A DNA stretch of 64,000 nt. It comes from Candidatus Heimdallarchaeota archaeon. Its GTDB lineage: Archaea > Asgardarchaeota > Heimdallarchaeia > JABLTI01. The stretch spans positions 160,001 to 224,000 of the forward strand of contig JAHLVW010000066.1 of the NCBI GenBank assembly GCA_019058275.1. Direction: 5' to 3'. The translations under genes were made by a program, and so were the position numbers. Below the pieces are notes generated by a model, which ran no database searches, was not told the DNA's origin, and saw only the letters and a list, made by a program, of their open reading frames with translations. The stretch's first letter is position 1. Each line of letters opens with the position of its first letter. Below, in pieces: positions 1 to 64,000 of this stretch.

Positions 1-591
1 ATAATTTGATCACCAAACAGATCGATTTTGTGCAAAAACCTTGGATTTGATGGATTACTTACATCGAACGATGTTAAACCGAATTCGTCGATTTCGCAGA
101 TACAACAACACAAGTTACATCTTTTCCATAAACGCAATTCTGAAGCTTACGTTTTGTACGTAGACGCAACCATCAGAATAACAGACGTCAAGACACCCCA
201 TACTACCATCATCATATTTACCAATTTTCCCAATTATTGTTGGTAAATGAGGATCAGTAATATCTGCGATTATCATTCCATCGTCATCTGCAACAAGAAA
301 AGCTGCAGTGTCAGAAAAACAAATTTTGTGGATAGACCTGTAAATATTGCCAAAGTTATAAACTTCAACAAGTTCTTCCCAGGATCCATCACCATTATTT
401 AATGTAAGGAACTCTGGGTCGACAATTACCGGATTTACAGAATCTGATACACCGTTTAGCTCATTAGGCGCATTCGAATTTATTGGATATAAAGTGAAAC
501 AGAGAACTATAATAGAAAGCAATGTAATAAAAGCTAATCTTTTGAGCAAAGAATGCGCTCTATGTTGGTTAAATGTAAATATCCCCTTCAT
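1..591 (-). pseudogene. Secreted LVIVD-repeat beta-propeller protein, frameshifted; runs off window edge
   Basis: Signal/TM segment, then GMIIADITDPHLPTIIG (LVIVD-type repeat). ORF stops at 115, but another frame continues GLTSFDVSNPSNPRFL towards position 1. Confidence 0.6.
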
Positions 592-968
592 AGTTCTCCC
601 CCACTGAGATATATCGTGAGCGCAAGCTATAATGCTCCTCTTATTTTAAAAATATTATCATATAAAGTCTAGTCAAAAATAATTCTATTTAATAAGAACG
701 TTTAAGAAAAAAAGGATTTCTCATTAAATTACAAAAAATTGGAGGTAAGTAAAGATGACAGAATTTATGATATTGAGATTGATGTTAATTCACAAGAGTA
801 TTACTCACAATTTACCTACCTCCGAAAATAAACTATGAATAAGCTTTATTTTTTGAGATTGGTAATTTTCTTGATCACTAGTATATATAATTTGGATTAT
901 AATACAGTAAATCTAATTTCAAGTGAATTTTGTTTTCCTTACTGACCTCATTAACGAGGTAATTATGA

Positions 969-1934
969 ATGAAACAACAAATGAAAATTTCAATAAATGA
1001 ATGGAATGATTCTATTCTAAAAGAATTGGTGAAATTTACAGTTCCAATTTGGCGCGAACAGAATCCAAATATTACAGAAGTTAGGTTTGAAAATTGGTTT
1101 AAGAACTTGGAACTAGATAATCCTCCACTAGCTATTATAGCTAAAAAGAAGAATGAGCTATTAGGTTGGATTTTCTTAGTTTTCCACAATAATTCTGAAG
1201 ACGAGATTAATCCTTGGGCTTTGGGTGGGCATCCTATTATTTCACTAAATCACCTAAAGAACATAGAAATAAAAAAAGAGCTTATACTTGAAGCTATAAA
1301 ACATGCAAAAAATAAAGGAATAACTCAAGTAGATATACATTTTAGAAAAGAAGAAGGAAATGTAGAAAATCATTATGATTTCTACAACTCATTAGACTTG
1401 AGACTTATCGAGGAAAATTGTCATATGAGACAAGATGTATCCAAAACGAAAATCGAATTTGATGGATTCCCAGAATGCTTAACTCAAAGTACTGTCAAAC
1501 AAGTAGATCAGACTGAATTATAGAAATGCTATTATGAATCATTCAGAAATTCAGATGACCGTTGGATGACAGATAAAACTGATGAAGAGATGAAAGACTA
1601 TTTCAATACACAAATTATCAAGAATCACTTTCCATTAATCGAAGATGCTTCTGTAGCCTTACTTAAGAATAATCAGGTTATTGCTTTTGCATTTGTACAT
1701 CAATCTCATGGAGATAAAAATGGTCAACTATGGATAATGGGTGTTCGTCCCAACTTTAGAAGACAAGGTTTTGGTAAGGGTATGTTAAATCACATAAAGA
1801 CCACACTAATAAAACAAGGCTTTGTAAGTACAAGTTTAAATGTTGATATATCCAATACTTCAGCTTATAATTTGTATCTCTCACAAGGATATGTTAAAGA
1901 TTGGACACTTGTCAATTTTGCTTGGACAAAATAG
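969..1934 (+). pseudogene. Tandem GNAT acetyltransferase interrupted by in-frame TAG (1521-1523)
   Basis: ORFs 969-1523 and 1566-1934 are in the same frame, joined by EL*KCYYESFRNSDDRWM. Second domain has the acetyl-CoA motif GVRPNFRRQGFG and NTSAYNLY. Confidence 0.75.
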
Positions 1935-1947
1935 GTTTAAAAAAACC

Positions 1948-2145
1948 TCATCCCTTTTTCATTTCAGATAATAATATTCCATTTGAGCCAATATTTTCAG
2001 GTTTGTTTTCATTTATGATTACAATAATATGCTCAAAATCTTCAGGATAACCATAAGCTTCCTTTAAAGCACTTGTTAGCATTTCAACGAGCCTTTTCTT
2101 TTGTTCTACACTTCTAGATGGTCCTTCTACTGTTATTATTGGCAT
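1948..2145 (-). CDS. dmpI: 4-oxalocrotonate tautomerase family (DmpI-like)
   Basis: MPIITVEG start gives the catalytic Pro1; EQKKRLV and VIINENKPENIG; about 65 aa. Confidence 0.85.
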   Translation of the reverse strand: MPIITVEGPSRSVEQKKRLVEMLTSALKEAYGYPEDFEHIIVIINENKPENIGSNGILLSEMKKG

Positions 2146-2284
2146 TGATATCAATCCATTTCATACTAATATCTTAATATTATACAAGTCTTAATAATAA
2201 ACTAATTTGCCCTAGATGAAGTGCACATCCTTTCACAAGAGAATTTAGTTGACAATATGAAAAGAAATTTGTATTTTAGAAAAT

Positions 2285-3199
2285 TTACTTGTCAGGGATG
2301 ATAGATTCAGCAAACCAATTGGAATCAAATGGTTTAAAGTCTGAATACTTTTGACCGACTCCAATATAGATTATTGGGGCTTTAGTAGCATAAACAACTG
2401 ATAAAGCTGTTCCACCTTTTGGATCTGCATCAACTTTAGTTAGAATACTTGCATCAATGCCAACTATCCGGTCATATTCTTCAGCTTGCAATGCTGCATC
2501 ATTACCTGTTAAAGCATCAGCAACGAAGATATTTAAGTCTGGTTCAGCTACACGTACGATTTTTTCTAATTCCCTCATCAAATTCTTATTTGTTTGTAAA
2601 CGACCAGCTGTATCTGCAATAACTACATTAATGCCTTTAGCTCTTGCATGTTGAATAGTATCATAAATCACTGCTGCAGGATCTGATCCATAATCTTGTT
2701 TTATAATTCTCACACCTAGCTTTTTACAATGTTTACTAATCTGATCTATAGCACCTGCTCTGAATGTATCACCTGCTCCAATAACTACAGTATAATTATT
2801 ATCTATAAGGAATTGAGTTAGCTTTGCAATAGTGGTTGTTTTTCCAGCACCATTTGGACCAAAAATAGCTAGGACAGTTGGCTCACCTGCTTTTTTATTC
2901 TCCTCAATTATCTTTAGTAGATCAACCTCTTCACCGGGAGATTCAAGAATATCAATTATTGCTTTCTTTAAAGCTTCAAAAGTAATTTTCTTTCTAGAAG
3001 TTAGCCTTCCAACTTTGGTTTGAATAAGAGCTTGCTCAACCTCTTTTGTAATCTTTTCAGCAATAGGAACAGCAACATTGTTAGCAATTAAAGCAAGTTG
3101 CAAATCATAAAGGTGTTTCTGTAGATTTTTTTCTGTTAATTCTTTCTGAGAAATTTTTTCTACAGCACTATCAATTCCAGATCTGAATTTTTTAAACAA
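2285..3199 (-). CDS. ftsY: SRP receptor FtsY (NG domain only)
   Basis: GPNGAGKTTTIAKL, DTFRAGA, DTAGR, TKVD, GGTALS, GVGQ motifs; conserved position after pfdA. Confidence 0.97.
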   Translation of the reverse strand: MFKKFRSGIDSAVEKISQKELTEKNLQKHLYDLQLALIANNVAVPIAEKITKEVEQALIQTKVGRLTSRKKITFEALKKAIIDILESPGEEVDLLKIIEENKKAGEPTVLAIFGPNGAGKTTTIAKLTQFLIDNNYTVVIGAGDTFRAGAIDQISKHCKKLGVRIIKQDYGSDPAAVIYDTIQHARAKGINVVIADTAGRLQTNKNLMRELEKIVRVAEPDLNIFVADALTGNDAALQAEEYDRIVGIDASILTKVDADPKGGTALSVVYATKAPIIYIGVGQKYSDFKPFDSNWFAESIIPDK

Positions 3200-3327
3200 T
3201 GATAATCAAAGCTCCAATTTTTTATTTCAATTCAATTGCTAATTATTCTTGACACAATTAGCTATTTTTAATCGAATATTTATATTATCACTTTTAATAT
3301 TACAAATTAAATAAAAAAATCTGAAAT

Positions 3328-3792
3328 TTAACTGACCAAATTTGGATCATATTGTGGTTTTGAAGGTCCTTGAAGTTGTTTGTAAATCCCTTGAGCATGT
3401 TGTTCTAAACTACTAATCCTACTAATTATTTGGTTCAATTGATCAGCTAAGTTTATTCTTTGTTCTTCAGCTTCGTTTATTCTTCCATCAATATCCTTTA
3501 TAGCTTCATCAATTGATTTTGGGACTATAACATCCGCCCCGACACTATAAAACACCTTATCAGTTTCTAGTGGTTTGGCTTTTAGCATAACTCCTGATCC
3601 AAGAGGTATCAATGTTTCTTCGATGTTCTTCTCTTCCTTTAAACCTGCAAGAGTACCTTTTGATCGAGTTAAATCTATCAAATAATTTTGTAACTTTTCA
3701 ATTTGAATCTGGATTTGTTTACCAAATTCATCATATTGTTGCAATTCTGAAGAAATCTGTTGTAATTCCTTTCTTAATTCGTCTTCACTCAT
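3328..3792 (-). CDS. pfdA: Prefoldin alpha subunit
   Basis: Coiled coils flanking ETLIPLGSG...VGADV; synteny. Confidence 0.95.
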   Translation of the reverse strand: MSEDELRKELQQISSELQQYDEFGKQIQIQIEKLQNYLIDLTRSKGTLAGLKEEKNIEETLIPLGSGVMLKAKPLETDKVFYSVGADVIVPKSIDEAIKDIDGRINEAEEQRINLADQLNQIISRISSLEQHAQGIYKQLQGPSKPQYDPNLVS

Positions 3793-3847
3793 TTAGCGCA
3801 CCGATTTCAATTCTTAAGAGATTCTTTTGGTTTAAGTGAACTCTTAT

Positions 3848-4126
3848 TTATTTTGTAAGATGTATTTTCCCCTTATCATCTGAAGCAATTTCTTTGAGAA
3901 TTGGATTCTTTATTTCATCAATAGATATTTCTTTGATGGAATGAACTTTCAACAATTGTCGTGGAACTCTATGTTTACTACCAATTCTTGAATATGCTTG
4001 AGTAAGAGCATCTTTTTCAGTAATAGCTCTAACATCTACTTCATATTTGATTTTATTTTTTAGTGGCTTCTTGAAGAAAGTTATTCGGTAGTTTTTTACT
4101 TGTACTTCTTTTGACATTTCTAACAA
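3848..4126 (-). CDS. rpl18a: 50S ribosomal protein L18Ae/LX (eL20)
   Basis: YSRIGSKHRV motif; lies between eIF6 and pfdA. Confidence 0.93.
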   Translation of the reverse strand: MLEMSKEVQVKNYRITFFKKPLKNKIKYEVDVRAITEKDALTQAYSRIGSKHRVPRQLLKVHSIKEISIDEIKNPILKEIASDDKGKIHLTK

Positions 4127-4200
4127 CTCTCATTATTTTTGAACTGCTTGAACAGCTTGCATGCTGTTTTTATTATTTTTGGATAGGATGATTAATAGTG

Positions 4201-4875
4201 TTACGTACCTCTAAGAGTTTGATAAAGTCTTTGTAATTCTGGTCCTGTTGTTTCTTTACCAACAATTGCTCCTTTTGAATTCGCAAAGCAGCCAATACTA
4301 ACAAAGGGAACACCTCTGTTCATTGTTCCAACATTGACAGGAACACCTAAACTTTCGCTTAACCAGTTTAACTCCATCTCAGTTGTAAGAGGATGAGCTA
4401 TAATTCCTTTATTAGTAGATAATGCATGAGAACCTACAAGGGGTGATTTTATGATATTACCTTTTTCAACATCTACTTCAAGTGTATCTTTAATAGTTCT
4501 TACAGCGTTAGGTTCGAATTTTTCGTGAATAATTGCTCCATTGTCGTTTGTCACGATACAATTACCTAAGCAAGTTATTTTGCTTTCAACAATACCAATG
4601 TTAACTTTATCACCAAATACTGCTTCTAGTTTTTCAAGCTCTCGAGGAGCAACAATATGTGGCAGTAAAATTCCTTTTGAATTTGCTGCAATTAGAATTC
4701 CTACTAAAGATGTATCACCTATATTTAGTTTTGAGAGTGGTACTTCTAAAGCATTGGTTATTGCTTCTATTGCTTTATTGGTCCAAAGCTCTGAAACAAT
4801 TGCGAATTTATCAGTGACAACTCCAAATGCACCTACTGAAACTAAGCCATTTACAGATGTTCTGATAATATTCAT
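4201..4875 (-). CDS. eif6: Translation initiation factor 6
   Basis: LVGILIAANSKGILLP, LGNCIVTND, GTMNRG, TTGPEL motifs. Confidence 0.97.
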   Translation of the reverse strand: MNIIRTSVNGLVSVGAFGVVTDKFAIVSELWTNKAIEAITNALEVPLSKLNIGDTSLVGILIAANSKGILLPHIVAPRELEKLEAVFGDKVNIGIVESKITCLGNCIVTNDNGAIIHEKFEPNAVRTIKDTLEVDVEKGNIIKSPLVGSHALSTNKGIIAHPLTTEMELNWLSESLGVPVNVGTMNRGVPFVSIGCFANSKGAIVGKETTGPELQRLYQTLRGT

Positions 4876-5078
4876 TTTAATACACCAATTATTCTTAATC
4901 TAATATTAATCACTAAATTCCTACAATAACGACTAATAGTATAGGTTTCTCATTTTGCCTCGAACTAGAAATGAATATTTAAATCATTGCGAAAGAACGA
5001 GTTTTTAATGAAAGTGACTACTTACAATTAACTACGCATAGAGAGAAATTTAAACAATGGATGTTCAAGTAAATAATT

Positions 5079-6005
5079 ATGGCAAAACTAAAGGTTGTTT
5101 CAGTCTCTCATCAAATTGATCCAGATGGAATAGGTTCTCAAGCAATCATCTGTAGATATTTTAAGGAATTAAAAATAGAACCTATATGTTTCCTAGCAGA
5201 TTACTACAATTTTGAGGAAATTCTGAAGAAAGCTATTGCAGAGAAACCCAATGTTCTAATAGTTAGTGATATAGGTTTGAATAGTAGAATACTTCACAAC
5301 ATAATAGAACCTCTACGAAAGCTGAAAGCTCGGAAAATTTGGATTGATCATCACAAAGCACCAACAGAACTGAAAATTTTGCTAACTGAAGTTTTAGATG
5401 AATTCATACATGATACCACTGTTGCAGCAGCTGATTTAGTATGCAAACGTTTTATGCCAAATGATAAGATATCAAAACAAATAGCTCAAATAGGTCATAA
5501 TGGTGATTTTGACATACATGATAGACTTACCAATGTTTTTTACACTCTCATTGATTTTCATCGATTGTCTATGAAGGATTTAGAACGAATTAGAGAGATA
5601 TTTATTAGAGGTGATTTTGAAGAACCTTCAGTTTTTGAAGAATATTTAGAAGCCTATAAAATGTTTGAAGCAGAAAGGGATAGAATTCGAAATAATCTGA
5701 AAGTGCTTACAATTTCAGGTAAAACGGTTGCTATTGCAGAATCTGCATTGTTACCAAGAGGTAAGGTAACTAAATTCCTATCAGAAATCTGTAAAGAAGA
5801 TATTTTACTAGCAATTGATACCACTAATTTTAGAATTGGACTAAGAAGCGATAATTGTGATGTAGCAGCAGTTGCTGCTAAATTTGGAGGTGGAGGACAT
5901 ATACACCGTTCAGGATTCACATACAAAGATACACTAACTGAAGATAACGAATTATCACCTGAATTTCTCAAAGCTATAAAAGAGGCCATTTCCGAAAACA
6001 TATAG
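5079..6005 (+). CDS. DHH/DHHA1 family phosphoesterase
   Basis: SHQIDPDG, SDIG, WIDHH and GGGGH motifs. Confidence 0.9.
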   Translation: MAKLKVVSVSHQIDPDGIGSQAIICRYFKELKIEPICFLADYYNFEEILKKAIAEKPNVLIVSDIGLNSRILHNIIEPLRKLKARKIWIDHHKAPTELKILLTEVLDEFIHDTTVAAADLVCKRFMPNDKISKQIAQIGHNGDFDIHDRLTNVFYTLIDFHRLSMKDLERIREIFIRGDFEEPSVFEEYLEAYKMFEAERDRIRNNLKVLTISGKTVAIAESALLPRGKVTKFLSEICKEDILLAIDTTNFRIGLRSDNCDVAAVAAKFGGGGHIHRSGFTYKDTLTEDNELSPEFLKAIKEAISENI

Positions 6006-6069
6006 CTTTTCTAGTTGAGAAGTAATTTTATTTATGTGAAAGTCTAATTGGATATATTCAAAGATAGAG

Positions 6070-7161
6070 ATGGATAGAATGATAGTAGATCGCCAAAAAA
6101 AATTAAAGGGTTTGATGGAATCAACAGGCTCTGATTGCTTGATTCTATTTGCAGGTGTTGATTTATTCTACGCAACTGGATTAATGACTCATGCAAGTGA
6201 AAGATTAACATGTTCAATAATACCTCAAGAAAGTGAACCAATTCTAATCTGTCCAAGTTTTGAGAAGAGTAGAATGGAAAAAGGTATTCAAACAGGATCT
6301 ATCAGAACTTGGGAAGAAGATGAAAATCCATTTCAAATGTTGGTAGCTATAATAAAGGAATTGGAAATTGACAATAAGAACATATCATTAGATAATAAAT
6401 TATGGTTTGATTGGTTTCTCAGAATAAGCGAACAACTCCCAAAAGCAAATTTCGTAAATGCTACAGACATTGTGCAAGTAGCTAGACTAGTTAAAACTGA
6501 AGATGAGATTGTTTTAATGCGAGAAGCAACCAAAATAGCTTCCGATTCAATCATTAAGACCTTCGATCAAGTTACACCAGGAATGACTGAAACTGACGTT
6601 TCAAAAATAATCCAAGAAGAATTATCGAAAGCTTGTAGACCTGCCTTTGGGTTAGTACAATCGGGTCCTAATTCAGCTCTTCCACATGGTTCCCCAACTG
6701 GACGAACAATTGAGAAAAACGATGTGTTGCTAATTGATGCTGGTCCAATTTACAAAGGTTATTATGGTGACATAACGATTACCTCTGTAATTGGTGAACC
6801 TTCTGGAAAATTCAAGAAAATCTATGATAGTGTCTATAGAGCCAATAGAGCATCTTTTGAAACCTCAAAAGAAGGTGTGAAATGTGAAGATGTCGATAAG
6901 GCTGCAAGAGAAGTCATTACAAAAGATGGATATGATAAGTACTTCACTCACAGATTAGGTCATGGAATTGGTATCGAAGGGCATGAAGCACCTTACATGG
7001 TTAATGGAAATAAGCTAGTGCTAAAAGAGGGAATGTGTCATACAGTAGAACCTGGAATTTATATCGAAGGAGAATTTGGAGTAAGAATAGAAGACGACGT
7101 AGTTGTAAGAAAAGACACTTGTGAATTTCTTTATGAAACTCCAAGATTTTTGTGGAAATAA
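6070..7161 (+). CDS. pepQ: Xaa-Pro peptidase (M24)
   Basis: Creatinase N-domain; LIDAG, GDIT, HRLGHGIG-HEAP, TVEPGIY, GVRIEDD. Confidence 0.93.
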   Translation: MDRMIVDRQKKLKGLMESTGSDCLILFAGVDLFYATGLMTHASERLTCSIIPQESEPILICPSFEKSRMEKGIQTGSIRTWEEDENPFQMLVAIIKELEIDNKNISLDNKLWFDWFLRISEQLPKANFVNATDIVQVARLVKTEDEIVLMREATKIASDSIIKTFDQVTPGMTETDVSKIIQEELSKACRPAFGLVQSGPNSALPHGSPTGRTIEKNDVLLIDAGPIYKGYYGDITITSVIGEPSGKFKKIYDSVYRANRASFETSKEGVKCEDVDKAAREVITKDGYDKYFTHRLGHGIGIEGHEAPYMVNGNKLVLKEGMCHTVEPGIYIEGEFGVRIEDDVVVRKDTCEFLYETPRFLWK

Positions 7162-7193
7162 TTCAAAGTTTATTGCACTTCCAGGGTGAAAAA

Positions 7194-7676
7194 TTGAGTA
7201 ACAATAAGGGAACATATCTTCTTTTTTTAGAAGTAAAAGAAGACATTACGATCGAGATAGGTTCTCTTGAAAACAACCATTTCCAAGAGAGCAATTACAT
7301 TTATGTTGGATCAGCCCTAAGTCCAGGTCGTTTTAAAAAAAGGTTAGATCGTCATAAAAGGAAAGAAAAGAAGATTTTTTGACATATTGATTATCTTTTA
7401 GGAGATGAAAAATGTACAATTAAGGCTATTGGAAATTTAACTTCTGATGAGAAAATCGAATGTGTATTGAACTCAAACATAAGAACAATTTTTTCTGAAG
7501 ATGTAATTTATCCTATCAAAGGTTTTGGATCATCTGATTGTAAGTGCGAAAGCCATTTGTCATTAATTAGGAATTTAACTATTGAAAACATTATAGAAAC
7601 TATTCAAAAAAAACTTGATTTTCAATTGGATTTTGTAAAAGCTAAATCTTCAACTTTTAATCTCAGTAGTTCTTAA
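7194..7676 (+). pseudogene. GIY-YIG (DUF123/Uri-type) endonuclease interrupted by in-frame TGA at conserved Trp
   Basis: GTYLL..YIYVGSA, RLDRH, KKIF*HIDYL (family motif WHIDYL), GFGSSDCKCESHL all in one frame. TTG start after GGTGA. Confidence 0.8.
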
Positions 7677-7753
7677 TGAGAACTCTTTTATTTCTTAAAC
7701 AATCTACAATAAATGCTGAAGTATTAGTATAAAAGCGAGATTTGGTTATTATA

Positions 7754-8323
7754 ATGTCTGAAGTTGATACAATAGTATATTTCAAAGAACCAGGAAAAGC
7801 TAATACAGAAAAAGCATTAAAATTAGCATATGAGTATTCAGAAGAATACAAAATCCCTAAAGTTGTGATTGCTACTTCTAAAGGTGCAACTGCATCTAAA
7901 GCATTAGATATTTTTACTGATCTAGAAAAACTAGTAGTTGTAACACATGTTTTTGGTTTTATCAAACCTGGCAAAAATGAAATGGACCAAGATTTATTGG
8001 AATTGCTAAAAAAGAAAAATATTGCAGTACTCACTACAACACATGCTTTTGCAGGAATAGATAGAGCAATTCGTAGAAAACTTGGGACTTGGCAAATCGC
8101 AGAATTAGTAGCTGAAGTGTACAGGACTTTTGGACAAGGAACAAAAGTTTGTGCAGAAATAGTACTAATGGCAGCTGATGCGGGACTAATTCCAATAGAT
8201 CAAGATGTTTTAGCTGTAGGCGGTACGGGACGTGGAGCTGATACAGTCTGGCAAATATCACCAGCAAATACATTTAACTTCTTAGACTTAAAAATGAAGA
8301 TATGTTTATGTAAACCAATGTAA
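7754..8323 (+). CDS. Pyruvate kinase C-terminal-like domain protein (MTH1675-like)
   Basis: YFKEPGKANT, FGQGTKVCAEIVLMAADAG, GGTGRGADT. Confidence 0.88.
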   Translation: MSEVDTIVYFKEPGKANTEKALKLAYEYSEEYKIPKVVIATSKGATASKALDIFTDLEKLVVVTHVFGFIKPGKNEMDQDLLELLKKKNIAVLTTTHAFAGIDRAIRRKLGTWQIAELVAEVYRTFGQGTKVCAEIVLMAADAGLIPIDQDVLAVGGTGRGADTVWQISPANTFNFLDLKMKICLCKPM

Positions 8324-8326
8324 TGT

Positions 8327-8794
8327 CTAATGAAACCTTTCTGCTGCATTCTTCAAATAATCTCTAGCATTATCTCGAGAGCCTTGTTTAAGTATCATTT
8401 CTTTGAAATATTGATATTTATCATCAGTTAAATCGAATTTTTCTTTTAGTAGATTCTTAATTTCAGTTTCGGAATAGTCTCGAGGTAATTCAGCAATATA
8501 TTCTGCAACGTCAAGAATCGAAGCATCTTTCATAATTTCTTTTTTAGGTTCACCAAAAATTTGTTTTGAAAGAGTTTCATGGTCATCATTCCACGTTCGA
8601 ATAATTATTTCAAAATGCTCTCCACCTTGTTTCGGGAAAACTTGAATTTCTAAGGATCTATCGTCATTACGTAAACTATAACCAAAACAATCTTCTAAAC
8701 TATCTTTTTTTAACTCAACCCTTTCTTCAAATCTGTTTAGAAGAGTTTCTACCTCAGTATTGGAATTCAAATGAAAAACTAATTCCTTTACCAA
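8327..8794 (-). CDS. Hypothetical cytoplasmic protein, paralogue of 11047-11496
   Basis: TTG start after GGTGA; near-ungapped alignment to 11047-11496. Confidence 0.8.
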   Translation of the reverse strand: MVKELVFHLNSNTEVETLLNRFEERVELKKDSLEDCFGYSLRNDDRSLEIQVFPKQGGEHFEIIIRTWNDDHETLSKQIFGEPKKEIMKDASILDVAEYIAELPRDYSETEIKNLLKEKFDLTDDKYQYFKEMILKQGSRDNARDYLKNAAERFH

Positions 8795-8896
8795 ACAGTT
8801 TCACCAAAATCATATTCTTTAGGTCAATGCTATTATTTATCATTGGTTCATCCTTCTATTTAACTAATTAGGTATTTTTCATAAAAGCGCAATAAT

Positions 8897-8932
8897 AAAA
8901 AAAAAGTAGGAATTTGGAGAACCAAAATTCCT
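8897..8932 (-). terminator. Hairpin plus U-tract after the PLD gene
   Basis: aggaatttgg / ccaaaattcct imperfect inverted repeat, with an A-run at 8897-8905 (U-tract on minus strand). Confidence 0.5.
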
Positions 8933-8945
8933 TCTGTTTTATAGT

Positions 8946-10976
8946 TTAACGTTTTTTGATTCGTTTTAGAACTATTGTAACAACTGTTGATGAGAAAATT
9001 GATATGATAGCAATATAACCTGGTGATGTGGCTGTTGGTGTAACAGTTATGTAAACTAATCCTGGATTTGGAGTATCTGCAATGAAATCAACAGAGCAAT
9101 CATCAGTATCATGGTTTGCAGGATCTCTTTGTATACTCAAGGTTTCATCAATAGTTCCAGTCCATGGTATTACTCCTGTATATGATCCAGAACCCCAAAC
9201 AACAGCATCAACATTTCCATGTGGACCATTGAGTATAAGTTCATCACCGGAATTACCTAATAGTAACCCCTCATAAACAAAATCATATGCAGGAGAAGTG
9301 TCACCTAAATCATTCATTTCGGTTGTATAAGCAGCTGAATCTCGAACGAAAACTAGAATATCTTCAGCAGAAAATGTTGTGCCATCAGGTATAGTATATA
9401 TGTCTTCACCATCTGTTACTTCCCATCCACCAATAGCTACATCAAAACTAAAGCCATTATATAACTCAAAGAATTCACCATCAGGTTCTGTTACAGCATC
9501 AAAGCGAACCTCTGAAATAAGTAAATGCCACCAATCCAAATTAACAATATTGAAATCGTATTCGTCAATTACTGGATCTCCAACAGTAGGAGTTCCTATT
9601 ACCTTAATTTGATGTATACCATCGTCATAAGCAGTTGTATCAAGATTAAAGGTTTCTGAACCATCTGGTATGGACCAAGTGTGCACTAAAACATTATCAA
9701 TGTATAATGTTCCTGAAGTGAAAGGTCCAATATAGAATCCTGCTTCAATTTCAAAAGCATTATCAATTACAGTGTTAGGTAATGGTTTGATGATTTCAAC
9801 TTCAGGTAGAAATCCTGAAGGTATTTCGGTATAATTCTCCCAATCCCACTCGAATACATCTCCCAAATAACTAGCAATCTTAGTATTTTTTACAATAGCT
9901 CCTGCTTCTCGATTTTCCCATACTGAACCATTTGACCAATTAATACTTGAGACGGAAACATACTCCCCATCTACTCGTAAGAATTTATTATGATTATAAA
10001 GACTTTTAGAGAACCTGACTTCAATGCCATTTTGTAAAAGCAACTCCGTAACATTTTTTGAAGCTGTAGTTGGCTCTGGATATATCACTCTTACATCTAT
10101 TCCACTAATTGCTGCATCTATTAAATCGTATGTTAAATCACATGTATGTGTTAAATACTGTTGTTGTACATCAATTGTTGAAGTTGCATTTTCAATTAAG
10201 GATGATAGCATTGCATAACTATTGTTTGGTGAGAAAATAGGTATGACTTCCATGTATTCTGTAATAGATAAAGGATTAACTTTAACAGGTACATATGTAC
10301 CAGAGCTTTCACTAGGTAATGTATAATCAGGATCTGTCCCTGAATAAGCTGTTGCTTTTCCATAATCTTCCCAAAAAATATCTTCATAGATGGTAGCAAT
10401 ATCAGTATCATCAAACATCAAACCCATTTCTCTATTTTCACGTGCACCTGTATCAGCTGGCATACTTGTAGGTGCCCAATTACCTGAATAAACATAGGTA
10501 TATTGTGAATCTACAACCCAGAATTTTGCATGTGTAAAATCATAATTTAGTGTTGTCCATAGTACTTCAATATCAAAACTGCTTAGTTGAAAAGCTGCTT
10601 CCTCAGTATAATCATCCTCATATCCATTGACATGGTCTTGTTCCAGAAGAACAATTACATCTACACTATTTGTCTCTTTAGCATAAATCAAAGAATTAAT
10701 CAAATTTTGACTTGAAAGAGTGTAAACTTCAAGATAAAACGTAGATGTAGCTCCATGAATAGAAGCATTCACTACATCAAATACATTATCAGGACCTACA
10801 AAGGCTTTTGTAGGAATTGTACCTTTGACTTTTTCTGTAAAATTTTCAATAGCATAATTCTCTATATCTAGAGGATTTTCACATGCGCTCACATTCTCTT
10901 TTTTCATCCAAGTAGAAGTAAAAGGCAGCAATAAAAAGCTGACTGTTACAACTAACAAAAACTTTCTATTCATCAT
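8946..10976 (-). CDS. Secreted phospholipase D family protein with Ig-like and lamin-tail (LTD) domains and C-terminal PGY-TM-KKR anchor
   Basis: Signal peptide; two HKD motifs (HAKFWVVD..SGNW, HNKFLRVD..SINWS); LTD motif LISEV..EFFELYN..GGWEVTD; C-terminus SPGYIAII...KRIKKR. Confidence 0.9.
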   Translation of the reverse strand: MMNRKFLLVVTVSFLLLPFTSTWMKKENVSACENPLDIENYAIENFTEKVKGTIPTKAFVGPDNVFDVVNASIHGATSTFYLEVYTLSSQNLINSLIYAKETNSVDVIVLLEQDHVNGYEDDYTEEAAFQLSSFDIEVLWTTLNYDFTHAKFWVVDSQYTYVYSGNWAPTSMPADTGARENREMGLMFDDTDIATIYEDIFWEDYGKATAYSGTDPDYTLPSESSGTYVPVKVNPLSITEYMEVIPIFSPNNSYAMLSSLIENATSTIDVQQQYLTHTCDLTYDLIDAAISGIDVRVIYPEPTTASKNVTELLLQNGIEVRFSKSLYNHNKFLRVDGEYVSVSSINWSNGSVWENREAGAIVKNTKIASYLGDVFEWDWENYTEIPSGFLPEVEIIKPLPNTVIDNAFEIEAGFYIGPFTSGTLYIDNVLVHTWSIPDGSETFNLDTTAYDDGIHQIKVIGTPTVGDPVIDEYDFNIVNLDWWHLLISEVRFDAVTEPDGEFFELYNGFSFDVAIGGWEVTDGEDIYTIPDGTTFSAEDILVFVRDSAAYTTEMNDLGDTSPAYDFVYEGLLLGNSGDELILNGPHGNVDAVVWGSGSYTGVIPWTGTIDETLSIQRDPANHDTDDCSVDFIADTPNPGLVYITVTPTATSPGYIAIISIFSSTVVTIVLKRIKKR

Positions 10977-11046
10977 AATACTTAGTAAAATGTTTTGTTT
11001 TTAAATATGTATTTGTAGAAAAAATAAAAGAAAATCAATTTATTAA

Positions 11047-11496
11047 TTACTTGCTAAGAATTTCATATACATCAAGAATTGCTTGAGGTCCATGTCCTCT
11101 TTTACCAAATCGTTCTAATTGCTTATAGTATTGTTGAAATTCATCATCTTCAATATCTAATATATCATTGATTTCTTCTTTACTTTTGGTTTTAATTTCA
11201 GGAATACTCATTACTTCTTTAGCAAAATCATTCAAACTTAATTTTTCTTGACTAATTTTGATAGGATTTCCTATTATTCCATTTATAAAAGTAATATCTT
11301 CATTAGAAGCACCTTTAATTCTCAAGACGTATTTAGTTTCATCCACTCTTTGTATAATTCTAATTTCAGATGGAACAGAAATAATTTTTGTTGTATCATC
11401 TTCAAGAGTTTTTACTATTGTTCCAAATTTTTCTGCTATTTTCACTAACATTGATTCAATATCACTATCTTTTGGGAGTTCATATTGTGCTTTCAT
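11047..11496 (-). CDS. Hypothetical cytoplasmic protein, paralogue of 8327-8794
   Basis: Alignment to 8327-8794; possible C-terminal helical/HTH-like segment. Confidence 0.8.
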   Translation of the reverse strand: MKAQYELPKDSDIESMLVKIAEKFGTIVKTLEDDTTKIISVPSEIRIIQRVDETKYVLRIKGASNEDITFINGIIGNPIKISQEKLSLNDFAKEVMSIPEIKTKSKEEINDILDIEDDEFQQYYKQLERFGKRGHGPQAILDVYEILSK

Positions 11497-11554
11497 ACAA
11501 TATTTAACTCACAAGTCTTTTTATAGCTATCTTTAGGAGAAAAACTATGCACTT

Positions 11555-12673
11555 TTAGAATAAATCCTTTACTGATAATTCGATAGCTTTTACGAAATCA
11601 TCTGGAGTTACAAATGGTATATCTATGTTTTCTGATTGATAGACTTGAGCAACATTAGAATAGATGTGCTTAGGGTTTACAAGCTTACCAATTAATGCAT
11701 TCTCTATTAGTTCTGGAGCATTCATTGGATTAGCTGAAAAATCACCACTAATCATAACATCTTTGAAGAACTCATTTTCGACCTCAAAGAATACTCGAAT
11801 AAGTCCTCCTTGAGCTTTGTAAACAGATTCATAGATTTGAGTTGATGCAGAAATTTTGACTTTACGTTTCTCCATTAGCTCTGATCTTCGATGATCTGCT
11901 ATGTTTAACCATTCATCACTTCTATAACATTCAAGAAGCCCGTCATTTATTTCTTGTTCTCTTGGTGAAAACTTGTTATCTATTTTGAACTTCACATCTA
12001 GGACTTTCTCAAAATCCTCAATCAATATTTTCTTGACATCTTGCCTGTCTGGTAGATTTTCGAGAAAACCTTTTATAGTTCCTAATCGTTCTTTCAAACT
12101 TGAAGCTATTTTATCTCTGAATTTTTCATTGGGAACTTTCAAGATTTTAGACATTTCCTCAACATTAAAATCAAAAATCAAATTGCCAGTAAGAATACGT
12201 CCACCACCTACTTCAGCAGCACCATTACCGGAGATTTTCTTACCATCAGCTACAATATCATTAACCGGGGCATATTGAGCATCAATGCCAATTTGCCTGT
12301 AAGTATTGATTGGTGCTTGGAGTATTTTTTCATATAATTCGCTAACATTTCTAGGAATTTTTTTACTGTCTAAACGAGAAATGACTTGATAGAAAAGCTG
12401 TCCACTATCAAGATAAACTGCTCCACCACCAAGAGGTCTTCGAACGATCGGGATATTGTTCTTCTTGCAATAATCAGTATCAACTTCTTCCTCGATTATT
12501 TGATGATACCCTACACATACAACAGGATCTTTGGGCCAACATATGATTATCGTATTCTCAATATCATCATATTTTTCCATTGCTAATCCTACAGTGTGAT
12601 AAACAGTTTGAGATTCAATACCTGGTAATCCATCAAATTCCAAAAGACGCCATTCTTCAATCATAATAAACAA
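11555..12673 (-). CDS. lplA: Lipoate-protein ligase A
   Basis: RRPLGGGAVYLD, PVNDI..GKKISGNG, C-terminal domain with SGDF. Confidence 0.92.
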   Translation of the reverse strand: MFIMIEEWRLLEFDGLPGIESQTVYHTVGLAMEKYDDIENTIIICWPKDPVVCVGYHQIIEEEVDTDYCKKNNIPIVRRPLGGGAVYLDSGQLFYQVISRLDSKKIPRNVSELYEKILQAPINTYRQIGIDAQYAPVNDIVADGKKISGNGAAEVGGGRILTGNLIFDFNVEEMSKILKVPNEKFRDKIASSLKERLGTIKGFLENLPDRQDVKKILIEDFEKVLDVKFKIDNKFSPREQEINDGLLECYRSDEWLNIADHRRSELMEKRKVKISASTQIYESVYKAQGGLIRVFFEVENEFFKDVMISGDFSANPMNAPELIENALIGKLVNPKHIYSNVAQVYQSENIDIPFVTPDDFVKAIELSVKDLF

Positions 12674-12782
12674 CCATCATTCTTGTTTCTGTTTTGTTTT
12701 AATTATATAGCTAATTAATTTTTCCAAATGACTTTTAAAACTAATATGCTTTAGAAAATGTAAAGCTTTCTTTGGGATTAAG

Positions 12783-13148
12783 ATGAAAATAGAGAAAACT
12801 AAATTTGGTTCGATAACCATTGATGGTATCAAATACAAACATGATATATACATCAACGTTGATGGTTCTATCTCTAAGAGAAAAAAAGAATTATCAAGAC
12901 CAATTAGTAAAGGTCATACTGTTTTAGGACCTTTAGAAATACAGCATCTACTAGATCAAAAACCAGATACTCTTGTTATTGGAAAGGGACAATATGGAGT
13001 TTTACCAATGCCTGAAGAATCACACAAATTACTTGAAAAATCTAAAATCATAGTTATTAAAGATAAAACTCCAGTTGTTATACATTTGTTAAATAAATTG
13101 GTTGAGGAAAAAGCTAAGGTTGTAGCAATATTGCATCTAACTTGCTAA
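12783..13148 (+). CDS. Mth938-like domain protein
   Basis: FGSITIDG, LVIGKGQYG, C-terminal HLTC. Confidence 0.88.
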   Translation: MKIEKTKFGSITIDGIKYKHDIYINVDGSISKRKKELSRPISKGHTVLGPLEIQHLLDQKPDTLVIGKGQYGVLPMPEESHKLLEKSKIIVIKDKTPVVIHLLNKLVEEKAKVVAILHLTC

Positions 13149-13239
13149 GGTCTCATGAGAAATTTTCATACTTGAAGTGTAATATCTAAATAATTGAAAT
13201 GCACTAATGGTTATTAGATAAGAACTGAGGTAAAATATT

Positions 13240-14442
13240 ATGATCTCAACAACCGAGTTAACTGAAAAGGTTTTCACAATTAGAGATCCAAGTTATACTA
13301 AAGTTACCTCGCCAAAAATTATTGCTGCTGAAAAGAGAATAAACAAGTTTCTGAAACGTAAGGATGTTGAATCAACTGCAACACCCAACAATGATGGAGA
13401 AATACTAGTTTTATTCATCCATGGATTTGCTGCATCCAAGTACTGCTGGTTAGATCCAGATATTGGTAACATGGGTTGGGTAAAGGATTGCAAGAATGAT
13501 CCTGAACACATTGATTTTGGTTGGCATGCTTTACCACCTCCACCATATATTCCTGTTGCTTGGACAATGTCTGAGCAGCTTGTTCCAATCGGTGCTACAC
13601 AAATAATGGATAAAAATGGAATAGAATGGCTTACATATTCACAAGAATCAGCATTCGGTGATATTGAGGTTTCAGTAAAAGAATTAGATACAGTTCTAAA
13701 AGCAATTAAGGAAATCTATGGAAATAGAAGAATAATCATTATTGCTCATTCTCGAGGAGGATTACTTTCTAAAAGATATCTTGACATTGCAGAGAAAACT
13801 AACATAGAAAAATTAGTAACTTTTGGAACACCATATGGTGGTTCATTCATGTCTGCTTTTGAATTATTTAGACTTCCCTCTAAACATTTTTTGAATAGAG
13901 TGAAAACTGCAAGAAAGCTATGGGATGTTTCTCAAGAAAGGAAAGTTGAATCTATTGCAACAAAACAGCTAGCTCCAGATTCTGATTTCCTCAATGAACT
14001 TTCAGCATCAGGGTGCAGAGATGATGTAAAATATGTTAATGTTGCTGGAACATCATCACTCATATCTTACATCTATGCTTGGAGATGGAAGACATCCTCA
14101 CTTAAACCAAAATACAAAATAGCAAAACAAAAAATGAATGAACGTAAAAAACTAATAGATCAGAAACAACCAATTATCGATTGGTATAATTTACCAAGTA
14201 ATTATCTACTTCATCCTTTTAATTGGTTGTTGGAAGCAAGAAAAATCATGCAGATTTATCCTAAAATTGGTTATCATGAAGTATTGCAGGGAGATGGAGC
14301 AGTCTCAATAAAGAGTGCATTAATGTCCAATGAAGAAGTAAAGCATTATATCATAGATAAAAATCATGTTGATATGACTTGTTCAAAACCAGGTTATGAA
14401 ATAATGATTAGAGAAGTTAATGAAAGTATAAACGACAAATGA
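13240..14442 (+). CDS. Alpha/beta hydrolase (lipase/PGAP1-like)
   Basis: FIHGF, nucleophile elbow AHSRGG, GTPYGGS, GDGAV, NHVDM. Confidence 0.85.
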   Translation: MISTTELTEKVFTIRDPSYTKVTSPKIIAAEKRINKFLKRKDVESTATPNNDGEILVLFIHGFAASKYCWLDPDIGNMGWVKDCKNDPEHIDFGWHALPPPPYIPVAWTMSEQLVPIGATQIMDKNGIEWLTYSQESAFGDIEVSVKELDTVLKAIKEIYGNRRIIIIAHSRGGLLSKRYLDIAEKTNIEKLVTFGTPYGGSFMSAFELFRLPSKHFLNRVKTARKLWDVSQERKVESIATKQLAPDSDFLNELSASGCRDDVKYVNVAGTSSLISYIYAWRWKTSSLKPKYKIAKQKMNERKKLIDQKQPIIDWYNLPSNYLLHPFNWLLEARKIMQIYPKIGYHEVLQGDGAVSIKSALMSNEEVKHYIIDKNHVDMTCSKPGYEIMIREVNESINDK

Positions 14443-14539
14443 TATCGTGCAAGGCTTAAACTCAAGATTTGTTATCAGAAGTAGCATACAAATTTTATAA
14501 TGGACATTTAAGAGAAAAAGATGTGAGAAATAAAATTCA

Positions 14540-15547
14540 GTGGATGGAAAGGAATTGGTCGATAACAAATCTGTAAAAATCAAGAAGGTTGGATTGTTTA
14601 GAATACTTAGTTTTACAGATTTGAATATGCAAATACATCGCAAGGATCCGATTTTTAGGGAAGCATCAGATTCTACTTGGAAAAGTATCAAATTCTTTAC
14701 AAATTTTACATTGAAGGTGTTAAAACAGTCAAAGTATCATCTAATTGTAGACAATAAAGTTGCTGGTGCTCTTGCATTAGAGAAGAAAGGTAATTCCATT
14801 TTTGTTTATGCTATTGGTGTAAAAGAAGAATATAGACGTCAAGGATATGGTTCATATCTCATGCAATTTACTGAGCAATTTGCAAAAAAACATAATAAGG
14901 CCTATGTTTGTTTTTCAGTACTTTTAGAAAATAAACCTGCTATTGCAATGTATAATAAACTGGATTACAAATCATTGGGTATAGGTTTAACTTTAGTTCG
15001 AACATTTTTATGGAAACTTGAAGATAAAATGCCTTCTGAACACAATCTCAAAATAGGATTTAGGAAAATAGAAAATCAAAAAGAAGTTAAAGAGAAAACC
15101 TATCATTGGTGGACTGAGGAAATTGAAGCTTTTGCTGGTATGGAAGCTTGTGAACTTGCCAAAAAAGATTCTTTATTGGAACTTGATCTTAAAGCAGAAT
15201 GGTCTGTTTATGAAATAATCACTGATAATGTTGCATCGGGAGTTTTAGCGATTCTTCCTTCTGATTTATTTCAATCTATAGTTTTGTTCTCTGATCCATC
15301 CAGAACTTGGAATCAAGATTGGTCATTTGCATTCATATCTACACTACAAATACAAAAACTCATAGCTCTAAATCAAAATAGAAAAGTGACTGATAGCAGT
15401 AAGCAATTTAAATTAAACAATTCTTCGATTTTACAATTCTTCTTAACACAACAGCACAAAGATAATATGATAGCAAGTTTGGGTAGTTCAAATCTTTCAC
15501 ATAATTCAAATGAGGATAGACAGATTTTATACAAAAAAATAGTTTAA
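14540..15547 (+). CDS. GNAT acetyltransferase with C-terminal extension
   Basis: GVKEEYRRQGYG, NKPAIAMYNKLDY. Confidence 0.85.
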   Translation: MDGKELVDNKSVKIKKVGLFRILSFTDLNMQIHRKDPIFREASDSTWKSIKFFTNFTLKVLKQSKYHLIVDNKVAGALALEKKGNSIFVYAIGVKEEYRRQGYGSYLMQFTEQFAKKHNKAYVCFSVLLENKPAIAMYNKLDYKSLGIGLTLVRTFLWKLEDKMPSEHNLKIGFRKIENQKEVKEKTYHWWTEEIEAFAGMEACELAKKDSLLELDLKAEWSVYEIITDNVASGVLAILPSDLFQSIVLFSDPSRTWNQDWSFAFISTLQIQKLIALNQNRKVTDSSKQFKLNNSSILQFFLTQQHKDNMIASLGSSNLSHNSNEDRQILYKKIV

Positions 15548-15654
15548 GTAACTAAAGAATTAAAAACTATTGAAATAAAACAACTGACCATCAGAAATAC
15601 ATAAACTGATATTAAATACAATTAGTTATCATCTTTATAGTTTGGTGCTAAGTT

Positions 15655-16278
15655 ATGAGTGATACATCTTCAAATAACTTCTTAACAGAAAGAAATGGTG
15701 AACAGATCTTAAAACACTCAACCAGGAGAAGAATTCTTGAATTAGTATTTATGTTAATCTTTCTTGCTGTAGGAGTGATGGCTATTGTATTTGGAGCAAT
15801 TTTTACAGATCAAAGCAATTTTTTCAGAATAGCATTAATTATATTGGGATGCATAATCGCTTTGATTTATTTAGAATCTTTCATATCAATAATGCTAAAC
15901 AAAATCATAGTTAGTTCTGAAGGTATAAAATTAAGAAGTTTTTTCAGATGGAACGTTGTTTCTTGGGTAGAAATAGAATCATTTGAAGCAGAAAGAAAAG
16001 GTACAAAACCAACCAAAGAAGGAATGGATACCAGATATTCTTCAATGCAAATCAACACAGTTAGCGGAGAACAAATCTTATTCCCAATATTTCGATTTAG
16101 ACCACAAGAAGCAGAGATAATAATTGCTGTTATAAAGGAAACATATAAACAAACTCAAAGCAAAAGATTACTCGAAGAAGTTGTAAAACCAAAATCCCCT
16201 GATCCTCCAATTACTAATGAAGAAATTGAAAAACAAATTCCTCCAAAAGTAAATGAAAATGAAATTGAAGTTGATTAG
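15655..16278 (+). CDS. Two-TM membrane protein with bacterial PH-like domain
   Basis: Two TM helices, then KIIVSSEGIKLRSFFRWNVVSWVEIESF. Confidence 0.7.
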   Translation: MSDTSSNNFLTERNGEQILKHSTRRRILELVFMLIFLAVGVMAIVFGAIFTDQSNFFRIALIILGCIIALIYLESFISIMLNKIIVSSEGIKLRSFFRWNVVSWVEIESFEAERKGTKPTKEGMDTRYSSMQINTVSGEQILFPIFRFRPQEAEIIIAVIKETYKQTQSKRLLEEVVKPKSPDPPITNEEIEKQIPPKVNENEIEVD

Positions 16279-16291
16279 AATCTTCTTTTTT

Positions 16292-17299
16292 CTACATGAT
16301 TAAGTAACTACAAATGACAATCCATTCACTGGAATGATCATATGATTTTATGTCTTCACTAAATTTCACCATACGAAGAATTGCTGATCTTATATGAAAT
16401 CCATAATTGTTAATTAGATGTTGATATGCTAACCAGTAGCTAGAGTTTATGCTTAATCTCACACCTACTTTTCCGTGTTCCTCACCATATTGCTCACAGA
16501 TATAAAGAAGATAATCTAAAACCATCGGATTTTTTATGTCCTTATCAATCACCAGGTTCTTGATTTCAAGATAAGGCTCACTTTGATCATTATCATGCCT
16601 TACAAATGTCCTACAAACAGCATAGCCAATAATGAATCCTTCACGTTTAAGTAAAATTGTTTCACCAAAATTATATTCATCACCAATAATTATTTCTGAT
16701 TTATGATCTAATCCATTTACAATATTACTTGATAACCAATTCATTCTTGTAAAAGCATCTTCTTTATTTTCTTCTTGAGAGAAATAAACAACTTCAAGAT
16801 CATATGCTTCTGCAAATTCCTTCATTGCAACTGTTTTCTTTGACGTAACAGTAATTGGTTTATTTAATCGAATAGTTAGAAAAGCAGGTTTGAATCCCAA
16901 TTTACTATACAACCCAATATTAGAACTGCTATCCGGCATTGTTTCCAGACATAAGGTTGTAACATTTTTTTTCTTGTCTAAATACTTAATAGCCTTTAAC
17001 ATTAATTCCTTTCCAATACCTTTCTCTTGAAAATCTGGGTGAACACCAAAAGTACCTATCCAACCAAATTTTCCCCAAACATGTGTAAATATAGCACCAA
17101 TTACTTGCGTTCTCTCTAAAGCTACAAAACATCCCTCAGATTCAATATCCAAATAGGGATAAAAACATTCAGGTTTGCGTTTACGACTTCGAGATCTTCC
17201 TCTCCTTTTCAAAAACCAATCACTAAAAGCTGCTGTAAGAACTTCAATTACATGAGGAATATGTTTCTTTTGCATACGAGAGATTCTCATTTTAATCAA
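16292..17299 (-). CDS. GNAT acetyltransferase (two-domain)
   Basis: GVHPDFQEKGIG, NIGLYSKLGF. Confidence 0.88.
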   Translation of the reverse strand: MIKMRISRMQKKHIPHVIEVLTAAFSDWFLKRRGRSRSRKRKPECFYPYLDIESEGCFVALERTQVIGAIFTHVWGKFGWIGTFGVHPDFQEKGIGKELMLKAIKYLDKKKNVTTLCLETMPDSSSNIGLYSKLGFKPAFLTIRLNKPITVTSKKTVAMKEFAEAYDLEVVYFSQEENKEDAFTRMNWLSSNIVNGLDHKSEIIIGDEYNFGETILLKREGFIIGYAVCRTFVRHDNDQSEPYLEIKNLVIDKDIKNPMVLDYLLYICEQYGEEHGKVGVRLSINSSYWLAYQHLINNYGFHIRSAILRMVKFSEDIKSYDHSSEWIVICSYLIM

Positions 17300-17325
17300 C
17301 CTTGGAATTTTTTCTTATAGTGTTG

Positions 17326-17847
17326 CTATGATTGCGCAAAGATCTTTAGACCATTAGTTAGAAGCAATATAACACCAATGAGAAGTAACATTGCTCCAAA
17401 AATTCTGCCAAGAATATTGGCATTTTTCAAGCCAATACTCCGAACAATTCTATTTCCCATTAGTGGCACTATCATTAATCCAATACCTAGTGACATAAAA
17501 ATAGGAAACACGTAAAGGAGGTTATAAAATATAGCTGTTAAAATTGCAAGAATAAGTGGAAAAACTAGAACAAATGTAAAGTAAATATAATAGATTTTCT
17601 CTGAATAATTAAAGAATTGTTTAACCATCATTTCATGTTCAACTGAACAACTGTGAAACTGTGAAGGAGTCTCTTGATTTTTTCTATAAAGTTCACTAGG
17701 GAATAAATCATCTACTTCATCCTTTGTTTTATGACACCAATAACAACGAGGAGTATCAGCTAAGTCTTCTTTATCATTAGTTTCAGGTTCTTCCTCTAAT
17801 TGGAACGAATCATCAAGTTCAACTTTATTTTCTTCTTTGGATGACAT
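17326..17847 (-). CDS. Membrane protein with N-terminal Cys/His (TRASH-like) zinc finger and three TM helices
   Basis: CYWC...HSCSVEH followed by hydrophobic helices. Confidence 0.65.
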   Translation of the reverse strand: MSSKEENKVELDDSFQLEEEPETNDKEDLADTPRCYWCHKTKDEVDDLFPSELYRKNQETPSQFHSCSVEHEMMVKQFFNYSEKIYYIYFTFVLVFPLILAILTAIFYNLLYVFPIFMSLGIGLMIVPLMGNRIVRSIGLKNANILGRIFGAMLLLIGVILLLTNGLKIFAQS

Positions 17848-18045
17848 AAGCAGAAATAATATTATAAAATTATAATTCTTTTCCCATTGTTGCTAAAAAG
17901 GGGTGTTTTTTAATTTTCTTGCAAACTATTTTTGTGAATGTTTATACCAAAAACCATAAATAAATACAGAAGTTATTTATTCTAACAAACTTAAAAGTAA
18001 ATAACTTTTAATAAAACCTTATCATAGTAATCATGGTGAAATATT

Positions 18046-18189
18046 ATGCCTTACTCATGTCCAAAGTGTGGAGCAGAAAACATAAAAGAAGTTGAAGATA
18101 AATCAAAAGTTTTGGGGTACGCAGGCCATAACCCAATCTATGCAAAAGTAAAAGTTTGCAAAGAATGCGGTAATAGATTTACAGATTAA
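18046..18189 (+). CDS. 47-aa zinc-ribbon protein (absent from ORF track)
   Basis: MPYSCPKCGAENIKEVEDKSKVLGYAGHNPIYAKVKVCKECGNRFTD; GGTGA SD-like site upstream; two CxxCG knuckles. Confidence 0.85.
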   Translation: MPYSCPKCGAENIKEVEDKSKVLGYAGHNPIYAKVKVCKECGNRFTD

Positions 18190-18319
18190 TTGAGAATTTA
18201 GAACTCGATTTTTTTGTAGATTTATTCTACATATTCTCAAATGATTTTATATTTTTCAACTGCTTAATCTTTTTACTAATTTTTCTTGTTTTTTTGATTC
18301 TAATGATATTAATTTAGTG

Positions 18320-18526
18320 CTATTTCTCCCAAATTACTTCTCTAACTTTGGCTTGTTCTGCCTTTACTAATACAGGTGGTTTAACAATTAACTTCAATCG
18401 ATATTTGTATGATAATTCATTTAGTTTTTCTTTTGCATCTTCCATTGCATTTTCGATTGTTTCTTCAACAAGATAAAGCAATGTATCATAATCTATAGGC
18501 ATCTTTTCCACTTCTTTTTTATCCAC
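18320..18526 (-). CDS. Small hypothetical protein (start may be 18502)
   Basis: Fills the intergenic gap; protein-like helical composition. Confidence 0.55.
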   Translation of the reverse strand: MDKKEVEKMPIDYDTLLYLVEETIENAMEDAKEKLNELSYKYRLKLIVKPPVLVKAEQAKVREVIWEK

Positions 18527-18667
18527 TATTAGAAATCTTTCATTATAAATTTAATTCCTCTTACTTTTATTGAATAATTACGAACTTTTTAGTTATAATA
18601 ATCAAGAAAAGATAAATGAAAAACAAATAATAATGAAATAGCTATTTATGAATTAGAGGTTTTAATA

Positions 18668-19204
18668 CTGGTAAACTACATAAAAGCAGCTTTACACTCG
18701 CTTATATCTTTAGTAATAGGTCTCATTCTGACTTTCCCAATTTTCTATCTCGTTACTAATCATAGAGCTTTGTTTTGGTTTTTGTTAATTTTCATATGGG
18801 GAACTATCAGCTCAATAAATGGTTATTTACTTAAGGATAAACTTGATGGTTTGATCGTCACCCTCTTTCTGAGTAGCTTTCAATTCATCTTTCTATTTTT
18901 AATGTTGTTAATTTTTAATAGCTTTGCAACTATCTTTTTGGAAGTTTTGAACTTTTCAGAAACTAGTGGTATAAATAAGGGTGGTACGTTTATACAATCA
19001 TTTTTGATAACTTTAATAATAATGTCAATAATGGCAGTTATATTAATAATATTTACAATTCTTGGCACGTTAATTGATACATTAATAAGTAATTTAAAAC
19101 TGGAACAGTCAGCAATGAATAGTGAAACAGATTTTTACAAAAAGTATGAGAGTCCTGCTGATGCAGGTCGATATAGATCAAAAGAAACAGATGATTTTGA
19201 TTAG
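18668..19204 (+). CDS. Multi-TM membrane protein (probable CTG start upstream of the ORF-track start)
   Basis: Frame is open from CTG 18668, preceded by GAGGT; this adds a TM helix. Confidence 0.6.
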   Translation: MVNYIKAALHSLISLVIGLILTFPIFYLVTNHRALFWFLLIFIWGTISSINGYLLKDKLDGLIVTLFLSSFQFIFLFLMLLIFNSFATIFLEVLNFSETSGINKGGTFIQSFLITLIIMSIMAVILIIFTILGTLIDTLISNLKLEQSAMNSETDFYKKYESPADAGRYRSKETDDFD

Positions 19205-19270
19205 ACATCTGCTTATTTAATAAGTGTTTTATATCATTTCAACTTCTTATTACATTGTATAATTAAAATT

Positions 19271-19783
19271 GTGATTATAATGAGCAAAGGCAAAGTTGCA
19301 TTAGGAGCACTAATTGGTTCCTTGATTGGTGTCGGTTTGTTAGTTCTAGGCATTTATTTAGCTAGTTCTACAGGTATATTTTGGTTGGTATTCCTTATAG
19401 CTGTTGTAGGTTGGTTAATAGCTGGACTGACAGCAGGTTTAATAGCTACTTCTCCCGGTAGAGGTGCTTTAGCAGGTTTTATAACAGCAGTATTTACGTT
19501 TATTATTAATTCAATTGTAATAGTATTCTTGACTACCGTAACTGCTTCAGGATTCTTTATACTATTAGTCGAAATTCTTACACTCGGAATGTATGATGGA
19601 TCTTCTATCCCAACAGAAGTTGTTATCATTTTTGTTCTAATTGGGTTATTAGTATCCTTTATTGTATCATTATTTTCAGGTGTTTTCAATATTGTTGGTG
19701 GACTAATAGGAGGAGCAATAAGAAATCCAAACAAAAGACAACAAGATGCCTATCAAGAGTATCCAACTGAAGATTATCGCTAA
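19271..19783 (+). CDS. Gly-rich membrane protein (DUF5518-like)
   Basis: IAGLTAGLIA..GRGALAG; GGLIGGAI; resembles 41382-41933. Confidence 0.7.
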   Translation: MIIMSKGKVALGALIGSLIGVGLLVLGIYLASSTGIFWLVFLIAVVGWLIAGLTAGLIATSPGRGALAGFITAVFTFIINSIVIVFLTTVTASGFFILLVEILTLGMYDGSSIPTEVVIIFVLIGLLVSFIVSLFSGVFNIVGGLIGGAIRNPNKRQQDAYQEYPTEDYR

Positions 19784-19942
19784 AGTATAATAAAATTAGT
19801 AACTAAATCAGTAAGAAATGTCTTTCATTTAATGATTTAGTTGTTCTTCTTTTTCTTTTTAACAGTTAATTTTATTATTTGAAAATCGTTAATATAATTA
19901 CGAAAATCGCAGCTTATCTTAAAGTAAGAAGTTGATGCAGAA

Positions 19943-20368
19943 ATGATCGATAAAATTGACAAAAAAATAATTGATCTCTTATTAGAAGACTCTCGAGTCA
20001 CTAATGTTCAAATAGCCAATAAAATAAAGCGAAGTGAATCGACTGTAAGACAAAGATTGACCAAATTAACTGACAAAGGTATTATAAAGAAATTTTCAAT
20101 TATTTTGAATCCAATAGCCTTTGGTTATAATACTGTTGCTTTTGTAGGACTAAACACTCATCCAGGAAAGCTATTAAAAGCTATCAAATCGCTTAAAAAA
20201 ATCGATGGTATTGTCTCAATATCTACAACGACAGGTGATTATATGATTCTTTGTGAAATTTGGGCTGAAGATGGAGTTCATCTCTCAGATATTATAGACA
20301 AAATAGAGGATATTGATGGGGTATTAGAGGTTTTACCTTCAATAATACAAGAAAAACATAAAGAGTAA
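19943..20368 (+). CDS. Lrp/AsnC transcriptional regulator
   Basis: IDKIDKKII..DSR..IA..SESTVRQRL HTH; TTGDY ligand domain. Confidence 0.93.
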   Translation: MIDKIDKKIIDLLLEDSRVTNVQIANKIKRSESTVRQRLTKLTDKGIIKKFSIILNPIAFGYNTVAFVGLNTHPGKLLKAIKSLKKIDGIVSISTTTGDYMILCEIWAEDGVHLSDIIDKIEDIDGVLEVLPSIIQEKHKE

Positions 20369-20385
20369 TTTGACAGAGGGTCAAA

Positions 20386-21348
20386 TTACTTATCTTTTAT
20401 TATATCAAGAGGATAGTTATCTTCTAGTAATTGCTTCAAGCATTCCTTTTTACTATCAGTAAATATACGTTCAACTTTATCGCTAAGTGTTTTAAGGATT
20501 TGAACAGCTCTTGCTGCTGGATCATTTTCACCAACAATAATACCTATGACGATATTTTCTTTCTTAATAATTATTAGCTGATTTTTGTGAGCTTGTAATA
20601 ATGTTTCAGCTTTAGGATATTGCTCCATTTGACGAATAAATCTACTTAGTTCATACTTTCCTCTTTTAAAAAGCTCAACACGTTTAGCTTGTGTTTTAGG
20701 TTTACCAAGAATTACCGTTTCAATTTCTGTTCCATCGCTATCAAAAATAAAACCACCTAGTATCTTGACATTGGTCAATGGAAGATCTTGATCAGCTGCC
20801 AAGTTATGGGTTAACCAATCCCAGCTCTCAAAAAGGTCTTCACCTGTTAATGCAGAGCATCTCGAGAAATTATACTTTCTTTGTAATCTAATTAGCTCTC
20901 CAAAATCAATAACATCTAAAACATCATCAGAACTTGCGGCATCTTCTAAATCAATCTTATTAGATAAGAACAAAACAGGTGCTTCTTGATTATAACTTAG
21001 AGCATTATTGAACTCTTCTGCAGCAATATTAAAACGCTTTTTATCTGCTGAATCCAAAACAAAGACAAGACCATCTGCGCTTGAGACAAATTTTTCCCAT
21101 AAAGTTTCACGTAGAGGCATTTGTCCTCCTAAATCATAGACAACAAACTCTAATGATCGGTATTTGTAAATCTCTATGTTAATACCAAAAGTAGGTCGTG
21201 TTAAATTGAATTCGGAACGCAATAACCTGTTAATAATTGTAGTTTTTCCTGCTCCATCTAAGCCAACGATCGCTACGGTTTTTTTATTCTCATTAGAATC
21301 ATCTTCTTTTGAATCGCGTCCTTTCATTATCTTCCTAAACAAAGTCAT
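20386..21348 (-). CDS. Arf-family small GTPase fused to a C-terminal longin/roadblock-like domain
   Basis: G1 GLDGAGKTT, G2 PTFG, G3 DLGGQ, G4 NKID, G5 CSAL; about 130-aa alpha/beta C-terminal extension. Confidence 0.88.
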   Translation of the reverse strand: MTLFRKIMKGRDSKEDDSNENKKTVAIVGLDGAGKTTIINRLLRSEFNLTRPTFGINIEIYKYRSLEFVVYDLGGQMPLRETLWEKFVSSADGLVFVLDSADKKRFNIAAEEFNNALSYNQEAPVLFLSNKIDLEDAASSDDVLDVIDFGELIRLQRKYNFSRCSALTGEDLFESWDWLTHNLAADQDLPLTNVKILGGFIFDSDGTEIETVILGKPKTQAKRVELFKRGKYELSRFIRQMEQYPKAETLLQAHKNQLIIIKKENIVIGIIVGENDPAARAVQILKTLSDKVERIFTDSKKECLKQLLEDNYPLDIIKDK

Positions 21349-21600
21349 TGTAACATAATCCTGTCTCTTAATAGAAATGGTCGATATTGTTAGAAATGTC
21401 TTAATAACTGTTTTTTATAAATTCGATATGTAAACTATCCGTTAAAAGTCTTACTTAAGAGGAAGAAAGAAAAAATTCTTGTATGTCTACAAGAAAATAT
21501 ATCAATTTGCAGTCAGCAGATATATTATAAAATTTGTAAGTAATAGAGTAATCAATAAAATAGCAATCAACGTTAATTAAAATGATATAAAAGGTGAATC

Positions 21601-22533
21601 TTGTTGAGCCAGCAAAATGTAATCGAAATAATGGGTTTAAAGAAAACTAGAGAAGATGATGAAATACTAGCTGGCATATCTTTTAATGTTCAAAAAGGAG
21701 AAATTTTTGCTTTACTAGGTTCGGATGGTTCTGGTAAAAGCTCAATTATGGAAATCCTAGTAGGATTGCAGAAACCAACAGAAGGAGATGCTACAGTCTT
21801 AGGATATGATATTAAAAGCAAAATCAAAATGAGGGAAATTAAAAAATTAATCGGTGTTTTACCACAAGAATTTCGAACTCACGATAATCTCACAGTGAAG
21901 GAAAACATCCTTTTTTGGGGCAAAATGTATGATAAAATGATTGAGATAAATGAGCTACTAGCTTTACTTCAATTAGATAATGTTAAGGGTGAACAATACA
22001 AAAAATTACCTCTAAATGTAAAAAGAAGAGTAGGTCTAGCAATTGCTTTTGTAAATGATCCTGAAATTGTTTTTCTTGACGAACCTTCTGCTGGATTAGA
22101 TCAATTCTCGAAAAAAGAAGTATGGGAGATTCTTAAAGCATTTAATAAACAAGGGAAAACAATTTTTTTGACAACAAATGATGCTCTTGAGCCACAAGCA
22201 ATAGCAAATAGAGTGGCTATAATTCATAGAGGTTTAATAAAGGATATCGGAACTCCTATGGAGTTAATAGATAGATTTAGTACCGGAAATAAAGTAATAG
22301 TACGTTGTCCAAATGAAGAAGTAAAAGCATTAGCAATTGAAACACTTCAAAGTGTATGTCCGATAGAAATTATCGATGATGACATCGTCATATCTAGTGA
22401 AGAAATAACCTTATTGGAAATTTTAGGGAAATTGGATAAAGCAGATGTACGTTATTCTGATATTGTGACAAAGAGACCAACACTAAATGATGTCTTCATA
22501 ACTTTAACAGGAGAGACTTTGAGCAAACGATAA
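21601..22533 (+). CDS. ABC-2 type transporter ATP-binding subunit (degenerate motifs)
   Basis: Walker A GSDGSGKS, Walker B FLDEP; signature reads LPLNV and H-loop reads TTND. Confidence 0.9.
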   Translation: MLSQQNVIEIMGLKKTREDDEILAGISFNVQKGEIFALLGSDGSGKSSIMEILVGLQKPTEGDATVLGYDIKSKIKMREIKKLIGVLPQEFRTHDNLTVKENILFWGKMYDKMIEINELLALLQLDNVKGEQYKKLPLNVKRRVGLAIAFVNDPEIVFLDEPSAGLDQFSKKEVWEILKAFNKQGKTIFLTTNDALEPQAIANRVAIIHRGLIKDIGTPMELIDRFSTGNKVIVRCPNEEVKALAIETLQSVCPIEIIDDDIVISSEEITLLEILGKLDKADVRYSDIVTKRPTLNDVFITLTGETLSKR

Positions 22534-22562
22534 ATTTGGTGAAGGAAATTTGAGCAAACGAT
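22518..22562 (+). repeat. 14-bp direct repeat TTTGAGCAAACGAT at the ATPase/permease junction
   Basis: Copies at 22518-22531 and 22549-22562. Confidence 0.8.
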
Positions 22563-23734
22563 CTAAGGAAAATTCCAGAAATAATAATAAAGGAGAATTT
22601 TCTGAAAGTCGGTTTACCATTTTTATGAAAAAAATTCGTTCAAGTTTACGAAGAATAACTAATCAAGTTAAAGGTATAAGCTTAAGACATTTTAGATCTC
22701 CAAGTTCAATCTTTTGGTCTGTAGTTTACCCAATAATTCTTATTCTTTTATTTGGATCAATGTTTGGTCGCTCTATAGATACATCCTATAATCTAGATGT
22801 TTTGGATTGGGATGATAGTAAAGAATCAAATGATTTTATTCAATATTTAGGAAATCTGACATCTCTTACAATAAATATAATTGAAGAGCAAGTTATCATT
22901 CCTGAAAACTGGCTAAAAGAGAACAATAAGGATATTTTACTTGTGATACCTTTTAACTGGGGCAATCGTCTTTCGTTAAATCTAACAAGTAATTTAACTG
23001 TCTACTCAGATCCTTCATCTTCGACAGCAAAAGCGATTTTGGTTATAATTGAAGAAGCAGTTACAGAATTAAACTTCGATCTTCTTAATTTGGAGACAAG
23101 ATTTGGATTCTTAGTTGAAAGTTACTATATTGAAGAATTAAGTTTCATTGACTCTTTTGTTCCTGGCATTATTATGATTTCAGTAACAACAATTGCCCTT
23201 TTTACAGGATTAAGCTATGATTTAGAAGAAAAACATAGTGGCATTTTGCTAAAACTAGCTACAACACCGACAATGAAATTTGAGTGGATATTATCAAAAC
23301 AGATTTGGCAAGTCATTTTAACTTTAATTGCAAGTACACTAACTATTCTGTTTGCGTTAATATTTGATTTTACTGCAACAAGCCTGCATCCAATGATGAT
23401 TGTTTTTGTTATTTATGGAACTATGACTTTTACAGGAATAGCAATGATTCTAGTAAGAATAATCACGAATCCTGATGGAGTTATTCTAGCTTCCGTATTG
23501 CTTACAATACCTCAGATATTCCTAAGTGGAGCACTATTCCCATTGGATACATTACCTCAATTTCTACAGTATATTGGACGAATATTTCCTTTGTTTTATT
23601 TAACTGAAGGTATAAGAGCTTTAATGCTTGATTATACGAAAACACAATTTTGGTTGTATTTCAGCATCTCAACCATTTTAGCATTTGGATTGTTTATATT
23701 AGGGATACTTGTTACCAATTGGAAGAAGGAGTGA
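22550..23734 (+). CDS. ABC-2 permease
   Basis: TM1, large extracellular loop, FVPGII, LATTP, FLSGALFP, IFPL. Confidence 0.92.
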   Translation: MSKRSKENSRNNNKGEFSESRFTIFMKKIRSSLRRITNQVKGISLRHFRSPSSIFWSVVYPIILILLFGSMFGRSIDTSYNLDVLDWDDSKESNDFIQYLGNLTSLTINIIEEQVIIPENWLKENNKDILLVIPFNWGNRLSLNLTSNLTVYSDPSSSTAKAILVIIEEAVTELNFDLLNLETRFGFLVESYYIEELSFIDSFVPGIIMISVTTIALFTGLSYDLEEKHSGILLKLATTPTMKFEWILSKQIWQVILTLIASTLTILFALIFDFTATSLHPMMIVFVIYGTMTFTGIAMILVRIITNPDGVILASVLLTIPQIFLSGALFPLDTLPQFLQYIGRIFPLFYLTEGIRALMLDYTKTQFWLYFSISTILAFGLFILGILVTNWKKE

Positions 23735-23740
23735 TTAAGG

Positions 23741-24904
23741 ATGAATGATGAAAGTAAAATCAAATTGGCTGGAAGAAAAATCCTGAATTTCTTCATACAT
23801 CTTAGTCATAGTTTTAGACGTATTGGTAACCACATTAATGCTTCTTTCAAATTATTCTATCGTTCACGAATAACAGTGTTCTTACTCCTCTTCTATCCTA
23901 TTATACTTCTTCTGTTATTTGGTTCTATATTTGCAAAACATGACATATACTCATTTAATTTAGAAGTTCAAGATAATGATAATACAATTATTTCTGAAGA
24001 ATTAATACTGAACCTAACAGCTATAGATATTTTAGAGATAAATCGTTTATCTAGTGATGTTGATCCAAAGGAATACCTTCAAGAAAATGGGTTGTATGCT
24101 TGTCTAGTTATACCGGAAAATTGGACGTTGCATTCATATAACCCTAGCTTTTCTTCATCAAATGTTACATTAATAATTGATCCATATTCTTCAAGTGCTC
24201 AAAGTGTAGTACATATAGTTATGAAAACGATAAAAGATTTCAATATCCAACAAAATGGTTCAATACCTCGAGTCAATATTGAAACTGAAAATTTCTATTC
24301 AGATACTATTAGTTACATAGATTTCTTTCTACCAGGGATAATTGGCATCACAATTATGAATGCAGGTATTTTGGGTACAATTTTCAGACAAGCTCACTTC
24401 AAACAATCAGGTTTGTTTAGGAAATATGCAACAACACCATTAACAAGGTGGGAATATGTCTCTGCAGAAATTACTTGGCAATTCCTTTTAGCATTTATAG
24501 CAACGACTCTAACAGTCTTTACAGCTTGGCTAGTTTTTAGTTTCAGTTGGGTTAGTTTCAGTGTGTTAATTATTCCAATAATTCTCGTAGGTGTAGTTCT
24601 CTTTTCAGGGATAGGATTATTGATTAGTCAAATAATTAGAAATCCAAAAAACTCTCTTGTAATTGGTACATTGTTCACTATTCCAATGTTATTTCTTAGC
24701 GGAATCTTTTTCGATTTTACAGGAATAAAGACATTAAGGATAATATCCAAATTCTCGCCATTAACTTTCATAGTTGAAGCATTAAGATCTAGTATGATAA
24801 CAAGGGATATTGGAAATGCTTGGATGAACATAGGTATAGCTTTTGGAATAGGAATTGTAGCAATCGTTATTGGTGTATTTCTCACAAAATGGGAAAGAGA
24901 CTAG
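23741..24904 (+). CDS. ABC-2 permease (paralogue of the upstream gene)
   Basis: DFFLPGIIG, YATTPL, FLSGIFF, SPLTFIVEALR. Confidence 0.92.
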   Translation: MNDESKIKLAGRKILNFFIHLSHSFRRIGNHINASFKLFYRSRITVFLLLFYPIILLLLFGSIFAKHDIYSFNLEVQDNDNTIISEELILNLTAIDILEINRLSSDVDPKEYLQENGLYACLVIPENWTLHSYNPSFSSSNVTLIIDPYSSSAQSVVHIVMKTIKDFNIQQNGSIPRVNIETENFYSDTISYIDFFLPGIIGITIMNAGILGTIFRQAHFKQSGLFRKYATTPLTRWEYVSAEITWQFLLAFIATTLTVFTAWLVFSFSWVSFSVLIIPIILVGVVLFSGIGLLISQIIRNPKNSLVIGTLFTIPMLFLSGIFFDFTGIKTLRIISKFSPLTFIVEALRSSMITRDIGNAWMNIGIAFGIGIVAIVIGVFLTKWERD

Positions 24905-24937
24905 CATAGTACAACTCATAAGGATGATATCAGAAAC

Positions 24938-25507
24938 ATGACAAATAGAAGGAAACTAACTTTCGTTACTAAAAACAAAGAAAAAATCTCAGATATAACA
25001 AAGATGCTAGGAGATAAAATTGATTTAAAATTCCTATCCGAGTTAGAGTTGCTTGAGATTCAATCCTTATCTGTTGAAGAAGTTGTTGCTTTCAAAGCTA
25101 AACAAGCACATGAAATTCTAGGTGTTCCTGTTGCTGTTTCGGATAGTGGTTTGGAAATAAAATCCTTAAATAATTTCCCTGGAGCTTTAGTGAAATTTGT
25201 AAATGAAACGATTGGACAAGAGGGTATAGTAAGGTTGTTAGAAAACAATCAAGATAGAAAATCTTTTTTTGTTGCAGCTATCGGATACTGTGATTCAAAA
25301 CATGGAACAAAAGTTTTCGTTGAAAGAGATGAAGGGACAATTGCACAAGAACCAAGAGGGAAGGGGTGGCATTTTGATTGTATATTTGTACCAAAAGGAG
25401 ATACGAGAACTTGGGCTGAAATAGGACGAAAAAGAAAAAATGAAGATTCTGCTTTTAGAAGAGCTTTAGAAAAAATGTTTAATTTCTTGCTGAAAAATGA
25501 TAAGTGA
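24938..25507 (+). CDS. rdgB: Non-canonical purine NTP pyrophosphatase (Ham1/RdgB family), variant motifs
   Basis: FVTKNKEK, EIQS, DSGLEI..LNNFPG; the SHR motif reads SAF. Confidence 0.85.
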   Translation: MTNRRKLTFVTKNKEKISDITKMLGDKIDLKFLSELELLEIQSLSVEEVVAFKAKQAHEILGVPVAVSDSGLEIKSLNNFPGALVKFVNETIGQEGIVRLLENNQDRKSFFVAAIGYCDSKHGTKVFVERDEGTIAQEPRGKGWHFDCIFVPKGDTRTWAEIGRKRKNEDSAFRRALEKMFNFLLKNDK

Positions 25508-25525
25508 TGAAAAATAGCAGTTAAG

Positions 25526-26863
25526 CTATAATTCATCAACATCTGAAACTGGAGATCTTGTAAAGATCATGAATGAGTAAATGAGAAAGGCAACATAGAG
25601 CAATTTCATGATTATAACTATCATTGAATGAATAGATTTTATTTCTTTAGCATAGAAAAATAAGTATGATGCAACAAGAATTCCCATTAATGAGCTAGCA
25701 ACAATGATCAATAGCATGTTTTCATATTTTTCCAATCTTTCTCGTTTAATACCTGACTTGATTCCAAGAACAACTGACAACCCACCTATAGGTGCAATAA
25801 TTAATTGTGATAATCCAATTGGTATCAAGAGACTTCTGCCAATAATCTGTTTAATATCATAGTAGTATCGTCGTAAATCTTCAAATTGTCTATTCAAAAG
25901 GGTTCTATGGTCTTTCTTAATCCTTCGACGGTACCAATCTGAAATTCTTCTTCTTCGACCAGTTAGAACTTTTGGCGCAATGTCTTTTTCAGGATTCCTA
26001 AATAATTTAACTGCAGGAATAATATAGAACGTAATAATTGATACAGCAGCGATTATCCCCTTGTATATTTCATTTATTAAATCAAGTGTTCCGAGAAATC
26101 CAACGACATTTTGCAAGAATTCACTTGCTGGAATTGTTGAACCAGGCCAAACAATAATTGCTCTAATTATAGTGAAAAGTGATAATACAATTCCAAGAAT
26201 CATCATAACATAAAGTGGGACTAGCATTATTAGCTTGAATTTTCTAGGTTCTAGTTCCTCTTGTCTATGAATAACCCTTTCAGCAAATTTCCCTCTATAT
26301 TCTTTCTTTATCTCATCAATTTTCTCTTTCTCTTTATCAACTTCAGTTTCAAATTTCTTCTTTTCCTTCTTTAATTCAAGTCTTCTGTCTTCCAGTTTTT
26401 CCTTTTCACGTTTGATTTTTCTTTTTGACCAACTTCCAGCAGCTATTTTTTCTTCAATCAATTTTTCTTTTTGATCTAACTCTTGATCTAATTTTTTATA
26501 TTCTTCTTTTTTCTTATTCTCAACTTCATCTAATCTTTCTAATTCTTTCTCCAATTTTAGGATATCTTTTTCACTATATGCTTTCTTCTTTGCTGATCTA
26601 GTAAGACTACCAATTATCTTTTGAGCTATTGGCACATAACCAGTGATAAATCCGAAACCACTCAAAACTTGTTGAAAAATGAAATAAACTAACAGCGGAT
26701 AAAATACTATGTCTAGATAAGTAACATTCTCGCCTTTCAAAGTAGCTACTAAAACTATTGTGATTATTAAAACAATTAATCCTGTAGTGAAAGCAATGTA
26801 ATAGCTCTTGTCAACTTTTTTTACTGCTTCACTAATTCGATCGTATTTTCCTTTACCATTCAT
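25526..26863 (-). CDS. Polytopic membrane protein with a long charged coiled-coil loop
   Basis: About 7 TM helices; about 110-aa K/E-rich heptad region after TM2. Confidence 0.75.
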   Translation of the reverse strand: MNGKGKYDRISEAVKKVDKSYYIAFTTGLIVLIITIVLVATLKGENVTYLDIVFYPLLVYFIFQQVLSGFGFITGYVPIAQKIIGSLTRSAKKKAYSEKDILKLEKELERLDEVENKKKEEYKKLDQELDQKEKLIEEKIAAGSWSKRKIKREKEKLEDRRLELKKEKKKFETEVDKEKEKIDEIKKEYRGKFAERVIHRQEELEPRKFKLIMLVPLYVMMILGIVLSLFTIIRAIIVWPGSTIPASEFLQNVVGFLGTLDLINEIYKGIIAAVSIITFYIIPAVKLFRNPEKDIAPKVLTGRRRRISDWYRRRIKKDHRTLLNRQFEDLRRYYYDIKQIIGRSLLIPIGLSQLIIAPIGGLSVVLGIKSGIKRERLEKYENMLLIIVASSLMGILVASYLFFYAKEIKSIHSMIVIIMKLLYVAFLIYSFMIFTRSPVSDVDEL

Positions 26864-27010
26864 AGTTATAGAAGATTGTAGTTGGAAACAAAAAGATTTC
26901 GCTAGTTATTTTTGAATCAGTATTTAACATTAACTTTTAGTAACACTAGACATAAGTTAGAATTGGTTTTCCTGAATCATATAATGAAATTACCTTTAGA
27001 AGCGATCTAG

Positions 27011-27526
27011 ATGAAATACAATATTCGAAAAGCGACAATTTATGATATTAATCAAATATATGAAATTGAGAATCTATGTTTTAATAAAATAGATCGTTTT
27101 AGTAAAGATTTTTTCTACTTGTTCTTGTTAGGAAGAAAATATGAAATATTCTTAGTAGCTACAATTGAGAATACAAAAGAGGAGATAGTCATAGGTTTCA
27201 TTGTTGCTTATCTAAATTCAATTAACAATTATGAAATTGCTACTGTTAATGTTCATCCAGAATGGCGTCGAATAGGAGCAGGATATAATTTAATGTTACA
27301 ACTGGAAGAAGCTGTAGTTATAATTGTACCAGAATTAAGAAATCGAAAGATGATTGATACGAATTCAGAAGAAATCACAATAGAACTAACAGTTCAAACT
27401 GAAAACGAAGCTGCAAAGAATATCTACCATAAATTAGAATACAAGCAAATAGAAGTAATACCTGATTACTATAAAAAAGGAAGTGCTGGCATTCGTATGG
27501 TTAAGAAATTAAAAATAAGTCTTTAA
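27011..27526 (+). CDS. rimI: RimI/Ard1-like N-terminal acetyltransferase
   Basis: IYEIENLCF, VHPEWRRIGAG, NEAAKNIY, IPDYY. Confidence 0.8.
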   Translation: MKYNIRKATIYDINQIYEIENLCFNKIDRFSKDFFYLFLLGRKYEIFLVATIENTKEEIVIGFIVAYLNSINNYEIATVNVHPEWRRIGAGYNLMLQLEEAVVIIVPELRNRKMIDTNSEEITIELTVQTENEAAKNIYHKLEYKQIEVIPDYYKKGSAGIRMVKKLKISL

Positions 27527-27637
27527 TAACTTCCAAAAACATAGTAAATTAAAACGGAAACCGTCTATACACATACATTTTTATCTAAGTCTAGAAAAAA
27601 GAATGTTAAGCGTTAAAGATCGGAGTAATGTACAAAT

Positions 27638-28852
27638 ATGAATCCTGAAGTTGAGCAGGAAGGCGATGAAAAAGATATTGCAGATAAGGATAGAAGTTAT
27701 CTGTTATCTTATACTCGTCATTTAGAACGCAAGATTAGAACTCTCGAAACAGAGAAGCAGCTAATTGATAATGAGCGCATGCGTATGGAGCGCGAAATTG
27801 CTTCTATGAGAAATGATCTTGAGCAAATGAAAAGAAGCCCATTAATAACTGGTACCATTGTAGATTCTTTAGATGATGGCAGAGCAGTAGTAAGAAGCTC
27901 AAGTGGTCCAAGTTTTGTTGTAAATGTAATTAAATCAATTGATAAAGATTTGTTGAAATCAAATTCAAGAGTTGCTTTAAATCAAAGGAATTTTGCGATA
28001 GTAGAAGTATTACCTCAACAAAAAGATCCTATGGTTTCTGCTATGGAAGTTGAAGATAGACCTTCTGTTGCATATGAAGATGTCGGTGGACTTGAAGAAC
28101 AAATTCTTGAATTGAGAGAAACAGTTGAACTTCCATTAACAAAACCTGAATTATTTGAGAGGGTTGGTATTTCTCCACCTAAAGGTGTTATGCTTTTTGG
28201 TCCTCCAGGAACAGGTAAAACACTTTTAGCAAGAGCTGTTGCTCACGAAACAAATGCGACATTTATCCGTGTAATTGGGAGTGAATTAGTTCAGAAATTT
28301 ATCGGTGAAGGTGCACGATTAGTAAGAGAGATATTCGAATTTGCTGAAGAACGATCGCCTACAATCTTATTTATCGATGAATTAGATGCTATTGGTTCAA
28401 GAAGATTAGATATTGCAACAAGCGGAGACAGAGAAGTCCAAAGAACATTGATGCAATTATTAAGCAATCTTGATGGTTTTGATGTTAGAGGTAATGTTAG
28501 AGTAATTGCTGCTACAAACAGACCAGATATTTTAGATCCAGCACTACTAAGGCCTGGGAGATTTGATCGTATAATTGAAATTGGTATGCCAACTGCTAAA
28601 GAAAGATTAGCTATCTTCAAAATACACACAAGAAAAATGTCCCTTGATGATTCTGTAGACCTTGATGTAATTGTAAGTATGACTGAAGGAGCTTCTGGAG
28701 CAGATATCAAAAATATGTGCACAGAATCAGGCATGTTTGCAGTTAGAAACGAAAGGGATCACATAACTGAATCAGACTTCAAAAAAGCTGTCAGTAAAGT
28801 TATGGGTAAAGTACGAGCAGAAACTGGAAATAAAGAACGATTCTTTGTATAG
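27638..28852 (+). CDS. pan: Proteasome-activating nucleotidase
   Basis: Coiled coil, OB fold, [28 protein letters not shown]. Confidence 0.97.
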
Positions 28853-28873
28853 AATCTTCTTCTTTCTATATTT

Positions 28874-29527
28874 TTATGCTTCGGATTTTTCAAGACTTTT
28901 CTTTTCTAATTTCTCTTTTATCTTTTTAAGCTGAGTAAATTGCTCTCTTTCTTGTTCTTCTAAGGTTGTTTCGATAAAGGCAATTTGAGTTTTCAATCTA
29001 GGTATTAGGATAAATCTGAGTGCATTTACTCGTCTTTTAGTTTCTGTTATCGCTTGACCTAAGATTTGTAAAGTTGCTAAGGTTTCTGCAAGAGTAACAA
29101 TTTTTTCAATTGCTTTTCGATAATCATCTACTGTTTTATCTATTTCAGAACTTGAACTTAGAAAACCATAGAATAGCTTAGATTCAGATTCATCACGAAC
29201 TTGTTCTAAATCTAAGTTTGGTACGATAACTCCAGCGACATTGTTTTCATAAGCTTCAATTTGCCACATTTCCGGAGCTGCAAATGTAATTTCTCTTAAT
29301 CGAAGAGGTCCTACAGCTATTTGCGCATCTATTAATGATTGATGAGCTTTAATCGTTAATTTGGATGTTTCTTCTCGAAGTCCTCTGATTGTATCAACCA
29401 CCTCAAAGAATCTAATTACCAAAGAATCTAGTTTTTCTTGTAAAAGATCATGACCTTTTTCAGCAAGTTTTCTGCGATCACGCAATTTCATAAGATTCAT
29501 TCGAGTAGCTTGGACACCTTCGCTCAA
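28874..29527 (-). CDS. atpD: A/V-type ATP synthase subunit D, stand-alone
   Basis: TRMNL..GHDLLQEK; TKRRVNAL..IP.L..LEEQERE. Confidence 0.93.
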   Translation of the reverse strand: MSEGVQATRMNLMKLRDRRKLAEKGHDLLQEKLDSLVIRFFEVVDTIRGLREETSKLTIKAHQSLIDAQIAVGPLRLREITFAAPEMWQIEAYENNVAGVIVPNLDLEQVRDESESKLFYGFLSSSSEIDKTVDDYRKAIEKIVTLAETLATLQILGQAITETKRRVNALRFILIPRLKTQIAFIETTLEEQEREQFTQLKKIKEKLEKKSLEKSEA

Positions 29528-29675
29528 TTTTTCTACCTACCGTTTGTATGTTAACAATAGTTATTGTTAAATGTAACTACTTCAAGTTTTTTTATTAAGC
29601 ACCATAAAAAATTTTTTACATGAATCAACAAATTAAGTTAAAAAACAATGAATTCATGAGGAATGTATAGTAGAA

Positions 29676-29915
29676 GTGTCTGATATAAACAATAAAAAAG
29701 AAAAAAAATTACTCTTAAGAAAAATACTTTTGATTAGTATTCTTACATTCGTAATAATCAATATTCCTATTCTTATACTAGCTATTTTGAGTATTGGTGG
29801 AAACGCGATTTTTATTGCTTTAATAACGATAACTTCCTTAACAATTGTACAGATTTTTTATTATATTATATTAGATATAATTCAAATTTACAAGAAGAAA
29901 CAACAAATGAAATAA
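29676..29915 (+). CDS. Small two-TM membrane protein
   Basis: Two hydrophobic helices with basic flanks. Confidence 0.55.
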   Translation: MSDINNKKEKKLLLRKILLISILTFVIINIPILILAILSIGGNAIFIALITITSLTIVQIFYYIILDIIQIYKKKQQMK

Positions 29916-30043
29916 AGAGTGCTCTTTGTATCATTATTTCATTATCATAAAATAACTTTTAAAAGGGAAGGTATAATTTTCTTTTTGATGCTTTATTCTC
30001 AAATAAGTTCAAGTAAAAATGAATCAATGAGAAGGTAGATGTT

Positions 30044-31687
30044 TTGAAAAAATTATTGGATGATCTTGAAAAAGTTTTAAAAAAACACAAAAATATCATT
30101 AGAAATCCTGAGAGAGAGAAACTCATTCAGGCTGCTATTGATAATAGAGAAGCATATACGACTGCAAATGGTGCGTTATCAACTTGGACACCTCCTGAAT
30201 CAACAGGACGAAGCCCAAAAGATACTGTAATCGTTAAAAGACCTGAAAGTGAAGAATCAATAGATTGGACCTCTCCGAATTGCATCCCTATTTCTGAGGA
30301 AACTTTCGACATGGCTTGGGAAGATGCAATGCAAATTTTAATGGAGAAAGAACAACTATACCTTTCTGAAAGGTCTTTAGGTGCAGACTCATCATATACA
30401 ATGAGTGTGCTTACCTTGGGCGATAAAGCTCTAAGTATTCTATTTACCTATAATATGTTTAGACCAAATCCACCTGATATAAAAAATAGTATTTTTGCAG
30501 ATAGACCATTTACTTTAATAGTACTGCCTTATAATAAACTCAATCCAAAAAGATACGTAGGAAGAATTAGAAAACTCCCCAATGGTCAGACAAGTAATAT
30601 GCTTGTAGCTATGGATTTTGATAGAAGATTAGGACTAATTATTGGTTCAGCATATGGTGGTTCTGTAAAAAAATTGATGTTTACTGTCATGAATTATATG
30701 TTACCAATAGAAGGTATTCTACCATTACATTGTTCTGCTAATGAAGGACCAAATGGTAATACTGCATTATTATTGGGACTATCTGGAACTGGGAAAACAT
30801 CATTATCAACTGATCCTTCAAGAGCACTGTTAGGTGACGATGAACACAGTTGGAGTGATAATGGAATAGCTAATTTTGAGTTTGGCTGTTATGCAAAACT
30901 GATAGACCTTAGACAAGATAAAGAACCAGAAATTTACAACGCAATGCTTCATAATGATGATTACCTTAAGCATGGAGCTCTTTTTGAAAATACTATGATG
31001 TATCCAAATGGTAAATTTGATTTTTTTGATGATCGTCTTACACCAAATTCCAGAGGATCTTACCCACTGTCTTTCTTATCAAATATCAAAACACCTCCAA
31101 TTGGAGATCATCCGAAAACCATTTTGTTCTTAACTGCAGATGCAAACGGTATCCTCCCACCTGTATCTAAATTAACACCTGAACAAGCAATGTTGTGGTT
31201 TTTAATGGGATATACAAGTAAATTAGCTGGAACAGAAACAGGTATAGTAGATCCAGTATCAACGTTTTCTAGATTCTTTGGAGAACCATTTATGCCACGA
31301 AATCCAGATGAATATGCAAATCTCCTTGGTGAAAAACTGGAGAAGCATGGAACACAAGTTTATTTAGTAAATACTGGTTGGAGTGGTGGACCTTATGGTA
31401 TCGGAAAACGAATGGACATAAATCTAACCAGAAGACTTGTAGATGCAGCTCTTAATGGGGAATTTGAAAACGTAGAATATCAAGAAGATGAGATTTTCCA
31501 TCTACACGTTCCTGTTGAATGTAAAGGTGTACCAGCTGAGGTTCTATGGCCTAGAAATACTTGGGATGATAAGGATGCTTTTGATGAACGTGCAAAGAAA
31601 TTAGCACAAGACTTCAGTAATCATTATGATAAAGCATACGGCGGAAAGCTTGACCCAAAAATCGCCAAAGTATGCCCTGGGAAATAG
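30044..31687 (+). CDS. pckA: Phosphoenolpyruvate carboxykinase (ATP)
   Basis: TGRSPKD, LHCSAN, GLSGTGKTSLS, LGDDEH, GCYAK, VNTGWSGG. Confidence 0.96.
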   Translation: MKKLLDDLEKVLKKHKNIIRNPEREKLIQAAIDNREAYTTANGALSTWTPPESTGRSPKDTVIVKRPESEESIDWTSPNCIPISEETFDMAWEDAMQILMEKEQLYLSERSLGADSSYTMSVLTLGDKALSILFTYNMFRPNPPDIKNSIFADRPFTLIVLPYNKLNPKRYVGRIRKLPNGQTSNMLVAMDFDRRLGLIIGSAYGGSVKKLMFTVMNYMLPIEGILPLHCSANEGPNGNTALLLGLSGTGKTSLSTDPSRALLGDDEHSWSDNGIANFEFGCYAKLIDLRQDKEPEIYNAMLHNDDYLKHGALFENTMMYPNGKFDFFDDRLTPNSRGSYPLSFLSNIKTPPIGDHPKTILFLTADANGILPPVSKLTPEQAMLWFLMGYTSKLAGTETGIVDPVSTFSRFFGEPFMPRNPDEYANLLGEKLEKHGTQVYLVNTGWSGGPYGIGKRMDINLTRRLVDAALNGEFENVEYQEDEIFHLHVPVECKGVPAEVLWPRNTWDDKDAFDERAKKLAQDFSNHYDKAYGGKLDPKIAKVCPGK

Positions 31688-31688
31688 T

Positions 31689-31730
31689 TGATGGGATCCT
31701 AATCAGTGGATCCATATCATTATTTTTTTA
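31689..31730 (+). terminator. Hairpin plus T-tract after pckA
   Basis: tgatgggatcc / ggatccatatca imperfect inverted repeat, then tattttttta. Confidence 0.5.
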
Positions 31731-31853
31731 TCCTTCTTTCCTTTTATTCGATTGCTTTGCAAAAGCTTTTTGACCTAAAAACTAAATAATAGGATTTAAT
31801 ATCAGACTCATCAATTATCAATCAACTAGTTAGAACACTTGGGATGAAAGAAT

Positions 31854-32753
31854 TTGTCTATTGAAAATGAAATTAAAGAATTGTTACAGCAGCTTCAAAG
31901 TGATGATGATAAAATAAGAAGTCAAGCAGCCCTTTCATTAGGGTGGATTGGTGAAGAAACAGTTGTTAATCCCTTAATTCTTTCATTACAAAATGATACA
32001 TCCTCAAAAGTTAGAGCAAATGCTGCTATGTCTTTGGGACAATTAAATGATAACAGAGCAATACAACCATTAATTCAAGCTCTAAAAGACAAAGATAGTT
32101 TTGTTCGAGGAATGATTATCTATTCTTTAGGTTTGATGAAAGCTGATTCTGCTGTAGATGCTTTAATTGTTGTGTTGGAAAGTGATTCAGATAAGGAAGC
32201 AAGAATGGCTGCTGCAGATTCCTTAGCTCAATTAGAAAACATTAAGGCAATTCATCCATTAGTGAAGGCACTCGTAAATGATGAATCAAACGATGTAAGA
32301 AATGAAGCTAAGAATTCATTAGACAGATTAAGTATAATAACTTCGTTCCATGATCTTGATAACCTTGTACTAGAAGAAGTGCAACGTAAAAAGGAGTCTG
32401 GAACTGAAACCAAGGTAGAGGAGCGTCAACAATTCTTAGATGATATGCAGCAAAAAGAAATCGATAATAGAAGAAAGGAAATTGTTACAATCATAGAAGA
32501 GGAATTGCCTAAGATGTTAGAATATGCAATCCATAATGAGGAAATTTCTTTTGATAAAATATGTGATAAATTTGATTGTGATGACTTTACTTTAGAATTT
32601 GCTATAACAAAATTAACTGATAACAAAAAAATTAATGCTAAGGTTAATCCTGGAAGAAGAAGTTTCATTGTTATGAAACCAAATGCTGAACTAAGTGAAG
32701 AAGCTCAAATGAAATTGAAGCTGATTAGAAAGAAATTTGGCATCGATTGGTAA
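31854..32753 (+). CDS. HEAT (PBS-lyase) repeat protein with C-terminal PCI/winged-helix-like domain
   Basis: Five VR..AA.SLG repeats; C-terminal ISFDKICDKFDCDDFTLEFAITKLTDNKKINAKVN. Confidence 0.8.
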   Translation: MSIENEIKELLQQLQSDDDKIRSQAALSLGWIGEETVVNPLILSLQNDTSSKVRANAAMSLGQLNDNRAIQPLIQALKDKDSFVRGMIIYSLGLMKADSAVDALIVVLESDSDKEARMAAADSLAQLENIKAIHPLVKALVNDESNDVRNEAKNSLDRLSIITSFHDLDNLVLEEVQRKKESGTETKVEERQQFLDDMQQKEIDNRRKEIVTIIEEELPKMLEYAIHNEEISFDKICDKFDCDDFTLEFAITKLTDNKKINAKVNPGRRSFIVMKPNAELSEEAQMKLKLIRKKFGIDW

Positions 32754-32880
32754 ATGCTAATAGAAATTCAATTGAAGCTATTTTTTTTAGGTTAAATTTA
32801 ATAAAAAGTATTCATTATTAGTTTTGTAATATAATGAGTACAATCAAGGAATTTTCATTTAGTAATACAATAAAATAGTT

Positions 32881-33783
32881 GTGGAGATATCTATGCAGAA
32901 TGTAGCGATTATAACTAACGGAAGTTGTGATTTACCTAATGACTTGGTGCAAAAATATAATATACATATTGCTCCTTTTCAAGTAATTTTTGATTCAGAA
33001 GTGTTTAAGTTATTTGGAGATTCAGGTGATATAACCAAAGAAGAATTTTATGATCGATTAGTAAATGGTCCAATATTTCCATCAACTGCAGTTCCAACAC
33101 CAAAATCATTCCTAGATGCATTTGAGAAAGCATCAAAAGAAGCTAAATCTGTAATTGCGATATTTTTGTCAAAAGAATTATCAGGAACAATTCAAAGTGC
33201 ACTTAGAGTAGTACCTATGATAGAGAATGCTGACATAACAGTAGTAGATTCGAAAGCTTCAGCATCTGCTTTAGGTTTAATTGTTTTAGATGCTGCACAA
33301 CTAGCAGTAAATGGGGCAACTAAAGATGAGATTTTAGAAAGGTTAAATGAAATAATCCCACAAACAAGATTAGTATTGACACTTAATACAATGGAATATC
33401 TTTATAGAGGTGGTAGAATAGGGAGGGCAAAGAAGCTCTTAGGTCAAGCATTAAACATTAAACCAATTTTGCATTTTGAAGATGGATTTGTATCTTCGGG
33501 TGGAACAATAAGGGGAAGAGATGAAGTAATTAAAAGATTGAAATTCACTGCTCCTTATATTGTTAGAAATGCAGTAACAGATTATATCTTCGTTTGGCAT
33601 ACAAGAGATTTAGATATTGCTAAAGAACTTCTTGATATCATGGAAAAGGTTAATGAAAATAATAAAGAGATTAGGATTCAAGAAGCAGGTCCAGTCATAG
33701 GCACACATATAGGTCCGAAATCATTAGGATTTACATACATTGGTAAATACAATAAGAATTGGTTACTAAAAATGGAAGAGTAG
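32881..33783 (+). CDS. DegV family fatty-acid-binding protein
   Basis: SCDLP, LSKELSGT, LEYLYRGGRIG-like motif, IKPIL, GTHIGP. Confidence 0.93.
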   Translation: MEISMQNVAIITNGSCDLPNDLVQKYNIHIAPFQVIFDSEVFKLFGDSGDITKEEFYDRLVNGPIFPSTAVPTPKSFLDAFEKASKEAKSVIAIFLSKELSGTIQSALRVVPMIENADITVVDSKASASALGLIVLDAAQLAVNGATKDEILERLNEIIPQTRLVLTLNTMEYLYRGGRIGRAKKLLGQALNIKPILHFEDGFVSSGGTIRGRDEVIKRLKFTAPYIVRNAVTDYIFVWHTRDLDIAKELLDIMEKVNENNKEIRIQEAGPVIGTHIGPKSLGFTYIGKYNKNWLLKMEE

Positions 33784-33784
33784 G

Positions 33785-34708
33785 TTAATTTTCCTCTTTT
33801 CTTCTCTTCTTTCTAATGCAGCGAATTATCACATTGAATACAATGATTAATCCAATTGTAAATACTGCAATACCAATTTCAAATCCAGGGATGAATGCTG
33901 ATATAAACTTGAAACTCGGTAAATCATATCCACTTAAATGAATAACTACATTGATTTCTTCAGCAATTGAATAGCTAGCAAATAGACCATTGAAATTTGT
34001 TGATATTCTATATCCTAACAAAATTCCTGTTGTATCGTTCCATACAAACTTAATACTGTGATCAAATTGAATATTAACATCCAGCGTTTGATTTTCAAAA
34101 GAACCTCGCATATAAACATCAAACATAACTTGCTTATTTTGATGTTCAAAATGTGCTTGCAAATATGCTTCATATGCATAAACACCCGGAAGAACGTTAT
34201 GGTATTCTACTGTTGTTAGATTGTCCATAAAATCCCAAACATCAGCTTCTGTTTCTATAAAAAACCAATCTAGAATCTCTGGGCCATTTACTATATCCTT
34301 TGAATTAAAACCTTCTGTGGTAATTCGTGAGCATTCTTCTTCTGGATAATAAAGGAATTTAGCAAATTCCATCAAAAATTCATCATTTGTTATATGGCCC
34401 AATACATTATCAGTTGCGTTACTAACTCTAAAATCAACACCCCAATTTGCATCTACATCTAACACTTCAACAGAAAATTGTCCTCTTTGTGGCAAGTTAA
34501 GATTGCCAAAAGTACCACCTGTTCCACCTTCAATAAGGTCATTAACTTGAACAGACCATGCAGAGCTGTCAAGTACATAATTAAATGTTTGATCTGAGAT
34601 ATCACTATAATCTGCTTTTGTATCAATACAGGTAATTAAGATAATGCCAATTAGAAGTATATTAATTGACAATGAGGTCATAATTGCTCTTAGGGTTTTT
34701 AATTTCAA
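33785..34708 (-). CDS. Secreted surface protein with PGF-TM-basic C-terminal anchor (choice-of-anchor S-like), paralogue of 36211-37081
   Basis: Signal peptide; TTGILLGYRI, GYDLPSF, IPGFE-TM-RKKRRK. Confidence 0.75.
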   Translation of the reverse strand: MKLKTLRAIMTSLSINILLIGIILITCIDTKADYSDISDQTFNYVLDSSAWSVQVNDLIEGGTGGTFGNLNLPQRGQFSVEVLDVDANWGVDFRVSNATDNVLGHITNDEFLMEFAKFLYYPEEECSRITTEGFNSKDIVNGPEILDWFFIETEADVWDFMDNLTTVEYHNVLPGVYAYEAYLQAHFEHQNKQVMFDVYMRGSFENQTLDVNIQFDHSIKFVWNDTTGILLGYRISTNFNGLFASYSIAEEINVVIHLSGYDLPSFKFISAFIPGFEIGIAVFTIGLIIVFNVIIRCIRKKRRKEEN

Positions 34709-34897
34709 ATGGAATTCACCATACTAAAGAATCAATATGCATTAGTAGTCAAATAAATAATCACAGATTAAAATATTGCTTTAAGTTGGATGAAATATAC
34801 CTTTTTGATACAAATCAAATCGAAGAGAAGAAATTATTAAAAGTAAGCAATAAACAATTATTACAACTACTTTAGATTATTACTGTGGTGAAAATTA

Positions 34898-36166
34898 TTG
34901 AAGGAAATTAAAATTGGGAATGTCTCAGGAGAACCTGGGAAAATAAATTATGGTTTTCTAGACATATTGGAACATCCTGTTGGAACAGTTGAAAGGTTAC
35001 CTATAATAATCGCTCAGGGATTAAAAGATGGACCTGTATTATGGCTTACAGCAAATATACATGGAGATGAATATACTGGAATTCCTGTTATTCATAGAGT
35101 AATTAAGAATATTTACATAAAAGAGCTTAAGGGAGCAATTGTAGCCATACCCACTCTGAATCCTTCTGGTTCACGAATTAAAACAAGATATCCTTATTTC
35201 GATAAAAAAGATCCAAATCGACTTTTCCCTGATGGAAACCCATTCAAAGACAAATCTAAAACTGATAAATCAAGTGTAAGTCAAATCGTTTTGGATGAAG
35301 TGCAAAAAGATGCAGACATATCTATAAAAACCGAACAAGTCATTAAGATATCTGTTGAGGATGAAGAAAAAACTGAAATCAAGGATCCTCTGGCAGTTTA
35401 TGATAATGAAGAATTGTATCCATCTACACAAGAAATGATTTGGAAGAAACTTTTTGAGATAATAAAATCCTCTGCTGATTATTTGATAGATTTACACAAT
35501 GCATTCATAAAATCTATACCTTTTATATTTCTAGATCGGGTCCTCTACAATGATAATTTAGGGGAAGACGCAAAAAAGGAAGCTGAGGAATTATACAAGA
35601 AAACAGAAGAAATGGTAAAAGCATTTGGTTTTACAGTTGTAAGAGAAACTACTCCCACAAAATATATACAGAAAAAGCTTCACCGATCCACTTCAGGAGC
35701 AGCTTTAAATTATCTAAGAATTCCTTCTTTTACTGTTGAGCTTGGGATGTATTTAGACGTCGAACCAGAAGTGGTTGACGCAGCAACTGTTGGAGTATTG
35801 AATGTTCTCAAATGGTCTGGGATGATTGCTGGTTACATTGAAAAAATAAAAGATGTACCAGTAATAGCTGAAAATGCAGCTGTTAGACATATAGGACATC
35901 CAAGAGCAAAAGAATCCTCAATCATTGAATTAAAAGTAAAGAAAGGTGATTTCGTTAAAAAAGGAGATGTAGTTGCTAAAGCAAAAGACATCTTCGGACG
36001 ACCTTTAGCAAGTGGTTCAGAAATTAAAACTGAAGTTAATGGGTATGTTTTCATGATTAATGAAGGCATTTTGAGATATCCAAATGAAGAGATTTGCTGG
36101 CTAGCTGCTGAAGATGTTAAACCTATGGTTGATAAATGGCCAAAGAAAAGCCAAATACAACAATAA
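34898..36166 (+). CDS. Succinylglutamate desuccinylase/aspartoacylase family (M14-like)
   Basis: HGDE, DPNRLFP, DLH, TVELG; C-terminal barrel-sandwich domain. Confidence 0.9.
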   Translation: MKEIKIGNVSGEPGKINYGFLDILEHPVGTVERLPIIIAQGLKDGPVLWLTANIHGDEYTGIPVIHRVIKNIYIKELKGAIVAIPTLNPSGSRIKTRYPYFDKKDPNRLFPDGNPFKDKSKTDKSSVSQIVLDEVQKDADISIKTEQVIKISVEDEEKTEIKDPLAVYDNEELYPSTQEMIWKKLFEIIKSSADYLIDLHNAFIKSIPFIFLDRVLYNDNLGEDAKKEAEELYKKTEEMVKAFGFTVVRETTPTKYIQKKLHRSTSGAALNYLRIPSFTVELGMYLDVEPEVVDAATVGVLNVLKWSGMIAGYIEKIKDVPVIAENAAVRHIGHPRAKESSIIELKVKKGDFVKKGDVVAKAKDIFGRPLASGSEIKTEVNGYVFMINEGILRYPNEEICWLAAEDVKPMVDKWPKKSQIQQ

Positions 36167-36179
36167 AAAAAACTGGGAT

Positions 36180-36198
36180 GCGTAGATTTTATCTACGC
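36180..36198. terminator. Perfect 8-bp hairpin between convergent genes
   Basis: GCGTAGAT-TTT-ATCTACGC. Confidence 0.55.
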
Positions 36199-36210
36199 TT
36201 CTTAATAGAT

Positions 36211-37081
36211 TTATTTTCTCTTTTTGATTATGTACGCAATAGTACCGATTACAGCTAATGTAGGAATTGCTATTAACAATTCAAAACCTGAAATGAATCC
36301 ACTTGGAAATATTAAGAATGCCGGTAGGTTATAACCTTCTACTTCAAAATGCTGAACCATATCAATTTCCATAATAGATCCTGCAACATTTCCAGTATAA
36401 TCAATGTACATACGGAATCCTTTGACTGCTCCAGTAGTTTTATCGAAAGCAAATTTCATATTATATACTCCTTTGAAATCAGTGTTGTCAGCTGAAGAAT
36501 AATATCGACCACTAAGATACCAATCAAATACTGCAGTACTCGATGAATTAACGAATTCTCCTTGTAATTGGCTAAATGTCCATTCAGGATCTGTAAACAT
36601 GGACTCTACATATGTATCATTAGACAATTCAGTAAGCAAATCTGAGTATCCTACAGGATCGACGAAGAATAATCTAAACAGTTCAGGACCTTTTTCAATT
36701 TCATCTTGATCCCAAGTAGAGAATCCACCTGATATCATAATTGGATAAAATAGTAATAAGACGAAGCCAAGAATATCGAATCCTGAATTCGTTCCTTCAT
36801 CAAATTCTGAACCAATAGTCACATTCCAACTAACAGAAGAAGTACTTGCAGATGTTACATTAAGATCAAATTGTGTTCCTGCTGGATAAGAAGTGTTCTC
36901 AAAGTTAAATCCAGTTCCTGCTCCTGTATTTGTACCTTGCTTAAGAGTCCATTCTGATGCTACTACATCAAATGTGTATGTTGTACCTGCTGTGACATTA
37001 TAGTCAGCTTTTATCACGGACATGCTCGATACTAAACCAATAACAAATATTCGGTAATATAAAATTGATTAGTTTTTTCAA
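36211..37081 (-). pseudogene. Secreted surface protein (choice-of-anchor S-like) with a frameshift in its signal peptide
   Basis: GGTGA + TTG at 37081 gives MKKLINFILP, one base out of frame with IFVIGLVSSMSVIKA-DY. Ends ISGFE-TM-KKRK. Confidence 0.65.
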
Positions 37082-37245
37082 ATTTATCACCCAAAATTAT
37101 AATGTTTAATGAAAAACATATAACAATTAAAAACCCCGAAGCATATATGAACTTTACTTTATGAGAAAATTCTGTGCAAATCCTTAGTGATTGTTTCTAA
37201 TGGAGACATTGAATCTCAAATACTAAACCAATAAATGAATTTATT

Positions 37246-38757
37246 ATGATATTTGAAAGTACTAGTAGTATTTCAGAGGAGCTTTATTCAGTGAATCTCT
37301 TTAAAATATTTAAATCACAGTATCTTTTGCTTTTTATTTTAGCATTTAATTTTAGCATTATTTTCTCTTCAGTTCATTTTAATGATCAGAATACACTATC
37401 CAATGCAAGAATTCAGAAATCTGATCAAATGTTAAATGAATATGTTGAAGTTAATGCAGCAGATAAAACACAGATTCTATCTTTTACCTTTGCAATAGCT
37501 CCTACAAACAAAATATACTTGATTTATAATGAGCAAAATATCGATAATAATTCCATTAAAATGATAACATCTGATAGTAATTATCTGTGGAATAAATCAG
37601 CTGAAACAATTCTGGTTGAAAATGAAACTTTCAATCTTTTTGGAACACCAACTGCTTTTGCTACATCAGATGAACTTGCTGTAGCAATTACCTATTCACT
37701 GAATGAATATTCTGGTATTAAGATGTTAGTGAAGCAGTATTTGGATTTGAATTGGGTGGAGAAAATCACCCTATCAAATGATTCCTTTTCATTTCATGAA
37801 CCAATATTAAGATTAGATCAGAACTCAAATGACTACTGGCTATGTTGGAAAGATAATAGAGTTGGAGATTATAATCTATATTATCTCCATTATAATAGTA
37901 CTTCAGAACAATGGAGTAATCAAAGCAGGATAACTGAAGCAACAGGATTGAATAGTACAGATTGTGATTTTATATTAGATGATAATGGTAATGCTCATTT
38001 CGTATGGTCAGAGGGATTACATTTTGAAGAAAAAATCCTTTACAAGATGATATATAGAAATGGAACTCAAAAACCAATTGAAGAATTAACTACTGGTACT
38101 ACTAGATGTAGACATTCAAAAATCATAATCGATTCTTATAGTATGTTAAATGTTTTCTGGGGTAATTATACAGTTGAGTTTCCAGGAACACAATTTGGAA
38201 CAAAAAACATCCATTCTGCCAATAAACCTATTTTTGGTAATTGGAGTGAACCAATTGAAGTTGCTCCATTTATCCCTCCTGATAGACCTGCATCAGGTGA
38301 ATCAGATGCAAGCATGCCTTCAGTTGCTTTGGATGGGCAAAATCAACTCTGGTTAGCTTACGAAATAAGAGAGGAATATGCTTACCATCAAGGTGTAGAT
38401 ATTAGGGAAAGAATTAATCTGAATTGGCAACCTAGTACTCAACTTTCTCATGCTAATAATGCTGCTTTAAGACCAAAAATCAAAGTTGATGCTACTGGAA
38501 ATCTTCATTGCTTTTGGCTCGACGGAAGATTTGGGAACTATGAGCTATTCCATCGAATAAGATTTGCAAGTGGTGCTTGGTCTGATGAACTTAGCCTAAC
38601 AAAAGATGCTTTAGAGCTGGGTTTAGTTTGGACTATAATTATAGTAGTTATTTGTGGAACAATCTTGCTAGCTGTTCCAACAATAATAGTAAAGAGAATT
38701 AGAGCAAGAAGAAACATGGAAATAGTAAGGAGAAAAATGCAAGACTTAGAGAAGTAA
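37246..38757 (+). CDS. Secreted BNR/beta-propeller-like protein with C-terminal TM anchor (start may be GTG 37291)
   Basis: Repeats of D..GN.H.VW and WS.P; N-terminal and C-terminal TM helices. Confidence 0.75.
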   Translation: MIFESTSSISEELYSVNLFKIFKSQYLLLFILAFNFSIIFSSVHFNDQNTLSNARIQKSDQMLNEYVEVNAADKTQILSFTFAIAPTNKIYLIYNEQNIDNNSIKMITSDSNYLWNKSAETILVENETFNLFGTPTAFATSDELAVAITYSLNEYSGIKMLVKQYLDLNWVEKITLSNDSFSFHEPILRLDQNSNDYWLCWKDNRVGDYNLYYLHYNSTSEQWSNQSRITEATGLNSTDCDFILDDNGNAHFVWSEGLHFEEKILYKMIYRNGTQKPIEELTTGTTRCRHSKIIIDSYSMLNVFWGNYTVEFPGTQFGTKNIHSANKPIFGNWSEPIEVAPFIPPDRPASGESDASMPSVALDGQNQLWLAYEIREEYAYHQGVDIRERINLNWQPSTQLSHANNAALRPKIKVDATGNLHCFWLDGRFGNYELFHRIRFASGAWSDELSLTKDALELGLVWTIIIVVICGTILLAVPTIIVKRIRARRNMEIVRRKMQDLEK

Positions 38758-39270
38758 ATCCTCAATTTTTTTCTCTTCTTCAATATCGAGATTTTCTAAA
38801 ATTTCTAAATAAACTTCATTGGGATATTTAACACCCAAGAATCTAGCAACTACTTTTTTCTTACCATCTTCAGTTTTGTTATAAAAGACAATCGTTCCAA
38901 AATTAAAAATATTTGACAAAATTGGTGTTTTTCTAATTTTCATATCAACAATTTTCTCAAACTCAACAATTTTACTTTTTTTGGATCTATAAACACTTCT
39001 TATCTCAATTGAATCTGTATCGACCCAATATCTAGGAGCACTAATGAAGATGTAAGTAAGAGCAAAAACAGTGAACCCAACTAACGTAAAACCTACCCAA
39101 ATTATCTTAGAGTACCGTTCTGGATTAGGCCAACCTAAATCATATGGATTTAGCAAGAAGTGAACAATTGTGAATAATCCTAGATTAATAATCAAAGTAA
39201 GTGCTAACCATTGCATAATATATTCTATGGAAACTTCCAATGAAAATCTTGAACTTTTACTTTCGCTCAT
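38746..39270 (-). CDS. Two-TM protein with bPH_2-like domain
   Basis: RYWVDTDSIEI...IFNFGTIVF...GVKYPNEV. Confidence 0.75.
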   Translation of the reverse strand: MSESKSSRFSLEVSIEYIMQWLALTLIINLGLFTIVHFLLNPYDLGWPNPERYSKIIWVGFTLVGFTVFALTYIFISAPRYWVDTDSIEIRSVYRSKKSKIVEFEKIVDMKIRKTPILSNIFNFGTIVFYNKTEDGKKKVVARFLGVKYPNEVYLEILENLDIEEEKKIEDLLL

Positions 39271-39401
39271 TGCTATTTGCTCTTTTTTTTTTATTATGCA
39301 ATTGCTTTCCCTACTTTTCTAATTTTAGTTGATTTCTACAATTATTTAGTTAAAACTAGAAATTTGAGAAATAAAAAAGAAAAATGAGATATCAAATAAA
39401 A

Positions 39402-40051
39402 GCTATTCGTCACTTTCTTCTGGTTCTTCGTCTACTTCATCTTTCTTCTGTTTCAGTTGTGTCTTCTTCAACTTCTTCGTCAGGTGTTTCTTCTTCCTCT
39501 TCACATGTTTCTTCGACTACTTCATCTTCTTCAGTTTCAGTTGTATCTTCTTCACTTGTTTCTTTGTCTACTTCTTCATCTTCTTCCTCTGAAATTTCAA
39601 TAACTTCTTCTGCAATATCTTCAGCAATCTCTTCAATGACTTCTTCATCAACTTCTTTGTCAACGATTTCTTCCATCGTGTCTTCTAAGGCTTCTTCTAC
39701 AGCTTCTTCTAAAGTTTCTTCTATAATTTCTTCTTCTTCCTCTTTGGTGACTTCTTTGACTTTAGGAGCTTTCTTTGGTTTCTTCTTACCGCTACGAACA
39801 GCCAATACAATAATAATGACTGTTAAGCCAATCAATGCAAGTCCTGCTCCAACCAAAAAGAGTACAATGAATATAATTGGTACGTCTGGAAGATTAGATA
39901 TCCCTTCAACAAGTATCATTAAAGCTGGTATAATGACTAAAAACAATCCAAAAACTGCAACTGCATATGATAGAGCAATTGCTAAACTACCTTTAGTTCT
40001 AGGTTCAGTTTCTTCTTCAGCTGTCATGTTTCTTCTTATCCACAACATCAA
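39402..40051 (-). CDS. Two-TM protein with highly acidic repetitive tail (last codons frameshifted)
   Basis: Two TM helices, basic linker, E/D-rich tail. An extra base near 39442 moves the final EEDEVDEEPEESDE* out of frame. Confidence 0.75.
39424..39554. repeat. About 46-bp imperfect internal direct repeat encoding EEDTTETEEDEV
   Basis: Copies at 39424-39470 and 39509-39554. Confidence 0.75.
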
Positions 40052-40294
40052 AATTAAACATTTTGTCTAAAAAAGACCATTTTAGTTCTAGTAATTCTGC
40101 AATTATAATTTGCATATGTTTCCAAAACAGGTATTTTTTTGTAGTAAAAAATTCAATTAAATTTCCTTAAGAAAAGATCCTCTTTTTGTTAGCATTCTAA
40201 ATTAAATACCCTCGAAAGTTAAGAAAATAAACGATTATTGTTAAGAAAAAGACTGTCAATAGTACACTAAGAAAAGAGTAATTGGAGGCCTATA

Positions 40295-40699
40295 ATGGAA
40301 ATTACTAGTAAATGGATTGAAAAAAATAAATTCAAAGTTGATGATGGAAAACATCCATTCTTTATCCTTGACACACCAGAGAAATATGGTGGGGATGATG
40401 CTGCCCCAACAGCATTAGAAATGGCGGTAATGGCTTTAGCAACATGTTTAGGTACATCCTATCGAATGACTTTAAGTCATATGCATCTTACATTTAAAGA
40501 GCTTGAAATAAAAGCAATAGCAAATAAATCAGATGATATACACTTGTCAGACATTCATCTAATGGTTTATGTGAAATCAAAAGAATCTCAAACGAAATTA
40601 GAGAAAGCTTTAGCTATCGCTGAGAAGAATTGTGCAGTTGATATAATATTTCATCAAACAGAAATTCCAATAGAAACAAAGCTAAAGATATTAAGTTAA
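40295..40699 (+). CDS. OsmC family protein
   Basis: DTPEKYGG..PTALE..ATC, AEKNCAV. Confidence 0.9.
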   Translation: MEITSKWIEKNKFKVDDGKHPFFILDTPEKYGGDDAAPTALEMAVMALATCLGTSYRMTLSHMHLTFKELEIKAIANKSDDIHLSDIHLMVYVKSKESQTKLEKALAIAEKNCAVDIIFHQTEIPIETKLKILS

Positions 40700-40807
40700 A
40701 AATAGAACTTCATTTGTTTTCGTGTAGTTCCTTTTAAAAGATTTATACATAATATACTGAATCACAATTTTCGATTAGATCGCCTAAACTTTAGAGGTAA
40801 AATAAAA

Positions 40808-41215
40808 ATGAAATCAACATATAAACTAGTGAAAAATTATCAAGCAATTGTAGATAATGGAAGAAATCATGCTACAGTAATTGATTTAACACCAAAAGGT
40901 GATGGTGAGAGTTTAGGTCCAACAGCATTAGAATTATGCTTAATGAGTTATTCCGGTTGTATCGGTACGATCTTCGCCAAAATTGCTAGAAAAATGCGTT
41001 TAGCTATTGAAAGCTTGGAAGTTGTTCTTGAAGCTGATAGAGACAAAGAAGACCCTACGATGAGATCTGTAAATGCAACAGTAAATGTAAAATCTCCTGA
41101 TTCAGTTGCAAAACTCGAAAAGTGCTTAGATTTTATATTGCACACTTGCCCTGTAGGTGTACTTTTTGATAATGCAGATGTACCAAAAAATGTTAAATTG
41201 AATGTAATAGAGTGA
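40808..41215 (+). CDS. OsmC family protein (tandem paralogue)
   Basis: GPTALELCLMSYSGC, TCPVG. Confidence 0.9.
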   Translation: MKSTYKLVKNYQAIVDNGRNHATVIDLTPKGDGESLGPTALELCLMSYSGCIGTIFAKIARKMRLAIESLEVVLEADRDKEDPTMRSVNATVNVKSPDSVAKLEKCLDFILHTCPVGVLFDNADVPKNVKLNVIE

Positions 41216-41381
41216 AGGATTATTTGCTTTTTTCCCAAAATTTCCTGTACTTTATTCAAAAATTAATGCAATCATCACTTTTTCTAGTTTTTTTTCATGT
41301 CGCTTTAGTAAAAGATTTTTATTAGATAAATATTAAATACTCGTATAGCTATTTCAATTCAATATATTTGGTGTATACATC

Positions 41382-41933
41382 ATGTCTTTTGGCAGTATAT
41401 TACTTGGCGCCTTAATAGGCGGTTTATTAAGTAGCGGTGCAGTAATTGGCATCTCTTTCTTGTTCACACTTCTACCATGGTGGGCCATACTCCTAATTGG
41501 CGCTGGTGGCAGTTTAATCGGTGGTATAATCGCTGGTGTAATTGCTAAAGGTGTTGGAGCAGGTGCCCTTGCAGGTCTATTATCTGGTTTAATAGTGCTT
41601 ATTGCTAGTTTCCTATTCTTGTGGTTGTACTATAAAGCTACAATATCCGCATTTGTAGTCTCTATGGGAAGTGTAGCACAGTTCGCAGATGAGGTAGTTG
41701 ATCTATTTGGTGTTGGTGGAACTGACGTAGGCATCATGATGGAACAATGGATAACAGCTTCGATTCCTACAACAGCTGACATACAAGCCTTTGTTGATAG
41801 TAAATTTATTTTCTTTGCATTAATACTTGGTGCCATATTTGGCGGTATCGCTGCTGTAACAAACTTCTTCGCTGGTATGATTGTCGGTCTTTTCACAAGA
41901 AAGAAGAAGGAAAGCTACGATTCTTACTATTAA
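41382..41933 (+). CDS. Gly-rich membrane protein (DUF5518-like)
   Basis: LGALIGG, GGIIAGVIAKGVGAGALAG. Confidence 0.7.
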   Translation: MSFGSILLGALIGGLLSSGAVIGISFLFTLLPWWAILLIGAGGSLIGGIIAGVIAKGVGAGALAGLLSGLIVLIASFLFLWLYYKATISAFVVSMGSVAQFADEVVDLFGVGGTDVGIMMEQWITASIPTTADIQAFVDSKFIFFALILGAIFGGIAAVTNFFAGMIVGLFTRKKKESYDSYY

Positions 41934-41945
41934 AACATAAGACAA

Positions 41946-41987
41946 CCGCGTGATACTACAATCCCACGCGGAACTTATTTCTTTTTT
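41946..41987 (+). terminator. GC-rich hairpin plus T-tract
   Basis: CCGCGTG...CACGCGG, then cttatttctttttt. Confidence 0.6.
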
Positions 41988-42086
41988 AAATACTCTAAAA
42001 TACATTAATATTCTTAGGAGAATTTTTAGTAAACAAAAATTAAGCTATTTTATTAATTTCATAATCTGTTAGTCGGGAATGAAAAA

Positions 42087-43157
42087 ATGAAAATTGTTTT
42101 CCTATATCCAATAACTCAAGATGCATTAGATTATTTGAAAGAAGAACTACCAGAAGATATTACAGTTATTGCTCGAATTAGAGGAGAGACTGGTCATAGA
42201 CCTCTAAATGAAGATCCTGAAATAATAAAGGAAACAAAAGATGCAGATATTTTAATGGGTCCATATGTTACAGAAGAAATTTTATCACAAGCAGTTCCAG
42301 AAGCAGGGGGAAAACTAAAATTAATTTTTATTCCCTGGACTGGAGTGGATAGGCTAAATTTTGATTTGCTAAAGAAATACTCAGTTCCGATTGCAAACAG
42401 TCATGGCAATGCAAGAACAGTAGCTGAACATACAATAGCCCTTTTATTAACAGCTGCAAGGAATATAATACATCATGATAGACTAATGAGAGATGGAGAT
42501 TGGAGCTCAAGATTTGTAAAAATGCCTGCAGTTAATATAACAGGTAAAACAGTTGGCTTACTTGGATATGGTAAAATTGCTACTGAAAGTGCTAAATTAC
42601 TCAAAGGATTTGACCTTAAATTCATAGGTTGTAGGAGAGATCCTAAAAAATCAACAGAAGAACAAAAGCAAATCGCTTCTAAAATATACTCTATAGATGA
42701 ATTGGAGCAGTTCTTGAAAGAATCTGATATTATCATTAATTCTCTTCCACTTACTAAAGATACCAAAGATATTTTGAGTACAAAAGAATTTGAACAGATG
42801 AAAGAAGGTGTAATTATTGTAAATGTAGGAAGAGGTCATACAATTGATGAAAAAGCATTTTATGACGCAGTTAAAAATGGTAAGGTTTTTGCAGCAGGAA
42901 TCGATCCACAGTGGGTTTATCCACAGAGAACTTCAGTTCCTAGACGCACAGATGGAGGTTCTGATTCAGTGGAAAAAACATTTCCATCAAATTATCCCAT
43001 TCATGAGTTTGATAATGTTGTTCTTAGCCCTCATCGTGCAGCTCACATAACCAAAGGATACGAACGTAGTCACTGGCATGATGTCATTGAGAATATACTA
43101 AGGATATACAATGGTAATAATCCTATTAATGTTATAGATAGTGAAAAAGGATATTGA
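42087..43157 (+). CDS. D-2-hydroxyacid dehydrogenase family
   Basis: VAEH, GLLGYGKIA, PLTKDT, NVGRG, SPHRA. Confidence 0.92.
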   Translation: MKIVFLYPITQDALDYLKEELPEDITVIARIRGETGHRPLNEDPEIIKETKDADILMGPYVTEEILSQAVPEAGGKLKLIFIPWTGVDRLNFDLLKKYSVPIANSHGNARTVAEHTIALLLTAARNIIHHDRLMRDGDWSSRFVKMPAVNITGKTVGLLGYGKIATESAKLLKGFDLKFIGCRRDPKKSTEEQKQIASKIYSIDELEQFLKESDIIINSLPLTKDTKDILSTKEFEQMKEGVIIVNVGRGHTIDEKAFYDAVKNGKVFAAGIDPQWVYPQRTSVPRRTDGGSDSVEKTFPSNYPIHEFDNVVLSPHRAAHITKGYERSHWHDVIENILRIYNGNNPINVIDSEKGY

Positions 43158-43168
43158 AAAAGTAAAAA

Positions 43169-46100
43169 TTAAGCAGGTACTTTAGTTTGTCCTGCTTTTC
43201 CTACCCATTCTTTGAGAATGTATTTACCAATTAGAAACTTAGCTAGTTCCATTATACAAGCTGCTATGATACATATGCCTAGTAGTAATCCCCAAGCTGG
43301 TCCTGTCAATGGCATTGAGTCAAAAATGGTATTATTCACACCATTGAATGTATTCATTGGAACATATATGGCAATCATTTGCAGTCCCATTGCAAGTCCA
43401 ATAGAACCCCAAATCCATTTGTTGTTGAATGGACTCATTGTAAAAGTAGAACTTTCAAAACCAGTTCTTGTGATAAACACATTAAACATTTCAAAAACAA
43501 TTGCTGTTGTAAAGTTGAGAGTTCTCGCATGAGAATACCATTGTTCTGAATTAAGTTCTGTTAAACTTTCAGCACCAGTAAATGTTAATGCAAATGATTT
43601 TATCCATTCTGGAGTTTCTGCTAAGGCTGCATTAATTGCACCTAAATTATCTGTAATAATTACTCCACTAGCATCTATAATTTCACCAACTGTATGTGCT
43701 TCAGCTACATAAGCTATAGGTACAAATACAATCATACCAGCTACAAAAGCTAAAAATCCTGCGATAATTGAAAAGATGTAAATATCTTTCATAAAACTTT
43801 CATCTTTTTTCCTCGGTGGCTCTCTCATAATACCAGCAAAAGGAGGATCAACACTTAATGCAATTGCTGGTAAACCATCTGTAACTAAATTAATCCAAAG
43901 AATCTGAATTGCAGTGAAAGGAGTCCTTAATCCAAGAAAGACCACACTAACAAAGACAACTAATATTTCATCAAAGTTTGAAGCAATTAAGTAACGAATG
44001 AATTTCAACATATTTTGAAAGATGGTTCTGCCTCGTTCAACAGCATCAACAATAGTTGCGAAATTATCATCAGCTAAAACCATTTGAGCTGCTTCTCGAG
44101 TTACATCTGTTCCTTGAATCCCCATTGCAATACCTATATCTGCTTTCTTAATAGCTGGAGCATCATTTACACCATCACCGGTTGTAGCCACTGTATGCCC
44201 TTTCTCTTGAAATGCACTTACAATTCGGTGCTTATGTTCAGGACTTACTCGAGCGAAAATCTTGACATCTTCGATTATATTCATTAATTCTTCATCAGAC
44301 ATCTCTTCTAATTCAGTACCAGTAATAGTTTGCCAATTTTCACCAGTAACTAAACCGATATCTTTAGCAATAGCTTCTGCAGTAATCTTTTGGTCTCCAG
44401 TAACCATAATTGCATCAATACCTGCTGCTCTGCATTTTTGAAGAGCATCTTTAACTTCTGGTCTAGCTGGATCTATCATACCTACAAGTCCAAGGAAAAT
44501 TAAATCTGTTTCAATATTATCTTCCAATTCTGACAAGAAATTATTTTCATCAACTTGTATCAAGCGCTCTTCTATAAGCCTATATGCAATAGCTAAAACT
44601 CTTAATGCTCTAGAAGCCATTTCATCATTTAATTCAAGAATGGATCTTTTTAATCCATTATTAATGGGTGAAACCTTGCCATCAATTGATACAAAACTGC
44701 AACGTTCTAGAAGCACGGGAGGTGAACCTTTAGAGTAAGCAACGAGATCCTCCTCAAATTCCTTTTTAGTCAATTGTCTGTTTATTGTGGTCATTCTCTT
44801 TCTTTGAGAATCAAAGAAGATTTCAGTTTCTCTAGGATAATCATCTTCATCATATAGTCCAGCTTTGCGTGCTAAAACAATTAATGATACCTCTGTTGGA
44901 TCACCAATTGTTTCAACAAATTCTGTATCCTTATCATAGTTTATCTTTGCATTATTACAAAGTAGTGATGTTCTTAATAGTTTCATGAGATCAAGATTGT
45001 CTGATGGATTAATCTTTTTCTCATCCTCAAAGAAATCACCTATTGGTTTAAATCCTTCTCCAGAGATTTTTATAGTATGATTAAGCGTCTTAACCTCTGT
45101 TATGGTCATCTCATTTTTAGTTAAGGTTCCTGTCTTATCGCTACAAATAACATCAACAATTCCCAAAGTTTCAACAGCTGGTAATCTAGAAACTATGGCA
45201 TTTTGCTTTGCCATCATTCTTACTCCTATAGCATAAGTCAAAGTAATAGCTGCTGGAAGTCCTTCTGGAACTGCGGAAACTGCTAAGGCTAATGCTGTTT
45301 CTAATGCTTCGACCCATCCTTCAAGGTTACCAAACTCTATATAATGTTTAATAATAACAGTCGAAAATACAATGGCACATATGATAACTATCGTTAATCC
45401 AAGTATTTTGCCTAATTTATCCAAGTTCTTTTGAAGTGGTGTTGGTTCTTCTTCCTCTTTTTGCATTAATGCTGCAATTTTACCCATTTCAGTTTCCATA
45501 CCAACATCTACAACAACAGCTTTAGATCGACCATAAGTTACTGTAGTTCCCATGAATAACATATTTCTTCTATCACCAACTACAGCATTTGGTTCAATAA
45601 TTTGCTTAGAGTCTTTACTTAAACTGATAGATTCACCAGTCAAGGCACTTTCATCCACTTTGAGACTAGTTGATTCAACTAAGCGCATATCTGCAGGAAC
45701 TTTCTCACCAGCTTCGATTAATACAATATCTCCAACAGTCAGATATTTTGAATCTACAATATGCTCCTCATCTTCACGAAGAACTCGAACCTCTTTGCTA
45801 ACCATTTTCTTGAGTTCTTCCAGTGATCTTTCAGCTTGATATTCTTGTATGAATCCTATAACACCATTGATGATAACAATTGCAAAAATAACAATAGCAT
45901 CAATATAATCTTCAAAAATGATAGATATAATAGCTGCAATAAATAACAAACCAATTAAAATATCAAAGAACTGCCTAAAAAACAATACTAATGGATGAGT
46001 TCTGCCTTTTTCAACCAAAATGTTTAGTCCATATTTATCTAAACGGTATTCTACTTCTTCATTTGTTAATCCACGAAGTGGATTAGAATCAACTTCTTCC

Positions 46101-46195
46101 AATACTTCTCCAGTATCCATAGCATGATAGGTTTTATCTGGACCAGCTTCATCTAAACTTGCTTCGATATCTTTCTTTTTCATTCGTTTAGGCAT
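43169..46195 (-). CDS. P-type ATPase type IIA (Ca2+-transporting-like)
   Basis: TGES, PEGLP, CSDKTGTLT, TGD, GDGVNDAP, LWINLVTDGLPA. Confidence 0.96.
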   Translation of the reverse strand: MPKRMKKKDIEASLDEAGPDKTYHAMDTGEVLEEVDSNPLRGLTNEEVEYRLDKYGLNILVEKGRTHPLVLFFRQFFDILIGLLFIAAIISIIFEDYIDAIVIFAIVIINGVIGFIQEYQAERSLEELKKMVSKEVRVLREDEEHIVDSKYLTVGDIVLIEAGEKVPADMRLVESTSLKVDESALTGESISLSKDSKQIIEPNAVVGDRRNMLFMGTTVTYGRSKAVVVDVGMETEMGKIAALMQKEEEEPTPLQKNLDKLGKILGLTIVIICAIVFSTVIIKHYIEFGNLEGWVEALETALALAVSAVPEGLPAAITLTYAIGVRMMAKQNAIVSRLPAVETLGIVDVICSDKTGTLTKNEMTITEVKTLNHTIKISGEGFKPIGDFFEDEKKINPSDNLDLMKLLRTSLLCNNAKINYDKDTEFVETIGDPTEVSLIVLARKAGLYDEDDYPRETEIFFDSQRKRMTTINRQLTKKEFEEDLVAYSKGSPPVLLERCSFVSIDGKVSPINNGLKRSILELNDEMASRALRVLAIAYRLIEERLIQVDENNFLSELEDNIETDLIFLGLVGMIDPARPEVKDALQKCRAAGIDAIMVTGDQKITAEAIAKDIGLVTGENWQTITGTELEEMSDEELMNIIEDVKIFARVSPEHKHRIVSAFQEKGHTVATTGDGVNDAPAIKKADIGIAMGIQGTDVTREAAQMVLADDNFATIVDAVERGRTIFQNMLKFIRYLIASNFDEILVVFVSVVFLGLRTPFTAIQILWINLVTDGLPAIALSVDPPFAGIMREPPRKKDESFMKDIYIFSIIAGFLAFVAGMIVFVPIAYVAEAHTVGEIIDASGVIITDNLGAINAALAETPEWIKSFALTFTGAESLTELNSEQWYSHARTLNFTTAIVFEMFNVFITRTGFESSTFTMSPFNNKWIWGSIGLAMGLQMIAIYVPMNTFNGVNNTIFDSMPLTGPAWGLLLGICIIAACIMELAKFLIGKYILKEWVGKAGQTKVPA

Positions 46196-46294
46196 TTAAG
46201 TTTCCGCCATTTTGAATTTCAATTAAGAACAGTGAAACATCTATTTATATTAAATATATAAATTCGACCGATAATCTCACATTATGATATTGAT

Positions 46295-46990
46295 TTAAAT
46301 TTTCCTATGAATTGAAGCAATTATTTCCTTGTCATAATTCAATCCTGAAATAATAGCACTTTTTCTAGCAACTTCAAATGAGCTAGCACTCACAATTAGT
46401 ATTTGATTCAAAGGGTCAAGAAACTTTTTCGCTTTATTTTCAAAATAAGTTTGTAAATCTGGATAGTAGTTTTTTAAGTCAATATCTTCTTCAGGGAAAA
46501 CTAGTTGTTTCTGGTCGTTAATAAAAAGAAACAATATAGCTTCCCCCCCGTAAGAGACAACTATATCTCTCAGTTTCCAAGAAGTGATTGTGTTTTTTTT
46601 ATCAGTAGACTTTTCAGTTTTCTTATTTGATATTATTGTATAGTAGTGATATTTATCTGGAAAAACTTCAAACTCATAAATATCGTGTTTGGGAAGTATT
46701 CTCACTATTTCTTGAATTAATTCCTCTCCTTTAGGTGCCAAAGAATGACCCGATCTACCAGATGAAGCTTCCAATAAATCTTTCTTTTTACAGTAATTCA
46801 AAAGGGATTTCGTACTGCTGTCAGATAAATTCAACTCATTTTGAAGTTTATAACGACCCATTGGATTTTGATAAATTAAAATAAGAGCAGTAATTAAATC
46901 ACTATCAGTAAATTCTGCTCTTGCTCCTCTTTCACCTGTTTTAATCCAATGGACTATTTCGGACAAATGTATAAAACCTCGATAATTCAC
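46295..46990 (-). CDS. Winged-helix protein (DUF4443-like)
   Basis: MGRYKLQNELNLSDSSTKSLL..GHSL..KG; LRDIVVSYGGEA. Confidence 0.65.
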   Translation of the reverse strand: MNYRGFIHLSEIVHWIKTGERGARAEFTDSDLITALILIYQNPMGRYKLQNELNLSDSSTKSLLNYCKKKDLLEASSGRSGHSLAPKGEELIQEIVRILPKHDIYEFEVFPDKYHYYTIISNKKTEKSTDKKNTITSWKLRDIVVSYGGEAILFLFINDQKQLVFPEEDIDLKNYYPDLQTYFENKAKKFLDPLNQILIVSASSFEVARKSAIISGLNYDKEIIASIHRKI

Positions 46991-46993
46991 TTT

Positions 46994-47665
46994 TTAGTCT
47001 TTTTTCTCTCGATTAGCTTTGGTTAATTCTGCCCAACAAATTAATGTTTTAACCAATTGATCTCCTTTAGATTTTCTCAAAGGATAAGCTCTTATCCAGT
47101 GCTCCTTCTCATCGCTTACTATCTGGATAACTTCAACACCATATCTAAGAAAACCTTTTATTTTAATTAAATAGCAATAGTTCCCTTGCATGGCATTTAC
47201 GCAATCAATACTAACATTAGGAATTTCCTTCCACCTAAAGATGCTTCGCCACTTAATAGCAATAGTAGTTACATCTATCTTATAAGAGCAAGCAAAAATT
47301 ACTCTAAGAATTGCATATAGAAAAGCAAAACCTGCTAATACAATTAGGATTAAAGCTGATAAATCATTAGGAAGATAAATTATACCGGGAACTAGACAAG
47401 CTGCTCCTAATGCTAATAAAGGAAGAAATTGAGCGAGGATATAGATAAGAACATCTTTGAAATCCATAGAAAAAGATAATCCCCTTTTTATTTGTTTGAG
47501 GAATTCTTCTTTTTCTGAATCTTCAATGAAATATTTACTAGCTTTCTTCTCTTCCATTTTTATTCTTTTTTCTTCAACATCACTAATGCCTTCTCCACCT
47601 AATAAAGAATCTCGAATTGGTCTCTTCTTTCTTGAGTCACTATTATTTTCAGCAGATTCATTCAT
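46994..47665 (-). CDS. Two-TM membrane protein with PH-like C-terminal domain
   Basis: Two TM helices, then YKIDVTTIAIKWRSIFRWKEIP (compare 15655-16278). Confidence 0.65.
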   Translation of the reverse strand: MNESAENNSDSRKKRPIRDSLLGGEGISDVEEKRIKMEEKKASKYFIEDSEKEEFLKQIKRGLSFSMDFKDVLIYILAQFLPLLALGAACLVPGIIYLPNDLSALILIVLAGFAFLYAILRVIFACSYKIDVTTIAIKWRSIFRWKEIPNVSIDCVNAMQGNYCYLIKIKGFLRYGVEVIQIVSDEKEHWIRAYPLRKSKGDQLVKTLICWAELTKANREKKD

Positions 47666-47916
47666 CTGGTTTTCCCCATATTACAGACACTTTGCTAATT
47701 CATTCTATGCTAATAAATTCTTCTTAAGAACTTTTAGAAATTTCCTCTAAGTATTTTACTAGATTTAGCAATGTTCATTGGAAAATTATAGTTTGGTTAG
47801 CTGAAATTTTAATAGTACATTTTATAATTACGAGAGGTATTTTTTACACTAAAGATAACTTAATAAAATCTACAGTAAACGGTTTGACTTGATTTATCTC
47901 TAAAGGTAGAAAAACA

Positions 47917-48174
47917 ATGGAAGTACATCAACATCCTAAGAAAAAATATTACATTATTACTGATGAAAGCAGATGCAAAGGATGCGGTTTGTGCATTGAA
48001 TTCTGTCCCAAAGATTGTCTTGGTTATTCTGATGAGATTAATGAAAAAGGTTGGCGGGTGTCAAAAATACACCGAATGAAGGATTGCATAAAATGTTACA
48101 TGTGTGAGAGAATGTGTCCTGATTTTGCTATCTTTATCGATGAAAATACGAAAGAAGAAGGAGCAAAAGCTTAA
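47917..48174 (+). CDS. korD: 2-oxoacid:ferredoxin oxidoreductase delta subunit (2x[4Fe-4S])
   Basis: CKGCGLCIEFCP and CIKCYMCERMCPDFAI. Confidence 0.92.
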   Translation: MEVHQHPKKKYYIITDESRCKGCGLCIEFCPKDCLGYSDEINEKGWRVSKIHRMKDCIKCYMCERMCPDFAIFIDENTKEEGAKA

Positions 48175-48191
48175 TCGCAGGAGTAGAGAAC

Positions 48192-49361
48192 ATGGCAGTG
48201 GAAAGACAACCCAAAGTATTAACAGGGACATACTTCAAAAATGGAAATTGGGCTTTGGTTGAAGGAGCTATTGCAAGTGGTATAGCAGAATTTTTTGCTT
48301 ATCCAATTTCCCCTGCTTCGGAAATTGTTGAATATGTTAGTTATAGGTTGCCAGCTGTTGGAGGTAAAGCTGCTTTTATCGTTGAAGATGAAATTGCTTC
48401 AATCAATATGTGTATTGGAGCATCCTGGGCTGGATCAAAAGTACTTACTGCAACATCAGGACCTGGTTTTTCTCTAAAACAAGAAGGTTTAGGATTAGCA
48501 TACATGACTGAAACACCTCTAGTATGTTTGAATGTTCAACGAGGTGGACCATCTACAGGATTACCAACTTTTTCAGCACAAGGAGATTATATGCAAGTTC
48601 AATTTGGTTCTCATGGAGATTACCCAGCAATTGCGTTAACACCTTGGTCTGTACAAGAATGTTTTGATCTAACAATTGAAGCGTTTAATATTTCAGAAAG
48701 ATTAAGAACACCAGTAATTTTACTTGCTGATGGTGAAGTAAGTCGAATGATGGAACAAGTAACCATACCAAAAGAAGAGGAAATTCAAGTCATAAATAGA
48801 AAAGGTCCTAAACAAGGAATTGATAAGACAAAATTCAAGCAATTTGATGCTTCTGATCAAGAGGACCTAGTACCACCAATGGCACATTTTGGTGAAGGGT
48901 ATAAAATATTTGGAACAGGTTTAACTCATACAGAGGAAGGAATACCAAAATTAGATGAAGATCTACATATTGAGTTAATAGATCGTCTCTATAAAAAAGC
49001 GGAAATCAACAGTCATCTCTATCCTAAAGCTCATACATACATGGTTGATGATGCTGAAATTGTCATTATATCAACTGGAATATCTGCAAGAGCTAGTTTA
49101 GAAGCAGTTCTTGAAGCTAGAGAGGTAGGAATAAAAGTTGGATTATTTAGACCAATAACAGTCTGGCCATTTCCAAGAGATGAATTTGAACCTCTAGCAA
49201 AGAAAGCCGATCTAATTGTTGTAGAAATGAGTATGGGACAACTCATTTGGCCAGTGGAGCGATATGCACGAAAAGAATGTACTCTCGTTAAACGCATTGG
49301 TGGTACACCACCTGATCCGAAGAACATTCTGAAAGCAATAAAGAAGTTAGCAAAGAAATGA
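48192..49361 (+). CDS. korA: 2-oxoacid:ferredoxin oxidoreductase alpha subunit
   Basis: YPISPASE, EDEIAS, TATSGPGFSL, QRGGPSTGLPT. Confidence 0.94.
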   Translation: MAVERQPKVLTGTYFKNGNWALVEGAIASGIAEFFAYPISPASEIVEYVSYRLPAVGGKAAFIVEDEIASINMCIGASWAGSKVLTATSGPGFSLKQEGLGLAYMTETPLVCLNVQRGGPSTGLPTFSAQGDYMQVQFGSHGDYPAIALTPWSVQECFDLTIEAFNISERLRTPVILLADGEVSRMMEQVTIPKEEEIQVINRKGPKQGIDKTKFKQFDASDQEDLVPPMAHFGEGYKIFGTGLTHTEEGIPKLDEDLHIELIDRLYKKAEINSHLYPKAHTYMVDDAEIVIISTGISARASLEAVLEAREVGIKVGLFRPITVWPFPRDEFEPLAKKADLIVVEMSMGQLIWPVERYARKECTLVKRIGGTPPDPKNILKAIKKLAKK

Positions 49362-49370
49362 GGTTGAAAG

Positions 49371-50279
49371 ATGGCAGAACAAAGTAAGAAGATTGATAAA
49401 AGTACAATTATAGAAAAACCACCTAAAGAATTCCAACATCCACAAGAATCTTTATTGCGAAAAAAAGCGATACCAACGATTTACTGTCCTGGTTGTGGTA
49501 TTGGGACTACAATAAATGCATTCTTAGAAGCAATTTCTAAATACTGTCAAATCCCACATGATCAACTATTTGTTGTTAGTGGAATAGGTTGTACTGGAAG
49601 AGCAAGTGGATATGTAAATCTCGATGGATTTCATGCAATACATGGAAGAGCAATTCCATTTGCATCTGGTGTGGAAATTGCAAAACCTCCAATGAAACCA
49701 GTTATTATCTCAGGAGATGGAGATTTATTTTCAATAGGTCTCGGACATCTTGCACATGCTGCAAGAAGAAATATCGATATGACTGTTATCTGTGTAAATA
49801 ACGCAATTTATGGTTTAACAGGTGGACAAGATGCACCTACAACTCCTGTTGGTGCTAAATCAAGAACAACTCCTTATGGTAAAATCTCATTTCCATTCAA
49901 TTTATCACATATTGCAATAGCAAACGGTGCGACCTTTTGCGCACGATATACAGTTTACGAATACATTCAATTATCAAAAGCAATTGCACGTGGAATGAAT
50001 CATCAAGGCTTCTCATTTATTGAAGTTATTTCAAATTGTCATGTTAATTTTGGCAGAAGAAATAATTTGGGAGATGCTGTTGCTATGCGTCAAATGTTCA
50101 AGAAAGCACGAAAAAGAATGAATGAGGAAGATATTGGTCTAGACTATCACAAAACTGATATAATTTTTGAAGCTGGTAAAGGATTTACAAGAATCCCTAC
50201 TGGTATCTTTCTTGAAGAACGAGATGAACCTGAAGAATTTTCGGAGAGGATAATTGATGCCTATGAATTCAAAAAATGA
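49371..50279 (+). CDS. korB: 2-oxoacid:ferredoxin oxidoreductase beta subunit
   Basis: CPGCG, SGIGC, HGRA, GDGD, NNAIYGLTGGQ. Confidence 0.94.
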   Translation: MAEQSKKIDKSTIIEKPPKEFQHPQESLLRKKAIPTIYCPGCGIGTTINAFLEAISKYCQIPHDQLFVVSGIGCTGRASGYVNLDGFHAIHGRAIPFASGVEIAKPPMKPVIISGDGDLFSIGLGHLAHAARRNIDMTVICVNNAIYGLTGGQDAPTTPVGAKSRTTPYGKISFPFNLSHIAIANGATFCARYTVYEYIQLSKAIARGMNHQGFSFIEVISNCHVNFGRRNNLGDAVAMRQMFKKARKRMNEEDIGLDYHKTDIIFEAGKGFTRIPTGIFLEERDEPEEFSERIIDAYEFKK

Positions 50280-50859
50280 AAATTGTGATATTAATATTAT
50301 GATCCGAGGTATAGGTGGTCAAGGTGTTAAGCTAGCCGGTACAATAATTGGTCAAGCAGCTATAAACGATGGACATCATGCAATTCAAAGCATGAAATAT
50401 GGAAGTGCTATTACTGGAGGAGAAACTAGGAGCGAAATAAAAGTCTCGACTGAGAAAATCATTTACCCTCGAGTTACAGATATTGATGTTTATGTAGCAC
50501 TTACTTTAGATGATCTCGAGAACTATTTTGAATCAATAATTTACATTACCGTTCTTGAGGTTGCAAAAAGAATTCCCAAGGAAATCAAAAACAAAGTAAT
50601 ACTTGCTCCCATATTAGGGATTGCAGAGAAAATTGGTAGTAGTAAAGTTGTAAATATGGTTCTTCTTGGAATTTTAAACCAACTCTTCAATCTTGCCTCT
50701 ACTGACTCGTTTATCGAAGCAATAAAAGAGCTAACTGCTAAAAGCTTCCATAAATCAAATATTGAAGCATTTAAACAAGGTAGCAAGTTAGATTTAACAA
50801 AATACAATGATAAAACAACATTAGAACAAGCAGAAATTTGCAGAATAAAAATCCGTTAA
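50263..50859 (+). CDS. korC: 2-oxoacid:ferredoxin oxidoreductase gamma subunit
   Basis: GIGGQG, YGSAITGG, NMVLLG, NIEAF..G. Confidence 0.9.
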   Translation: MNSKNENCDINIMIRGIGGQGVKLAGTIIGQAAINDGHHAIQSMKYGSAITGGETRSEIKVSTEKIIYPRVTDIDVYVALTLDDLENYFESIIYITVLEVAKRIPKEIKNKVILAPILGIAEKIGSSKVVNMVLLGILNQLFNLASTDSFIEAIKELTAKSFHKSNIEAFKQGSKLDLTKYNDKTTLEQAEICRIKIR

Positions 50860-50885
50860 ATAGTGGAGAGAAAAAACCAGGTTTT

Positions 50886-51722
50886 TTAATCTCTACCAAG
50901 TGTTCTTGTTTTTGCTCTTAACTGCACACCTTCATGATTAGGATAAAATTTAGCCATTCGTTCCAATTCATCCTCAAGTTCTGCAACAATATCAATGTGA
51001 TTTTTGTCTTTAGCAAAAGCATTCATTGCGGTAACTATACCATTAGCTCTTTGTAGGATGAAATCTTCATCCTCAGGATAATCATCAGTAAGAGCAATTA
51101 GTTCATCCAGTAAAGGAATAGCTCTCTTGTACTCTTGGTTTTTGCTTAAATAACCAATAGCATTGACTAATCCTTTTGCTAATGCTAATTGTATTTCATG
51201 ATTTTCTTTATGGGCATTGGATAAAATAAGTAATTCTTTGATTAATTGCTTGACTGGTTCCATCATTGTTCGCTGACCAAAATTAATAATAGAGTTTACT
51301 AGTCCCCCTGCTAGGGATCTTTGACAAGACATGTTCATAGGATAAGTTCTAGCAAACATACGAAGTTCTTCTAAACGCTCATACATCGATTCAAATTTTT
51401 GCTTTTTCATAAGATAAGACATAGAATTAGCAAGTGCAGTAGAAAATTGATTTTGGATTTCATCTATATTACCAAATTCCTCAACTAAATTTCTAAATCT
51501 TATTAGAACAAGATCAATCCCTTCTGGATCACCTGACATGCCAAAAATGGTTATGGTATTTACTAAACCTTTAGCATAACGTAGAAGATTCATTAGGTCT
51601 TCGCCATCTTCAAAAGCCTTATCTCGCATACCATCTAATTGACCTAATGTTCTATCATAAAATTCTTGCTTTCTTTTTTCTTCGCCTGTCATGCATCTAT
51701 CTCCTACTTTCGTTGTTGCCAA
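50886..51722 (-). CDS. Alpha-helical solenoid protein with five ~44-aa repeats
   Basis: AKGLVN / STALAN / AGGLVN / AKGLVN / ANGIVT recur at ~44-aa spacing. Confidence 0.75.
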   Translation of the reverse strand: MATTKVGDRCMTGEEKRKQEFYDRTLGQLDGMRDKAFEDGEDLMNLLRYAKGLVNTITIFGMSGDPEGIDLVLIRFRNLVEEFGNIDEIQNQFSTALANSMSYLMKKQKFESMYERLEELRMFARTYPMNMSCQRSLAGGLVNSIINFGQRTMMEPVKQLIKELLILSNAHKENHEIQLALAKGLVNAIGYLSKNQEYKRAIPLLDELIALTDDYPEDEDFILQRANGIVTAMNAFAKDKNHIDIVAELEDELERMAKFYPNHEGVQLRAKTRTLGRD

Positions 51723-51871
51723 ACCACTTAAGCTTCTGCATGAGTCCTATTCACAATATTAATCTTCCAAATATGACCTTTATTCTTTTTAAATTTGACT
51801 CATAGCTTTGTTTTTTTCTTAAATTGATAATCAACAATTGAAATTTAAAGTATTTTGGGGGCAGACAAGTT

Positions 51872-52996
51872 TTAACCTAATTCTTGCATTATTTCTTCTA
51901 ATGATTGCAAGAAAACATCGTTATTTTCTTTAGTTGTAATTGATACTCTTAAGCAATTCTCGCATAATGGCATAGCACTCATATTTCTTACAAGAACACC
52001 TTTTTCTTTCAAAAGTGTTTTCTGAACATCTGCTGCATTGTAATTATCTATCTTGAACATTATAAAATTTGTAAATGATTTGTATGGTGATATGCCATTC
52101 AATTTTGTTAGTTTATCATATATTGCATCTCGTTCTGAAATAATATTTTCTACAATATTTTTTAGAGCTATTTTTTCTTGAATTACTAATTTAGCTAATT
52201 CAAGTGAAGCAATGTTGACATTAAATGCTGGAAGAAGCTCCTTAAGCCTAGCTATCAGAAACTCATCAGCTAATGCATACCCAAGTCTCATACCTGCCAT
52301 CCCATGGAATTTCGACATACTTTTCATAATTATTAGATTCGGGAATTGCTTCAAAGAATTGACAATAGAATAACCACCAAAATCTGTATATGTTTCATCA
52401 AGGGCCACAATACCTGGAAATTCAGCAATTATTTTGCTTATTTTGTCTTTTGTGAATTGATTACCTGTGGGATTGTTTGGAGAACATAAAAACAGTAACT
52501 TGTCTTTTTTTGGTTTAATATTTGATAGAATATAATCAGGATCTATATCATATTCAGGTGGAGGAGTTAGAAATAATTCAGTTACATCGCCACCCTGAAC
52601 TTTTACTGCGTGTTCGTACATGGGGTAGGTTGGATAAACTATTGCCGCAAAATAGCCTGCTTTAATGGTTAATCGGACCATTAAATCAATTATCTTATCT
52701 CCACCATTACCTGCTACAACTTGGTTTGGGTTAAGTTGATAATCATAAGATATTAAATCACACAATGAATCACAATAATCTTCAGGATAAACTCTAGGGT
52801 CGATTCTACCAGCAACTTGCTTTATTAGTTTTTTAATTAGATTCTCAGGAAAAGCTAGATTCTCATTTAATCCAACACGAACCATAACTTTATGCTCTAT
52901 TTTATCTGGCATGAATCCTCCTTTGCCTTTAAATGGATCATTAATCATATCAGATAGGTCAATTATTTTTTCTTTCAAAGTAATCCCACAAGTCAT
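51872..52996 (-). CDS. hisC: Histidinol-phosphate aminotransferase (class I/II PLP enzyme)
   Basis: NEN, GNGGD, CSPNNPTG, DETY, SKFHGMAGMRLGY. Confidence 0.88.
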   Translation of the reverse strand: MTCGITLKEKIIDLSDMINDPFKGKGGFMPDKIEHKVMVRVGLNENLAFPENLIKKLIKQVAGRIDPRVYPEDYCDSLCDLISYDYQLNPNQVVAGNGGDKIIDLMVRLTIKAGYFAAIVYPTYPMYEHAVKVQGGDVTELFLTPPPEYDIDPDYILSNIKPKKDKLLFLCSPNNPTGNQFTKDKISKIIAEFPGIVALDETYTDFGGYSIVNSLKQFPNLIIMKSMSKFHGMAGMRLGYALADEFLIARLKELLPAFNVNIASLELAKLVIQEKIALKNIVENIISERDAIYDKLTKLNGISPYKSFTNFIMFKIDNYNAADVQKTLLKEKGVLVRNMSAMPLCENCLRVSITTKENNDVFLQSLEEIMQELG

Positions 52997-53169
52997 TTTT
53001 ACATTTCAAATTGATTCAAATTTATCCTTTATATTCAATTGTGAAACATTATTTCTAACGTATTCTTATGTTATATAATTTAGCTAAAAAATAATTCTAT
53101 CTAAGAAAGTGTAAACTTAATTATAGACTAGCTCAAAATACTTTTGAAAGAAAACCCCATAATTACCCT

Positions 53170-55119
53170 ATGAAAAGGCTAAACATCAATTTATCTTCAG
53201 AACGGTTTCGGTTATTAGTGATTTTTCTAGGGACTATTCTCATTGCTGGTTTACTCTTTATTATCAATAGTATTTCAGGGATACTAAACATCCTTGTTTT
53301 TATAACTCAAGCAATAGCTGGTATTATTTTTGCTCTATGGTATGCTCGAATTTTTCTATCCTATTTAGTAGAATTAAGGGAAAAAGAACCAGAAAAAAAA
53401 GTTGGTATACCTTTAGGATGGGCAATATTTGGAATTATTACTTGTGTAATCAATATTATTGTTTGGGGTTTTTTTTCACCATTAATTTTTAATTTTCCAA
53501 AAATCTATTTCCTGGTGCCATCAGCATTGGTTATGGTTGAGATTTCCTATGTTTTTATTAAAGGAAATCGCCGTAAAGCAAGAGATTGGTTGATAATTGT
53601 CTATAATGTTTTTGCATTTCTTTATTTGTTCAACTGGACACTTGTTGACTTTGGAATTGATTTACCCAACATTTTAGGAATTTTTTCGCATACAATAAAT
53701 AGTGGAGTTATGTGGTGGCAAATTGTTTTTGTTAACACAACAGCATTTTTCTCTCCAACTTTTATTTTTCCGATTTATATGCTGAATCCCAGGTATTATT
53801 TTGCAAAACCAGTTAAGGACTATATTAAAGCAAGAGCAGAAATCAAAAAAGAGACATTACTTGATGAATTAAAAGAAGGAGATAAAGAAGCAGATCAATC
53901 AAAATTGCCAGGTGAGAGAACACCATTCTTTGAGGAAAGAAGGAAATTACGAGAACAAGATGAAGAAATTCAAGCTATAGAAAAGGAACTAGCAAAAGTT
54001 TCGGAGGAAGATGATGTTAAATATGCTCAGCATATAGGAGCAAATGATTTCCCTTTTTATTTAAGAAAATTTGTCTCAAATTTTGATTCGTTTTTACGAA
54101 TTATCTCATTGAGTATAATTTTAGTTTTAATTGTTGTAACACCTATTGTTTTCGTAGGTAATATTACTATGAATGCTATTCCTAAACACACCAAACAAAC
54201 GTATGATGTAAGATCAAATATGGTTCTAGCAGTACAAGGCAATGTCTTTTCAACCTTTGATATTAACGGAAACCTTACATCAAGTTGGTATAATGATTTG
54301 ATAAAGGAAATAGCTTGGGTAAAAGAGCTACATGCAACACATATTCGATACGACATTAGTTCAAATGCATTATCCAATAGTGCTACTAAAGGCTATTTGA
54401 ATTTTGGATTGAATAAGATACAAAATAGTGGTTTGAAATTAATCTTGAGTGTTGCTGGTGATTTTGTTCTTACAAAAAGGGAACTGCTAAATACAATCTA
54501 TGAAGACTCTATTGAAATAGCAAAGGACTTTCAACCAGATTATATGATCATATTCAATGAAGTAAATGGTGAATTACTTAGTTATGTAAGTGAACCGGTT
54601 GAAATAGAGGAATGGTTTCCAGCAATTATTAACACTACAAATGTGATCAAAACACAAAATCCTACAACAAAAGTTGTTACAACAATTTTAGCAATAGGTG
54701 ATGGAATTGATGCGCTTCAAAAGATGTTAGCTAACAGCAGCTTGAATCTTGATGCTATTGGCCTCATTTTCTATCCTGTATTTTTTGGTTGGAGATTAAA
54801 TAAATTACTAAAATACCGTGACATTTACAGAGCTGCTGATACTTCTCTTCAATTCTGGATAAGTGAAATTGGTATGGAATCATTCAATTTTGGTGAAGTT
54901 GCGCAAGCAAAATTCCTGTCGAAGATTGCAAGTATGGCAAGTAATGAAGATGAATTAAATGCTTCGGGTATCTGTATAACAAGTTTGAAGGATAATCTAG
55001 GTTATACAATTAATAGAGGTTTAACAAGCCATTTTGGATTAGTATATTACAATGAACGTAAAAAAAGAGCTTTTGAAGCAATTTCATATGCTTACGGTAA
55101 GATTTTGGGAATAATTTAA
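53170..55119 (+). CDS. Polytopic membrane protein fused to a clan GH-A glycoside hydrolase TIM barrel
   Basis: About 7 TM helices; IFNEVN (acid/base), DAIGLIFYP, WISEIG (nucleophile), HFGL. Confidence 0.75.
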   Translation: MKRLNINLSSERFRLLVIFLGTILIAGLLFIINSISGILNILVFITQAIAGIIFALWYARIFLSYLVELREKEPEKKVGIPLGWAIFGIITCVINIIVWGFFSPLIFNFPKIYFLVPSALVMVEISYVFIKGNRRKARDWLIIVYNVFAFLYLFNWTLVDFGIDLPNILGIFSHTINSGVMWWQIVFVNTTAFFSPTFIFPIYMLNPRYYFAKPVKDYIKARAEIKKETLLDELKEGDKEADQSKLPGERTPFFEERRKLREQDEEIQAIEKELAKVSEEDDVKYAQHIGANDFPFYLRKFVSNFDSFLRIISLSIILVLIVVTPIVFVGNITMNAIPKHTKQTYDVRSNMVLAVQGNVFSTFDINGNLTSSWYNDLIKEIAWVKELHATHIRYDISSNALSNSATKGYLNFGLNKIQNSGLKLILSVAGDFVLTKRELLNTIYEDSIEIAKDFQPDYMIIFNEVNGELLSYVSEPVEIEEWFPAIINTTNVIKTQNPTTKVVTTILAIGDGIDALQKMLANSSLNLDAIGLIFYPVFFGWRLNKLLKYRDIYRAADTSLQFWISEIGMESFNFGEVAQAKFLSKIASMASNEDELNASGICITSLKDNLGYTINRGLTSHFGLVYYNERKKRAFEAISYAYGKILGII

Positions 55120-55240
55120 GAAGACAAACAATATTTTGTAACAAAGAAATTAAAAAGAAGTTATTTTCAATTGTAGAATTAAGAATAACTGAAAAAACAT
55201 ACTTGAAAAGTAAACTGGTTAACCCTGGAGGGTTTATGCT

Positions 55241-55798
55241 GTGAGCTTTCGTGAAAGAAGATATAAAACCTCAACAGATAAAGACATAAAAATTAGATTG
55301 TTGGATTGGACGGATCTTAACGGAATAACAAAATTCCATGGAGAATTATACGATTCAAATTACTTTGATTCTCCACCTAATACCACTTTAGAAGTTCGCT
55401 ATGTTTTACGAAATCTTGAAGCTAGAGAATTAGCTGGTGGTTTAAGTTTAATTGCTGACCATCAAAAAGAAGTTATTGCTGAAGCTACTTTAGAAACTAG
55501 CATTTTCGGTATACCTGTTCAAAAACACATTGGTAAAATTTGGATGGTTGTTTTACCAGAATGGCGTAGATTAGGAATTGGTACAGAATTAATAACTGCT
55601 TTAGAGCATTTTGCTATCCGTAATGGTATTCTCACACTTTGGACCCACTTTGAAAGGGACTGTGAAGCTGAAGAAAAATTCTATTGTGAGAAACACAAAT
55701 ATGTTAAAACTGGTCTAATCAAAAAGGCATTAATGCGCCAAAATAAACCTAAAGATCATTTATTAGTTCAAAAGGAGCTTCCAAGAGGAGGAATATAA
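55241..55798 (+). CDS. GNAT acetyltransferase
   Basis: VLPEWRRLGIGTELI. Confidence 0.85.
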   Translation: MSFRERRYKTSTDKDIKIRLLDWTDLNGITKFHGELYDSNYFDSPPNTTLEVRYVLRNLEARELAGGLSLIADHQKEVIAEATLETSIFGIPVQKHIGKIWMVVLPEWRRLGIGTELITALEHFAIRNGILTLWTHFERDCEAEEKFYCEKHKYVKTGLIKKALMRQNKPKDHLLVQKELPRGGI

Positions 55799-55948
55799 TT
55801 CCTATTTTTCTTATTCCTACTCTCCATATTTTCTTTATTGATTGAAACTCATTTTATTTTATATTTCTATTTTTGCTTTTGAAAATTGCACATGAGTACT
55901 ATAATAAGAGATAAAAAGAGATTGTTGTGAAATGAATATATTCCTTAT

Positions 55949-57460
55949 ATGGAGAAGTTAAAAGTAATGAATGATAATGAAAAAGCAAAACCAAGAATAG
56001 CTATTATTACTCTAATACAAGAAGGAGCTGTAAAAGTAGGTGGAGAACACGCAATGCTCTTTCCATATGTAGAGCAAATCCTAAAAGCTGCTGAAACATC
56101 TAAAGAAAAATTAGAAATAATACCTTATGTTGTTTCCCCAAGACCAAAAAAACTAGAGAAACTGGCTCGAGTTGAGGAACTAAAAGAAAAAATGAATAAT
56201 ACTTATGGTGGACAAATGATTCTAGTTTCAAATGGTGCAACAGGACCATATACAAATCCTTGGAATTGGGAGAAATATGGTCATGAAGCTAATAAGGCAA
56301 TCCTTAAACTAGCAAAAGAAAAACAGCTTGATGGTATAATCATTATGGCTCATGGGTTTGCGAGTATTCCGGGAGTTCTCAATCTTATAACCTCTAAAGA
56401 GAATGGACTGTTAGGTGATATCCCAGTTTCTTGTTATTATATAACCCATTCATCATTTGATGAACATAAAGATAATCGTCCCCAAAGAAGAATTCTCGAG
56501 AGAGAAATACAAAATCATGCAAAAATGATAGCCATTAGCCCATATATGAGTAATCATTTAGAAGAAATTGGATTAGTTAAAAGTAGTAATGATACAATTC
56601 CTCTCTATAATGCTTTACCAGAAAAAGGATGGTTCTCGAGTAAAGTTTCAAAGGAACTAACTCTAGAAATGTTGAATGAACGAAATAGTAAAGTAAACCA
56701 AGGTCCATTTTTTGGAGTGGAGCTTCCAATTGAAGACATTCTAGAAGGAAGAAAAGAGTTAGTCTTGTATTTTGGTCGAGCACAAAAATATGTCAAAGGT
56801 ACTGATGCAGTTATTGCATGTGCCAAAAGTGATTCAAAACGACATTACATGTTAATCTGTAGTGGTTCACAAGATGAATTGACTTGGCATAAACGTTTGA
56901 TAAAAGATACTGATAATATAACCATGGCTTGGGAACATAACTCAAAGCTTGTTTTAGGTGTTGTTCAACTGACTGAAGATAATCCAAAAGCTCGAATCTA
57001 TTCCTTGTTTCTGTCAAGAAGAGAACCAATGGGTTTAGTTAGTAGAGAAGTTGTTTTAATGCAAGACAATGGCTCAGTTTTACCTTTAGTTTCAGATAAA
57101 TGTGGATTTGAAGATCAATGGCAGAAAGAATTTAGCTTTGTAGTTGCCAATCCAAGTAGTTATGAAGATGATCTTACAAAACAGAAATCAAATTCACAGT
57201 TAGCCAAAGGTAATGACATCTTTATTCATGATGATTGTATAAGGGATACTTTAGATGCTTTAGATAAATTAAGTAACCTTACAATTAATGAACTAAGAAA
57301 AAGAGTTCTAGGTTACAAAGAAGCAGTAAAAATCAACTATTCACAAAACAGATATTGGTCATTCTATTTAGACGCTGTAGGTGTGAATGCACCAAACATT
57401 GAAACCTATATTGAAAATATAATAAAAAAGAATAATCTCGAAAAAATTCCAAACGTTTAG
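55949..57460 (+). CDS. GT-B retaining glycosyltransferase, glycogen-synthase-like motifs
   Basis: KVGG, YFGR...KGTD, SRREPMGLVSRE (EX7E). Confidence 0.75.
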   Translation: MEKLKVMNDNEKAKPRIAIITLIQEGAVKVGGEHAMLFPYVEQILKAAETSKEKLEIIPYVVSPRPKKLEKLARVEELKEKMNNTYGGQMILVSNGATGPYTNPWNWEKYGHEANKAILKLAKEKQLDGIIIMAHGFASIPGVLNLITSKENGLLGDIPVSCYYITHSSFDEHKDNRPQRRILEREIQNHAKMIAISPYMSNHLEEIGLVKSSNDTIPLYNALPEKGWFSSKVSKELTLEMLNERNSKVNQGPFFGVELPIEDILEGRKELVLYFGRAQKYVKGTDAVIACAKSDSKRHYMLICSGSQDELTWHKRLIKDTDNITMAWEHNSKLVLGVVQLTEDNPKARIYSLFLSRREPMGLVSREVVLMQDNGSVLPLVSDKCGFEDQWQKEFSFVVANPSSYEDDLTKQKSNSQLAKGNDIFIHDDCIRDTLDALDKLSNLTINELRKRVLGYKEAVKINYSQNRYWSFYLDAVGVNAPNIETYIENIIKKNNLEKIPNV

Positions 57461-57470
57461 AAAAAATGAT

Positions 57471-57950
57471 TTAGTATAGTTTTTCAGTTTTAATTATTTG
57501 ATCTAAAATGGAACTATTATTTTCTTTATCTGGATATTCAGAGCATTCTGAATGTTTCCCACAATTTTTTTGAGCAATTTCTAACTCTAACAGTGTATTT
57601 TTGAATTGAGAAAAGGAAGTAATTTCACCTGTAAAATCCTTTACAGTATTCCCAAATTTTTCATTAAATAATCGTGCTATCTTCTTCAGTTTTGATCTTA
57701 TAGTTTGCATCCGATCTGATGTATCTGAAACTAAAATGTATAGTAATCCATTACTTTTAAGAAAATTCACATTCGTATTCTCGAATTTCAATTGCTCCAA
57801 AGTTCCTTGCTCAAATTCCTCAGAAAAAGAGATAAGTGCTTCAAAGAAAGCAGAAAGTAATATCGGATTTGAATTTAGACTATGACAATTGCCAAAATTA
57901 TCATTTAACAGAGTAGTACCATCTTTGATTATAATTAAATTCTGAATCAT
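57471..57950 (-). CDS. Longin-like domain protein
   Basis: IQNLIIIKDGTTLL..LLSAFFEALISFSEE..LLYILVSD..LKKIARLFNEKF..FTGEITSF pattern. Confidence 0.7.
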   Translation of the reverse strand: MIQNLIIIKDGTTLLNDNFGNCHSLNSNPILLSAFFEALISFSEEFEQGTLEQLKFENTNVNFLKSNGLLYILVSDTSDRMQTIRSKLKKIARLFNEKFGNTVKDFTGEITSFSQFKNTLLELEIAQKNCGKHSECSEYPDKENNSSILDQIIKTEKLY

Positions 57951-58202
57951 TTCATGTGAATATCAATGAAATACTATAAAATATCTGTGAATCATTAACT
58001 AATGTTTTCGTATTTCGATATCTCAGAATTTAACTTAATACATATTTAAGCTAAGATTTGCTTCAAAGCATAGATTTATTTCTTACAACAAAAATAGTGA
58101 GTTATACTTAGAATTTGTAATAATTTAAACCATATCAGTTCAATAGGGATTACTATTCACGATTAATTTCTTTATAGATAATCATTATAGAGGAATCTAC
58201 AT

Positions 58203-61200
58203 ATGACGAATATTGAGAAGAAAAAGGAACTAAACCAAGAAGCCAAAACTAAAGATTCCCATATTATTGTGGATGGCAAAATTAATTCAGACTTGACAGA
58301 TATAGAAGCATTACGTCAAGAATTAATTATAAGCGAAAGAAAATCATTGGGACTTTTTGAACTAACAAATGACGCTATTTTTCTTATAGGTCTGGATGGT
58401 AAGTATATTGATGTGAATCAAAGAGCAGCAGAAATGTTAGGTTATAACCGACATGATATGATTGGCTCATCACTGCTGAACTTTATTGTAGAAGACGAAC
58501 AAGAAAATACTATGGAAAAATTAAATGAATTGCTGTCTGGACGTATTTTACCAATCTATATTCGTAGGTTTAAGCGAAGTAATGGTTCAATTTTTCCCGC
58601 AGAAATTAATGCTGCTGTTGTTCAAGATGAGGATGGTAATCCTGCATATATTCAAAGTGCTGTAAGAGATATTAGTGAAAGAGTTGAAGCTGAAGAAGCA
58701 CTTGTAAAAGAAAGAAAAGCGTTTCATTTTATTGCAGAAGCAACTATTTTTGCAGATGATATTGCTGATTTATGTCAGAGGATTCTATCAGGAATAACAC
58801 AAATACTAGGTTTTGATGCTTCCACGGTAAGATTATATGACACAGAAACTAGAATGTTGATTCCTGTTGCAGTAACTAATTTGGAGAAGAAGGCACTAAA
58901 TCCTGATGTTAAACCACAATCTATTGATGATCCAAATTGTGTATTTGCTTTAACTGCTAGAAAGAAACGCGCTATAGTTTCACCTAAATATGAAGACAGG
59001 TCGCTAATGGCTCCTTTTGTTGACAAAATGATCAAACTAGGAATTTATGCCATTATTTCTTGGCCAATTTTAGATGCTAATAATAACTTACTAGGAGTCC
59101 TTCAATTAGTATCACATAAACCAAAAGAGATACCAGAAGAAGATATGCTGTTTTTTGAAACAATAGCTAGAATATTTACAGTAGCTTTAGAACGAAAAAG
59201 AGCCGAAGAAGCTCTTAAGGAAAGTGAAGAGAAATATCGATCATTTGCTCAAAACTTTCAAGGGATAGCCTATAGAACGAAAATAGATTGGACACCAATT
59301 TTCTTCAATGGTGCAGTAGAAGCAATAACAGGCTATACCGAAGAAGAACTTAAAACATGGAATCCAAGATGGGAGGATATTATACATCCTGATGATAAAG
59401 CATTTGTTATTGGTTTAGAACAGCGACTTCAGACATTACCAAACCATGTTATTGAGCTTGAATATAGAATTATTCGTAAAGATGGACAAATTAGATGGAT
59501 ACATGAGATAAGCCAAAATATTTGCGATGAAAAAGGAAAGCTGATTTTTGTCCAAGGTGCGATATATGATGTTTCAGAAAGAATGCGTACTGATAGTATG
59601 CAGAAAATAAAACAAAATCTAGGCATTTCTTTAAGTTCAATAAGTAACATAAAAGTTGGTTTAGATGTTGTTTTAGAAGCTACGTGTACGATTGATGTAA
59701 TAGAATGTGGTGTAATATACCTAGTTGATAAAGATACTGGCTTTCTTAATCCAGTTTCCTCTGAAAAATTAAGTGGTGAATTCATTGATCAAATATCCTA
59801 CTTCTCAACTGAATCCCCTTTTACAAAAGCAATCTTAACTGGAAGTTCAGTATATAGTGATTATAATGATTTGACTAAAGATGCAAACTTCAAAATGATT
59901 AAAGAAGAAGGAATACATGCATTAGCCAATATCCCAATCTATTCTGAGGACAAAATTGTAGCAATAATGATGCTTGGTTCTCTTTCATCTGACACTATAC
60001 CAATAAATACACGAAATACACTTGAGATTATTTCTTCCCAAATAAGTGGTGCTATAGCAAGAATTAGAGCAGAACAAGCTTTAAGAGAAAGTGATGAAAA
60101 GTATCGTACATTTGTTATGAATTTCCAAGGAATTGCTTATCGGTGTGATCTAAATAGCAATTATTTATTCTTAGATGGAGCAGTTGAAAAAATAACCAGC
60201 TATTCATCTGATGAATTAATTTTAAAGAAAAATACTCGAAAAGAGCTAATCCATCCTTATGATTTAGAGGAAGTAGATAAAAAATTCAAGGAATCAATTA
60301 CATCTCCAGATGAAATTGGCAAACATGAATATCGAATAATAACCAAGGATGGTCGTATTAATTGGGTTCAAGATATTTGGCGAGTACTTAAAGATGAAAA
60401 TAATAAGCCTATAGGTTTTCAAGGGTCTGTACATGATGTTAGCGAAAGAAAAAGTGCTCAAGATGAAATTCAAAAATTGTATGCTGACTTAGAGCGAAGA
60501 GTAGAAGAGCGAACTGAACAGCTAACAGCAACGAATAAAGAATTAACAGCATTTTCTTATTCCGTTTCCCATGACTTGAGAACACCACTCAGACATATTG
60601 GTGGTTTTGCACAACTATTGCAAAAACGAGTCACAACTGCTTCTGAACATGATGAACGGATCTTAAGTTATACGCAAAAAATCATAGATTCTGTAGAGGA
60701 AATGAATAAGCTAATTGATGGATTACTTACTTTTTCAAGAATGAGTCGAGTTGAGATGGTTAAAATCAGAATTAATCTCACTGAACTTATTCAAGATGTT
60801 CTCAATGACTTTCAAGTTGAACTTGGTAATAGACAGATTGATGTTTCTGTCAATTTCTTGCCTGATGTCATAGGTGATCCCTCTCTATTGCGTTTGGTTT
60901 TAGTTAATTTGATAGCTAATGCACTTAAATTCACAAAGAAGAAGGATATTGCTAAAATCGAGATTGGAACAATGGCTGCAAAAGATTCGGAAAAGGCTAC
61001 AACTTACATTCGAGATAATGGCATTGGTTTTGATATGAAATACTATGACAGGCTTTTTGGTGTATTTCAGCGACTTCATAAAAATGAGGAATTTGAAGGT
61101 ACAGGTATTGGATTAGCAACAGTGCAGCGAGTGATCCGTCGTATGAATGGATCAATTTGGGCTGAGGGTGAAGTAGAAAAAGGTGCGACATTCTATTTCT

Positions 61201-61241
61201 CCATACCAAAAGCTGAGATGAGTGAAGAATCAGAAGAATAA
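58203..61241 (+). CDS. Cytoplasmic PAS-GAF-PAS-GAF-PAS histidine kinase
   Basis: H-box FSYSVSHDLRTPL, NLIANALKFT, DNGIGF, FQRLH, GTGIGLA; no TM helix. Confidence 0.95.
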   Translation: MTNIEKKKELNQEAKTKDSHIIVDGKINSDLTDIEALRQELIISERKSLGLFELTNDAIFLIGLDGKYIDVNQRAAEMLGYNRHDMIGSSLLNFIVEDEQENTMEKLNELLSGRILPIYIRRFKRSNGSIFPAEINAAVVQDEDGNPAYIQSAVRDISERVEAEEALVKERKAFHFIAEATIFADDIADLCQRILSGITQILGFDASTVRLYDTETRMLIPVAVTNLEKKALNPDVKPQSIDDPNCVFALTARKKRAIVSPKYEDRSLMAPFVDKMIKLGIYAIISWPILDANNNLLGVLQLVSHKPKEIPEEDMLFFETIARIFTVALERKRAEEALKESEEKYRSFAQNFQGIAYRTKIDWTPIFFNGAVEAITGYTEEELKTWNPRWEDIIHPDDKAFVIGLEQRLQTLPNHVIELEYRIIRKDGQIRWIHEISQNICDEKGKLIFVQGAIYDVSERMRTDSMQKIKQNLGISLSSISNIKVGLDVVLEATCTIDVIECGVIYLVDKDTGFLNPVSSEKLSGEFIDQISYFSTESPFTKAILTGSSVYSDYNDLTKDANFKMIKEEGIHALANIPIYSEDKIVAIMMLGSLSSDTIPINTRNTLEIISSQISGAIARIRAEQALRESDEKYRTFVMNFQGIAYRCDLNSNYLFLDGAVEKITSYSSDELILKKNTRKELIHPYDLEEVDKKFKESITSPDEIGKHEYRIITKDGRINWVQDIWRVLKDENNKPIGFQGSVHDVSERKSAQDEIQKLYADLERRVEERTEQLTATNKELTAFSYSVSHDLRTPLRHIGGFAQLLQKRVTTASEHDERILSYTQKIIDSVEEMNKLIDGLLTFSRMSRVEMVKIRINLTELIQDVLNDFQVELGNRQIDVSVNFLPDVIGDPSLLRLVLVNLIANALKFTKKKDIAKIEIGTMAAKDSEKATTYIRDNGIGFDMKYYDRLFGVFQRLHKNEEFEGTGIGLATVQRVIRRMNGSIWAEGEVEKGATFYFSIPKAEMSEESEE

Positions 61242-61259
61242 TCTTATTCTAGTTTTAGA

Positions 61260-61688
61260 CTATAGACTGTTTATCCATGCAGGTAAGGCATCTGAAAACA
61301 ATTCATCTTCATCATTTGTCTCGATGTTATTGTAAAGTTCTTCAAGTGCATCCTTAACAAGATAGATGTTTTTTGTTGATGTAGGATAACTCATTGCAAA
61401 ATTAAGTAAAGGAAAATATTTTTCAGTTAATTGATCTACTGATTCTATAAGCATAGGATAAAGGTCATTTGGAACCGGAAGATCTTTTACCCAATCAATT
61501 GCTATTTCAACAGTAGGTAATTTTTCTTCTGCTAACAAATAAGATGCCATAGCTATACTATTAATTGCTTTTTGACATTGCTCAAAAACTGAGTTATGGT
61601 TTAAACTTCGTCTTGCTTTCATAGCAAGCTGATACTTATGCAAAGCATCAATAGCTAATTCAGATATTTTCTCATGATTAGTAATCAT
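61260..61688 (-). CDS. Hypothetical helical protein, possibly HEPN-like
   Basis: VFEQCQKAINSIAMASYLLAEEKLP resembles the HEPN N-terminal helices; weak. Confidence 0.5.
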   Translation of the reverse strand: MITNHEKISELAIDALHKYQLAMKARRSLNHNSVFEQCQKAINSIAMASYLLAEEKLPTVEIAIDWVKDLPVPNDLYPMLIESVDQLTEKYFPLLNFAMSYPTSTKNIYLVKDALEELYNNIETNDEDELFSDALPAWINSL

Positions 61689-61743
61689 TTTCCTAACCTT
61701 GTCATACTACCATTGTGTAAACAGATTAAAATACTATCTTATT

Positions 61744-62610
61744 TTATTTGCGAGACCAACTTGATATGTAATAGAGATTGCTTTTTTCAGTATTAATTTT
61801 GGGGTCATCAACAAACCATTTTCCATGAATTCCTCTTTCCTGTAATGTCAAGTCAAAATGACACATTGCTATCCCCAAATCAATTCGTTTCAGAGTTGGA
61901 ATTCTCACTTCCTTTCTCTTTAATCTTAAATGTATGTAGAAGTGATAATTATCATTTGAATCCCTTACAATTCTCCAAGGTTGCTCATTTCTAGCAGATG
62001 GTGCGATTCGAACCATTTCTAATGCTCTAGAATAAGTATCATTATCTAATTTCTCGAGAGATGTACCGAAATTATTAGAAAAGAATAATCTAGACCAAGC
62101 CTTTCTTTTTCTCGCTTTAATCCCCCAACTTAGAATAGATTCCCTAGCATCAGGATTATCTAAAGCATAACCAATAGGTGAAATTGCGGGAATATATTCA
62201 TTACCAAGAATGTTTGCTTTTTTCTCAAAATCTCTTCCAGTGAATTTTGCACCAAGCCAACAAGTGTCAAGACCTATTTCAGATGATTTTAAAATTATTT
62301 TTTCGAAATTGTAACCGAAATCTTCCAACTTGTTTTCGTTTTTATCAATAATTCCAACAATGAAGTTTTTAGCTCCAATAATCATACCATAAGTTCCTAT
62401 TCTTATTTTTTCATCAGAATTTAATGGTTCTTTATCTACAATTATAAAACGAGATTTACCATCTAAAGGTCCAACAAATGGTTCTTTTATTAGATCAGAT
62501 AATTTTCCAAGTACCTTTGCATCAATGCTATCTTTTTTGTATGTTCTTCTTGATATTCTAGACTCAATTATCTCTTCAATAGGCTTACTAAATTTCAAAT
62601 CAAAATGCAC
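61744..62610 (-). CDS. Nitroreductase family protein
   Basis: RISRRTY, GLDTCWLG, APSARNEQPW, IDLGIAMCHF. Confidence 0.92.
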   Translation of the reverse strand: MHFDLKFSKPIEEIIESRISRRTYKKDSIDAKVLGKLSDLIKEPFVGPLDGKSRFIIVDKEPLNSDEKIRIGTYGMIIGAKNFIVGIIDKNENKLEDFGYNFEKIILKSSEIGLDTCWLGAKFTGRDFEKKANILGNEYIPAISPIGYALDNPDARESILSWGIKARKRKAWSRLFFSNNFGTSLEKLDNDTYSRALEMVRIAPSARNEQPWRIVRDSNDNYHFYIHLRLKRKEVRIPTLKRIDLGIAMCHFDLTLQERGIHGKWFVDDPKINTEKSNLYYISSWSRK

Positions 62611-62660
62611 CGTTTGTAAAAAAAGAATAAGTTATGGATAAAAATATATCCATTTATCAT

Positions 62661-63278
62661 TTAATATTGCTCATCCACTTCTTCTTTGATATCATCAAGA
62701 TGCTCGAAAAGCTTTCTCCTCTTAACATCTTTTTTCTCTTCTGAAATCAAAATGCCTTCTTGTGTTGGTGGTGGTGTTATCTCTGGAATTGGTAATTGTA
62801 CTGATTTAACCATAGCATAAATACTTGCAGCCATTAGTAGTGGGAAATAAACAGCTGCATAATAGAAACCATATTGTAATTCTAAAAGAGGGTCAAAGGA
62901 CTGGTTATTCAAGAATCGAAAGAAAAGCATTGTACCTATGAAACCAATTATTGAACCAAAAAGCATGAAAGTGCTGCTGATTCTTTGAAGTTTAAAGCTT
63001 CTCCACTTATTTCTACCAGTAAAGAAAATTGAAGCAAAAATTACTACAAATCCAGTTAAAACAAGAACGAGTATTTCAATTTTGTAATCAGGAAGAGACC
63101 ACCATGCTACGCCTTCATCCGAATCCTCATCTATGCGATCATATGTATGCCATAATCCAGCAAACGATACATCTATTCTCCAAGTTATATCTTCCTCATC
63201 AGTGTATTTACTATGAGCAAATGGAAAAGCTATAATACAGAAATTAGAAAGAACAACAATTGAAAATAAAACTATCAA
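62661..63278 (-). CDS. Four-TM membrane protein with claudin/PMP22-like topology
   Basis: TM1, long loop with W..GLW, TM2, TM3, short loop, YGFYYA TM4, charged tail. Confidence 0.6.
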   Translation of the reverse strand: MIVLFSIVVLSNFCIIAFPFAHSKYTDEEDITWRIDVSFAGLWHTYDRIDEDSDEGVAWWSLPDYKIEILVLVLTGFVVIFASIFFTGRNKWRSFKLQRISSTFMLFGSIIGFIGTMLFFRFLNNQSFDPLLELQYGFYYAAVYFPLLMAASIYAMVKSVQLPIPEITPPPTQEGILISEEKKDVKRRKLFEHLDDIKEEVDEQY

Positions 63279-63399
63279 ATATGTCTATCCCTAAATCTCT
63301 CTACAGATACTGTCACTTGTTAAATTACACTCCGTTAAGTAAAATTTGATTATCAATCTTATAAACATAAGGAGACAAAAAAACTTTTGTTTTTAAAGA

Positions 63400-63440
63400 A
63401 GAAAAAATAGCGAGGTTTTGTGATCAAAGCTCAAAACCTC
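63400..63440 (-). terminator. Hairpin plus U-tract after the ABC ATPase
   Basis: GAGGTTTTG (63412-63420) / CAAAACCTC (63432-63440), with an A-rich run on its left. Confidence 0.6.
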
Positions 63441-63479
63441 TAGCGATTGATGTGGGACACTTAAGGAGTTATGTGAGTA

Positions 63480-64000
63480 TCAAGCATAACTTATTTGACC
63501 ATCAATTAGATGTAACAGAAGATCCGTTTTCTCCCAAACAAGTGGGTCGTGAGAAACAACTACTACTGTAACACCAGTATTTTGATTCAAATCTCTTAAA
63601 ATTGCAAGGATTTCATCACCAGTTTTCGTATCGAGATTGCCAGTTGGTTCATCTGCAAAAATGATTGCTGGACTATTAATTAACGCTCTAGCAATCGCAA
63701 CTCTTTGCTTTTCACCACCGCTTAATTCCTTGGGTTTATGATCAGCTCTGTCTCTTAAACCAACTTGTTCTAGAATGTTCAAAGCTTTTTCTCGATCAGC
63801 TTTACTGATGCCATCTGGTATCAAAGGTAGGAGAACATTCTCCAAAGCTGATAATGTAGGAATTAAAAGGAATTCTTGAAAGATAAAACCAATCTTATTT
63901 TTACGGATTTCTGATAATTCACGTTCTGATAAAATTGTGATATCTATTCCATCAAGGATAGCTTTTCCAGCAGATGCTGAATCCATACAACCTAAGATAT
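63480..64000 (-). CDS. LolD/MacB-type ABC ATP-binding protein (5' part outside window)
   Basis: IGFIFQ, LSGGEKQRVAIARAL, ADEPTGNLD, VSHD; frame is open to the window edge (ILGCMD). Confidence 0.93.
   Translation of the reverse strand, partial: ILGCMDSASAGKAILDGIDITILSERELSEIRKNKIGFIFQEFLLIPTLSALENVLLPLIPDGISKADREKALNILEQVGLRDRADHKPKELSGGEKQRVAIARALINSPAIIFADEPTGNLDTKTGDEILAILRDLNQNTGVTVVVVSHDPLVWEKTDLLLHLIDGQISYA

Follow-up and report, generated by a model that had tools for sequence, protein, structure and literature searches.

The window analyzed is a stretch of 64,000 nucleotides from a Heimdallarchaeota genome, and the genes considered here all lie on its reverse strand. In reading order, these are lplA (11555-12673), which has LplA domains by Pfam, B (11047-11496, 149 aa), a gene for a surface-anchored two-HKD enzyme of the PLD superfamily (8946-10976, 676 aa), referred to here as PLD, and A (8327-8794, 155 aa, TTG start). 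The open reading frames B and A are located upstream and downstream of PLD, respectively, in the same orientation. Pfam identifies two PLDc_2 domains (6e-37) and a lamin-tail domain, LTD (2e-9), in the enzyme. Its signal sequence (aa 1-24, 10905-10976) has a basic n-region, NRK, followed by a hydrophobic core. The catalytic domain (aa 45-400, 9777-10844) is marked by invariant alignment columns and is the region predicted to contact B. It contains HKD motif 1 (H149-D156, 10509-10532) and HKD motif 2 (H329-D336, 9969-9992), and the residues H149/K151/D156 and H329/K331/D336 are invariant across 70 PLD orthologues. The LTD (PF00932, aa 485-594, 9195-9524) scored 38.2 bits, above its cut-off of 34.3. 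In the C-terminal anchor (8949-9026), a Thr-rich linker leads through a PGY motif into a hydrophobic helix, with KRIKKR as the tail.

A signal sequence and a C-terminal transmembrane helix with a basic tail are present in 70 of 70 PLD orthologues. Within the genus the anchor motif is PGF or PGY, and the PGF-CTERM models gave no match to the PLD anchor at E ≤ 0.1. An earlier note on this DNA described a secreted two-HKD PLD-Ig-LTD protein with a C-terminal anchor. The two HKD units, LTD, signal, and anchor were all recovered by Pfam or in the sequence; the putative Ig stretch, between the catalytic domain and the LTD, matched no family. The LTD is confined to the long Heimdall form of PLD. Short PLDs of other Asgard families (~440 aa) are made up of the catalytic domain plus anchor only, and the catalytic part is common to both forms. 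The enzyme is single-copy in this genome and in most others. Its closest named or solved relatives are in the Nuc/NucT/MitoPLD-Zucchini branch, with which it shares intact HxK(x)4D motifs, although the matches fall far below family cut-offs. NucT (47 bits), DrmC (62 bits), and cardiolipin synthase are the nearest named families, all below cut-off, and the PDB matches are MitoPLD/Zucchini (4ggj, E 6e-7) and Nuc (1byr, E 6e-4). The Asgard PLD departs from that branch in carrying two HKD units per chain along with a signal sequence and a C-terminal anchor, to which Heimdall groups add the LTD.

The spacer between B and PLD (10977-11046, reverse strand) is 70 nt long. It contains T-runs past the stop codon of B and a TATA-like TTTAAAA about 30 nt before the ATG of PLD, both of which may have a role in transcription. 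The intergenic region between PLD and A (8795-8945, reverse strand) is 151 nt long. An imperfect hairpin, GGAATTTTGG / CCAAATTCC, lies at about 8909-8931 and is followed by a T-run at about 8894-8908 and then by an A/T-rich stretch. GGTGA is found 7 nt ahead of the TTG start of A. A simple terminator scan made no call at the hairpin and T-run. From these features, it appears that A is possibly transcribed separately.

The earlier note had also reported that A and B resemble each other over their full length. BLASTP aligned ~130 residues at 22% identity with 8% gaps (E 1e-5), and hhalign aligned the A-subfamily and B-subfamily profiles over 141 columns (probability 86.6%, E 4.5e-6). A single HMM retrieved A and B as the sole matches in the 4.1-Mb genome. 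Together these results establish homology and exclude chance, and A and B are both intact, full-length homologues. B has an alpha/beta domain at its N-terminus and a four-helix domain at its C-terminus, and it also carries a G76-x-P78 motif and, near S87, a conserved strand. The AF2 model of A has a pLDDT of 89.7. Neither protein has a signal peptide, as had been noted before, or a hydrophobic segment, with maximum 19-residue Kyte-Doolittle means of 0.39 (A) and 0.77 (B). The pI is 4.95 for A and 4.96 for B, and the family as a whole is mostly acidic (median pI 5.8, 71% below 7). The proteins had been called unrecognized, and they indeed have no family assignment in Pfam, NCBIfam, or PADLOC and no toxin-family matches. 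Homologues were found only in Asgard archaea, with 42 cluster representatives among 1.8 billion proteins. A and B define a family of cytoplasmic proteins of ~150 aa that has not been described before and is restricted to Asgard archaea.

One HMM search over 400 Asgard genomes found the family in 62, and 80 Asgard loci were surveyed for linkage. The small gene immediately adjoins a PLD orthologue at 77 of 80 loci, which is 77 of the 77 that are testable; at the other three, the contig breaks off beside the small gene, just where PLD would be expected. This profile search had been proposed in the earlier note, and the outcome is the opposite of a family that is usually unlinked to PLD. The pairing spans 13 Asgard families. 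At 40 loci (f1, f3, f8, and one f24 locus), the small gene is upstream of PLD and co-oriented with it, typically with a spacer of 8-114 nt and with a single outlier of 1546 nt. At 30 loci in nine families (f10, f11, f12, f26, f27, f28, f29, f31, and f33), the two genes are head-to-head and share an intergenic region of 50-240 nt. The two are convergent at the second f24 locus, L086. Apart from this pair, no gene family of the neighborhood is common to more than two Asgard families; lplA and a PK_C-like gene adjoin the pair in f1 only. PLD orthologues of comparable score are found with no detectable partner at four of four f6 loci examined and at one locus each in f19, f21, and f24, and therefore the small partner is dispensable. 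The f31 protein is an 85-aa N-terminal domain alone, without the 84-89 strand and the C-terminal helices; the N-terminal domain is the core of the family that is retained in its shortest forms.

The conserved unit is one small gene plus PLD. The bracket of two paralogues that had been proposed as the system does not hold up, as the single small gene with PLD is widespread and A is restricted to one genus. A is known only from the present genus, where its downstream, co-oriented position is found in six loci, all f1. In G081, G084, and G087, the PK_C-like gene directly follows PLD with the junction intact and A is absent. In the tree, the A clade has support of 100/100 and joins non-Heimdall forms at 96/91. 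Because A is absent at these three intact junctions and clusters with non-Heimdall forms, it is not a recent duplicate of B. Of the two, B occupies the conserved position, and A is an additional, genus-restricted paralogue. A may serve as an additional inhibitor for this PLD, or it may have partnered a PLD allele that has been lost or exchanged.

A structure prediction of A or B with PLD had been suggested, and it was carried out for B. PLD (aa 28-400, signal sequence left out) was modeled with B in three runs, with three controls. The ipSAE was 0.86 (0.85-0.87 over the three runs), and the best of the three controls reached 0.00. At least 85% of contacts agreed between runs, and the pLDDT of the partner was at least 88. 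Of 80 solved complexes, 58 attain the ipSAE mark, as do 2 of 110 mismatched pairs; for the present model these counts are only approximate, because it was built from alignments of our own. The family profile had no PDB match below E 0.097, so a similar complex was not memorized by sequence. The predicted interface on PLD includes residues 113-121, 137, 142-146, 202-212, 274, 276, 304-307, and 346-354. It would cover the invariant residues Y274, N346, and S348, of which N346 is the Asn of the second HxK..D..SxN motif, and it takes in the loop 142-146 just ahead of H149. The B side takes in the most conserved stretch of the family, around S87. The 85-aa f31 form is without the strand and helices that make the best-scored contacts in the B model.

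In the clade of the window's type, the PLD interface has an identity of 0.20-0.37 to other f1/f3 PLDs, compared to 0.51-0.57 for the rest of the domain. The B interface has an identity of 0.09-0.27, compared to 0.26-0.35 overall. In this clade the divergence thus affects the two sides of the predicted interface together. Across all f1/f3 pairs, no interface-specific covariation was found once overall divergence was removed (partial correlation -0.09).

TatC and TatA were not found in this genome. TatC was also found in 0 of 11 f1 genomes, the present one being additional to these, and in 0 of 31 f3 genomes, including two that are closed. The PLD is therefore probably exported by Sec, and the small partner would remain in the cytoplasm. 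With TatC absent from these genomes and no hydrophobic segment in the partners, the partner could not leave the cell together with folded PLD. The A/B-family protein is, with considerable confidence, a dedicated partner of PLD, and the complex model suggests that it probably binds the enzyme directly. The concave beta-sheet face of its N-terminal domain, the strand after G-x-P, and two C-terminal helices would grip the folded catalytic domain, across the active-site face. Any PLD that reaches its fold while still in the cytoplasm could then be kept inactive or export-competent, and the partner would stay behind once PLD was translocated. Since Sec substrates cross the membrane unfolded, a binder of folded enzyme would act solely on PLD that has folded prematurely. 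We infer inhibition from the position of the interface, and that the protein is an inhibitor rather than a pure chaperone is put forward only tentatively.

The small protein could instead bind PLD without inhibiting it, as a dedicated chaperone that is required for correct folding or that holds the pre-protein or targets it to Sec. The same linkage and complex model would be expected, Sec export makes a cytoplasmic holding factor plausible, and in Heimdall groups a small gene lying a short distance upstream of PLD in the same direction fits expression of the two together. However, B in the model touches folded enzyme, namely the catalytic domain with residues of the active-site motifs, and not an unfolded segment or the signal, which was left out of the model, and f6 PLD orthologues lack the partner. 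This role is considered unlikely.

It is improbable that the small protein is a new type of transcription factor for the adjacent PLD gene, with a possibly HTH-like C-terminal domain and an N-terminal sensor. The head-to-head arrangement with its common intergenic region would also fit a regulator and its target. The weak structural neighbors of the C-terminal four-helix domain are mostly HTH/winged-helix proteins (ScpB, TRF, AsnC, and the DtxR family, Z 4.0-4.9; Z 6.0 for ScpB with the full model), but none of these Z values rises above what the tool states as noise. Foldseek gave a best E of 2.9 for this domain, and Pfam found no HTH; fold comparison gives the earlier suggestion of HTH-like C-termini no backing beyond noise level. 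The N-terminal domain of A shares a beta-alpha-beta4-alpha order with TBP-like domains, namely the RNase H3 N-domain, the NRD of RnlA/LsoA, Mediator Med18/20, and phosphoglucomutase domain 4 (Z 7.4-7.9, rmsd 2.4-3.0 Å over 66-87 residues). Some of these bind nucleic acids, including the RNase H3 N-domain (Z 7.4). These values, too, are of the size that the tool gives to models lacking a true relative, and without sequence similarity this is a likeness of topology and not membership. No convincing fold match for the A/B family was found. The mostly acidic partners (median pI as above) are unlike typical DNA-binding regulators, and nine aligned f12 intergenic regions have no conspicuous conserved palindrome. 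The f31 form is without the C-terminal domain altogether, and the model puts the helical domain on PLD. A regulatory heterodimer of A and B, as the earlier note proposed, is ruled out as a general mechanism because most genomes hold one copy.

An effector/immunity module was also proposed there, and the part of it that survives is the direct enzyme-partner contact, predicted by a wide margin over controls. In its competitive form, PLD would attack neighboring cells as an effector, B would confer the cognate immunity, and A would be left as an orphan immunity gene. The tight predicted contact would suit this, and a divergent extra paralogue downstream of the enzyme recalls orphan immunity genes. 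B and PLD have also diverged faster than their flanks: compared to G082, B is 32% and PLD 49% identical, and the flanking lplA and PK_C-like genes are 73% and 83% identical. In G085, a close relative with two tandem PLDs, the lplA flank is 94% identical in nucleotides, yet B has no nucleotide match. However, this reading is very unlikely because PLD carries its own membrane anchor in every orthologue, has no delivery or secretion-system domain by Pfam, and is largely vertically inherited across the phylum, its trees tracking family boundaries. PLD is also mostly single-copy, A and B match nothing in PADLOC or among toxin families, and a cytoplasmic protein is unable to shield the outer face from a neighbor's enzyme. 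The idea that PLD was inserted into an old tandem pair of A and B, its linkage being incidental, has only the bracket in the window in its favor, but it is exceedingly improbable and is refuted by the 80-locus synteny survey because no genome (0 of 80 loci) has an adjacent pair of small genes that PLD neither separates nor adjoins; one small gene with PLD is the usual state in the 13 families, and A is missing at the intact PLD/PK_C junctions of G081, G084, and G087.

For the reading of a cytoplasmic partner that acts before export, there are known pairs of a hydrolase and its cytoplasmic inhibitor, such as barnase-barstar, staphopain-staphostatin, NucA-Nin of B. subtilis, and NucA-NuiA of Anabaena. 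As in these, a gene for a signal-bearing hydrolase lies beside one for a small acidic protein without a signal, which is predicted to lie on the active-site face of the enzyme, probably to protect the producing cell until export. Unlike their inhibitors, A and B belong to a family confined to Asgard archaea, with no sequence similarity or convincing fold similarity to those proteins, and the enzyme is from the HKD/PLD superfamily, for which we know of no dedicated cytoplasmic inhibitor. The T6SS pairs Tle5/PldA-Tli5 also have a two-HKD PLD encoded alongside a cognate binder, which here is predicted. Tli5 proteins are periplasmic and guard against incoming toxin. In contrast, the Asgard partner stays in the cytoplasm of the cell that displays the PLD on its surface. 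The neighborhood has no genes for a secretion system, and the pair has been inherited mostly vertically.

The two-gene module of small gene and PLD is old within the Asgard archaea, and the single small gene is its ancestral and widespread state. Taken as a whole, the reading of the family as an Asgard-restricted cytoplasmic partner, a barstar-like pre-export inhibitor or chaperone of a surface PLD, has about an even chance of being correct. Its logic would be that of barnase-barstar, staphopain-staphostatin, and NucA-Nin.

Two homologous small genes, A and B, flank the gene for a secreted two-HKD phospholipase D (PLD) with a lamin-tail domain (LTD) in the window. The earlier note had observed this arrangement, and BLASTP, hhalign and Pfam bore it out. 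There are four genes between 8327 and 12673, all co-oriented on the minus strand. lplA (11555-12673) has the LplA-B catalytic domain (Pfam, E 1e-42) and the C-terminal domain. B (11047-11496) encodes 149 aa, PLD (8946-10976) encodes 676 aa with two PLDc_2 units and the LTD in Pfam, and A (8327-8794) encodes 155 aa from a TTG start with GGTGA ahead of it. No terminator was called by an intrinsic terminator scan, which was run with a sigma-70 promoter scan that is uninformative for an archaeon.

A is convergent with a plus-strand gene (7742-8323), and their stop codons are 3 nt apart. The product of this gene, here called PK_C-like, is a stand-alone 193-aa protein that is strongly conserved within the genus at 78-87% identity. 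It resembles the C-terminal alpha/beta domain of pyruvate kinase (PF02887) below threshold, scoring 25.6 bits where 28 are required. Two short plus-strand ORFs of 76 and 69 aa (7152-7382 and 7467-7676) separate the PK_C-like gene from the M24 peptidase gene. All relatives of the genus keep the first at 46-58% identity, and the second bears the motif GFGSSDCKCESH. They may be two small genes, or a single gene that a frameshift has broken.

The enzyme at 8946-10976 belongs to the PLD (HKD) superfamily. Pfam identified PLDc_2 twice at E 6e-37 and PLDc at 5e-8, and both HxK(x)4D motifs with their Asn (H149/K151/D156/N166 and H329/K331/D336/N346) are invariant among 70 orthologues. The closest named relatives are NucT, DrmC and cardiolipin synthase, and the closest solved structures are MitoPLD/Zucchini and Nuc; all are far under the family cut-offs. 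The substrate could be lipid or nucleic acid. All 70 PLDs begin with a signal sequence and have a C-terminal transmembrane helix, and the window PLD ends in the tail KRIKKR. Outside Heimdall lineages, the PLD is a form of about 440 aa with a signal sequence, a catalytic domain and an anchor. Thus, the catalytic domain is the part of the PLD that the small protein partners everywhere.

In this genus, the C-terminus of the window PLD (8949-9026) and those of the PLDs at L032-L037, L052, and L053 have a Thr/Pro-rich linker, PGF or PGY, a hydrophobic helix, and a K/R tail. The PGF-CTERM sorting-signal model did not match the PLD at E <= 0.1. The single archaeosortase-A-like ORF in the genome (G000:C51:34455-34736) scored 34 bits, where the cut-off is 75. 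The PLD is thus not taken to be a PGF-CTERM/archaeosortase substrate, and the PGY/PGF, helix and basic tail are a likeness at the level of motif.

A and B aligned in BLASTP at E 1e-5, with 22% identity across 130 residues. hhalign placed the two subfamily profiles in an end-to-end alignment (probability 86.6%, E 4.5e-6), many intermediate sequences connect the two, and one HMM found A and B as its sole matches in the 4.1-Mb genome. By these comparisons, A and B are truly homologous. Searches of Pfam, NCBIfam, and PADLOC with A and B gave no family, and the ESM Atlas gave no usable match. Word-indexed searches with the family found Asgard 'hypothetical proteins' only. Occurrence outside Asgard was judged by running HMMER exhaustively over 1.84 billion cluster representatives, which gave 42 matches of about 80-180 aa; every named match is Asgard (Heimdall-, Odin-, Asgardarchaeia or Promethearchaeota). 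The module was not found in a literature search that paired Asgard/archaea or lamin tail domain with phospholipase D. The family and the module appear to be undescribed in the libraries and literature searched.

Neither A nor B has a hydrophobic segment (maximum KD19 0.39 and 0.77; partners overall <= 1.45). Partners have no export signal and the PLD has one, which is the topology of a hydrolase with a cytoplasmic inhibitor. From their sequences, the PLD is extracellular and the partner is cytoplasmic.

The family HMM matched in 62 of 400 Asgard genomes. The surroundings of 60 of these matches were explored, together with 20 PLD loci from genomes that the first profile had missed. Among 80 small genes, 77 immediately adjoin a PLD orthologue, and the other three are at a contig end on the expected PLD side. 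Linkage is therefore complete in the 77 testable loci, which come from 13 Asgard families. The small gene is upstream and co-oriented in 40 loci (families f1, f3, one f8, and one f24), with a spacer of mostly 8-114 nt. It is head-to-head with the PLD gene in 30 divergent loci (f10, f11, f12, f26, f27, f28, f29, f31, and f33), with a spacer of mostly 50-240 nt. It is downstream and co-oriented, as A is, in six loci of f1 only, and downstream on the opposite strand (convergent) in one f24 locus. No other neighbouring gene family recurs in three or more Asgard families; the module has lplA and the PK_C-like gene beside it in f1 only.

PLD orthologues are more widespread and were found at E <= 1e-15 in 209 of 400 genomes. 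No partner gene was detectable at the PLD loci of f6 (four loci), f19, f21, and one f24 locus. These partnerless PLDs (L096, L097, L106, and L107 of f6; L102, L108, and L109) have a similar score, with E 1e-38 to 1e-59, so certain lineages have lost the partner or had it replaced. The f6 PLD has an unrelated amidohydrolase (PF01979) as its divergent neighbour.

The AlphaFold2 model of A is a confident one, with a pLDDT of 89.7. Residues 1-90 form an N-terminal beta-alpha-beta4-alpha domain, followed by a conserved G-x-P turn, a short strand with the family's near-invariant Ser, and a C-terminal four-helix domain. Foldseek with the full model gave nothing at E <= 0.001, and the best VIA hit (Z 7.9) is within the tool's stated noise, as is the likeness of the N-domain to TBP-like alpha/beta domains (Z 7.4-7.9). 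The C-domain, modelled alone with a pLDDT of 90, had Foldseek matches at E 2.9 or worse, and its VIA matches peaked at Z 4.9; HTH-type folds are frequent among the latter, within noise. No Pfam HTH domain was found in A or B. At seven f31 loci (L092, L093, L103, L104, L105, L110, and L111), the divergent neighbour of the PLD is an 85-aa protein that has the N-terminal domain alone and stops at an FGEPYRV motif, with longer ORF calls in three of the loci. This makes the N-domain the family's core, and the 85-aa protein could be a natural minimal version with which to define the core interaction.

B is predicted to bind the catalytic domain of the PLD. When PLD aa 28-400 and B were modelled as a complex, the ipSAE was 0.85-0.87 in three runs, and the best of three controls reached 0.00. 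The runs had at least 85% of contacts in common, with a partner pLDDT of at least 88. The calibration mark is one that 58 of 80 solved complexes attain, against 2 of 110 mismatched pairs, and is only a rough guide for PLD-B because user-made alignments were supplied. The family profile found nothing in the PDB better than E 0.097, so a memorised homologous complex is unlikely. On B, the predicted interface takes in a sheet face (aa 29-62), helices 122-140, and a conserved strand (84-89); the PLD side takes in 113-121, 137, 142-146, 202-212, Y274, 304-307, N346, S348, 350, and 354. Y274 and N346 are invariant, N346 is the Asn of the second HKD motif, and 142-146 is the loop before H149. These residues set B across the active-site face in the model, which suggests that B may occlude the active site.

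Many PLD N-termini in the orthologue alignment (for example, L052, L047, L050, and L075) have RR or RK/KR directly before the hydrophobic core, and NRRFLL, MRRKYLF, and MRRTIF are twin-arginine-like. The window PLD has RK, not RR. TatC and TatA were not found in the window's genome (93% complete). TatC was found in 0 of 11 for f1 and 0 of 31 for f3, two closed genomes included, and is missing from nearly all module-carrying genomes. Tat export of a folded PLD with a hitch-hiking partner, or a Tat proofreading chaperone, is rejected on the absence of TatC and TatA. Since there is no Tat in these genomes, the PLD is likely exported by Sec, and the partner would then meet the enzyme only before translocation.

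From the modelled complex, we infer that the partner would inhibit the PLD. The small cytoplasmic protein would neutralise PLD molecules that fold on the wrong side of the membrane. In barnase-barstar, staphopain-staphostatin, and NucA-Nin, a small cytoplasmic protein neutralises a hydrolase that has folded on the wrong side. The A/B-PLD module is in the same topological situation, and its proposed logic resembles theirs. A close alternative, for which the same predicted contact would serve, is that the partner is a holding or targeting chaperone for the PLD.

An unlikely reading is that the module is a competitive toxin-immunity system of the polymorphic effector-immunity type. Compared with the genome G082, B (32% identical) and PLD (49%) have diverged faster than the flanking lplA (73%) and PK_C-like gene (83%). 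In G085, two tandem PLDs and a B without a nucleotide match stand beside an lplA flank that is 94% identical in nucleotides. Both sides of the predicted interface have also diverged beyond the rest of each protein in the window-type clade. This co-divergence is lineage-specific, being seen in that clade only, and a global mirror-tree test, in which interface divergence was set against that of the partner, showed no signal specific to the interface (partial r -0.09). However, the PLD stays anchored in the membrane of the cell that makes it, and an 'immunity' protein in the cytoplasm would be no shield against attack from outside. The window PLD has PLDc_2 and LTD domains only and no delivery domain, the module has no conserved accessory gene, and the phylogeny is largely congruent with the families. 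Two observations depart from this congruence: the B/PLD segment of G085 looks exchanged between flanks that were kept, and A is placed apart from the other Heimdall sequences (AU p 0.04).

The G085 locus (L036, G085:C314:1-7664) was aligned with 8566-13282 of the window. The near-identical flank of this closest relative comprises lplA/DUF498, and identity breaks off exactly at the lplA/B boundary, beyond which B is 32% identical in amino acids. One of the tandem PLDs is intact (684 aa); the second, split PLD is in two pieces, a catalytic ORF of 403 aa and an Ig/LTD/anchor ORF of 508 aa. The A gene after the split PLD is 91% identical to the window's A. Recombination that replaced the allele could explain this pattern, and so could a MAG contig that is chimeric between strains.

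A third possibility is that the partner is an HTH-type transcription regulator of the adjacent PLD gene. The head-to-head arrangement and the sub-threshold HTH-flavoured matches of the C-domain fit this, but the partners are acidic (median pI 5.8; A 4.95, B 4.96) and the C-domain is lost in f31. Nine aligned divergent intergenic regions of f12 have no convincing palindrome, only A/T-rich promoter-like blocks, and the PLD-B complex model also argues against regulation.

The earlier note had proposed the bracket of two paralogues as a candidate new system. The linkage to the PLD stands, and the small protein is a probable binding partner in the complex model; the bracket itself does not hold as the system, and a heterodimer of A and B found no support. 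Two family copies per genome occur in this genus only. In the maximum-likelihood tree, f1 and f3 proteins of the upstream (B) type group in a single clade (97/95). The A-type proteins have a clade to themselves (100/100), which is placed with the head-to-head forms from outside Heimdall (96/91). Constraining every Heimdall sequence to one group cost 15.9 log-likelihood units (AU p = 0.04, in a test framed after the tree was seen and with long branches involved), which is weak evidence that A groups outside Heimdall. Its tree position and its restriction to the genus indicate that A is not a recent tandem copy of B. A would be either an old paralogue that this genus alone has kept or a gene acquired from a different Asgard lineage. 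Insertion of the PLD into an old A-B tandem pair is rejected, because none of the 80 loci has a pair of neighbouring small genes that lacks a PLD, and A is absent in the relatives G081, G084, and G087, where the PK_C-like gene directly follows the PLD.

A wider proposal, to which we give a slim chance, is that the family is a new-fold, Asgard-specific HKD/PLD inhibitor that gates a conserved surface phosphodiesterase, with A and the exchanged B/PLD alleles as signs of ongoing specificity co-evolution. Asgard archaea would turn the gated enzyme on extracellular DNA, or on foreign phospholipids of the bacterial type, where their cells touch those of their partners.

Two 'hypothetical proteins' have thus become a defined two-gene module that much of the Asgard phylum shares. 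Should the predicted contact prove real, the partner would be the first dedicated HKD-enzyme inhibitor or chaperone described outside bacterial T6SS immunity proteins, and its co-expression could render Asgard PLD enzymes expressible and assayable. If it does inhibit, it would be the first natural class of protein inhibitor for PLD-superfamily enzymes and would open a way into how lipids and DNA are processed at the Asgard cell surface. The PLD is among the few widely conserved and clearly extracellular Asgard enzymes, and its substrate, be it DNA or lipid head groups, matters for how Asgard archaea deal with their syntrophic partners and the membranes of these partners.
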